Positions 1-64,000 of a stretch of DNA of 64,000 bases are shown one piece after another. Position 1 is the first letter of the stretch; each line of letters opens with the position of its first letter. A program made the translations under genes and the position numbers. The notes beneath the pieces were generated by a model. That model did not search any database. It was not told the DNA's origin and saw nothing but the letters and a program-made list of their open reading frames with translations. The DNA is from the human T2T-CHM13v2.0 reference genome, Homo sapiens: the NCBI RefSeq assembly GCF_009914755.1, contig NC_060932.1. One strand, written 5' to 3'.

Positions 1-2140
1 CACTTTGAATAGTTAAAAATGTCTATTTGCTTTTACTTAATTTAGTGCAGTTATGTAATGTGTATGCTTATGTTTTCTCTTGACAAACGCAGAAACTCTG
101 TAGTCCATTGTAGAGGAGCTCAGTTTAAAATAAAAGCTGAAACATTCTGTGTGATAAGTGAACATTCTATTTTCTGAGAACAAGTTATCCACAATTAAGT
201 CACCTTAGCATTTGTGCAGTGTTACTATTTAAAAATACTGCCTTCATTGGAAAAGTGATCCAATGAATACTCAATGAATAAATAGAAGTATTTGACAGGA
301 CAAAATTAAGAATGAACACCCCCACCCCTTAATTTGGTTGATTGTGAAAATGATGCAAAGCTGCTGATAAACACAGAGATTCCAGAACTTATGCTGGGCA
401 GAGAAAGGATGCTAAACTTCTATCATACCATCAAAAGCCTCATTTCTTAAATATTTGAGCAGCTATGTGGAGGGGGAGAAGGGAAGAGAAATTGCTTCAA
501 TTATTAGTATACACATTGCTATCAGCAATATGCATAGACATAGCACAAATATGCAAGGTGGAGAATCTCACCTGAAAAACTCACGAACTTATTATAAACC
601 CTTCTTTCCTCAGCAACATGCTGGGAAAACAACAGCAAGACAAAAAAACAGTAAACTCTCCTTGGATATTAATCATCTATGCTTATGCACATTAAGAAAG
701 AGATCAGAGAATTCTGCCCATAATGGTCTTTTATTAGCACAGCTTTGGGTCTGGCACTTCGGCCCCCATTTTACATACAAAGAAAGTGAGATACAAGGAA
801 GTGGATCAATTTAGCCAGGCCCACAAAGATCAGTGAAGACCAATCAGAGCCACCCAGTTCCCATTCTATTCTAGGAATTGTGTCATCTTGTTTCAGCAGA
901 GATGGAATTCGTTGCAATGTGTAATTTGGAAATATTAGACTAGAAAACAATGATGTCTTTTAAATATTTAGTAGATTAAGCAAGCTGTATCTACCATTAG
1001 CTCATACGAGATAAAGGGAGGGTAAGATTTAATATTATAAAACTTCAATCTTAATTCAGAGACTTACAAAGTGTATGGGATTGTTGAAAGTTATATGAGA
1101 ATAAAAATTCCTAACAGAGCTGTCACACAAAGGCACCATGTGCATAGCAGCCTCCACGCTTTATGTACGTGGAACTGTGCCCCAGAGGGACTATTCATAT
1201 AGGAGACAATGCTAATGATGGCTGTACTCTGTAGAATGGAGCTTTGCAATGGATGATGCTGTCCTTGAATTTAGGGCAAGGGAAATGTATTTGTTTATAC
1301 CATATCTCATAAGGTTACATTGGTGACATCATGTTAAATAAAAATAAAAGATGGAAAAAGGGAAGGAAATTTAAAATGATATTGCTCAGAAACTGTCAGA
1401 ATGCATGAACTGCATGCTTCCCACAGTCCAGAAGATTTCTCTTGGGCCTGGGGGGCAATAGTGCACACAGACCTGATGCTCTGTTGGGCCAAGACCCAGG
1501 GAGCGGCTCACCATCTTCCTGTAAAATCTGGATCTTCTCATATTGTTCGACCAGAAGGTTAACTCACCCCCATTCTGAGGTAACCCAAGGGCCAGAGTCA
1601 CAACTGCAATAACCAGGCCACCGTTTACCACGGAAAGAGTGGGTGTTTGCATAGTCAAAAATGTGGGAGAAATTGCCAGAGTTCCCAAAGGTGAGGGGCA
1701 AATCATTTGTGAATGCTAAATAGTAACAACAAAACGGACATCTTAAATGATTCATCCATTTGCCAAAGAAGCTTCTTCCTTTAGGCAGTGATGAATGATC
1801 TGGTAGAGGAAGAAAGACCAGCCCTATACAGTAACTGTGGTGTGAATGCAGCAATCAAACCTGAAAAGATGTAAATATTTACACCTGCAAAAGTACCAAG
1901 TGAATTATCCACATTTTCCTACATAATACTATTTTGATTCCTTTAACTCCTCTCTTCCAATAAAAATACCACTCTTCATTGCTACATTCTATTTATTCTC
2001 TTTACAGAGGAGTTCCAGGGGTCTTAGTTAAAAGGGAGTTACATAATTCCTTAAAAAAACTGCATCTTGGATTTATCATGACAATTTATTATTATGGTTA
2101 AAGATTATACTAAACCTTTAAACACATTTATTTAAAATGA

Positions 2141-2514
<374 letters not shown>

Positions 2515-2679
2515 TCTTGTGACTTTTATACTTCCAGTTGAAAGGAAGAATGCATCTATATAACTTTTCTATTGAATCTTTCAAGTGATAATGAAAACAA
2601 TAATCCACATAATTTTTTGAACTTTCATTTAATAATGTTGAGCTCAATTTGTGTTTAAATTTTATGTTCAAAATTGTTT

Positions 2680-2805
2680 TATTTATTTAAACAATGAGGT
2701 CTCACTATGTTGCCCAGGCTGGAGTTGAACTCTTAGGCTCGTGTGATCCTCCCACCTCAGCCTTTTGAGTAATTAAGACTACTGGTAAGTGCCACCTCGC
2801 CTGGC
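2680..2805 (-). mobile_element. Alu monomer (FLAM/AluJ-like)
   Basis: gtctcactatgttgcccaggctgg...gtgccacctcgcctggc. Confidence 0.7.
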
Positions 2806-2869
2806 TTGAGATAGTTTAATTTTTATCAAAGTAATACTTAATTTTAAATTAAATTTGAAAACAGCCAAA

Positions 2870-3985
<1,116 letters not shown>

Positions 3986-5875
3986 AAATTTCTACAACTT
4001 TTGATTGTAGCAGAAGATTTATTAAAAGCATCAAGTTTCCACCCAGTCCCAACTGGCCATAGTCCCTCCCAGCCACATTAACTGTTGATTCTGGGATTTA
4101 CCTCCTTATTACTGAATTATAGGTTTATACCTCAATGTTTTACTTGCTTAATTTTAGACATGATAGTGAAGATTTTGGGGGTGGGGTTGTTGACACTTTT
4201 GAAAGCCAGTTGTGTTCAGGGGGTCTCTCCACTTATTCTGTTTTCAGACTTTTAATTTGTCTCCCTATTTTTTGTTCCTGTACTTAGTTCCTGTCTTTTT
4301 GCAGCACCTGGTTCCCTGCAACACATCTCTGGGACCAATTTCTCCAGGCTGTGAAACTCCAGTCTCCAGCAGAGATGGGGAGCAAGCGTCTCCTGGCTAC
4401 AGCGGCCAGGCTGGGGAGCCTACCCATTCTTCACATAGCTTTCCTTCAGCCTCCCTGTTTGTGGCCCTGCAGCTCACCTCCAACTTCCATGGGCACGATG
4501 GTCTCTCTGAGTGGCTTTGGAAGCAAATTAGGTTGGATAAAAAGTTGGTGTGTCCTGCTGTAGACATTTCTGCATTCTGTTGCTTACAAGTGCTCCTTCT
4601 GCTGACCAGCCTATCAAAAGCCATTGATATCTCTCACCCTTGTTATCGCTTATCTAGCTCTTTGTCCATTTAAAAAATTTCTTTCCTGTTCTTATAGTAG
4701 GGTTTTCATAGAAAATAACAGTAAATAAATACTGTGTAAATGCCATCATTTTAAACTGAAGTGTGTGTGTGTGTATATATATAACAGGTTTGATGAAATT
4801 TTAGAGAACTTTCTTCCTGGCTTAGAAGAACTCAGTAAGAAATGAGTTACTTGGAAGAAGCTTAGTCTACAAATGTCAAGAAATGTCTTGGAATGAAATG
4901 ATAAATTCAAGCAATCTAAAATATTAGGTTTCCCTGACAACCAGCATTCTGATATTTGGAGATACCCACATGTATCTGTCAAGAAAGCATAGCCCACTCG
5001 CCACAGAACCTCTGTGTAGTTCAGCATCACCCCCAGGCCAGGCCCAGCACACACAGCGGCAGTCATCATCCACATAGGCCAAGCTGTCTTTGAGACCTGT
5101 TAATTAGATCAGCTTCTCCAGGTGGCATCGGGGCATCAGCCTTTCCAAAGCTCCCAACCCGGACCCCAAAATGAGATATGGAACAAAGCCACTCAGATGA
5201 CATGCAGCTCTGAGAGAGTGAGAATCAAAGCTTGCCACTGCATGCCTCTGAGTTATGTGGCCCTATTGTGGTAAAAGCTGAGACACTGATGTGATTTTAT
5301 TTTCTCACCCATCAGTAATGATCAGTGATTCTGGGCTTGCTTTTAACCGCTCTCTTTCAGAAGCTTGTACTTTTGCTTGCCTGATTATGAAGTTATGATA
5401 ATAAGTGAATATCATTTGAGTAACAAATAACAAATAGTATCTAAAATATTAAAATATTGATTGTTTAGGCTTTCCAGGGCACATGCTTCTCTTGATTGTA
5501 GTGTTTTATTTTAAAAAAAAAAAATCGTACAAGAATTCTTTCTTTGGCCTGCTGGTGTGTATCAAAAACTCTGTTTTTTTCCTTGCCATTAATATATTGA
5601 AATATAAATAATCTCCCAAAATAAACATTTTCTCTGTGAGTAATAATTTATGCCCTGTAAGTAAAAAAGAAAACTAGTTAAATTAATTCTATTTGTTATT
5701 CTCAGTAGGGGGAGCAAAACGGATAAAATAAATCTGCAAGAGTTATTGTATTTTCTATTTAAGGTGTTGGTAAAAAGTGGACTTGCTGCCACCTTAAGGA
5801 TGACTGGTGCAGAAAAATCGAGCTTCGCAGTTGCAGCCATGCTAGTTTTTTAAATAATAATGATAATAATCTTGA

Positions 5876-6321
<446 letters not shown>

Positions 6322-6654
6322 TGACTGTAATGGGATCTTTATACATGTGTTTTAGCTTGTTTTTAAAATCATTTCCTTAGGGTATGCCTAGATGTGGAAT
6401 TATTCTTTCACTTTCTCACAGTGAAGACTCTAAACCCCACATCCCCCTCCACCCTTTCGTCATATGAAAGAGATGTCTCTCCAACCAAACATCAACTGCA
6501 TTCAGTGGCTCTTGATTCCTTTTGTTCTCACCTTCTCAAGGGCTTCTTTCTTTTGGCTCCCTCTTCTCTTCTAAATTATACACATCCACATACTGCATAA
6601 TATTTATTAGCATTTGTAGGAGATCAAAATATACCACTCCAAAATATGCTACTT

Positions 6655-6970
6655 GTATTATTTTATTATTTTTTATTTATTTATTTTTTTGAGATGGAGT
6701 CTTGCTTTGTCGCCCAGGCTGGAGTGCAGTGGTGTGGTCTCAGTTCACTACAACCTCTGCCTCCCCAGTTCAAACAATTCTCCTATCTCAGCCCCCAAGT
6801 AGCTGGGATTACAGGCAGGCGCCACCATAACCAGCTAATTTTTGTATTTTTAGTAGAGACAGAATTTCACCATATTGGCCAAGCTGGTCTTGAACTCCTG
6901 ACCTCAAGTGATCTGCTGCCTTGGCTTCCCAAAGTGCTGGGATTACAGGTGTGAGCCACTGCGCCTGGCC
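6655..6970 (-). mobile_element. AluS-like SINE
   Basis: Alu dimer; TSD caaaatatgctactt. Confidence 0.9.
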
Positions 6971-7054
6971 TCAAAATATGCTACTTTGGCATGAGGATTA
7001 TTTTGAGCTGAAGACAATTGAGAAACATTGGATACCAATTCAAAAAAGCTCTCT

Positions 7055-7362
<308 letters not shown>

Positions 7363-8133
7363 ACAACTCTCTGCCTCCCCTCCCATTTGCTTAAAAGCAG
7401 GCTGTCTCTTAATCACCGGAGACAACAGTAGACTCGTAGCCCAGAAATGGCACCAAGAGGAATCTGCACAGCAAACCTTGCTTAAACAAGTCATTTCTTC
7501 CATTAGTTTCCCTCTTATATTACTTTCCCACAGTTTGCTGCCCCTAAAAGCCTAAACCCATTTTTTAAATCTTGTCACTTCTCTGTAAGTTTATTGTTCT
7601 TTGTTGAGATGGTATGTAAGCCCAAGTTCTAATCACCCTTCAGTTACTCTTTACTGAGTTTCTCCACATGTATGCATGCTGCACGTGTTAATAAACTCTA
7701 TTTTTCTCTTGTTAATCTGTTTTCTGTTGGTTTAATTTCCAGGGCCACATTCAGATAACCTAGGAGGGTAAAAGAAAAGTGCCCCCTCCCTAAACATTCA
7801 AACACTCTAATATATTCAACTTCATTAAAAAGAACTCCTTAAACTCTTCTCTGCAGATGAAGCCAGCTAATAAATGTGGAAACAAATGAAAGAATTTGAA
7901 AAATCACCATTTCGCAGTTAGAATATCAACCACATTGTAATAATTGATTTAAGGAAGGTTTATCAATGGATACAAAACTATTGGGTGGAAGGTTTACTGG
8001 GAGCAAGGATATTTGCATGGTGCCAAGATAGCACGCCAAAGATCACTTGCTAATTGCAAGGGTAAAAGATATACCTTTATAAAATAGAAATCTGGTTGGA
8101 TTACCAAATAATCCAATGTAATGTGACTAATGA

Positions 8134-9847
8134 TGTGTCCGGAATTGGTGAGTTATTGGTCTCACTGACTTCAAGAATGAAGCCGCGGACCCTCGCGGTG
8201 AGTGCTACAGCTCTTAAGGTGGCGCGTCTGGAGTCTGTCCCTTCTGATGTTCAGATGTGTTCGGAGTTTCTTCCTTCTGGTGGGTTCATGGTCTCCCTGG
8301 CTCAGGAGTGAAGCTGCAGACCTTCGCGGTGAGTGTTACAGCTCTTAAGGCAGTGTGTCTGGAGTTGTTCGTTCCTCCCGGTGGGATTGTGTTCTCGCTG
8401 GGCTCAGGAGTGAAGCTGCTGATCTTCGCGGTGAGTGTTACAGCTCATAAAAGCAGCGTGGACCCAAAGAGTGAGCAGTAGCAAGATTTATTGCAAAGAG
8501 CGAAAGAACAAAGCTTCCACAGTGTGGAAGGGGACCCGAGCGGGTTGCCACTGCTGGCTCTGGGCAGCCTGCTTTTATTCTCTTATCTGGCCCCACCCAC
8601 ATCCTGCTGATTGGTAGAGCCGAGTGGCCTGTTTTGTCAGGGCGCTGATTGGTGCATTTACAATCCCAGAGCTAGATACAAAGGTTCTCCATGTTCCCAT
8701 CAGATTAGTTAGATACAGAGTTTCGACACACAGGTTCTCCAAGGCCCCACCAGAGCAGCTAGATACAGAGTGTCGATTGGTGCATTCACAAACCTTGAGC
8801 TAAACACAGGGTGCTGATTGGTGTGTTTACAAACCTTGAGCTAGATACAGAGTGCCGATTGGTGTATTTACAATCCTTGAGCTAGACATAAAGGTTCTTC
8901 AAGGCCCCACCAGAGCAGCTAGATACAGAGTGTCGATTGGTGCACTCACAAACCTTGAGCTAAACACAGGGTGCTGATTGGTGTATTTACAAACCTTGAG
9001 CTAGATACAGAGTGCCGATTGGTGTATTTACAATCCCTGAGCTAGACATAAAGGTTTTCCATGTCCTCACCCGAGCAGCTAGATACAGAGTGTCGACTGG
9101 TGCACTCACAAACCTTGAGCTAAACACAGGGTGCTGATTGGTGTATTTACAATCCCTGAGCTAGATATAAAGACTCTCCACGTCCCCACCAGACTCAGGA
9201 GCCCAGCTGGCTTCACCTAGTGGATCCCGCACCAGGGCTGCAGGTGGAGCTGCCTGCCAGTCCCGCACTGTGCACTCGCATTCCTCAGCCCTTGGGTGGT
9301 CAATGGGACTGGGCGCCATGGAGCAGGGGGTGGTGCTCCTTGGGGAGGCTTGGGCCACACAGGAGCCCATGGCGTGGGTGGAAGGCTCAGGCATGGCAGG
9401 CTGCAGGTCCCGAGCCCTGCCCCGCAGGAAGGCAGCTAAGGCTCAGTGAGAAATTGAGCACAGCGCCGGTGGGCTGGCACTGCTGGGGGACCCAGTACAA
9501 CCTCCGCAGACACTGGCCCATGTGCTAAGTCCCTCATTGCCCGGGGCCAGCAGGGCTGGCTGGCTGCTCCGAGTGCGGGGCCTGCCAAGCCCATGCCCAC
9601 CCAGAACTCCAGCTGGCCCGCAAGTGCCGCACCCAGCCCCAGTTCCCACTCACACCTCTCCCTCCACACCTCCCTGCAAGCTGAGAGAGTGGGCTCCAGC
9701 CTTGGCCAGCCCAGAAAAGGGCTCCCACAGTGCAGTGGGGGGGGGGCTGAAGGGCTCCTCAAATGCCACCAAAGTGGGAGCGCAGCCAGGGGAGGTGCCG
9801 AGAGCAAGCAAGGGCTCTGAGGACTGCCAGCATGCTGTCACCTCTGA
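8134..9847 (-). mobile_element. Solo LTR12C (ERV9 LTR)
   Basis: Reverse complement of LTR12 termini; 4-bp TSD atga at 8130-8133 and 9848-9851; GC-rich U3; CCAAT repeat array. Confidence 0.95.
8640..9185 (-). promoter_or_regulatory. ERV9 U3 enhancer repeat array (~41-bp CCAAT/GATA units in 160-bp higher-order repeats)
   Basis: Repeated gattggtg and agataca motifs; blocks start at 8743, 8903 and 9063; these are known NF-Y/GATA sites in ERV9 LTRs. Confidence 0.8.
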
Positions 9848-10063
9848 ATGACAAGACAACCTGGGATTATGTGCCATCTGGTACCATGCAATATAACATA
9901 TATGGTACCACATATGGAATGTTCTTGCCCAAGATATTTAACTGTAACCTAATCAAATATTTGACTAATTTCTGGTTAACAGGGAAAATCTGGGGATATA
10001 AGAATAAGAAAAAAATGCGGAAACAATAAACACAAATCTAGAATGTGAGCAATTCCATAAGAC

Positions 10064-11545
10064 TGAGAGGTGACAGCGTGTTGGCAGCCCTCGCTCGCTC
10101 TTGGAGCCTCCTTGGCTTCGGCGCCCACTCTGGCCCAGCTTGAGGAGCCCTTCAGCCTGCCGCTGCACTGTGGGAGCCCCTCTCTGGGCTGGCCGAGGCT
10201 GGAGCTGGCTTCCTCTGCTTGTGGGGAGGTGTGGAGGGAAAGGCGTGGGTGGTAACTGGGGCTGTGCGCCGTGCTTGTGGGCCAGCACGAGTTCCGGGTG
10301 GGCGTGGGCTTGGCAGGCCCTGCACTCGGAGCGGCCGGCCAGTGCCGACAGCCCCTGGCAGTGATGGGCTTAACACCTGGGCCAGCTGCTGCGGAGGGTG
10401 CACCAGGTCCCCCAGCAGTGCCGGCCTGCTGCGCTGCACTTGAATTGTTGCAGGGCCTCAGCTGCCTTCCCACAGGGTTGGGCTCGGGACCTGCAGCCCG
10501 CCATGCCCGAGCCTCCCCTCTTCTGTGGGCTCCTGAGTGGCTGAGCCTCGCCGAAGAGCACCGCCACCTGCTCCACGGCGCCTGGTCCCATCAACCGCCC
10601 AAGGGCTGAGGTGTGCAGGCGCACGGCGTGGGACTGGCAGGCAGCTCCGCCTGCGGCCCTGGTGCAGGGATCCACTAAGTGAAGCCAGCTGGGCTCCTGA
10701 GTCTAGTGGGGACTTGGAGAACCTCTATGTCTAGCTAAGGGATTGTAAATACACCAATCAGCACTCTGTGTCTAGCTCAAGGTTTGTAAATGCACCAATC
10801 AGCACTCTGTATCTAGCTAATCTGGTGGGGACTTAGAGAACCTTTATGTCTAGCTAAGAGATTGTAAATACACCAATCAGCACTCTATGTCTAGCTCAAG
10901 GTTTGTAAATGCACCAATCAGTGCTCTGTGTCTAGCTAATCTAGTGGGGACTTGGTGAACTTTTGTGTCTAGCTCAGGGATTATAAACACACCAATCAGC
11001 ACCCTGTTAAAACAGACTAATCATCTCTTGGTAAAATGGACCAATCAGCAGGATGTGGGTGGGGCCAGATAAGGGAATAAAAGCAGGCTGCCTGAGCCAG
11101 CAGTGGCAACCCGTTTGGGTCCCCTTCCACACTGTGGAAGTTTTGTTCTTTTGCTCTTAGCAATAAATCTTGCTGCTCCTCCCTCTTTGGGTCTGCACTG
11201 CCTTTATGAGCTGTTACACTCACCGTGAAGGTCTGCAGCTTCACTCTTGAGGCCAGCAAGACCATGAGCCCACCAGAAGGAATAAACAACTCTGGATGGG
11301 AGGAATGAACAACTCCAGACATGCCACCTTAAGAGTTGTAACACTCACCGTGCAGGTCTGCAGCTTCACTCCTGAAGCCAGCGAGACCACAAACCCACCA
11401 GAAGGAAGAAACTCCGAACATGCCCAAACATCAGAAGGAACAAACTCCAGACACACCATCTTTAAGAACTGTAACACTCACTGTGAGGTTCTGTGGCTTC
11501 ATTCTTAAAGTCAGTGAGACCAAGAACCCACCAATTTCAGACACA
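10064..11545 (+). mobile_element. HERV9 5' LTR (LTR12), 1482 bp
   Basis: tgagaggtgacagc...ccaatttcagacaca. Confidence 0.95.
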
Positions 11546-11548
11546 TTT

Positions 11549-11566
11549 TGGGGACCACGAAGGGAC
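11549..11566 (+). promoter_or_regulatory. Primer binding site (tRNA-Arg type)
   Basis: tggggaccacgaagggac immediately after the 5' LTR, followed by short leader repeats (~11570-11665). Confidence 0.75.
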
Positions 11567-12829
11567 CATCGCCTATTGCCAAACAGTGAGACTATCACCA
11601 AGTGGTGAGACCACTGCCTATCACTGAGTGGTGAGACTGTCACCTATTGCCAAGCAGTGAGTACCATCGGACCCCTTTCACTTGCTATTCTGTCCTAGTT
11701 TTCCTTAGAATTTGGGGGCTAAATACCGGGCACCTGTAGGCTAGTTAAAAGTGATGAGCTTGGCCACTGGACCTAAAACATGGGTGTCAGGCTTTCTGGG
11801 AAAGGGCTCTCTAACAACCCCCGACTCTTCGGAGTTGGGAGTGTTCGTTTGCCTAGAACCAGCTTCTGCTTTTCCTGTGCTTCTGGGCTGAGCCGAGGGT
11901 CGACAGAGAGGAAAGCCATGCAGCTCCGGGGTCCCGACAACAAGTTGGTTGACCCTGCGGCCATGAGCAGAACTCTCAAAGGCATGTCGCCCAAGTGAGA
12001 CTCACCCATCTATCCTATCTATCCTGACCCTTGCCCCTTGGGTCCTAGTGCCTGCCAGACAAGCTTCGTCCGCCTCTCTTCTCCAAAGTTAGTCGCACTT
12101 CTAAAAATTTCTCCCTGTCTCTGGTGCTTTTCTAGTGTCTCCTATAAGAATGACTTCTAGTATAAACTCCAAAACTCTGTTATCTTCTTTAGGCACCCTG
12201 GCTCACCAATCAGAAAGACATAATTTTTGCCCAAAGCCCCATCATAGGGGGTACTACCTGGAATTTTAGGATCCCTCCTCAGATTAACAGTCCTAACAAA
12301 AGCTATTCCTGAAGCTAGGATATGGGGAGCCTCAGAAATTGTATCCTTCCTATTCATATAAGTGAGGAAAAAAGGAGTAACTATTCCAACCCTGGAGATC
12401 TCTTCCCTCCCTCAGGGTATGGCCCTCCACTTCATTTTTGGGGCATAACATCTTTATAGGACAAAGGTAAAGTCCCATTACTAACAGGAAAATGCTTAGG
12501 ACTCTAACAGGTTTTTGAGAATGCGTTAGTAAGGGCCACTAAATCCGATTTTTCTTGGTCCTCCATGTGGTATAGGAGGACAGGCAAGGGTGCAGGTTTT
12601 CAAGAATGTGTCAGAAAGGGCCACTAAATCAGACTTTCCTCGGTCCTCCATGTGGTCTGGGAGGAAAACTAGTGTTTCTGCTGCTGTGTTGGTGAGCACA
12701 ACTATTCTGATCAGCAGGGTGCAGGGACTGTTGCGGGTTCTTGGGCAGGAGGAGAAACAAAACAAAACAAAACTGCAGGCGGTTTTTTCTTTCAGATGTG
12801 AAGCACTCAGGCATCAACAGGCTCACTCT

Positions 12830-14270
12830 TGAAATGCATCCTAAGCCATGGGGACCAATTTGACCCACAAACCCTGAAAAAGAGGCGGCTCATTTTTTTT
12901 CTGCACTACGGCTCGGCCCCAATATTCTCTCTCTGATGGGGAAAAAAGGCCACCTGAGGGAGGTATAAATTACAATACTAATCTGCAGCTTGGCCTTTTC
13001 TGTAAGAGGGAAGGCAAGTGGAGTGAAATACCTTATGTCCAAGCTTTCTTTTCATTGAGGGAGAATACACAACTATGCAAAGCTTGCAATTTACATCCCA
13101 CAGGAGGACCTCTCAGCTTACCCCCATATCCTAGCCTCCCTATAACTCCCCTTCCTATTAATAATAATCCTCCTCTAATCTCCCCTGCCCAGAAGGAAAT
13201 AAGCAAAGAAATCTCCAAAGGACCACAACTCCCCCATCGGGCCATCAGTTATGTCCCCTTCAAGCTGTAGGGGGAGGGGAATTTGGTGCAACCTGGGTAC
13301 CTGTCCCCTTCTCCCTCTCTGACTTAAAGCAGATCAAGGCAGACCTGGGGAAGTTTTCAGATGATCCTGATAGGTACATAGATGTCCTACAGGGTCTAGG
13401 GCAAACCTTTGCCCTCGCTTGGAGAGATGTCATGCTACTGTTAGATCAAACCCTGGCCTTTAATGAAAAGAATGTGGTTTTGGCTGCAGCCTGAGAGTTT
13501 GGAGATACCTGGTATCTTAGTCAAGTAAATTATAGAATGACAGTCAAACAAAAGGGAAAAATTCCCTACCAGTCAGCAAGTCATCCCCAGTATGGATCCC
13601 CACTGGGACCTCGACTCAGATCATGGGGACTGGAGTCATAAACATCTGTTGACCTGTGTTCTAGAAGGACTAAAGAGAATTAGGAAAAAGCCCATGAATT
13701 ATTCAATGATGTCCACCATAACTCAGGGAAAGGAAGAAAATCCTTCTGTCTTCCTTGAGCGGCTATGGGAGGCCTTAAGAAAATATATTCCCCTGTCACC
13801 TGAATCATTTGAGGGTCAATTGATTCTAAAAGATAAATTTATTACCCAATCAGCCCCAGGTGCAGATATCAGGAGAAAGTTCCAAAAGTAAGCCCTGGGC
13901 CCTGAAAAAAATCTGGAGGCATTTTAAAACCTGGCAACCTTGGTGTTCTATAATAGGGACCAAGAGAAATAGGCCCAAAAGGAAAAACAAGATCAGAGAA
14001 AGGCCACAGCCTTGGTCATGGCCCTCAGACAAACAAACCTTGGTGGTTCAGGGAGGACAGAAAATGGAGCAGGCCAATCACCTGGTAGGGCTTGTTATCA
14101 GTGTGGTTTACTAGGACACCTTAAAAAAGATTGTCCAATGAGAAACAAGCTGCCCCCCTCGTCCATGTCCACTATGCTGAGGCAATCACTGGAAGGTGCG
14201 CTGCCCCAGAGGATGAGGGTTCTCTGGGTCAGAAGTCCCCAACCAGATGATCCAACAACAGGACTGAGGG
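12830..14270 (+). pseudogene. gag: HERV9 gag (stops and frameshifts)
   Basis: MHR-like ITQGKEENPSVFLERL and zinc knuckle CYQCGLLGHLKKDC. Confidence 0.9.
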
Positions 14271-16500
14271 TGCCCAGGGCAAGCACCAGCTCATATCTTC
14301 ACCCTCTCTGAGCCCCGGGTACCTTTAACCATTAACGGCCAGGAAATTGACTTCCTCCTGGACACTGGCATAGCCTTCTCAGTGTTAATCTCCTGTCCTG
14401 GACAACTGTCCTCAAGGTCTGTTACCATCTGAGGAATCCTGGGACAGCCTGTAACCACGTATTTCTCCCACCTCCTCCGTTGTATTTGGGGGACTTTGCC
14501 CTTTTCACATGCCTTTCTTGTTATGCCTGAAAGTCCCACACCCTTATTAGGGAAGGATATATTAGCTAAGGCTGAGCTATTATCTACATGAATATGGGGA
14601 ACAAGTTACCCATTTGTTGTCCCCTACTTGAAGAGGGAATCAACCCTGAAGTCTGGGCTTTGGAAGGACAATTTGGAAGGGCAAAAAATGCCCACCCAGT
14701 CCAAATCAGGTTAAAAGATCCCACCGCTTTTCCTTATCAAAGGCAATATCCCTTAAGGTCTGAAGCTCATAAAGGATTACAGAATATTGTTAAACATTTG
14801 AAAGCTCAAGGCTTAGTAAGGAAATGCAGCAGTCCCTGCAACACCCCAATTCTAGGAATACAAAACCTGAATGGTCAGTGGAGACTAGTGCAAGATCTTA
14901 GACTCATCAATGAGGCAGTAATTCCTCTACATCGAGTTATACCCAACCCCTATACCCTGCTCTCTCAGATACCAGAGGAAGCAGAATGGTTCACAGTTCT
15001 GGACCTCAAGGATTCCTTCTGTATTCCCCTGCACTCTGACTCCCAGTTTCTCTTTGCCTTTGAGGATCCCACAGACCAAACATCCCAACTTATGTGGACG
15101 GTCTTGCCCCAAGGGTTTAGGGATAGCCCTCATCTGTTTGATCAGGCACTGGCCCAAGATCTAGGCCACTTCTCAAGTCCAGGCAGTCTGGTCCTTCAGT
15201 ATGTGGATGATTTACTTTTGGCTACCAGTTCGGAAGCCTCCTGCCAGCAGGCTACTCTAGATCTCTTGAACTTTCTAGCTAATCAAGGGTATAAGGTGTC
15301 TAGGTCAAAGGCCCAGCTTTGCCTACAGCAGGCCAAATATCTAGGCTTAATCTTAGCCAGCAGGACCAGGGCCATCAGCAAGGAATGAATACAGCCTATA
15401 CTGGCTTATCTTCACCCTAAGACATTAAAACAGTTGTGGGGGTTCCTTGGAAGTACCGGCTTTTCCCTACTATGGATCCTCGGATACAGCGAGATAGCCA
15501 CACCCCTCTATACTGTAATCAAGGAAACCCAGAGGGCAAATACTCATCTAGTAGAATGGGAACCAGAGGCAGAAACAGCCTTCAAAACCTTAAAGCAGGC
15601 CCTAGTACAAGATCCAGCTTTAAGCCTTCTTACAGGACAAAACTTTTCTTTATATGTCACAGAGAGAGCAGGGATAGCTCTTGGAGTCCTTACTCAGACT
15701 CGTGGGACAACTCCACAACCAGTGGCACAACTAAGTAAGGAAATTGATGTAGTAGCAAAAGGCTGGCCTCACTGTTTATGGGTAGTTGCAGCAGTGGCCA
15801 TCTTAGTGTCAGAGGCTATCAAAATGATACAAGGAAAGGATCTCACTGTCTGTACTACTCATGATGTAAATGGCATACTAGTTGCCAAAGGAAGTTTATG
15901 GAGTTTATGGCTATCAGACAACCACCTACTTAGATACCAGGCGCTACTCCTTGAGGGACTGGTGCTTCAAATACACACATGCGTGGCCCTCAACCCTGCC
16001 ACTTTTCTCCCAGAGGATGGGGAACCAATTGAGCATGAGTGCCAACAAATTATACTCCAGACTTATGCCACCTGAGATGATCTCTTAAAAGTCCCCTTAG
16101 CTAATCCTGACCTTAACCTATATACTGATGGAAGTTCATTTGTAGAGAATGGGATACGAAGGACAGGTTATGCCATAGTTAGTGATGTAACCATACTTGA
16201 ATGTAAGCCTCTTCCCCCAGGGACCAGTGCCCAGTTAGCGGAACTAGTGACACTTTCTGGAGCCTCAGAACTGGGAAAGGGAAAAAGAATAAGTGTGTAT
16301 ACAGACAGCAAGTATGCTTATCTAATCCTACATGTCCATGCTGAATATAGAAAGAAAGGGAGTTCCTGACTTCTGGGGGAACCCCCATTGAGCATCAAAA
16401 GGAAACTACGGAGTTATTGCACGTAATGCAAAAATCCAAGGAGGTGGCAGTCTTACACTGCCAAAGCCATCAAAGAGGGGAAGGAGAGGGGAGAACAGCA
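14270..16500 (+). pseudogene. pol: HERV9 pro-pol (protease, RT, RNase H; integrase absent)
   Basis: FLLDTG near 14350; ORF 14588-15388 with LDLKD, LPQGF and YVDD; RNase H YTDGSS near 16120. Confidence 0.93.
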
Positions 16501-16519
16501 GCATGAGCAGCTGGTGGAG

Positions 16520-16722
16520 GCAGCAGAAAGGAAAGAGACAGAAAGTCAAAGAGAGAGAGAGGAAGAAACAGAGAGAAAGAAAAGGAGAGAGAGAGAGAGA
16601 CAGACACAGAAAGTCAAAGAGAAAGTCAAAGAGAAAGTCAAGGAGAGAGTCAAAAAGAGAGAAAGAGACAAAGAAGAAGTCAAAGAGAAAGAAAGAGAAA
16701 TGGAAGTAGTAAAGAAAAAAAC
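16520..16722 (+). repeat. Purine-rich (GA/AAAGAG) low-complexity tract inside HERV9
   Basis: Nearly pure A/G with gaaagtcaaaga repeats. Confidence 0.85.
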
Positions 16723-16758
16723 AGTGTACCCTATTCCTTTAAAAGTCAGGGTAAATTT

Positions 16759-17630
16759 CTGTCTACCCAGACAAGGCATATTGTTCTTATGTGGAACACT
16801 GACTTATATCTGCCTCCCCACTAACTGGACCGACACCTGCACCTTAGTCTTTCTAAGTCACAACATTAACATTGCCCCAGGAAATCAAACCCTATCAGTA
16901 CCCCTCAAAGCTCAAGTCTGTCAGCGAAGAGCCATACTACTAATACCCTTACTTATAGGGTTAGGAATGGCTACTGCTACAGGAAACAGAATAGCTGGTT
17001 TATCTACTTCATTATCCTACACACTCTGAAAGGATTTCTCAGACAGTTTGCAAGAAATAAAAAAACTATCCTTACTTTACAATCCCAAATAGACTCTTCG
17101 GCAGCAGTGACTCTCCAAAACTGCTGAGGCCTAGACCTCCTCACTGCTGAGAAAGGAGGACTCTGCACCTTCTTAGGGGAAGAGTGTTGTTTTTACACTA
17201 ACCAGTCGGAGATAGTACAAGATGCCACCCGGCATTTACAGGAAAAGGCTTCTGAAATCAGGCAACGCCTTTCAAATTCTTATACCAACCTCTGGAGCTG
17301 GGCAACGTGGCTTCTCCCCTTTCTAGGTCCCGTGGCAGCCATCTTGCTGTTACTCACCTTTGGACCCTGTATTTTTAACCTTCTTGTCAAATTTGTTTCC
17401 TCTAGAATTGAGGTCATCAACTTACAGATGGTCTTACAAATGGAACCCCAAATGAGTTCAACTAACGACTTCTACCGAGGACCCTGGACTGACTCGTGGG
17501 CACTTTCACTGCCCTAGAGAGTTCCCCTCTGGAGAACACTACAACTACAGGGCCCCTTCATCACCCCATCCAACAGGAATTAGCTAGAGTGGTCATCGGC
17601 CAAATTCCCAACAGTAGTTGGGGTGTCCTG
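16759..17630 (+). pseudogene. env: HERV9 env remnant (SU C-terminus and TM)
   Basis: QRR/AI cleavage region, fusion peptide, ISD LQNC*GLDLLTAEKGGLC...EECC at 17113, membrane anchor. Confidence 0.9.
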
Positions 17631-17644
17631 TTTAGAGGGTGGAT

Positions 17645-18981
17645 TGAGAGGTGACAGCATGCTGGCAGCCCTCGCTCACTCTTGGTGCCTCCTTGGCCTT
17701 GGTGCCCACTCTGGCCACACTTGAGGAGCCCTTCAGCCCACCGCTGCACTGTGGGAACTACTCTCTGGACTGGCAGAGGCTGGAGCCGTCTCCCTCTGCT
17801 TGCGGGGATGTGTGGAGTGAGAGTTGTGGGTGATACTGGGGCTGTGCACAGCGCTTTTTGGCCAGTGCGAGTTCTGGGTGGGCATGGGCTCGGCAGGCCC
17901 CGCACTCAGAGCGGCCGGCCGGTGCCACTGGCCCCAGGCAGTGAGAGGCTTAGCACTCAGGCCAGCAGCTGCAGAGGGTCCACCAGGTCCCCCAGCAGTG
18001 TGGGCCTGCCGGCTCAGCTGCCTCCCCGCAGGGCAGGGCTCGGGACCTGCAGCCCATCATCCACAAGCCTCCCCCCTGCTGTGGGCTCCTGCAGGGCCGA
18101 GCCTCCCTGACGATCACTGCACCCTGCTCCATGGCACGCAGTCCCATCAACCGTCCAAGGGCTGAGGAATGTGGGCACAAGGCACGGGACTGGCGGGCAG
18201 CTCTGCCTGCGGCCCTGGTGCGGGATCCACTAGGTGAAGCCAGCTGGGCTCCTGAGTCTAGTGGGGACTTGGAGAACTTTTATATCTAGCTAAGGGATTG
18301 TAAACACACCAATCAGCACCCTGTGTCTAGCTCAAGGTTTTTAAATGCACCAATCAGTGCTCTGTGTCTAGCTAATCTAGTGGGGACTTGGAGAACTTTT
18401 GTGTCTAGCTCAGGGACTATAAACGCATCAATCAGCACCCTGTCAAAACAGACCAATCAGCTTTCTGTAAAATGGACCAATCAAGAGGATGTGGGTGGGG
18501 CCAGATAAGGGAATAAAAGTAGGCTGCCCGAGCCAGCAGTGGCAACCTGTTCAGGTCCCCTTCCACACTGTGGAAGTTTTGTTCTTTTGCTCTTAGCAAT
18601 AAATCTTACTACTGCCCCGTCTTTGGGTCCACACAGCTTTTATGGGCTGTAACACTCACCGTGAAGTTCTGCAGCTTCACTCCTGAGGCCAGCGAGACCA
18701 TGAACCCACCAGGAGGAATAAACGACTCCGGATGGGAGGAACAAACAACTCCAGACATGCCACCTTAAGAGCTGTAACACTCACTGCGAAGGTCTGCAGC
18801 TCCACTCCTGAAGCCAGCGAGACCACGAACCCACCAGAAGGAAGAAACTCCGAACACGTCTGAACGTCAGAAGGAAGAAACTCTGGACACACCATCTTTA
18901 AGACCTGTAGCACACACCACGAGGGTCTGCGGCTTCATTCTTGAAGTCAGTGAGACCAAGAACCCACCAATTTCAGATACA
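17645..18981 (+). mobile_element. HERV9 3' LTR (LTR12), 1337 bp
   Basis: Follows the PPT tttagagggtggat; ends ccaatttcagataca. Confidence 0.95.
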
Positions 18982-19631
18982 AGACAACTGTCTTGCTGAT
19001 CTCTCCAAACAAGTCCATGTAACACACATATACCCAAAAGAGATGGAGGAAATGTTAAAATAGACTAGAGAAAAATAATAACCAAATGCAATGCATGCAC
19101 CTTGACTGCATCCCGATTTGAAATGCCAGCTCTAAAAGAGCTTTCAGAGACAACTGGGGAAATCTGAATGTGGATTAGATTTTAGAAATTATTAAATTTT
19201 TTGGTAAATTTTTGCTTCTAGAAAAGGTATTTTGGTATATAGGAGAATTTCTCTATTAGGATATGAAGGTGTAAACATGAGGGGTGAAGTGTTATCGTAT
19301 TTGTAATTTACTTTTAGATTATTTGGCAAAATATGTGTGTATTTACCTTTAGAAAGCATGTACATCAAAACAGTTAAAATTAGAGGAAATGCAGGTGCTC
19401 TTCACAGTTTTCTTTCAACTTTTCTCCATGTTAGAACAATTTCTTAATAAAATTTGGAAGCAAAATAGAAACTTATAAAGCAGAAATAGTCCTTGACCAC
19501 ATGTTTCCCCTAAATCTTTAGATGTAGATTCCTTATCCTCATCTTTCTAAGGTCAAAGACTTAAGAGAATTGTATCATTTTGTCTCCACTTCCTCCCTGT
19601 TGTCTACTCTGCATGGCATTCCAATCTTCCC

Positions 19632-19996
19632 TGTCTTTGTCTGCCCAGGCTGCTAAAACAAAATACCATAGGCTGGCTGGCTTATAAACAGCAGATATTT
19701 CTTTCTCACCGTTTTGGAGGCTGGGAAGATCAATATCAAGGCACTGGCACATTTGGTGTCTGGTTGAGGTTCATAGACAGCTGTCTTTTTTTTTTTCTGT
19801 GCTCTCATTTGACAGGAAGAGGTGAGGGAGCTCTCTTGGGCCTTTTTTCTTTTTTTTAAATACAAAGGCACTAATTTAATTCATGATATGGCCTAATCAC
19901 CTCCCAAAGATACCACCACCTCTTGATATCATCACTCCGGGGGTTAAGACTTCAATATTTGGATTTGGGGGGGCCATAAACATTTTGACCATGGCA
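19632..19996 (-). mobile_element. MaLR LTR (MLT1A/MST-like)
   Basis: ggctgctaaaacaaaataccataggctgg...ttcaatatttggatttggg. Confidence 0.7.
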
Positions 19997-20400
19997 TCCT
20001 CATAACTGCAATCAACTCAAACAAGCTTTGTGTTTCTACCAGGATAAAAACATTCTCATCTTACCCAACTTCTCAGCAGTTCCACCTGAAAAGGGATTTT
20101 CTACAGTATCAGTTTTTCCCTCCATCTCACTCATTGTCTCTTTTTAGTATGGATTCCTGATTCCTCCTTCTTTATTGGACCTCAAAGTGTCAGTGTTCCT
20201 CAGTTCTGGCTTCTCTGTCTTTCCACATCCTCTGTGGGTGATCTGAACAGATCCGAGGTGTCAAATACCTTGAATTCACTGATGATGCCTCGATTTCCTG
20301 TCCAGAAAACATTTCCTCTGATCTTTAGACCTGTGTGTCTAGTTTCTACTTAACATCTTTCCTTGGACATCCCCAAGACATTTCAAGTGTGACAAGGCCC

Positions 20401-21430
20401 TGTAGGAGACCAGAATATGCTGTCCCAAAATATGAAGGATTGCTGACCTGAAGACAATGAAGGAGCATGTGCAGGAAAGCTCTCTGCTCTCCCTTGATTA
20501 GCTGAAGAGCAGGATATAGATTTACAAGGGCAAAAGGTATCCTGCACCCCTTCTACTAGGGAGAGCAAAGGTTAATTACTGAAAACAATATTTTTAAAAA
20601 ATTATTATTTCAATAGTTTTTGGGGTACATATGTTTTTTGGTTACATGAATAAGTTCTTTAGTGGTGATTTCTGGGATTTTGGTGCACCTGTCAACTAAG
20701 CAGTGCGCACTGTACCCAATATGTAGTCTTTTATCCCTTACTCACTTCTACCTTTCCCCTGAGTCCCCAAAGTCCATTATATCATTCCGATGCCTTTGCA
20801 TCCTCATAGCTTAGCTCCCACTTAAGTGAGAATATACAATATTTGGTTTTCCATTCCTGAGTTATTTCACTGAGTATAATAGCCTCCAGTTCCATCCAAA
20901 TTGTAGCAAAAGACGTTATTTTCTTCCTTTTTATGACTGAGTAGTATTCCACGGTGTATATATTTCACATTTTCTCTATCCACTCTTTGGCTGATGGGCA
21001 CTTAGGTTGGTTCCATATTTTTGCAATTGTGAATTGTGCCGCTATAAACATGCATGTGCATATGCCGAAGACAACTTTGGATGCTTGTTGGCCTGGAGAT
21101 GATACCAGAGGAAACAACATGAGCAAGCCTTACTAACTAGTCTTTATCTGCTAGTTACTTGACTTTCTGCAAACTGCCAGCCCAAGAGACTCCACGTCCT
21201 TTTCCTTTATCTTGTCACTTCTCTAAAAATTTACTGTTCTTTATTGAAGATGCTACATATCCTGGAATTCAAAGCCACCTGTTGGAGAACTACTCATTTC
21301 CTGGGTGGCTCCCATATATACGAAATATACACATTAATATACTTCTGTATTTTTCTCTTATTCTACCTTTTATAATGGGATCAGTTGCCAGTAAGAGCCT
21401 ATGGGAGTTATTCCCTCTCCGCCCTAAACA
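20401..21430 (+). mobile_element. MER39/MER34-like solo LTR
   Basis: tgtaggagaccagaatatgc...gccctaaaca. Confidence 0.65.
20590..21065 (-). mobile_element. 5'-truncated L1PB/L1MA-like element inside the LTR
   Basis: L1 3' UTR similar to 2870-3300; approximate TSD gaa(a/g)acaa. Confidence 0.8.
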
Positions 21431-22424
21431 GAACATTTGTTCTCCCCTAGCCTCACTTCCAAACTGTGCACGGCTACTTTCTCCTTATCTATATGGAGCT
21501 CTCTCTAGATGTTTGTTTTTAGTTTCTTTTTCTATATCTAGTTTATCAGCTGGGGCTTCTGATTCCACCTCCAAAGTAGATCTTGAATAAATGCTCAGTG
21601 CCTCTCCCTCACTCCCACTGTAGTCCCCTATTGGGAGTCCTGCCATCCCTTGCCTGAACAACTGAAACAGCCTTGTGAACTGATATGCTTCCCTCCAACC
21701 CATTCTCCCTGTAGCAGTAAGAGTTATCTTATTAAAGAATAAATTGTTTCACTCACTGTCTTGCAAATGTCTCTTAATAGATTTTCACTATAGTTTGAAT
21801 AGAATCCAAATGTCTTACCATGTTTACCATGCTCTTTAGGGAATTGCCTGGCTCCACCCTGCTTTGCTCCCCAAACTCTTCCCATGGCTACTTCCCCTGG
21901 GCTCACCATGCCCCAGGGGCCATGGCCGCCCAGACCCAGGCTTCTGCACCACAGTGTCTCTGCACCTGTTCTGTGCTTGACCAGCGATGCCACCCCAGTT
22001 CTCATAAGTCCAACTCCTTCTTATCCTCGAGGTCAACTTATCTACTCAGAAGGAAGACTTCAGCTTACTACTCAGTGCTCTTCTGTATTTTGACTCCTTG
22101 TTTCGGCTAGAATTTCTAGGTATTTTATTTCTTTGCTTCCTTGACTTTGTCATTCCCACTGCATGTGAGCCGCCTGAGGGCGGGCCCGGTGCTTCCTGAG
22201 CCTTTGACACCCAAAGCAGAATCTGACTCAGTAAGTACCCAATGAATGGTTTTGAATACAGGGGTAGGTAAATGAATATCTTTAATCCTAGGCATTTATG
22301 TTTCAGGCAGCTTCGCTGCTAATTTTACCATTTACACCAATAATTTAGAGTTTTGGTAAATTTTCTTTGAAATTTTAAGCCCTGGAAACGACTTTGGAGA
22401 ACAGACGAGTCAATTTTCCAGAGT

Positions 22425-22443
22425 AGCCACCAGAGGGAGCACT
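22425..22443 (+). promoter_or_regulatory. Candidate CTCF site
   Basis: agccaccagagggagcact closely matches the CTCF core CCASYAGRKGGCRS. Confidence 0.55.
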
Positions 22444-22894
22444 GAGACAATTTTTGTAAGGAAAAAATACCCAGTATTAATTATTCAAGTCAGTTGGGTC
22501 TTTTATATAACTTCCCCAGGTTTTACTCAGAAATGGCAAGTTTTCTCATGACTGTGTAACCACATCTTGCATATTAAAATAAAAATTACCAGTTAAAGTC
22601 AAACCCACAAAATTGGAAATATTGATAGTTATAGATTCACTCTTAAACCAGAATTAAGAAACCACAATTAAGATAATTTTGACCAGAAACAATTTCAATA
22701 ATTGTGTTAGTCTTCTGTATTGTTTAGATTTTGATGATATGTTTGCACACAATTGTTAAGAAATTTAAATTTAAATTCTATGCTCATGAAGATACCAGGA
22801 TTTTAATTTCACAATAGCTTTATTTGTATGTTATTTTTATATTATCCCATACATTGGAATTTCTCCAAGTACAATCAATTTAAGCATAACATAC

Positions 22895-23181
22895 TTTTTC
22901 TTTTCTTTTCTTTTTTTGAGACAGAGTCTCACTCTGTCGCCCAGGCTGGAGTGCAGTGGAGCATCTTGGCTCACTGCCACCTGCGCCTCCAGGGTTCAAG
23001 TGATTCTCCCGCCTCAGTCTCCCAAGTAGCTGGATTACAGGCGCCTGCTACCATACCCAGCTAATTTTTTGTATTTTTAGTAGAGATGGGGTTTCACCAT
23101 ATTGGCCAAGCTGGTCTCAAACTCCCAACCTCAGGTGATCCACCCAGCTCGGCCTCCCAAAGTGCTGGGATTACAGGCGTA
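22895..23181 (-). mobile_element. AluS-like SINE, slightly 5' truncated
   Basis: Alu dimer. Confidence 0.9.
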
Positions 23182-23649
23182 ATTTGGGATATGACAAATT
23201 TTACATTTGTTGACTTTAGTGCAACCATGGTGATATAACTGTTTTTAGTTTAATTCTTATAGAGAAAACTCTTTGGGAAAAAATATAAGGTTTGTTATAT
23301 TAATAACTCTTTTGTCCTGAAGAGAACAACATGTTTCTTCCGTATTCTTTGCGTGTGTGTGATAAAGCAAAACAAATGCCTATTAATGCATTAAACAGGA
23401 TCTAGTGGTAGGTCCAATCATATACTACAGTTTTGAAGTAGTAATAATAAACCATGCTTTGAGAATTCTGCAATGCCTGTACTGAGTTATGAACATTCCT
23501 CTCATTATTCTTGGTGACAAAGCCTTAGGTACTCCTAATTCTACTATAGTTTGTTGCCATGTTCATAATAGAAATGCAAAATTTTAGTTATAGATTAGAG
23601 AACCTTTTTTTTTCCTTTAATCCAAGTTCATAGATTGCCGAATTCTTTC

Positions 23650-23856
23650 TTTTTTCTTCTTTATGTCTCTTTTTATTAAATTTTAGGTTCAGGGGTACAT
23701 GTGCAGATTTGTTATATAGGTAAATTGCATGTCACAAGAGTTTGTTTTACAGATTTCATCACCCAGGTAATAAGCATAGTCCCTGAAAGGTAGTTTTTCA
23801 ATCATCACCCTCCTCCCACCCTCCACCTTCACATAGGTCCCGGGGTCTGTTGTTCT
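23650..23856 (-). mobile_element. L1PA (older subfamily) 3' fragment
   Basis: ttcaggggtacatgtgcagatttgttatataggtaaa... Confidence 0.8.
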
Positions 23857-25199
23857 TGGGTATTCTTAGCCACTGCTCTTTTGGCTCAGTTGAGCTCACA
23901 GTGCTGGCAGTGATTCTATTTGGGAACAGTATCTGTGGGCACCTTTGCTTTTGATGCCAATTTTAAATCTTCTATTCAAATATGTAAGCTAGTAACCAAA
24001 CTAAAGTGTAGAATTGACTTACTGATAACAAATGAAAATTTCCCTTTCAAAGAAAGGGGATATTTAGTAATCCTCTGTCACTTTTTCCTATACCGTGACT
24101 TAGTCATAGCTTTGGCATTTGTCATAATAACAGCCAAATATTTGGTCCAAAGTTACAAATGAAAATGTGCACAAAACTTTTTAAATAGAAGCAAATATGC
24201 CAGAAATGATTTGTATTATAAGTAGTTGAAAACAGTTTATACTACATTTTTTGGAAAATTTAAGACTTTGACTAGACATGTTTATCTGTATCTGCTTATA
24301 TCTGTGTCCATCCACACACAATAGTTTATACTCTAGTATTTTTTTTTTTAAAATTAGACTTTGGCTAAAACAGCATATGCCTAATACCTATAGAATTCTA
24401 TAATAATGTTTTCTATGATTCTGAAGATACTTCAGATTTGCCAGTGTCTCCAGTCAGTGTTAGAATTTTGCATATCTACCATTCCTTTTTTTAGTTATAC
24501 TGGCCTGACAGTTAATAAAATATAGATGCTAAAATATCTGATAAGCAAGTTTTAAATATATGTCAATGTAAAAAGTCATGCTTTAAATACTAAAAGACTG
24601 CACTTTTCCCTGCTTACTTTTATTATTGTTTCCAAAAAGCGAAAAGGACATCGCTTTTGTAATGGTTTAGTACAGCATATGAACATTTCTGTCCAAAAGA
24701 AATTTACTTTAGAGGCATGAAACCAGGCCACAGCCACGCTTGACGACACAAAGTTCTGAGAGGTAAATCATGAGCAGCAATTTCAGGTCATTTCCCTGAG
24801 CAGGAGGGCATTTCAGCTAAGAAAGAACAGCAGAAAAATCATGTACACTCAGCATGCTGATTTACCCAGTGCAGAATAGCTCTTGTCTAGAAAGGAGCTA
24901 GATTAGAAGTCCAATTTTTTAAGTTTCATATAAAGGAGAATTAACAAGTAGTGCTTACAGAGAAAATGGTTGAAAATGCTTGTACTGAACCACGTTGAAG
25001 TATCTAAAGAAGTATGATATGCAGTCACCCAGGTTTATAGTATTACACATCTAGATATATCCACCATGAAGATGTTTGGCAATGTACAGGCAAAATGTCC
25101 AAATGGCTCTTTTTTAAAGCTTCTATTTGGATATTTTAATACTGGAAGAGGGCTCTAAGAAATGAAAATAGCTGAGTATCTGCATCCCATAATTAACCT

Positions 25200-25450
25200 A
25201 TTATTCATTCATTCAATCACTCAAAAAACACATATTTGAAGTCTTACTATGTGCTACATCTGAACTATGTATTGAAGGCACAACAGTGAGCAAGGCATGC
25301 AGTCTCTGACCTCATGAGCCACAGATGGAGTTCATATTCATTAACTGAACATTTCCTCTGTGTCTGTGTGCTGTGCTGACCACTGGTACTGCAGAAATAT
25401 AGGAAAAGGTTCCTATTTTCAGAGAGCTCATGGTCTAATGGTGGAGATGA
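25200..25450 (-). mobile_element. L2 3' end fragments
   Basis: (TTCA)n tail and L2 motifs. Confidence 0.5.
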
Positions 25451-25479
25451 ACACATTCACTACAGGTGAGGCGTCCTGG

Positions 25480-26833
25480 TGTGTCCAACTGTGTCTTGAA
25501 ATTGGTGGGTTCTTGGTCTCACTGACTTCAAGAATGAAGCCGTGGACCCTCGCGGTGAGTGTTACAGTTCTTAAAGGCAGCGTGTCCGGGGTTTGTTTCT
25601 TTTGATGTTTGGATGTGCTTGGAGTTTCTTCCTTCTGGTGGGTTCGTGGTCTCACTGGCTCAGGAGTGAAGCTGCAGACCTTCGCGGTGAGTGTTACAGC
25701 TCATAAAGGCAGTGTGGACCCAAAGAGTGAGCAGTAGCAAGATTTATTGCAAAGAGCGAAAGAACAAAGTTTCCACAGTGTGGAAGGGGACCCCAGCGGG
25801 TTGCCACTGCTGGCTCTGGGCAGCCTGCTTTTATTCTCTTATGTGGCCCCACCCACATCCTGCTGATTGGTAGAGCCGAGTGGTCTGTTTTGACAGGGTG
25901 CTGATTGGTGCGTTTATAATCCCTGAGCTAGACACAAAGGTTCTCCACATCCCCACCGGATTAGCTAGATCCAGAGTGTGGACACAAAGGTTCTACAAGT
26001 CCCCACCAGAGTAGCTAGATACAGAGTGTCTATTGGTGCATTCACAAACCCTGAGCTAGACACAGGGCGCTGACTGGTGTGTTTACAAACCTTGAGCTAG
26101 ATACAGAGTGCCGATTGGTGTATTTACAATCCCTGACCTAGACATAAAGGTTCTCCAAGTTCCCACCAGACTCAGGAGCCCAGCTGGCTTCACCCAGTGG
26201 ATCTCACACTGGGGCTGCAGGTGGAGCTGCCTGCCAGTCCGGCACCGAGTGCCCACACTCCTCAGCCATTGGGTGGTCGATGGGACTGGGCACCATGGAG
26301 CAGGGGGCAGCACTTGTTGGGGAGGCTTGGGCTGCACAGGAGGTCACGGCGGAGGTGGAGGGGAGCGGAGGCTCAGGCATGGCGGGCTGCAGGTCCTGAG
26401 CCCAACCCTGCCCCGTGGGAAGGCAGCTAAGGCCCGGCGAGAAATCGAGTGCAGCGCTGGTGGGCTGGCACTGCTGGGGGACCCAGTACACCCTCCGCAG
26501 CTGCTGGCCTGGGTGCTAAGCCCCTCATTGCCCGGGGGCGGCAGGGCCGGCCAGCTGCTCCTAGTGCGGGGCCGCCAAGCCCACGCCCACCTGGAACTCC
26601 AGCTGGCCCGCAAGTGACACGTGCAGCCCCTGTTCCTGCTCTCGCCTCTCCCTCCACACCTCCCTGAGAGCTGAGGGAGCTGGCTCTGGCCTTGACCAGC
26701 CCAGAAAGGGGCTCCCACAGTGCAGCGGTGGGCTGAAGGGCTCCTCAAGTGCCGCCAAATTGGGAGCCCAGGCAGAGGAAGCACCAAGAGCGAGCGAGGG
26801 CTGTGAGGACTGCCAGCACGCTGTCACTTCTCA
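25480..26833 (-). mobile_element. Solo LTR12
   Basis: Reverse-complement LTR12 termini; TSD ctgg at 25476-25479 and 26834-26837. Confidence 0.93.
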
Positions 26834-28034
26834 CTGGCATGAAGTGCACATGAGGTGTTATGAGAATGCAGTAAGAAATAGATTTATGACAGTGTTTCTT
26901 CTCTAATAGCTGCTAAAGATGGTTTACTCAGTCATAAAGAAGTCGCCTTGTAGTCCTAAGCTGGGTGTTTTATTTATTGATCTGTTAGTTTACAGACCAT
27001 ATTGGCCATTTCATTTATCTTGAAAATGAGAGTTTATCACTGAGATCCCATGGGGCTTTATATTAATTGCGTATTTAAAGAAAATTAAAAAAAAGAAACA
27101 AAATAGAGAAGTAAATGATTAGGTGTCATGATGTGGCTTTTGACTTATAAACCTGAATTTGAGGTAAAAAAAAAAACAGGTTTCCTACTCTGCAGCTCAT
27201 CAATTCCCAGCAGGTGGCCCCATGTGGCTGGAGGCAGGGCTTCCATGAAGTGCTGAGACCTTAAAGCTGTGGCCTTTGCTCTCTTTCCCCTTGCCTTTGA
27301 GGCGTAAACTGAACAAATGTAGAGCAATTTTAGAAATCCAGTATAACTTAACAGATACAGGGCTTTCTGTTGTCTGAGTTTCAGAAGTCTGCCTTCATCT
27401 TTAGTTTCACTGAAATGTTGTCTCAGGTTGCCTGAGTCTTAAGAAAACAGGATCTTGATCCCTCTGTTTCACGTGAAAGGGGCAAACGCCTGTTCAGGCC
27501 TCACTTCCTGCCAAGCAGTCTTCTGACATCACAGGCCACCACCTGGCTGCCCCTGACTCACTTTCTCTGTCTCTAGCACTGCTGTTCTCTTATCTCACTC
27601 TTCTCATTTATTGTACATACTTCTTCGTGCTACCTTCAGGTCATCATAGATTAGCGTTTTCAAAACCCTGTTACTATCTCAGGTACCCATAAAATGATTC
27701 TTGTTTAAAGACTGAAAGGGGCTCTGTGATCATACACAACTGAATGCAGACAGAACTAGTCACTATGTTTGCCAATTTCATTAAGTGGGGGAAAAATAAA
27801 AAAACTTAGCCTTGGCAAGTGGGGAGCTTCATTTAGACAAGTCGATTGAATGCTCTACTTCCTAACAGGGTGCTTTGATCTCAGATAAACACATACATTA
27901 GAAATTATTATCCTAAAATGTTAGGTTTGCTTTTAAGAAATATTTTATGAAATGTTTCTGGTTATTTATAGGATAAAATCTAAAGCCTTTATCTTGTCAT
28001 TCAAGGTTCATCAAAGTTGAGCCCCAGTTAAATT

Positions 28035-29580
28035 TTTAATTTTTTTTAATTGAAGTGAAACTCACATAAACAGTTTTAAAATGAAAAATTTAGTGACATT
28101 TAGTACATTCAAAAAGTTTGGCCACCACCACTTCTATCTAGTTCCAGACATTTTTATTACTCCTAAATAAACCCTGTGCCCATAGGCAGTCACTCCCCGT
28201 TCCTCTTTCCCCCAGCCACTGGCAACCACCAATCTGCTTTCTGTCTGTAAAGATTTGTCTGTTCTGAATATTTCATATAAATAGATTCACACAACATGTG
28301 ACCTGCTGTGGCTGATTGCTTTGACTTAGCTAATGTTTTCGAGCTTCATTCATAGTGTGGTGTGACAGGAAGACCTTTTCACCTACCAATTTAGGTTCAG
28401 TGGCTGGGGCCTGCTAATTTAGCTGACAATGGACAGATTAACAGGAGAAAAGATAACGTTTATTCATATGTAGAACACAAAAGAAGTGGCTCCTGAACTG
28501 CTAAAGATAGAGGTTTATACGGCATCTTTCACAGGGGAAGAGGAGAGGGGAAAGGGGGCTTCTATGGGCAGATCCAATGGTTTCCTTATGAAAGACAAAT
28601 CGATTTTTAGGGGAACAAATACAAGATAAGAAAATTTGTGATGACTTATGTTTAGGTAGGTACAAGTGGTCTTCATCTTTTTCTGGGCTGTAAAACTCCC
28701 TGGAGAGGGATTTTTGTGGCAGCCTCACTCCTAGAAGTTTCTGCTTCTAGTAGGATAAGGGAAGCTCCAAAAAAGCTGCTTTCTACATCTGTTGAATCTC
28801 AAATGCCTTCAGTTTAAAACAATCTTCATACCAACTCTGGGGGCTGAGTGGGTCCCCACAGTAGCATGTCTTTCTACAGCTGAAAAACATTACATGTTTT
28901 TCTACAGCATGTCTTTCTACAGTTGCTGCTTTCTACAGTTGAAAAACATTACATTCACCTATTCATGGTTGATGGACATTTATTTTCTACATTTGGCTAT
29001 TACAAATAATGCTACTACGAACATTCATGTACAAGATTCTGTGTGGGCTTTTCTCACTTCTCTTGAGTGGAAGTGATTGGGTCATAGATTAACTCAATGT
29101 TTAACCTTTTGAGGAACTGCCAGACTATTTTCCAAAGGGGCCACACCATTTTACATTCACATCCTAACCAGACTTGCTATTATTGGTTTTTTTTTTTTAA
29201 TTGTAGCCCTTCTAGTGGGTATCAAGTGTTATCACACAGTGGTTTTGATTTGCATTTCCTTAGTGACTAATAGTGTTGAGCATCCTTCCATGTGCTTTTT
29301 GGCCGTTTGTATATCTTCTCTGGAGAAATGTCTGTTGAAGTCCTTTATCCCTTTTTTAATTGGCTTGTCTTTTTAAAATTGTTTTTAGAGTTTTTAAAAA
29401 AATGTATTCTGGCTTCTAGACCCTTATTAGACATGATTTGCAAGTACTTTCTCTCATTCTGTAGGTTGTCGTTTCACTTTCTTGACAATGTCTTTTAACA
29501 CACCAAAGTTTTTAAGTTTGATAAAGTCCAGTCTGTTTTTTCTTTTGTTGCTCATGCTTTCTGTGTTAATTTTTAAATTT
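28035..29580 (-). mobile_element. L1MB-like 3' fragment interrupted by an LTR
   Basis: cagccactggcaaccaccaatctgctttctgtc; ttttgaggaactgccagactattttccaaag. Confidence 0.75.
28361..28860 (-). mobile_element. MER4-group (MER34-like) solo LTR
   Basis: tg...ca bounded block inside L1 with near-TSD gtgg/gtag. Confidence 0.5.
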
Positions 29581-30076
29581 TAAATTCAAAAACAAGATGA
29601 AGAGCTAGAAAAAGCATCTCTTTGGCTCAGTGTTATTTGAATGCCTTCAAAAAACTTATAGGGAAGTGGAATAATGAGTTCTGCTTCATTTTACTGTCTC
29701 TTCACTATATTTACTAGCTTGAAGAATAAATAAGAGGATTTTCTTTTTTTGTATTTCGAAAAGATGAAACTTTCTGAGAACTCACCACTTATCGGAAACA
29801 CCATTTTTATTTCAAGAGGCAAATATCTATCCTAAGAAATAAAGTACAGAATGCTCTGTTTACCATCAAAGGGCTATTTTCTGGAATTCTGCATATTATA
29901 TATTTTCTTAGAAAACACTACAAATGTTTTCCCATACCAAATAACAAAATCCTAATTCTAACATGCATATAAAAAGTGTCTTGTGGAAAATATTAGTATT
30001 TATTGGCTAAGTGTCAATATTAGCCAGATGTCAAGTATGCAGGAGACCTTTGATATGAATTACACCTTTACTTCTC

Positions 30077-30616
30077 TGTGGTAGTTAATTTTATGTCAGT
30101 TTGACTGGGTTAAGGCACACCCAGATAGCTGGTAAAGCATTCTTTCTGGGTGTGTCTGTGAGGGTGTTTCTGGAAGAGACTGGCATTCAACTGGGTGGGC
30201 TGAGGAAAGAGGACCTGCCATCACCAGTGTGGGATGGGTACCATCCAATCTGTTGAGGGCCCAAGTAGAACAGAAAGGTCTCTTTTTTAGAGCTGAGTCA
30301 TCCACCTTCTGCACTTGTACGTCAGAGCTCCAGGTTCTTGGGACTTTGGACTCTGGGACTTAACACTGTTGGCCCTTTGTGTTCTCAGGCCTTCAGCCTT
30401 AAACTGGGAGTCACACTCTCAGCTGCTTTGGTGTTCAGGCCTTCAGACTCAGACTGAATGACACCCCTGGCTCCCCTGGGTCTCCAGCTTGATTTGCCAA
30501 TCATGGGGCTTCTCAGCTTCCATAATTTCATGAGCCAATTCTCATCATAAATCCCCTCTTTTATGTCTATGTATGTCCTACTGGTTTTGTTTCTCTGGAG
30601 AACCCTGACTGATACA
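30077..30616 (+). mobile_element. MLT2 (ERVL) solo LTR
   Basis: tgtggtagttaattttatgtcagtttgactggg...gagaaccctgactgataca; 5-bp TSD ttctc. Confidence 0.88.
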
Positions 30617-32686
30617 TTCTCTAACACTTCAGAAATAGACTGTATTATCCATATTATTATGACACTCTAGGGCTAAGGGAAATTTTATAAAATTGGCCTC
30701 ATGTCATTCAATTTGTAATTCATAAATGTAACACGAGCTAGACAATTTCAGTTTACAGCCTGATGACAACAGATGCAACATTCCAAAGTGATGTCACTTT
30801 TTTGAAAAGTGAATGGTCCTACTTTTCCCCGGCCTATAACCTTTCAGTGGATTCCCATCATTTTTAGACTGAAGTATAAGGCTTACAAGGCCTTTCCAAT
30901 TCTTTGCCTTTCTCCCCCACCTCATTTTTTCGGCACTCCCTCTTCTTTCCCTTTCCCACCTGATGGCCTTATCTGGCATCCCTAATATTTAGCCTGTTGC
31001 TCCTATAGCCAAGAGCTGAAAGGCTTCATGATTTGTTCTTTACCAAATGTGTTATCTACAGTAAGGAGAGTGGAGAAACCTAGAAAGCAGGATTTTGGTT
31101 AGAATTCTATAAAACCCTCAGATATCCCATCTAGAGTTGACTTTTTAAGATGTATGGGATGTGTCATTCCTCCGGCCTACATATTGATGTCAGCAAATTA
31201 AGAAATGGTCTCCCAGCCCCCATGATCCTGGCAACTGCATGTGTCCCCTGATGGCCAGCTGCCACAGGCAAGAGTAAAGGGCCAGAGAGCTGTGTGATCT
31301 TGGCAGCTCCTTTCTCCTGCCACCCTTTCTCCTAATACCGATGATGTCAGCACTTCAATCTGCCTAGGAGAAAATCGTACATTGTAGTACATGACCCCTT
31401 GTTTGTCTTTCTGCCAGTTGCCCAAAGAATCCCCAGACTCCTAGATCATCACTCAAGACTTGAACTCTTGGCCATATAGTCTGGTGATGCCAGCGGCCAT
31501 GGTGTCTGATACTTGAGTTTTGCTCTGGCCGTGGTTCATCTGGTTTTGTGCACCTTGGCTTCAAAGTTCTTCTAAAGCTAACCTCACAGTCAGATAGCTG
31601 GATAAGTGATCAACAGCAGCGTTACCTGAAGTCTTTATGTATCTTATCTGTGCACTATCATCCTTTTCCATAAATGTAGGTTGAGGCCTGAATACTAATT
31701 CAATCTCACTACCACCGTCCATTTCTGAATCAATGGCAAATGTTGCATTGTCAATATCAAGCTCAAGCCCAGAATCAGCAGATGTTTTGTTCCATTTGTG
31801 ACTATGGCCTGTTTCCTTGTTGTTCTGTGTGGATGCATCACGACAGTGCAAACCGTCAGCATTCTTCTCTTCTTCTCTGCTACCATTTTCAGTCTATTGT
31901 TTCTTGCCTCACTATAATCTGCTCCTGACTGGTGCTTTCAGTCCTTCTTCAAAGCTGAGACTGAGTGCTCACTGATTACTGTGCTTGTGGATGCTGGCTA
32001 ATACTCTCTCTCCAAGAGCTTCATACTCATCACGACGTGGGTAAATTTTGCTGATGAGTGCATCAAACATTTTAGACTAAAGTATAAGGCTTACAAGGCC
32101 CTTCCCAATTCTTTGCCTACCACCCCACCTCATTTTTGTTAGCCCTAGCTCTTTTTTTCCTTTCCCACCCTGTGGCATTTTCTGGCATCCCTAACATTGA
32201 GCCCACTGCTGACACCACCAAGAGCTGAAGGATCCCTTTAGTGATCTTTTGGAAACTAGATTTTTTTTTTGACAGGTAGGGTGTTTTTTGCTGTCATTTC
32301 TAAGGACTGTGATGATGCAGACTGCACAAAAATGATGTAAACACTCCTTTATGGTCATGGTGTCTTTCAACACATCCAAACAAATTAGACCTTATTTCAC
32401 TCTGTAGACTTTGAGGTGAAGCCACAATTTCTAAGCCATCTGTTACTGCCTCTTCAGGTGTTTGTTTTCATTCATATAAACTGAACACTCATGTTTTGGT
32501 TAATGGTTGAGATCCATTTGTTTGCACAGCCTGAGACATTACAGCTCCTGCCCCCAGCCCAATTTTCTTTTTGACCTAGACTGGTTTACACTATTCAAAT
32601 ATTTTCCCCTTAATTTATGATTTTCTTTTTGGAAAGGACTCCGTTTTCAGTACCTTTTCTTTTCTCTTAAAAATATGGCTAAGTTT

Positions 32687-33000
32687 GGCCAGGTGCAGTG
32701 GCTCATGCCTGTAATCCTAGTACTTTGGGAGGCCGAGGCAGGCAGATCACTTGAGGTTAGGAGTTCGAGACTAGCCTGAACAACATGGTGAAACCCCGTA
32801 TCTATTGAAAATACAAAAATTAGTCTGTCCTGGTGACATGCACATGTAATTCCAGCTACTTGGGAGGTGAGGCATGAGAATCTCTTGAACCTGAGAGGTG
32901 GAGGTTGCAGTGAGTCAAGATAGTGCCACTGCACTCCAGCCTGGGCAACAGAGGGAGACTCCGTTTCAGAAAAAAATTAATTAATTAATTAAAACAAAAA
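32687..33000 (+). mobile_element. Alu in the pseudogene 3' UTR
   Basis: Alu dimer with degenerate AT-rich tail. Confidence 0.9.
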
Positions 33001-33474
33001 AAATATATATATATATATAAGTTCTTTTCCACAAAGTTTGGTTCTATTTGAAGTATACTTCTGGCCCAGAAATTTTTCATAGTTCTGTACTCTTAAGTAA
33101 AGATTTAATTGGCCATCCTTTCCCCTTTCCCCCTCAAAAGGTCTTTAGGCCTACAGAATGTTATATAATACGTATTCTGACTTTTTTCCCTAGAGTCTTG
33201 TATATTTTCTTTTCTATATAAACTGCAGTATCTTCATGAAGACTAAGGGTCAAATTTACTATGCTTAAAGACAATTTTCATAGGATTATTCTTTCCATAG
33301 TATTTTCTTCCATAATTTTCTTATTTTAGAAACAAGTGTTTATTGAGTTAGTGTCCATTGTAATGCAATGTTATTATTTTTTTTTCCATTCTTTTCCCTT
33401 GTAATTTTGGAATTTCTGGTCCTGGAAAGAGAATCAAACAAAATCTTAATGTTAATCTATGAGAAATTGGTTCA

Positions 33475-33895
<421 letters not shown>

Positions 33896-33997
33896 TTATT
33901 TATTATATATGTTTGATTTTTTTCCTATTAAAATACCAGATATATGGAGACATTTGACACATTAGCCTTGATGAAAAGTATAAGATACGTTTAAAGT

Positions 33998-34313
<316 letters not shown>

Positions 34314-34363
34314 CTATTTTTTTTTTTTATTGGTAGCCACATAAGTTTCAAGAATAATATGGC

Positions 34364-34675
34364 GGCCAGGCACAGTAGCTCATGCCTGCCAGCACTTTGG
34401 GAGGCTGAGGCTGGTGGATCACCAGAGCTCAGTAGTTTGAGACCAGCCTGGCCAACATGGTGAAACCCCATCTCTACTAAAAAGACAAAAAAAAAAAATC
34501 CGGGAGTGGTGGCGGGTGCCTGTAGTCCCAGCTACTCAGGACACAGCTGAGGCGGGAGAATCAGTTGAACCCAGGAGGTGGAGGTTGCAGTGAGCTGGGG
34601 ATGGTGCTACTGATCTCCAGACTGGCAACAGAGGGAGACTCCATCTCAAAAAAAAAAAAATAATAATAATAATGA
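34364..34675 (+). mobile_element. Alu in the pseudogene 3' UTR
   Basis: Alu dimer with (AAT)n tail; TSD aataatatgg. Confidence 0.88.
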
Positions 34676-35288
34676 TAATAATATGGTACATAGAATGAAC
34701 AACAGAAAAAAATCCAGTTTGTTTCCATTAGAAAAGTGTGTTTAGCATTTTGAGTTGCCACATCAGCTTATAAATTTGGTGCGCTCTGCTAATTACACCT
34801 TGTGGAAGCAGATGAATGAAACTTGAGCCCTGTTTTGATATGTAATGAAAGATTATTCTGTAGAAGAATGTCAGCTAGTAGGGTAAAGTCATTCTACTTT
34901 TAATTTGTATACTGAGGGACAATGTTGGGTGTTTGGGATCCAGAAGGCTTTATGCTGACAGGTTAGAAACAAGATTGGCTTGTGTGTTATTTTTCATCTC
35001 TCTCCTGACTCTAGGTATGTTTCCAAGTTTATATTATCGCACTATTTACAAACATATGTTTTCATTGAGAAATTAATCCCAAAGGATTTTTGATAGATAG
35101 ACCTCCAGTACCATTATAACTAAAGTCTGTCTAGTTATTGTACATATTTATCCATCAGTTTCAACAGATTGGGGCTGGCTTGGTGTTCTAAATGTATTTA
35201 AAATCTGTTTCTACAGGGTTTATTTTTTGTTTTGTTTTGTTTTTAATCTGTGCTGTGAAATTTGAAAACCACTAAAAATGAAGGGAAC

Positions 35289-35465
35289 TTTTTTTTTTTT
35301 TTTTTTTGAGAAAAAGTCTGATTCTGTTGCCCAGGCTGGAGTGCAGTGGTGCAATCTTGGCTTACTGCAACCTCTGCCTCCTGGGTTCAAATGGTTCTCA
35401 TGCCTCACTCTGCTGAGTAGCTAGGATTACAGGCATGTGCCACCATGCCCAGCTAATTTTTGTAT
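35289..35465 (-). mobile_element. Alu right monomer in the pseudogene 3' UTR
   Basis: Poly-T plus right arm; flanked by taaaaat(g/a)aagggaa. Confidence 0.85.
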
Positions 35466-36832
35466 AAAAATAAAGGGAAATATTCAATTCCTTTTCTGAT
35501 GTAATGTAAGTTGTATAGATTACTAATGCATGTCCCTGGTTTTGTGATAAAACTTCTTAGGTTTTATTGATGACGTTTTAGATTCATAGTTGTGTTAAAT
35601 CAGTTAAATAGATTCCCGTTGTGAATATTAATTGAAATTTTGTCTTTAAGCAGAGAGTTATTTATGAATACAAGCTCTGTGCCTAGAGAATGTATGTGTT
35701 TTTATCTGGTAGTATGGAAGGATATAAACTACATCATTAGTGAAAAACAAAAAAAAAGACTTGAACTCTTTTCCCTGTCTCCTATCCTTCCTGAACTACT
35801 GAAAATCCTCTCTTGCAGCCTCTGGAGCTCATGGTGCATCACTGGTAAATTCCTTAGGGACCTCCTCTGATCCTCTTCCTTCTTGCTCTGACCAAAATCA
35901 TGATCTTATCCGAGAATACTGCCTCCCTTGTAGCTCTATCAGTTGGCATCTATTTTCATTTCATTAAGCTCTGTAACGCTAGGCCTGGGGGTAGAGTACC
36001 TGCTCACCTTGCTCACTGCCACATCCAGACTAGTGTCTCTTCCTCCTTCTGAAAATGCCCTGGCTTTGCAGCTCATGCCATTAGTCTATATTACTCACTA
36101 GCCCTCCTTAGCGCAGTCGTCTCCAGGCCCTGTCCTGCTCTCCACGTTAATGGAAGATGTTGGCACCTGCCCTGCCACTCTGTCCAACACTCCTGTTATA
36201 ATTCTAGATCTTTAGTATCCACACAGATAATCCTTCCAATATTTGGCTTCTTTTTTCCTTGTCTGCCTCTTCTACATTGACCTTGTGCCAAGACCAGCTC
36301 AGTCATGGAGACCCTAACCCAGCAGCAGTAGAGAAATTAAAGACACACACACAGAAATATAGAGTGTGGGGTGGGAAATCAGGGGTCTCACAGCCTTCAG
36401 AGCTGAGGACCTTGAACAGGGATTTACCCACGTATTTACTGACAGCAAGCCAGTCATAAGATTTCCTAAAAGTATTCCTTATGGGAAATAAAGGGACTGG
36501 CCAAAATAAAGGGATGGGCTCTGGCTAGTTATCTGCAGTATGAACATGTCCTTAAAGCACAGATCACTCATGCTATTGTTTGTGGTTTAAGAATGCCTTA
36601 AGCGGTTTTCTGCCCTGGGTAGGCCAGGTGTTCCTTGCCCTCATTCCAGTAAACCGACAACCTTCCAGCATGGGTGTCAAGGCCATCACAAACATGTCAC
36701 ACTGCTGCAGAGATTTTGTTTATGGCCAGTTTTGGGACCAGTTTGTGGCCAGATTTTGGAGCCTGTTCCCAACATGTTCCCCTTCTTTGTTTTGCAAAGC
36801 GATAAGAGCAAAGGCAGCTTTGTCACTATGAG

Positions 36833-37111
36833 CTACTTCTTGCAGGAGTCAGGATCTGCATCTGCAGAGGCAATGGTGATCGCTGCTATCATAGCTACCA
36901 TTAAATTACTCATTGTGACTGGTTGTCCTGCTTTCCTCAGGTTTTCTTCTGCCATCTGTGACAGCTTCTTGATCTGTCCCCAGGTGGATGGCTGTGTTCA
37001 ACGGGTGTTGCTTGTGACAGTTGGGGTCCTCCTCAGAGTCATTCTCCACATGGCTGCAACTGGGGGGAGCTCGGGATCCTCCTGGAATCTCTTCCTCAGC
37101 ATCTGTTTCAT
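36833..37111 (-). pseudogene. Rec-like reading frame (env leader fused to a short terminal exon), one internal TGA
   Basis: Hand translation MKQMLRKRFQEDPELPPVAAMWRMTLRRTPTVTSNTR*TQPSTWGQIKKLSQMAEENLRKAGQPVTMSNLMVAMIAAITIA|SADADPDSCKK*; parallels HML-2 Rec PPTWAQLKKLTQLA...MIVSMV|SAGVPNSS. Confidence 0.7.
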
Positions 37112-38510
37112 GGTAAGGTTTCAGGTGTCTCAATGGTATCCAAATTGGCTGTTGATTTTGGCCTGGAGAAACACAAGCATAACCTCTACCCCAAATTATT
37201 ATTTTACCTATTTCCCAACTTTTTGTTATTGGATCTCTCCACCAAACCAGTTGTTCTGCTTCTGTCTTTGCAGCTGGTTTCTGTAGATGCTGTTAGCATC
37301 TGGCCTTTAGGCAGGCAGGCTCAAAAAATTTAAGGTTAATAATGCTAGATTCCATTGCATATGCAGTGTTCCATAGTCCCTGTTTTCCCGCCTCTGCTTT
37401 TGCAACTTCTGTTTCACGGAGAGATTCATTCTTTCCACTATGGCTTGTCCTTGAGAATTATATGGGATACCAGTAATGTGTTTAATATTCCATATAGAGA
37501 AAAACGTAGCTAGAGCTTGGCTAGTATGGCCTGGGGCATTATCTGTTTTAATAGAAGCTGGAATGCCAATCACCACAAAACACTGCAAAAGGTGACGTTT
37601 AACACAGGCAGAAGACTCTCCTGATTGGCATGTAGCCCAGACAAAGTGAGAAAAGGTGTCCACACATACATGTATGTAAGCTAGACTCCCAAACGAGGGA
37701 ACATGTGTGACATCCATTTGCCAAAGAGAATTAGGTTCCAATCCTCGAAGATTAACTCCTGTAAAAGATGAGGAAGGTACCATTTGGCAAGTTGGGCATC
37801 ACTGGATAATAGCTTTAGCTTCTTTCCAAGTAATGCTGTATCTGTGTTTGAGACCACAGGCATTAACACGGGTTAAATTGTGAAAGTGTCTAGCATTAGA
37901 TATCACATTAGCAACTAGGTGATCAGCCACTTGATTCCCTTCAGTCAAATGTCCTGGAGGAGGTGTATGAGCCCTAATGTGAGTGATGTAGAAAGGGTGC
38001 ATTCTACTCCTAACTGCTGTTTGCAATTGGGTAAATAAAGTCATCAGTTGTTCATCTGTATGAAATAGTAACTGAGCATTTTCAATTAACTGTGTGGAAT
38101 GAATCACATATGAAGAATCAGAAATCACATTAACAGGCATATTAAAAGCAGTCAATACCTCAATTACAGCTACAAGCTCCATTTTTTGAGCTGAATTATA
38201 GGGTGTCTGGAAAACTTTACTTTTTAATCCAGAATAAGAAGTTTTACCATTACTAGACCCATCTGTAAAAATATTTTCAGCACCTTCAATTGGTTTAAAT
38301 TTAGTTATTCTAGGGAGGATCCAATTAGTTAATTTCAAAAATTGAAACAGTTTCATTTTAGGAAAATGATTATCAAGAATTGTTCAGTAACCAAGTCCTC
38401 TAAAGCCTCCATTTTTCTCTTTGCTCAGCGGCCATTGTTCTATCCAAATTGGCTTATATGTTAACCATTTTAAAGGTATAGGTTCTGGAGGCTCAACAAT
38501 GGCCACCATC
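36906..38510 (-). pseudogene. pol: HML-3 pol remnant: RT start, deletion, RNase H, integrase
   Basis: WPLSKEK near 38430 joined to LDNHFPK; FTDGSS; WQMDVTH, KTDN and IVER (DDE motif). Confidence 0.9.
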
Positions 38511-39400
38511 AAAAATGATATCCTAAACCTTGATGAGAACTTTGTCTTTCTGCTTGAAGCGGTTCCTTTAAACCCTGCAAATTTTTTCCTAGTCCCATAC
38601 CAGGGACATACCGCATTTCATGCATCATATGTTGACTTTGAGGGCTGTATAATTGTTCAGCAATTAGAACTTGTGCTCCCCATTGTTGTAATAAATCTCT
38701 CCCTCATAAATTTATAGGTACAGAAGTTATAATTGGTTGAATAGTCCCAGGTTGTCCATCGGGGCCTTCACAATGCAAAATATAACTACTTTGATATACT
38801 TCAGGGCCTTTACCAACTCCAACTATGTTAAATTGAGTGGGTTAAATTGGCCACACAGATGGCCAGTGCTGTAGAGAAATGAATGAAATGTCTGCTCCTG
38901 TGTCTACCAAACCTTTAACTTTCTTACCCTGAATAGTTATTTCACAGGTAGGATGTTTATCAGTAATTTGATTTACCCAATAAGCTGCTTTGCCTTGTTT
39001 ATTTGTGCTTCCAAATCCTCCTGCTCGTTTAATTTCACTTTTCCCCATTTCCACATACAGCACTATCAGGAGCTGTGCTATGCGCTGTCCTGGCTCTGCT
39101 TTCCAGGGAACAGAAGTAGATATAACAATTTGAATTTCCCCATTGTAATGTGAATCAATGATTACTGTTTGTACTTAAATTTAAACTAGACCTTCCTAGA
39201 AGTAATCCTATCGTCCCCACTGGCAAGGATCCACAGACTCCTGTTGGAACTTTTTGTGGGGTATTCCCAGGCAGAAGGCTCACAGCTTTTGTGCAGCATA
39301 AATCTATTGCAGCACTGCCAGCTGTGGTAGGGGACAGACATTGTACAGGGGTAAGGAAATGGCCTGAGCCAGAAATGCCCCGGTTTGGAATGGGGCCTGG
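38510..39400 (-). pseudogene. pro: HML-3 dUTPase-protease remnant
   Basis: RAGGFGST (dUTPase motif V) and GLVDTGAD. Confidence 0.88.
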
Positions 39401-39848
39401 GATGGGCCCCTCATGGCATTTCCTGAATTTAAAAGGAAAAGTCTCAAATGTAGCTACAATATTTCCCTGTTAATTGGGTGGGTGTATTCTAACAGGGAAC
39501 TGCCAAGCCTCTAAATCACCCTCTCTTCTAGCTTGTGGGATTCCTGCCTGAATAGAACTGAGAGCGGTCATTCGAGGTGCTGCTCGAACAGTCACTGGGC
39601 AACTACTTTTTGCCCAGTGTCCTCTGGAAAAGGAATTCTGGAGGGTCAGGCCACTCTTTATCTTCAAAATCCGGAAGGGTTGCAGAAGGGTAGGGATGAA
39701 CCTCTTCCTCCTTTGCTGTTTTAGCTTTAGCTGGCAAACAAACCTGCTCTGATACTTCTTCTGTTACTTTGTTATACTCTCCTTCCTCTGCATCATTAGT
39801 GTGAAAAGTTTCCAAGGTGGAATGAACCAAAGCCCACACTTGTCCCAT
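39400..39848 (-). pseudogene. gag: HML-3 gag remnant (MA to start of CA; remainder deleted)
   Basis: MGQVWALVHSTLE... and EGDLEAWQFPV. Confidence 0.85.
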
Positions 39849-39970
39849 TGTTACCCTGATGCTTCCAAGATCCCCTTCTTACTTACCATGGGGATTGCTT
39901 TAAGAGTACTGGGCTGTCCTCCAGTTTAGTTCTGTGATCTCCAACGGTTGCTCTGGCGACCCTTTGACCT

Positions 39971-39998
39971 GGGTTCGAGCCCCCACGTATGGACGCCA
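39971..39998 (-). promoter_or_regulatory. Primer binding site, tRNA-Lys(CUU)
   Basis: tggcgtccatacgtgggggctcgaaccc, 2 nt after the 5' LTR. Confidence 0.85.
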
Positions 39999-42900
39999 CT
40001 TGCCGAGACCAGCTCGGTCATGGAGACCCTAACCCAGTGGCGCTAGATGAATTAAAGACACACACACACACAGAAATATAGTATGGAGTGGGAAATTAGG
40101 GTTCTCATGGCCTTCAGAGCTGAGAGCCCCAAACACAGATTTACCTACATATTTATTGACAGCAAGCCAGTCATAAGATTTACTGAAAGTATTCCTTATG
40201 GGAAATAAAGGGATGGGCTGAAATAAAGGGATGGGCTCTGGCTAGTTATCTGCAGCATGAACATGTCCTTAAGGCACAGATCGCTCATGCTATTATTTGT
40301 GGTTTCAGAACACCTTAAGCAGTTTTCCACCCTGGATGGGCCAGGTGTTCCTTGCCCTCATTCTGGTAAACTGACAACCTTCCAGCATGGGTGTCAAGGC
40401 CATCATGAGCATGTCACAGTGCTGCAGAAATTTTGTTTATGGACAGTTTTGGCACCAGTTTATGGCCAGATTTGGGGGCCTGTTCCCAACAACCTTGTCC
40501 CTCACATAATCTCTGCTGCTTATAACTCTAGTTATATTCTACATCTGTCTTTAGAAATATCTTGTTTCCTCTCCATAATGTCAATTTTAAGAATGCCACT
40601 CTTTGACCAATGCTTCCTACCCATCTAAATCAACTTCCTTCATGTCTGAGCTCCCAACACTTCTTTGACCTCACTGGGGTTTACAGTCCTTTCAATCTCC
40701 TATAGTCATTCATGTTCTCACTTTCTGTGTCACCCCATTTAGATGTCGTGTTGTGTGATGGTAATTACTCCTTTGCCTATACTCTCAACTACCTTGCCTC
40801 CTTTTCCTCCTCTGCAGACAATTGACTGAGGTTGGAGAAAAATGCTGACTGGCTTTATTTTAAGTTGACAATCACTAACCCCAAGTAAACTTTAGTGCTG
40901 CCTGGCAATCCCGCTCTCTTTTCCAGTATTCATCACTTTCCCACTCTCCTAGATGATTATTTTCCCTTCCCTGCTCTCCACCACCATCTCCATCATTATT
41001 GTTCTCAGCTGGTGACCTTGGTCTCTAATCCACTGAGAAAATGGAATCAACCACTGAGTCTCTACCAGCTCGATGGTATTCTAACACTTGGCTGCTACTG
41101 GGATGAGTGTGGATCAACTATTTGCTTTCCTAGCTAACGCCAAACCCTTCACTTGTCTACCAGACCCTATCCCCCATCATCAACTCAAAAATGCTGCTTC
41201 TGTTTTCTGATTCTTTCTCCTGCTTCAACATGTTTTCCCCACTGTATCAGATTATTCACACTGGCATACAGAAATGTTGGATGTCTTTCAACATTTATTA
41301 AAAACTTCCCTTGATGCCATTTTCCCCTTACCATTAAGTGTGAAGTCAGGTGTAGATACTCTTTACTGCGTTGAGGAAGCTCCCTCTGTTCTTAGTTTCC
41401 TAAGGGTTTTTACGATGAATGGCTGTGGGATTTTGCCAAATGCCTTTTCTGCATCAATAGAGATGATCAATTGATATGACCTTCTCTTTTTTCAATCTTC
41501 CACGTCTTGGCAAATGGCAACTTAATCTCTCCAGCCACTCAAGTTAAAAAACTTTAGTGTCACAGTTGACTTTGGTTTTTCTCCCATGTTCTATGTCCAA
41601 TTTGTTGGCAAAGCCTATTATCTCTAACTTCAAAATATATCCAAGGCTTGTCATGTCTCAGCCACTCCACTGCTACCATCCCAGTCAAAACCACCACCAC
41701 CTCTTGTGTAATGGTATCTATGCCCTATCTCTTTCTTCCATCTGAGTTTCACACTGTCAACTTTTCAATCTGGAAAATTAAGTCTGGAACTCTCAGCAAA
41801 CACTCTTGTTCTACTTTCTTCATTTATATAGCATAAATAAATGTTAGGACTTGTGGCATCTGAAATTTTCACGTGCTTAAAATTCTAAATTTCATAATTT
41901 TCTACTTTAATGGCTTCCTAAAGCAATGTCTCATGGCACACGTTCTTAAAATTCACTTTAAACTAGAACAATCTTTCAGTTGCTCAAATTAATACTTTTA
42001 GTTCAACGACATTGCCTTTCAGTGACAAAGTAAATTTAAAATAATTTAAGTGAAAGCAACAGAGGTTGAGTGAGGTTTTTCATGAATTCATTCACAGTTT
42101 GTGACAGTGCATGATTGTTCTCATGAATTCTGTTCATTCAAGTTTTGGGAAAAGGGTAATGAAAATGCCCTGCAAGGTCAGCCAATCCATTCTCTGTATC
42201 AGGGCAAAATATTTCTCTTCCAAATGAGCCCATCAAGCCTCTGCCATGCTGAGGCATCCATCCTGGATCTCAGCATGGCAGGGATCATTCAGGCTGTGGG
42301 AGCTGTCAGACCTTTTGATCTAAAGGCAGTTAAAAAAAATCCCACAGCAGCCCCACTCAACAAAGGCCATTTGTCTGCTTGACATCAAAATAGTCTAAGT
42401 TACAAGGATTGCAGTTTATCATCTTCATGGAGGGACTTTTTTCCCCTAGTTTGTCATTCCTCCCATCCAGCCATCTTACTAATATATCCAGGGTTTATCT
42501 GAGCATTGTATATTTTTTATTTCTTTGTGCTTAACTTTTCTGATGTTTGACTGCTTCCTTTCACTCATGCTGCGTCAAGAAGGAAGCCTGACTTCCCCTT
42601 TTCTGAGGCTATTAAAACTAAGTGAAAGGCATCTGACGTGGTCCTGCTTTCACTGCTGAGATGATAGCTTTTTTTGGGAAGTAATTTTTAAATTCTGTAA
42701 AGTCTATCATAAAAAAACACCAATTTATGCAACATAGAAAATTAAGAAACATTCTTATTTTGTAATAGTTCTTAACTTTTTAAAGAGAAAAATGAAAATT
42801 CACCATAAACTCAAAATTGTCTTTGTAACTCCCAAAGCCATGCCCCTCCCTCCTCTCTGGAGCATTTATGTAAGTTTAAATGAATCTTTCTAAGTCTTCT

Positions 42901-43059
42901 TTTTGTTCTATTTCTCTGTCTATCTATCAGCAGTAGATATCCTGAAGTGTCTATATTATTTTGCTGATCTTTTTGTTTGTCCCTGTGCCTATACTGTGTT
43001 TTATTACTTAGTTTCCTGTCTTTTCATCCTTCCTTCCTTCCTTTCTTGCTTTCCTTCTC

Positions 43060-43347
43060 TTTCCTTCTTTTCTTTTTCTTTTACTTTTTTTTTCAAGCGT
43101 CTTGCTCTGTCACCCAGGCTGGAGTTGCAGCCTCAACCTCCTGGGCTCAAGCAATCCTCCCACCTCAGCCTCCCAAGTAGCAGGGATTACAGTCCTGCAC
43201 CACCATGCCTAAATAATTTTTGTATTTTTTAAAAGACAGGGTTTCACCATGTTGCCCAGGCTGACCTCAAACTCCTGGGCTCAAGCGATCCACATGCCTT
43301 GGCCTCCCAAAGTGTTAGGTTTATAGGCGTGAGCCACCACACCTGGC
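43060..43347 (-). mobile_element. AluJ-like SINE with internal deletion
   Basis: ctcaagcaatcctcccacctcagcc. Confidence 0.85.
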
Positions 43348-44647
43348 AAGTTTCCTACCTTTTTTTTTTTTTTTTTTAATTTTTCTTGATGTCAAGCAGG
43401 ATAGTTTTTTGTTTGCTTGTTTTCTTTCCAATAACTTAACTATTCTTAGGACTTTATTTTTTAAATAAAATTTTAGAATCTGTCAAGTTCTGCAGAATTT
43501 TGATGGAAATATCACTGATTAAATAGTTTAAATTACCTTCCTAGTCAAGAGCATAACATATCTCATGACTTGCTCAGATCTTTTTGTCCTTCATAATGAT
43601 TAACATCTTCATTTTACTCATAAAATTTTATTTGTTTACTTTTAAAAAACGATTTATGCCCTTTTATAGCAAGTCCCATTTACAGCATTGTTTCTGTAGG
43701 GGAAATTCACCTCAAGTTCCAAACAACCTAGATAAAAAGCAACTTTGGGAATATGTGCTGCATGGAAGCTGGAAATGCTTTACTAGTGATGGTCTACCCA
43801 CTGTGGGCTCTGTTTTGTAGAGGTCATTTTCAGTTCATTCTGCTTTAGAAATTTTTTCTGTTGGTATGTCTCTATATTATATAGATAGCTATTTGCCTGT
43901 GTGGTTATTAGGAGAAGATGAAAGTTTAATTCACTGAAATCTCTCCTTCCTTCCCTTCCTCCTTTCATCATCCCTCCTTTCCCCCTTTTCACCTTCCTCT
44001 TCCAGCCCTTCATCTCCGCTGTAGGCAGGCAGTGGAGCGAAGGCCGCAGGCTCCGTGGAGCCTCACCCCATCATGTCTGACTGCTCAGAGCCCTCCGTGT
44101 TGTTAGGAGCCCAGGACAGTCCCTCCTGAAGCACATGGACTTTCAGAATGAGTTCTCTCTGCTAACAAGGCTTATTCTTTCATCATCAAAATGTTCCTTA
44201 AATTATCCCAGGCCAAAGCCTTAAATATAAAGCCAGCTGGTGCAACTTTATTATAACACGTAGTTTGAATTTAAGCACCTGGATTTGAAATGTTGGAAAA
44301 TAAGTGTGATTGGGTTTTAGTTGTGTATTCATAAACAGTTGGTGAGGTGTTTATGTCTAGGCAGCTCAACCCTAACCCTGGAGAGGGTCATGTGCTTGGC
44401 CTCAGAGATGGAGAGGACAGGGCTCAGTGGCCGCACCTAAGGCAGAGTAGTGTAGCAGGCCCCTTCTGTTGCAGTCGGTCACTGGAGTGCCCTTCCTCTG
44501 GGCCAGTGATGGAGGCTGGGCTTCTTTGGAGACCCACAATCTTTCAGGACCTCCACTTCCTTTCCCTGCCACCTGTGTCCATGTATCTGGAATGGGGAAA
44601 TGGTAAGGAACCCTTTACTGTAACCCTCCAGGAATAGGACAAGAGGT

Positions 44648-44951
44648 TTCTTCTTCTTCTTATTATTATTATTTGAGTCAGAGTTTTGCTATGGTTGCCC
44701 AGGCTGGAGTGCAATGGCGTGATCTCGGCTCACTACAACCTCCGCCTCCCAGGTTCAAGCAGTTCTCCTGCCCCAGCCTCCTGAGTAGCTGGGATTACAG
44801 GCATGCGCCCCACGCCTGGCTAATTTTGTATTTTTATTAGAGACGGGCTCCATGTTGGTCAGGCTGGTCTTGAACTCCTGACCTCAGGTGATCTGTCAGC
44901 CTTGGCCTCCTAAAGTGCTGGGATTACAGGCATGAGCCACGGCGCCCAGCC
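44648..44951 (-). mobile_element. AluS-like SINE
   Basis: Alu dimer flanked by aagaggt. Confidence 0.9.
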
Positions 44952-45501
44952 AAGAGGTGGTATTAAGCTTATTAACATTTAATCATGCTTCATGAATTTG
45001 TCAAAGGCTCACTCATTCAGAGCAAAAATAACTTGTGTATTAGTTTCACCTCTGGACCTAGAAAGCCAGCCCTTAATCAGGTAAGCAGTCTCACATATAC
45101 TTGGCTGACAGCACTGGGTATACATTTGAATCTTCCACTTTGTGAGTAGTTCGTCTCCTATGGCTTGTTATGAAAAAATTAAGTGAAAGAAAAATATCTC
45201 ACAGTCTGCCAAAACTTGGAATTGGTTGGCACAGAAATGCATGATTAAAACATCAAAGTGTAGGTACGTTATGGTTTCAGCTTTTTTTCTTGTATAGACA
45301 CAAGGCTATTATTGTTCATAATGAACACGTAAGACCTTAGCTTTTATTAAATGTGGAAAATAAGGTCAACATTTTTTCTTTAATATACATCTGGCTAATT
45401 ATGTTGAGTTTTACCTTCCAGAATAAGGAGAAAAATATTTCTAAAGAAAGAAACGTAAGAAGCAGCCAGAGTGAGTAGAAAGGCCCAGGGGGTTGCTGTA
45501 A

Positions 45502-46046
<545 letters not shown>

Positions 46047-46149
46047 TAGACCATGTGCTTAGAGGAGAATTCCAGGTCGATTATGGGCCTTAAACTTGAT
46101 TTCCCTGGTTTGCCCAGGCTCTTCATGCCTGTAATGAGAAAACATGTGA

Positions 46150-48050
46150 ATCTGCTTTTCCTATTATGAAATATTCATGTTAATTAAAAGAATACTTATG
46201 GAGTACACTTTAGGTGCAATGTGGGGTGGCAGGTGAGAGAGAGGATTGAGAGATGATCTCTGTGCTCAGGACATAGACATCTATTGGAGGATAAACACAA
46301 TGAGCCGCCCTACCAAGAATAAGAAGAGATATGCCCAAACAGGGCCAAATGCTAATTCTGAGGAAGGACTTACAGAAAGCTTCCAAGAAGGGCCCTGGTG
46401 GGTGGGAGATGAGGAACAGTGACTTCAGACAAAAGGACTAAAGAAATGCAAGGAGGCACAGAAGTTCAAGGCTTCGTCATGGAGTTGTGACAGACAGGTC
46501 CGGCTGGCGGGCCATCTGGGAGCGTAGGTTGAAATAGGCTGGAAAGGCATCTGTGTCTGGACTTTAGCAGGCTTTGAATGCCAAGAAGAGCAGAAGTGAG
46601 AATTTCAGTAAAGACTTTCAAACAGGGGAGTGGCATAACTACATTTTGTGATTAAGGAACTAATTCTGGAGTCAGTGTAAAGGATGGACTGGAGAAGAGA
46701 CAGACTGGAAGCAGAGGACCTGTCAAGAGGCCATTGTTGTCAACAGTGTCGGTGAGAAGCTCTATGGAAACAAAGCAGATACGAACAGGGAAGCAAGCAT
46801 GATCTTTGGAAAAACATGTCAAGGCTGGTAGAAAAAGCTTTGGGCATGGGCATTGGACACCCAGATTCTGCCACTTCCCAGCCATGAGATTAGGGCACAT
46901 CTCTTAAGTTGCTGAAATCAGTTTCTTCATTGGTAAAATGGAAGTGATATCCACCTTATGAGAGAAGTTCTGGGAGAGTGCTTTGTACATTCTAAACTGC
47001 AATACCCATTGTGATATTCTTAAGTTTTTAGAATGTTGAGACTGTCTTATTGAATTATTTAACAGATATTTATTGAGTGCCTTTTGTAGGCTGGGCATTG
47101 TTTTTGCTTTTGGGGACTCAGAAGTGAATAAAACAAGTAAAATGTCCTGTGCTCATGGAACTTATACACCATGGGGGGATAGAACAGAAACAAAAGGTAT
47201 AAAATATATAGCCTGTTGAGAGCAATGAGTGGTTAGGAGAAAAAATAAAGATAAAAATGGGGATACAAAATGATGAGACAGCATGACGAAATTTCACATA
47301 AGGTGTCCTGGGCAGGTCCTTACTGTGACAGACTGGAAGGAAGTGAAGAAGGAAAAGTGCAGATGTCTGGGATAGAGGCTTCAAGAAAGAGGAAACAGGA
47401 AGTGCAAGGTCCTCAGGCAAGAGTGTGCTTGGAGTATTGAGGAATAATAAGAAAATGCGTTTGACTGGAGCAGAGAGCTGAGAAGGCAGATCATGTAGAG
47501 TTTGTGGGATAGAGTAAGTGCTTTGGCTTTCACCTCTGCTGAAAGAAGGAACTTCTGGAGGGTTTTGAGCAGAAGGATGATGAGGTCTGAGGTAGGTTTT
47601 AACTAGATACCTCTGACAGTAAGTTGAGAAGAGATGCAGGAGGTAAACATAAAAAAAAAGAGACCAGTTTGGAAGCTTTAAAAATGATCCAGGGCACATG
47701 TTATGGTGTTTGAACCAGGGTGGTGGCATGGGGGTAGGGTGCGAGAAGTGTCCAGATCCCTGGTGTGTATTGAAGATGAGCTCACAGCATTTGCTGATAA
47801 ACTCCAGATGAAGTGTAAGAGAAAGAAAAGCCAAGAATGACTTCAAGATTAATTGTTCAGGGAAAACTGCAGAGGGAGCTGCGTTGGGTGGGAATCTTAG
47901 CAGCTCCACATTGAATTTATTCTAACTGAGATCCTGAGCGGACATATGTGGCAGGCAGTTGACCACGAGTCTGGAGTTGGGGGAAAGTTCTTGAATGGTG
48001 ATGTAGAATTGAGGGTCATTAGCACAGAGCTACTGAAAGGAGAAGTGAAT
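46150..48050 (-). mobile_element. L2 fragments with a MIR at ~46840-47030
   Basis: aacagatatttattgagtgcc, gagggttttgagcagaagg; MIR core cagtttcttcattggtaaaatgg. Confidence 0.7.
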
Positions 48051-48099
48051 TTAGCCAAAACAGTTTTATTGACCAAGAATATAAATAAAAGTGGTTTTT

Positions 48100-49068
48100 C
48101 AACTCACCAAGATTCTGAATATACAGGCAATGGCCAAACCATATGTAAAAATGAAACCAACCCAATTGTCCCATAGATTTTTTTTATAAACATAGAAATT
48201 GACCATTTTGATCTTACAGCTTGAAACTTACATTTTTTTATCAGAGTTCCTTCCTCAAGAAATGACCTCCCAGGCCTCTCAAAAAGTATCAAAGAACAGA
48301 AACTCACCAGATCATCACATCCAGACAATGAGATGCCAGGTCCCTCATTTATTGTGATTGCTTCTTTAACCCTACCTAGTTCCTGTTTTCTTATACATTG
48401 TTACATTTCTTCCCTGCTATATAAACACCTAATTTTAGTCAGTCAGGGTGACGAATTTGATACTGATCTCCTATCTCTTGGCTGTAGCACCCGATTAAAT
48501 CCTTCTTCCTTGGCAATACTCATTGTCTCAGTGATTGGCTTTCTGTGTGGTGAGCAGCAGGACCTAGACTAAGCCCCTGGTGTTTCAGCAACAAAAATAG
48601 AAGTCTGGCCTATAATCTGTAGCAATCAGCCCAGGAAGCCAGCCTGCTATTATGTCAGATTTATGTAAGTCAGATGACTGTTTCTGGTAACAATCCAGGA
48701 TGCCAAACAATAGTCTCTGTAACCATCAGTCCCAAATGGCAAGAACTTGATGAATAACTGACAGTTTTCCCAATTACTGTGTCTAATTCTAACTTATGAC
48801 CACCCAGAGAAAGCCAAATATTCTCCCCTACCCAATCACATAGGATGACCCTTCTAGTCAGCTGCCTCCAGCTCTCTCAGGCCAATACCTCCACTAAGGG
48901 CACACCTGAAGCTTTCCTTTCCTCCACTATACAGCTTCTCCAACTTTCTGCCTAAATTTGAGTCTCTGCTAAAGCAAGTGATACAAGTGGCTGAATTCCT
49001 TGCTACAGTAAGCTCAGGATAAATAGCCTTTGCTTTTCTCATTTGTTTGGTCTGTATTTATTTCCACA
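48100..49068 (+). mobile_element. MER31/MER67-like LTR with a nested LTR47-like solo LTR (48152-48593)
   Basis: Inner tgaaacc...gcaaca flanked by aaaa; outer LTR resembles 56160-57256. Confidence 0.6.
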
Positions 49069-50104
49069 TCTCCTATAATAGCTGTACGTCACAGAGGAAT
49101 GACCATTCTGGTAAAGAGATTATACAGAATAAACATAGATCTATTTGGGACAACTTGGTGTATTAAATTCCTTCCAAAAAGAACACCCTAATATCCTTAG
49201 AAATCCCCTCCCCTTCCTTTTATGGCTTCCTATATATTTCCCTAAACTATCATAGTTTAAAATGTTTAAACTTATTGTGTGCATCAAAGAACAAGTATAA
49301 TGTTAAATTGGGTCTTTTCTACTATGAAACAGCTGAATACAAGCAATTAATCATATGGTTAAGGAGTTGCCTTAATTTGGGTTATTTGTACAGAAATAAC
49401 TAGAACAGTATGGTCTATTGACTTCATGCTAATAAAGAGTTAAATTTGGCTTGGTCTAAATAATTTCTTAAAAATAGTTTTATCATGACAGAGTATATGT
49501 TTGTTTTTTTGAAACAGATAATTAGGGCAGCATATCTGTTATGAAAAGCTTGTAAATATTACAGTAAAAAATTATGATTAGAAAAGTTACATGGTTCATA
49601 TATTAAACATTTTTTTCCAAATAGTTATCCACATTATTGAACTTTCTTTCATTGTCATTACCTTTCCATCCCAGATTTTAAGATTGTAAAGAAGCTGAGA
49701 TTTTATTGCCACTGAAAAGGATCATGCTTTGAAATCAGAGTGGGACAAAAAAAACCTCCTTATTTGGTTTGAGAAGATTTTGTTAGAGCCTTTGTTTCAC
49801 TAAAGGCAAATAAATCGAGTGAAATAAGGTATATAAAATAATTTTACAAGCTAAATGCTAATAACAATTTATCTCACTGGATCTACAAGTCAGTCCTGTG
49901 AGCTACAGAAGACAGATACTATGATCTCTGCCTCAAGAGGGAGGGGATTGAGAGTGAGAGAAGTTACAAGATTAGCCCAAAGAGAATTTGCCTCTAGTGG
50001 AACAAAGCCTCTAACCCAAATCTCCTGAAACCAAGTAAAGAATATTTTTCTTTGTCCCACTCTGATTTCAAACCATGATCCTTTTCAATGGCAATAAAAT
50101 CTCA

Positions 50105-50525
<421 letters not shown>

Positions 50526-50786
50526 TTATCCTATTCATAACTTTTGGCTATGATATTTGCAATTTATCATCACCGTCAAAAGACAGTGTCTGAAGATTCT
50601 AATTGGCTTTTCTTTCTGATTCTAGAATCAAGCAGTATCTTATTATATGAAACAGAGTAAGTTTCCTGATGAGCTAAAGCAGAGGTGGGTGGCTTTATAG
50701 GCAGAAAGGACTGAAGAAAACATATAAACAATGAAAAGCAGATTGGCCATTTCAGTTACTTTCCCTATAGGGTTAAAACAGAGTGA

Positions 50787-51230
<444 letters not shown>

Positions 51231-51556
51231 TAATTATGTGGCAATCTGCATGAATGACTTTCTTAGTCATTCTCCCATTGACCTGATGAATAGAAACTGG
51301 CTTCTTTCTAGCCATACTAATCTCCTTATCAAAGGATGCTTAGCCACATCCTTAGGTTTGTCTCCTAAACATACATTTTTATTCTTTACATGACCAGGCT
51401 GAGAATTTTCCAAATCTTTATGTTCTGCTTCCTTTTTGAATACTAATTCTGTCTTTAACTTGTTTCTCTCTTCTCACACTTCACAGCAAGCAGTTAAGAA
51501 AAGCCACACAGCATCCTGGACACACTGCTTAGTTATTTCTTCTACCGATGTCCTAT

Positions 51557-52517
51557 TGATGTAGGAGTTAAGAAGAAATTATTTAGGCAGATCTTGAGGG
51601 TATGGGAGTCTTTGGTAAGGTTTTCCTTTTAATGAAAAGCAGCCCCAGAATTGTTTTCTTTTCTAACAAAAAGCAGCCTGTAAAATTGAGCTGCAGCCAT
51701 AGACAAGCAAGCTGGAAGCTTCCACGGGTGAATGCCGGCAGTTGTGTAAATAGGAAAAGGCTACCTGGGACTAGGCATGTTCAAATGGGGCTCCATGTTC
51801 CCCTCTCTTTGCCAGCCACGTGTACAGTAAAGAGCAGACAACATGGCTCTGGCCAAGTGGGAAGCCCATTTGCATAATATTAGGGTGGGGTGGCCAGCCT
51901 TCCCCATAAGCTATGTAAATGTCACAGTTGGTCAAACCAATCTGTGGGCCCTATGTAATCAGACACCGCCTCCTCAAGCCTGTCTATAAAATCCATTGTA
52001 CCCTGTTGCCGGCTGGAATTCCAATTCGGGCACCCCTCTCTTGCAAGGGAGAGCTGTTCTCCTTTCTTTCTTTCTTCTTCTTTTCTTTTCTTTTATTATT
52101 ATTTTTTTGAGATGGAGTCTCGCTCTGTTGCCCAGGCTGGAGTGCAGTGGTGCGATCTTGGCTCACTGCAAGCTCCGCCCCCAAGGTTCACGCCATTCTA
52201 CTGCCTCAGCCTCCTGAGTAGCTGGGCTGCAGGTGCCCTCCACCACGCCCAGCTAATTTTTTTGTATTTTTAGTGGAGACAGGGTTTCCCCATGTTGGCC
52301 AGGATGGTCTTGATCTCCTGACCTTGTGATCTGCCCACCTCGGCCTCCCAAAGTGCTGGGGTTACAGGCGTGAGCCAGTGTGCCAGGCCCTTTCTCTTTC
52401 TTTTGCCTATTAAACCTCCGCTCCTAGACTCACTCTTTGTGTGTGTCTCTATCCTTAATTTTCTTGACACCAGATGATGAACCCCAGGTATTTACCCCAG
52501 ACAACAAGGCCACTTCA
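51557..52517 (+). mobile_element. MER61-like solo LTR containing an AluY-like element (52065-52389, -)
   Basis: tgatgtaggagttaagaagaaatta...gccacttca; near-TSD ctat/ctag. Confidence 0.75.
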
Positions 52518-53133
52518 CTAGTTCATCCGTCTGAAATTCTGCCTTTTACAAAGTGTTAGAACACAGACACAATTCAGCCAAATTCTTTGCCACTTTGTAA
52601 CAAGGATGGTCTTTCCTCCAGTTTACAATAAGATATCCCTCATTTTGAAATATGACTTCATCAGAATGGCCTTTATTGTTTATATTTCTACCAGCATTTT
52701 GATCATGACCACTTAGCTAATCACTAAGACAGAGGCTCTCTCTACAGCTCTCCTCTTCTTCTGAGCCCTCACTAGAATCATCCTTAATTTCCGTTCATGG
52801 AAATATAGGCTTATTCTAGCATGCACTTCAAAACTGTTTCAGCCTCTACCCATTACTCAGTTTCAAAGTCGCGTCCATGTTTTTAGGTATTTGTTACAGA
52901 AATACTCTACTTGTTGGTACCAATTTTTTAGCCCGTTTGTGGTGCTATAAAAGATGTCCAAGACTGGATCATTTATAAAGAACAGAAATTTATTTCTCAT
53001 GGTTCTGGAGTTGGGGCATCCAAGATCAAGGTGCTGGCAATGGTTTATGGAGAGGGCTGCTCTCTGCTTCCAAGACAGCATATGGCAGAAAGCAGAAGGG
53101 CAAGAGACCAAATGCTGTGTGAAGCCTCTTTTA

Positions 53134-53437
53134 TTTATTTATTTTACTTTAAGTTCCGCAATACCTGTGCACAATGTGCATGTTTGTCACATAGATATAC
53201 ATGTGCCATGGTGGTTTGCTACACCTATCAACCCATCATCTAGGTTTTAAGCCCCGCATGCATTAGGTATTTGTCCTAATGCTCTCCCTCCCCTTCCCAC
53301 CAACCCCCCAACAGGCCCTGGTGTGTGTTGTTCCCCTCCCTGTGTCCATGTGTTCTCATTTTTCAGCTCTCACTTATGAGTGAGAACATTCGGTGTTTGT
53401 TTTTCTGTTCCTATGTTAGTTTGCTGAGAATGATGGG
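53134..53437 (-). mobile_element. L1PA 3' fragment
   Basis: L1PA 3' UTR; TSD gaagcctcttttat. Confidence 0.88.
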
Positions 53438-56159
53438 GCGAAGCCTCTTTTATAAAGGCCTTAATCCCATTCACTAGGGCTCTGCCCTCATGACTTAACC
53501 ACCTCTTAAAGGCCCTACCTCTTAAGGTATCATCTTGGTGATGAAATTTCAACACATAAATTTTTGAGGGGACATAAATATTCAAAGCCTAGCAGACTGC
53601 ATTCTGGTTTGGTCTAGCATACCGGGGCCCACTGCAGGATGCTAGTCCAAAACTAGCCTCCCATAAACTTTGTTTAACATCACTGCTTGTTCCTGTTTGT
53701 ATGCTGCACCTCAAAGAACCCTAGACATATTTTAAACATGGCTTGTCCTCATGGGGCATAAGAGATGCCCAAGTACCTTTGCTGTCCTTGGCAGCAGCCT
53801 CACATCTCCCTTTGTTTGCTTGCTGGTTAGGAGCAGGTGAATGCCAGCCTGTAGAGATTTCCCCTTGTGCTGAGAAACCTACAGAGCATGTACTGAGTCA
53901 GACTAATGAGATCAGAAAACACCCAATGCACGAAGACAGGAACAAAAGACTATTAACAGCTACATACACCATAATGTCCAAAAACAAAATTTGAGAAGTG
54001 AAACCACTGCATTTATGAAGGGCTGAGTGTACCTATGCATTGTCTGCACAGCCTCCCAACTCGTGCTAGTACTCCACTCCGACATTTACGGGGGGATAGA
54101 ACGTGCCCTCTGGGAGAAAACAGCCTGTCTCCTGTGTCAAAGGCATGCACTTAATGGAAGACCTTTCAGTTCCTTTATGTATAAAAACCATTGAGATTCA
54201 CCAAAACAAAGAATGTTCTCTCACTAATTAGGGCTTATGTTGCCAACATTTCTGCAAAGCTGGAGATCGTGTTTTCCCCCTAATTAGTGGCCTTCAGATG
54301 GGTTTGCAGTTGGAGCCTCTAGAATTGTGAGAGGATCTGGCTGCTCCAGTGCTTTGTGTCTTTCTGGAGGCACGCCACGAGTCAAGGGTGCCCTGGCATC
54401 TTTTTTCTCAGAGCTGTGTGGCTTCCATCGTGGACACAAAGTAAAGTAAGGCAAAAAAAATTCTTCAGCATCTTGGAGAATCTACAAATGACAGCTTCTA
54501 ACTGATCCTGTTTATCATCCCCCAAATGAGTTAGCAACACTGCTAGTTAACTGTCTACTATAAAATTATCTAAAGACATAAACACATCTCATGTGGACAC
54601 TTATGCAGCCATTTTATTTTATGAATACTTAACTCCTGACCTGGGGAAAATGTTAATGCATGATCTAGAATGCAATATAATCTTTAAGCTAGCTTTTAAA
54701 ATCTTAGCGTTCATTATGCATAATCACATACATCTTTTTAACAGATTTTGGCCTAGAATTGTGCTGCTAAATATACTTTGCTGCAGAGAGACCCTATTGC
54801 ATAATTACACCATTGTTCTTATAAATGACAGATTTACTTCAAAAGGCAATAAATAAATGTTCAAATAAAATCATAATGAGCCTTGTTTTGAAGTGGTGTC
54901 AGTATTTTTAAAATTAAAAGTAACTTCTAGATGTTATCTTATTATCCCTTGTTTAAAAATTACTTGGGAGGCCATTAGACTGTAGTTGTTCTAACTCCTA
55001 GTTTGTTTGTACACAAATTGAATATTCAGTATGAATGGTCATATTCCAGGTGAGTCAGAATACACCAACTAGCCTCAAACTAGGAGCTTTCCACTGGAGT
55101 GATCCAAATACATCTACTGTTCCACTCTAACTAATCGAATATACTCTTTTTTGCTTCCGTGTTCACCTTATAAAAGCCGATCTTCCCCCACCCCACCTCC
55201 TCACTGTAGCCCTGAGCTACTTATGGTCTAGCACTGCCTGATTTATGAATCACTGTTTGCTCAAATAAACTCTTTAATATATTAATATGCCTCAGTTTAT
55301 TCTTTAACACTTTCACGAAAACGCACAAATATAATGCCCTCATTAAAAAGTGGAATACAACAGCATTTTAAGGTGGCAGTGAAACAAAAACAGTATCATT
55401 TGTTTTTCAATTTTTGTACCTGACGTACTGGAAGTTGGTTGTGAGTTATTTTGAATTGCTGATGTGAAATGTGGTATACAAAATGGTGTCACTCTGGTTC
55501 AGAGATCTAAAGTGGAGTTGGGAAGCCATTCTAAGAACTGCCTGCACATTCTGCAAACTTGCAACAAACAAACAAACATAAAAAACCAGGAATTTGCCTT
55601 GTACCCTTGAATTGGGCCAAACTGCAATGATACAACATTGTAGAAAACTGCTGGATTTTTCCAGCACTGCAACTTCTGAAAAACAACCAATGAACTATGG
55701 ACTTGTGTACTGGCCAGCTGCTGCCATCAATGATAATTCTTTGAAAACAACTTGTATAATCATACTTAGCTTCCTTTTCATTTCTCTTAAAAATCCCTAC
55801 TGTCCTCCATCTCTTTGGAACACAATTTGGCATCTAGCTGAATCTGTATCTTCTGAATTGCGATAAATTCTCGTCTTACTGAATTGCAGCTTGGTTTTTT
55901 GCCTCTTATTAATTGACAGTGGAATTATGATTGCTCCAATAGTTCAACCAAAATAGGCATTACTAAGAATATTGAGTAAGGTTTGTGAGTTAGTTTTTTT
56001 TCTTATCTGAATAGTTACTTATTTTTGGATTTTATAATTATTTGAATATTTTTCATCCTTGATTTTTGCAGGCACAGACCACATCAAGCAATTTTAAACA
56101 ATGTCAGAGCTTCTGTACGTCTTTATCTAGTCCTTAGAGATCACAAATCAGAAGAGGGT

Positions 56160-57256
56160 GAGGGACTGACTATACAAATGGGAAATGGCCAGACTATATA
56201 TAAACATAAAACTTTGACCTGCAACCTGCAACTACCTCCCCAGAATATCAATTCCTGATCTACAATAAACAACCCTGTTATAAGTCATGAAGAGGACTCA
56301 AATATGCCACCCCAAAATATGTCACTTTTGCACAAGGATTATTTCAAGCTGAAAGCAACTGAGAAAGCAGACACAAAAAGAGCTCTTTACCTTTTCTCAT
56401 CTGCCTAAAATCAGAGCATAAATTTCATTTTGTGAAGGTATCTCCCTTTCCATCAAAAAGACAACAACTCTTAATTGCCAGGAAGAACTCATCACTAGAG
56501 ATGGCATGGCCTTTAGTATGCGTAAACAGAACTAACTCAAATAACACTTATATTCCATGAGATTTTACCACATATTTACCATTCCACAATTTGCTATCCC
56601 AAAAGCCCAAACCTCTTTTACTTTGTCTAGTCACATCTCCTCAGTTTATCACTCTGTTAAAATGGCATATAGTTCCCAGATCTAACTGCCTCTGGGTTTT
56701 CACTTCTTTTCTGTGACACCGCTATACGTCTTTGAAATAAACCTTTTCTCCTGTGAATCCATCTCTTATCAGTTTATTTCACAGGACCCAGACACTGAAC
56801 TGAAGAATGAATGCAGAGGAAAGGACTTTTTCCTCTCCTATAGTCCGATTTGTTGTAACCCAGACTGCTATCTTTAGTGACAAGCCAGAAAACTAAACAA
56901 TGACTTCTGCAACAATTGGCCTAAAATGATCAGGACTTCATTAATTACTCACAAGTCTCCTAATTTTTTTCTCTGCTTCCAACTTAGGACCTCGGAAAAG
57001 CAACATATGCATCTTTAACCAATTACATAGAATGTCCTCTCGAGTTAGCTTCTTCCAGCTTCCCCAGGCCAGCAGCCTCCACTCCTGGAACACCTGAGGC
57101 CTTCCCTTTTTCCACTGTGAAGCTGTACTACTCCTTTGTCTGCTTTTGAGTTTCTGTGAAAACACAAGTTATGGTGGCTAACTCCCTTGCTATATAGCAA
57201 GCTCAGAATAAATAACCTTTGCTTTTCTCGTTTGGTAGGTCTTCCTTTATTTACAC
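56160..57256 (+). mobile_element. MER31/67-like LTR with a nested MER34-like LTR (~56287-56842)
   Basis: Similarity to 48100-49068 and 6615-7796. Confidence 0.55.
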
Positions 57257-57509
57257 AAGAGTTTTGAAGGCATCAGAATTGCTGGCTAATTTAATTTTAA
57301 AATGTAGACTCTCAGTCTTTCAGAAAGAAAAAAAAAAAGTATTATTTTTTTGTAAGTTCATTGGCCTACAGATGAGAAGCTAATTGGCTGGTGTGCCACT
57401 TTAATAGGACAACTGGCTGAATTCAGCCTGATAAAAAGTGTGACCAGCATGGAATATTTAATTAAAAAAATTCTTTGAATATGGACTATTAAATCTTCAA
57501 GTGTTTTTT

Positions 57510-58135
57510 TCCAGCTTTTTTGAGGTATTATTGACAAAAATTGGATATATTTGCAGTGTATAACATGATGTTCAGATACATGTATACATTGTGAAATGAT
57601 TACCACAATCATTACCACAATCAGGCTAATTAACATATCCACCTCCTCACACAGTTACGTGTATGTATGTGTGTGTGTGTGTGTGTGTGTATGTGTGTAT
57701 GGTGAGAACCTTCCAACTATACTCTCTTAGCAATTTTCTTTATTTTTTAATTTTAATTGTATTTTTTTAGACAAGTCTCACTATTTCACCCAGGCTGGGG
57801 TGCAGTTATGTGATCATAGTTCACTGCAGCCTTGAACTCCTGGGTTCAAGCAATCCTTTTTCCTCAGCCTGACAGATAGCTAGGACTACAGGCATACTCC
57901 ACCATACCTAGCTAATTTTTAAAATTTTTGGTAAAGATGGCATCTTGCTATATTGCCCAAACTGGTCTCTAAGTCCTGGCCTCAAGTAATCCTTTCGATT
58001 TGTCCTCCCAAAATGCTGGCATTACAAACATGAGCAACCACACCCAGCCAGCAATTTTTAACTATATAATACATCAACTGTAGTCACTGTGCTGTACAAC
58101 ACATTGTCAGAACTTATTCATCCTAACTGAAATTT
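57510..58135 (-). mobile_element. L1MA-like 3' end with (TG)n and an AluJ (57750-58049)
   Basis: L1 3' UTR motifs interrupted by a diverged Alu. Confidence 0.75.
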
Positions 58136-59727
58136 TGGAACATTTGATTTTTTAGTCAGCCTCACATATTGAAATAAAGCATCTCATCACTAAATCAGTC
58201 ATTAATGTTACAGTAGGTCTGGAACATTATTGCCTTTGCTGAGAGATGCCTAACGGACCAAGAGGGTGATGCAGGTTGGTTAACAGATTAGGCAAACATT
58301 GGTCTCTGGGATTCTACAGAGTCCTGGTGAGCTGTGAGCTTGGATGAAAAAACAATTCTCATGAAATGGGAAGTGCTCCTTTTTCTCAAGAGAAAATGAA
58401 GAAGCCTTATCCACAAAAACCAACCTGGTCATCACTCACGAGGAGGATGTTGAACTCTGGGTCAAATTTTCTTAGCCATTCATTCATTCATTCATTCATT
58501 CACTTATTTCATAGACATCTATGAAGTATTTAATGCACACCAGGCACTATGAGAATTTCTGTGAGTCTATAGAGAAGTGAGTTACACTTTAGTAAAGAAA
58601 ACATGCATGTGGACTACTGTATAAATAACAGTAGTGCCAAGTGCTTAAGAATACAGAGCTAGTTGTGAGTCTAGCCCTGCTGCCATCTAGGCCAATACAG
58701 CACAGAACTGTCAGTAGCCAGAAGACCCTGTGGATGTCAGCTTTTACCTACCTTCTGCTCTCCCTGATCTAAATGCATTAGGGTCCCTCAGACCAGAACT
58801 ACACAGAACTGAGTTAGAAGAGAGTTTGCTACACTTTCTTCAATTATTCACACAGTTTAGATGCCACAGAGTTTCTTTTGCAATAACAGCCGTCTAAATG
58901 GCCCTGCTTCTATAACCTTCATCTCATTGTCATATTTGTTTATTTTCAAACATAAATTTGTTCAACAAGTATCTATCAAGGTACTTCATTTTTGAGGCGT
59001 TGAAGAGCTGAAAAGAGTGGAAACCTTGCTCTCAGTTGGAATGAAGGAAGGAAAGTATCCAGTCTTTCTGTATTTTCAAACACAACTATTGTAACCTAAA
59101 ATAATATAATTTTGAAGATGTAATAATAGCGATAATAAAGATTAACCCCTCAATATTTTGAAAATACTGAAAAAGTGGCTTTCTTAAGTCGGCCAACAAA
59201 ACATGCAGCCCAGACTCCAAGCCAGACCCCTGGATTCCTGTTCCAGTTCTCCCACCATAAGGAAATACTGGCTTCGTGGAGGTTGTATTAAGGGAGTCAT
59301 AATTAATCGTATATCAGGATTCTGATTTGCAATGGAATTACCAAGTTAGCCATGATCATTTCGTTTTTAATGTTCATGATTATTTGTTTGTAGTGCTCCT
59401 CCATTTTGCTCCTGCAGCTATTGGATCTTTATTTAGCTGAATTACTCAGTAGCCTTTGTTTTCTTAATTGCTCTTCAGTAGCTTGTGATTTTGTACCTTT
59501 CTGAACAATTTAAGTTACATTTTATTAAGCTTTACAGAGGTCCAGTTCTATACTATCTCATGGGGGCAGACACTTGCACCTGGTTAAAGGACTTGCTTTG
59601 TCAGGATGTGTAAAATCATGGGCAAATCAGAGGATTTCATAATTTAACAAACTGGAGAAGTGAACCAATAATATCTCCATCTCTGCATCTAGCTAGCTAG
59701 ATCTACCTACCTACCATCTATCTATCT

Positions 59728-59942
59728 CAGTGATTCTCAACCAGTGACTGTTTTACCCCTAGCTCTGCAAGGGGCAATTTGGCAGTATCTGAAAACGTTT
59801 TTGTTGTCACAGCTGGGACATTGGCACCAGGTGGATGGGAGTCAGGGATGCCGCTAAGCATCCGACAATGCACAGAACACCTCCCCATCATAGAGGACTG
59901 TCTGGCCCAAAGTTTCAACAACGCCAAGACTGAGAAATGTCT
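59728..59942 (+). mobile_element. MER20 hAT DNA transposon flanked by (TATC)n
   Basis: cagtgattctcaacc...gccaagactgagaaa. Confidence 0.75.
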
Positions 59943-60337
59943 ATCTATATCTATCTAATTTTGTCTATCTATCTATCTGTCTATCATCTATCTATCTATC
60001 TATCTACCTATCATCTATCATCTACCTATCTATCTTTTCTCTCTATATATTTTTCTATCTTTATAGAAAATGTGTTACATCCTATTAAATGGAGTATAGT
60101 AAAGGAATGAACAGTAAGTAAACTAGATAAGTGGAAAGTGTATTATTTTGTCAGGAAACATCAATTAAAGTCCCACTTTGGATTTGGAAAGTTAACTGTG
60201 CCTTGATTAATCTGTTTTAAGATCCTAGCTCATTACATTAAGCTGCAAAGACAGGGCCAGGAAACATTTTTCAATTTTTCTTAGAACATTTGTGCTCAGT
60301 GCCAGTTAAGAATGTACACTGATAAGAAGTGTATTTG

Positions 60338-60671
<334 letters not shown>

Positions 60672-60928
60672 TTACATTTATCTTTATAAATGGATAAATT
60701 ATACATTTCTCCCCAAAATTACCTTCTAACTTGATTTGCCTCCTTTTCCATTGTTACATCAATTTTGGTTGGCAAAAACCAATGATCTCAAATAAATAAA
60801 CAGAAAGACAGAATTTTGTCATCAAAAGTTCTAATTACGAAATCTAAGGTAAATACGATAAACAGAAAAAGACCATTAGAACTGCACCATCATCTCTGTT
60901 GCCGTCAAGACCCAGTATCCAATGTTAA

Positions 60929-61070
60929 GGGGGGATAGCATTTAGAGATATACCTAATGTTAAATGACGAGTTACTGGGTGTAGCACACCAACATGGCAC
61001 ATGTATACATATGTAACTAACCTGCACGTTGTGCACATGTACCCTAAAACTTAAAGTATAATAAAAAAAA
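60929..61070 (+). mobile_element. Young L1PA 3' terminus (~140 bp)
   Basis: atagcatttagagatatacctaatg...gtaccctaaaacttaaagtataataaaa. Confidence 0.9.
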
Positions 61071-61159
61071 TTAGTGAGAAAAATTTTGTAGAGAAAAGGG
61101 ATATTTGAATAGTTTCAAATAACATCTCCCCAAATATTTCTTAATCGCAAAGGATCAGA

Positions 61160-61650
61160 TAGTGCTTGTGTTCATTTTCTGTTGCAACATAACAAATGAC
61201 CATGCATTTTCTAGCTTGGCATCACATCTGTGGGCCAGGAGTCCAGGAAGGGTGTTCTGCTCAGAGTCTTATGGGTTGAAATCAGGAGGACCACAAGTTG
61301 TGTTCTTATTTGCTGCTCAGGTTTCACGTTGCTGGCAGAACCAGTTCTGGTGCTGCAGAATGGAAGACCCGCATGTTGCAGGCTGCCACCCAGCACCTTC
61401 TCAGCTCCTGGTTGCTGTTCCCCATTCCCTGCCACAGGACCTGCAACATGCAGTTGCTCCTTCAGGCCAGCAGGAGAATCTCCCCCATGTCCACTTCCCC
61501 CACCCATTTTGAGGCATTTCATTAGTTCAGGCCCACCCAGGAGGATCTCTCTTTGATTAACCCAGAATAAACTGATCAGGGATTCTAATTAAACCTGTAA
61601 AATCCCTTCGGCAGTATAACAACACAATCACAGGAACTCTCTGTTTCATT
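61160..61650 (-). mobile_element. MLT1-type MaLR LTR
   Basis: ttgcaacataacaaatgaccat...tcaggcccacccaggaggatctct. Confidence 0.55.
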
Positions 61651-63769
61651 TTTTGCAGACTTTATATTAAGTCTAAAATTATTCCAGAATAAAATGTTTT
61701 TTAAAAATCAGCGATCTTCCATGGCAGTTGGTTAAGTTAAGACATAATGATTTGGAGGTAAACATTCCCCCTATGGTGGTATAAGTGCTTACAGGAGAGT
61801 GAAATTTATCACTTGTTCTTTTAGGAAATGATAGGAACCTTAGTTGAAGTCAGATTTAGAAAGGACCCGGACACAAACATTAGGAGTTAGCAAACAATCC
61901 ATATCTAAGATGGAGGGAAGGAGATCACCAGACATTAAGCATCTAGAATAGACCAAGTATTTCTATGCTAGGTCCTTCTATACCCATTAGCTCAGGGGGC
62001 AACTAAGATACCTATTTTACTGATTAGAAAATGACTGAGGCTCAGAATTATTAAGGACATACAGGAGTAAACTCAAAAGTTGAACAGAGGTAATTTTAGC
62101 GAACCTCAAAGCTCAGGTTCTTTTCTTATATGTTGTGCTGCATCACCAACATCTCAACAGATGGATAAAAGTAAAATAATATTGGAAAATATACAGAGAA
62201 AACAATGAGCACAGTGTCCTACTTATTCAAGTGCAGAACTGAGTTGCAGCTGGTGTTCAACAAGGAAAGGAGGTGGTGTGAGGGCATAGCAAACTCAAGC
62301 ACTATTCAGGAAACCATCATTTTGAAGCAAATAAACCAGTGGATAGAGCAGGACAAAGACAATGCCACACCCCTGTTCAATTCTGAACTTGGGCAAGATG
62401 GCTGGTGCTGGAAGACCAGGATCCAGTGCTAGGAAGACACCTTGGGGGAGCAAGGCAGGATTGCCAGAATTCCTGCCCAAGGAAGGGCCAGGCAGGGGCA
62501 GCTGAACAGATATGGCATCCAGGAAACAGTTCAGGGAAACTCAGGCAGTAGCTCATCTCTGGAATGAGCCAGCATTGGAGATGGGCAGGAAATGGCGAGC
62601 AGGGTTGATTCATGGACTGATTCTGTCTTGAAGGCACAGAGGCTGTTAGCTGTGGTCAGCAGCAAAGACCAATGGGGCTGTGTTAGTGACAGGACAGTGC
62701 GTGAGGCTTTCTGCTTCTGTTAGGGTTTGCATAGAACTGAGTTTATGGTAGCAAATATTAGCAAAACAAACTCTGATGAACAGAGAAAACTGAGGCTGAG
62801 GAAAGGTGCTGCAATGTTCACTGAAAAAGAGTCATGCCAAACTGATTTCTTCTACTGGCTTGACATGTGTACTGAATTTGAGACATTGATTGACAGAGTA
62901 TATCTAGCGTCAGCAAGGCCTTTGACTAGGTCCCCCTTGATATTCTTACGTATAATTCATTCATTTTGATATTTGCAGAAGGCTATGGAGGAATGTTAGT
63001 ACAATTTCGTGAATGAACTAAATATTATCAATCGTTTGTGATCAATATCCAGCAGAGTGTCAAAAGCCTGCTTTCTTACTTCTGTCCTAGCTAATTTTCT
63101 CCTCAATGACACAATCCAGAGAGAGACCATTTCTAGGGTGGCATACCTTCACAAAGAGCCAGGATGCGATTCAGCTCTCAACAGGGGACTGTGATTAGCT
63201 GTTTGCCCAGGAGGAGGCAAGACAAAATGAGACCTGGGGACACGTTACCAGGGAAGGCACAGTCAGAAGAGAACAGATTGGTGCTCACTCTTCTTCCTGG
63301 CAGTGGGACTCCTGTGTGGATTTTTAATCAGGTCTATTTTTCTCACCCTTATTTCAGAAAACTTTTTAAAGAAGCTTATTGCATTTATAAAAATTTCGGC
63401 AATATTCTTTCTTGAAATACTGAGACAATTTACCTATAAACTGTGCTTTTTGACCAGAGGATATTGGCATCATGTAAATGTTAGCAACAAACGTTGTTTC
63501 ATGCAGAGACCAGATATTTTTGTCTTTTGCTATTATTGGTTTCTCATTATAATGGGAAAAAAAGCAAGGCCTATTTTGTCTGTTTCACCCCTTTTTCTAT
63601 CTTCAACATCTTTAATTATTTTCAACACCGTATCTTTAATTCATAAGGAGGTGGGTGAAATCTACCTTAATGTACTACCAGGATCAGGAGTTTAACACTT
63701 TATTTAACCAATAGCCAATTTTCTTATCTTGACTCTCTACCACTTACAATCTTTTTTCTTTTCTCTTTC

Positions 63770-63785
63770 TCCTCCCTTCCTCCCT

Positions 63786-63829
<44 letters not shown>

Positions 63830-63890
63830 TTCTTTCTTTCTTTTCTTTCTTTCTTTCCTTCTTTCTTTCTTTTCTTTCTTTCTTTCTTTT

Positions 63891-63933
<43 letters not shown>

Positions 63934-64000
63934 CTCTCTTTCTTTCTTTCTTTTCTTTCTTTTCTTTCTTTCTTTCTTTTTCTTTTCTTTCTTTCTTTCG
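63770..64000. repeat. (TTTC)n microsatellite
   Basis: More than 200 bp of TTTC repeats running to the window end. Confidence 0.95.

What the first reader, a model, noticed from the sequence alone, without database searches (positions are those of the whole stretch)
36833..37111. Fossil spliced rec-like gene in an HML-3 provirus
Seen: env is reduced to its leader joined at 36869|36868 (ATCACCATTGCC|TCTGCAGATGCAGAT) to the last ~90 nt before the 3' LTR. From ATG 37111 the join is in frame and gives 92 codons ending at TAG 36833. The only break is one TGA (36998-37000, CGT-TGA, consistent with CpG decay of CGA). Known: HML-2 Rec is the env signal peptide spliced at MIVSMV|SAGVP to a short exon starting TCTGCAG, with NES WAQLKKLTQLA. 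Here the equivalents are AITIA|SADAD, TCTGCAG, WGQIKKLSQMA and basic patches LRKR/LRR/TR(R). Inference: the deletion is a precisely excised rec intron, so ancestral HML-3 encoded a Rec/Rem-type RNA export protein. I do not recall that being established for HML-3.
Basis: partly seen in the sequence, partly recalled or inferred. Interest (0 to 1): 0.9.

Follow-up and report, generated by a model that had tools for sequence, protein, structure and literature searches.

The report
Intron-less rec-like gene in HML-3 provirus
An ancient, badly damaged HERV-K(HML-3) provirus has lost the inside of its env gene exactly between two splice sites that match those of the HML-2 rec gene, so it preserves an RNA splice made tens of millions of years ago and suggests that HML-3 also carried a Rec-type gene.

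Summary
A 4.2-kb HML-3 provirus lies on the minus strand (LTRs 40001-40491 and 36286-36774, 6-bp target duplication CAAGGT). In it the env leader (ATG 37111 to 36869) abuts the last 94 nt before the 3' LTR. All 39 other HML-3 loci scored stop matching at that join. In 29 loci read in detail the missing piece starts (G/A/T)TGAGT (GTGAGT in 11). In 24 of 25 loci it ends in a pyrimidine tract plus AG, directly before TCTGCAG. Both sites are positionally homologous to the HML-2 rec donor (after Env codon 87) and acceptor. The join has no microhomology, whereas a second, 691-nt pol deletion in the same provirus has 3 nt of microhomology and no GT..AG. The gap is therefore a precisely removed rec-type intron, most likely copied from a partly spliced RNA.

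The fused frame has 81 + 11 codons and one in-frame TGA. Its resemblance to Rec lies in the env leader only (Pfam HERV-K_REC 23 bits, below the 27.5 cut-off). The arginine-rich motif is weak, and export function is untested. No second intron-less copy was found. The open literature searched says nothing on an HML-3 Rec, and the key 2002 HML-3 paper was not available. Interest is moderate.

The parts
40492..40497 (-). Target-site duplication CAAGGT, upstream copy
   Evidence: the flank before the 5' LTR ends ...GAGGGACAAGGT.
40001..40491 (-). 5' LTR (MER9-type), 491 nt, TG...CA ends
   Evidence: aligns to the 3' LTR with 59 mismatches in 489 aligned sites (p = 0.121, K2P 0.134).
38842..39469 (-). 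dUTPase and protease remnants
   Evidence: Pfam dUTPase (6.9e-08 and 5e-05) and RVP (6.4e-11).
38509..38703 (-). G-patch remnant at the end of pro
   Evidence: Pfam G-patch, 8.5e-11.
38378..38380 (-). Junction of a 691-nt pol (RT) deletion relative to the closest relative L062. It has 3-nt microhomology (ATT) and is not GT..AG, so it serves as an internal contrast to the env gap.
37799..38383 (-). RNase H and integrase zinc-binding domain
   Evidence: RNase_H 2.7e-18, Integrase_Zn 1.2e-07.
37307..37798 (-). Integrase core
   Evidence: rve, 3e-21.
36906..37292 (-). Open frame holding the integrase C-terminal domain; overlaps the env/rec-like start
   Evidence: IN_DBD_C, 1.7e-08.
36869..37111 (-). 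Rec-like exon 1, which is the env leader: 81 codons from ATG 37111, ending at the former splice donor
36998..37000 (-). In-frame TGA (codon 38), the only break in the fused frame
   Evidence: In one search, of the 24 other copies with exon 1 in frame at this codon, 10 read a stop, 9 Arg, 3 Gln, 1 Pro and 1 Leu (5 of 29 are frameshifted upstream).
36868..36869 (-). Exon-exon join (...ATTGCC|TCTGCAG...), phase 0, no microhomology
36833..36868 (-). Rec-like exon 2: 11 codons (SADADPDSCKK) plus TAG, read in a frame other than env's
   Evidence: the same 12-codon frame ends in a stop at codon 12 in 24 of 25 other copies, one of which also has an internal stop.
36775..36793 (-). Purine-rich tract directly before the 3' LTR (polypurine-tract position)
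   Evidence: Read directly. The role is inferred from its position.
36286..36774 (-). 3' LTR, 489 nt
36280..36285 (-). Target-site duplication CAAGGT, downstream copy
   Evidence: the flank after the 3' LTR begins CAAGGTCAATGT.

Best explanation
The env gap is a precisely excised rec-type intron.

Shown: HML-3 carries a strong splice donor at the end of the env leader (GTGAGT after ...ATTGCC). It also carries a pyrimidine tract plus TAG acceptor just after the env membrane anchor. Both sit at the positions of the HML-2 rec donor and acceptor. In this provirus exactly the segment between them is missing. The element has two LTRs and a 6-bp target duplication, so it integrated as a retroviral provirus.

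Inferred: an HML-3 RNA that kept its 5' part, and so its packaging region, but had this downstream intron spliced out was packaged, reverse-transcribed and integrated in the germ line. The alternative is that the reverse transcriptase switched onto a co-packaged spliced RNA. LTR divergence of 12-13% puts this a few tens of millions of years ago.

It follows that HML-3 made a rec-type spliced RNA. Its reading frame joins 81 leader codons to 11 codons in a frame other than env's, the same design as HML-2 Rec (87 + 18).

Further inferred, not shown: the product acted like Rec, as a nuclear-export adaptor for unspliced viral RNA. The copy here is dead. It has one in-frame stop, and there is no evidence of expression.
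For: (1) The join is real. In one search, 39 of 39 other scored HML-3 loci stop matching at it.

(2) The donor is present in relatives. In some searches, 29 loci continue with GTGAGT (11), ATGAGT (17) or TTGAGT (1). The exon/intron dinucleotide is CG in 6, CA in 16, TG in 5 and other in 2, which is the pattern of a decaying CpG.

(3) The acceptor is present. In one search, TAG is found in 23, CAG in 1 and TAT in 1 of 25 loci, each after a T-rich tract and directly before TCTGCAG.

(4) The sites are homologous to HML-2 rec. In some searches, an HML-2 locus with a 699-aa env frame (L053) has the donor ATGGTG|GTAAGT after codon 87 and the acceptor ...TTGTTAG|TCTGCAGG. Its 18-codon second exon lies in another frame, and the intron is 1699 nt. 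This matches the description of Rec in PMC2649029 (passages read). The HML-3 donor lies at the same V|VS(L/I)P site, 12 codons before NYTYWAY. The acceptor lies at the same (L/I)VCRC site.

(5) There is no microhomology at the join. The pol deletion in the same provirus has a 3-nt microhomology and no GT..AG.

(6) Chance is small. In a relative's 1080-nt env region a random deletion would start GT and end AG with probability about 0.003. It would hit this exact pair with probability about 1 in 10^6.

(7) The provirus has TG..CA LTR ends and a CAAGGT duplication.

(8) The donor is widespread. GTRAGT is found at the same site in 16 of 20 other HERV-K-like loci. A homologous acceptor with a short other-frame exon occurs in two further lineages, L085 and L086.

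(9) The NES region (HML-2 residues 54-60 according to PMC2649029) aligns as KKLSQMA against KKLTQLA.
Against: Only one locus carries the junction. It was the only spanning match among 40 scored places. It was also the only true HML-3 hit among the pattern matches checked; the roughly 95 three-mismatch hits were not checked one by one.

The peptide scores below Pfam's cut-off for HERV-K_REC (23 against 27.5 bits), and that profile covers Env 19-105, which is leader sequence shared with Env. The second-exon peptide (11 residues) resembles HML-2's (18 residues) only in its first two residues.

The arginine-rich motif that Rec needs (residues 13-20, RRRRHRNR in L053) is only RKR here and in the other HML-3 copies. 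SERV-K/MER11 keeps a rec-like splice, yet its product showed no export activity (PMC11379458, passages read), so a conserved splice does not prove export function.

Seventeen of 29 copies carry ATGAGT. The CA:TG skew of 16:5 suggests that part of the family spread with a dead donor. No response element could be tested, and Rfam found nothing in 36000-40800.
Confidence: 0.8

Rival explanations
1. The splice is real but the product was not an export factor. HML-3 inherited the rec-type donor and acceptor from the common HML ancestor. The RNA was spliced there, and one such RNA became this provirus. The 92-residue product, however, had lost Rec function, never had it, or did something else.
For: The basic motif is weak, RKR instead of eight mostly arginine residues. 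The second exon is short and unrelated in sequence. sRec of SERV-K/MER11 keeps the splice without export activity (PMC11379458, passages read). Most sampled HML-3 copies belong to env-defective, partly gag-defective forms that spread in trans. The donor may have been dead in part of the family.
Against: The NES-region residues and the W-x-Q-(I/L)-K-K-L block are kept between HML-2, HML-3 and other HML groups at 35-49% overall identity. Splicing at this site removes the end of the hydrophobic core, and that region is what separates export-active Rec from the inactive signal peptide in HML-2 (PMC2649029, passages read). The exon-2 frame ends in a stop at codon 12 in 24 of 25 copies.
Confidence: 0.3
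2. The intron was removed after integration, or during reverse transcription by recombination, and not by packaging of a partly spliced genome. In one version a spliced HML-3 cDNA converted an already integrated provirus. In the other the reverse transcriptase switched from a genomic RNA to a co-packaged spliced RNA.
For: Both routes give the same exact join, and both need the same splice. The provirus shows at least one other template-switch-like deletion, in pol, with 3-nt microhomology.
Against: Nothing separates these routes from the main one with the data in hand. Conversion by cDNA is rare for single-copy targets (general knowledge, not tested here).
Confidence: 0.15
3. An ordinary genomic deletion happened to fall on these two sites.
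For: Other env deletions exist in the family, for example L029 and L059, which begin 62 nt after the donor. This provirus also has another large deletion.
Against: Those other deletions do not use the splice sites. The join here has zero microhomology and matches the best donor and the acceptor to the base. The chance is about 0.003 for any GT..AG pair and about 1 in 10^6 for this pair.
Confidence: 0.03

Closest known systems
HERV-K(HML-2) Rec (cORF)
   Same: The first coding exon is the env leader up to a donor inside the signal peptide's hydrophobic core. The second exon starts at TCTGCAG, just after the env membrane anchor, and is read in a frame other than env's. The join is at a codon boundary. 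Donor and acceptor are positionally homologous. The NES region is conserved.
   Different: The exons are 81 + 11 codons against 87 + 18. Identity is 35% over 51 aligned residues. The arginine-rich motif is reduced to RKR. The intron is about 790 nt in HML-3 relatives against 1699 nt, because HML-3 env is internally deleted. There are no functional data and no known response element. The window copy has a stop.
MMTV Rem and its signal peptide p14
   Same: It is an export regulator made from the long env signal peptide of a betaretrovirus through a second splice inside env (PMC2649029 and PMC3621094, passages read).
   Different: Rem contains the complete signal peptide (PMC2649029). That its second exon continues in env's frame is recalled, not checked here. 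No sequence comparison with Rem was run.
sRec of SERV-K/MER11 (macaque HML-2-like virus)
   Same: The rec donor and acceptor are kept although the second exon is of different origin and sequence (PMC11379458, passages read).
   Different: sRec's splice was seen in RNA-seq, and the protein was tested and found inactive in export. Here the evidence for splicing is a genomic fossil and nothing has been tested.

Membership tests
Rec/Rem-type (Rev-like) betaretroviral export gene | Coding exon 1 is the env leader, spliced from a donor inside the signal peptide to an acceptor near the end of env | tested here: met
   the donor and acceptor are homologous to HML-2 rec, and the window lacks exactly the segment between them.
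Rec/Rem-type (Rev-like) betaretroviral export gene | The second exon is read in a frame other than env's and gives a short C-terminus (HML-2 type) | tested here: met
   the env frame reads ...CLCIVCRCGS stop, while the spliced frame reads SAD(A/V)DPDSC(K/E)K stop.
Rec/Rem-type (Rev-like) betaretroviral export gene | Sequence match to Pfam HERV-K_REC (PF15695) over the curated cut-off | tested here: not met
   23.0 bits against a cut-off of 27.5 for the window peptide. Unspliced HML-3 leaders reach 30-37 bits, but the profile covers Env 19-105, including 18 residues that Rec does not contain. This test therefore measures env-leader homology, not Rec identity.
Rec/Rem-type (Rev-like) betaretroviral export gene | Arginine-rich nuclear localisation / RNA-binding motif (HML-2 residues 13-20, PMC2649029) | tested here: inconclusive
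   HML-2 has RRRRHRNR. The aligned HML-3 stretch has RKR, plus an RR further on. Motif strength was judged by eye only.
Rec/Rem-type (Rev-like) betaretroviral export gene | Leucine-rich nuclear export signal (HML-2 residues 54-60, PMC2649029) | tested here: met
   KKLSQMA aligns with KKLTQLA. This is sequence conservation only.
Rec/Rem-type (Rev-like) betaretroviral export gene | A cognate structured response element in the LTR, and CRM1-dependent export of unspliced RNA | not testable with these tools
   Rfam found no family in 36000-40800. No model of such an element is in the library, and a bench test is needed.
and (39 loci at 89-94% identity). No repeat library was available to confirm them.

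The most novel reading that the evidence does not exclude
The rec-type intron (donor GTRAGT at V|VS in the env signal peptide, acceptor YAG|TCT(G/A)CAG after the membrane anchor, short other-frame exon) is ancestral to the whole HERV-K/HML supergroup. On this reading HML-3 encoded a working Rec-like export factor about 30-40 million years ago. This locus would then be physical proof of that ancient splice: a reverse-transcribed snapshot of a partly spliced viral RNA that was still packaged.
Probability: 0.45. Interest if true: 0.55.

Novelty: new member of a known kind. Interest (0 to 1): 0.5.

Why it matters
In the papers I could read, Rec is treated as a feature of HML-2. HML-3 is one of the largest HERV-K groups, with about 140-150 proviruses (PMC3778440, Table 1 passage). 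No transcript of the ancestral virus can ever be sampled.

A provirus that lacks exactly the rec-type intron is direct evidence that this splice was used in vivo. Combined with the same donor in 16 of 20 other HERV-K-like loci, it places the complex (Rev-like) gene layout at or before the split of the HML groups. It also shows that an RNA spliced only at the downstream intron could still be packaged and integrated.

The practical consequence is modest. HML-3 loci with intact sites may produce rec-like spliced RNAs, and these should be considered when HERV transcripts are annotated.

Tried and rejected
1. Search for more intron-less copies. A 22-nt junction pattern with up to 3 mismatches gave 105 hits against 7 for the reversed control. 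The nine best non-window hits (L032-L040: eight with 2 mismatches, one with 3) are not HML-3. The other three-mismatch hits (about 95) were not checked. A junction-centred 188-nt query found only the window spanning the join (40 of 344 candidates scored).

2. An HML-2 locus with a 108-aa frame (L054) was suspected to be an intron-less rec. It is only an env with an early stop.

3. Search for HML-3 copies with a longer env among the four loci that lacked a nearby 3' piece. All follow the short form, with an insertion or a truncation.

4. Rfam scan of the provirus: no family found.

6. Mayer and Meese 2002 (Genomics) is not held. Seven full-text searches found no statement on an HML-3 Rec. No supplements were opened.

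The acceptor is therefore documented only in HML-2, HML-3, L085 and L086.

8. No structure prediction, complex prediction or large protein search was run. None would bear on the question.

Full report
WHAT IS THERE

On the minus strand of the window lies a 4206-nt provirus. Its LTRs are at 40001-40491 and 36286-36774. They have TG...CA ends and a perfect 6-bp target-site duplication, CAAGGT. The LTRs differ at 59 of 489 aligned sites (p = 0.121, K2P 0.134). That fits the age of about 36 million years quoted for HML-3 in PMC3778440 (Table 1 passage). The conversion of divergence into years rests on commonly used rates that I recall and did not compute.

Between the LTRs Pfam finds dUTPase, protease, G-patch, RNase H, and the integrase zinc, core and C-terminal domains. 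Gag is mostly absent and the RT domain is gone. No repeat library was available. What the tools do show is a multi-copy family at 89-94% identity.

From ATG 37111 the frame runs 81 codons to ...ATCACCATTGCC (36869). It continues without shift into TCTGCAG... (36868) for 11 codons, to TAG 36835-36833. There is one in-frame TGA, at 37000-36998.

I searched the window's own genome with 36775-37200. All 39 other scored loci align only up to the join (40 of 404 candidates scored). In 25 of 29 loci read in detail the 3' piece follows after 150-795 nt, mostly 650-795. The four loci without a nearby 3' piece are the same short form, interrupted by an insertion or truncated.

THE ENDS OF THE MISSING PIECE ARE SPLICE SITES

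After the last leader base the 29 relatives read GTGAGT (11 loci), ATGAGT (17) or TTGAGT (1), followed by ATTCC. The dinucleotide across the boundary is CG in 6, CA in 16, TG in 5 and other in 2. This is the spectrum of a decaying CpG, so the GT donor is the older state of that site.

Before TCTGCAG, 24 of 25 loci have AG (TAG 23, CAG 1), preceded by ...TGTGTTGTTTGTCTTTGTA. A TTTTAAT stretch about 25 nt upstream could serve as branch site. That is read by eye and not tested.

The join itself has no microhomology. By contrast, the other large deletion that separates this provirus from its closest relative is 691 nt in pol. That relative is L062, which is collinear from the 5' LTR to 38378. The pol deletion has a 3-nt microhomology and is not GT..AG.

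Two other family members have env deletions that begin 62 nt after the donor, so not at splice sites. In a relative's 1080-nt env region a random deletion would start GT and end AG with probability about 0.003. It would fall on this exact pair with probability about 1 in 10^6.

HOMOLOGY WITH HML-2 REC

PMC2649029 (passages read) states that Rec is Env residues 1-87 plus 18 residues from another frame, spliced just upstream of the signal-peptidase site. An HML-2 locus with a 699-aa env frame (L053) shows the following:

- The donor ATGGTG|GTAAGTCTCCC lies after codon 87.
- The acceptor is ...GTCTGTTGTTAG|TCTGCAGG.
- The 18-codon second exon is in another frame.
- The intron is 1699 nt.

The HML-3 donor lies at the same V|VS(L/I)P position, 12 codons before NYTYWAY. 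The HML-3 acceptor lies at the same (L/I)-V-C-R-C position after the membrane anchor.

The Pfam HERV-K_REC profile turned out to cover Env 19-105. Profile position 69, where the window peptide's leader ends, is therefore exactly Env 87.

The same GTRAGT is present at this site in 16 of 20 other HERV-K-like loci sampled from the weaker PF15695 hits. The remaining four read GTAAGC, ATAAGC and ATGAGT, and one is deleted.

Two further lineages also have a homologous acceptor and a short other-frame exon of 11 and 18 codons. They are L085, an HML-3-like copy with near full-length env, and L086, a different HML group. PMC11379458 (passages read) reports the same donor and acceptor in use in a macaque HML-2-like virus whose second exon derives from HML-8.

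HOW IT MOST LIKELY AROSE

The element has complete LTRs and a target duplication, so it was made by retroviral reverse transcription and integration, not by LINE-type retroposition. The simplest route starts from an HML-3 RNA that kept its 5' part but had the downstream intron removed. Such an RNA would have been packaged and copied. The alternative is that the reverse transcriptase switched onto a co-packaged spliced RNA.

Post-integration conversion by a cDNA cannot be excluded. All three routes need the splice. A chance genomic deletion is very unlikely.

The source element was already defective. The short 5' half is shared with L062 and L064 at other genomic sites. That implies spread with help in trans.

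WHAT IS NOT SHOWN

That the product worked like Rec is inference. Several points weigh against taking it for granted:

- The window peptide scores 23 bits against HERV-K_REC, below the 27.5 cut-off.
- BLASTP against HML-2 Env 1-105 gives 35% identity over 51 residues, E = 8e-07.
- All of this similarity lies in the leader that Env also contains.
- The NES region (HML-2 residues 54-60 according to PMC2649029) is well kept.
- The arginine-rich motif (residues 13-20) is reduced to RKR in HML-3.
- The second-exon peptide shares only its first two residues with HML-2 Rec.
- The macaque sRec shows that a conserved rec-like splice can go with no export activity (PMC11379458).
- The 16:5 excess of CA over TG at the donor CpG hints that part of the family spread with an inactive donor.

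State of the gene in the family: exon 1 is fully open in 13 of 29 other copies. Five of the 29 are frameshifted before codon 38. Of the other 24, 10 read a stop at that codon, as the window does, 9 read Arg, 3 Gln, 1 Pro and 1 Leu.

NOVELTY

Seven full-text searches of the open library and passages of six papers gave no statement about a Rec-type gene or rec-type splice sites in HML-3. The papers were PMC3778440, PMC11379458, PMC2649029, PMC12884080, PMC4724089 and PMC3621094.

PMC3621094 notes that Rev-like proteins are widespread among betaretroviruses, so a specialist would not be astonished. The one dedicated HML-3 paper (Mayer and Meese 2002) is not held and may bear on this. No supplements were opened.

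I therefore file the finding as a new member of a known kind. Its nicest aspect is the genomic fossil of an ancient splice.

VERDICT

The intron-excision reading is strongly supported (about 0.8, and above 0.95 that splicing was involved in some way). Rec-like function is plausible but untested (about 0.45). Interest is 0.5.

Noticed in passing
L002 and 24 other HML-3 loci; L087 = G000:C16:10451500-10455500 (minus); L085 = G000:C13:19869500-19874300 (minus): The usual HML-3 env is an internally deleted env. It aligns to HML-2 Env 41-107, 177-345 and 578-687 only. L087 keeps the first missing piece and carries a 415-aa open env-derived frame. L085, at 75-84% nucleotide identity to HML-3, has a near full-length env in one tblastn match.
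   Followed up: partly
L065-L084 (20 HERV-K-like loci elsewhere in the genome): The site equivalent to HML-2 Env 87|88 reads GTRAGT in 16 of 20 loci. Val-Ser is always encoded GTR AGT. The rec-type donor therefore looks common to the HML supergroup.
   Followed up: partly
L002-L030, exon/intron boundary: The donor CpG has decayed to CA in 16 copies but to TG in only 5. The skew suggests that part of the family was copied from a source whose donor was already inactive.
   Followed up: no
window 38378-40491; L062 (G000:C4:100412000-100421900) and L064 (G000:C8:138023900-138033800): The window provirus shares a short 5' half, with gag mostly absent, with proviruses at other genomic sites. This points to a defective subfamily that spread with help in trans.
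   Followed up: partly
window 37163-37180 (minus): A pyrimidine tract plus CAG lies 52 nt upstream of the env ATG, and is conserved between the window and the HML-2 locus L053. It is a candidate acceptor for the first (gag-pol) intron of env/rec RNAs. It was not checked against published HML-2 splice maps.
   Followed up: no
L029 (G000:C9:143896180-143899511) and L059 (G000:C5:45243000-45243800): Two HML-3 copies have other large env deletions with the same left end, 62 nt after the donor. That is the place where the standard form has its first internal env deletion. It may be a recurrent breakpoint.
   Followed up: partly
window 32684-34669: Several direct-repeat families of 120-195 nt occur at spacings of about 440 and 870 nt (D1, D4, D6). 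They lie next to the annotated RING2-like pseudogene. They were not examined.
   Followed up: no
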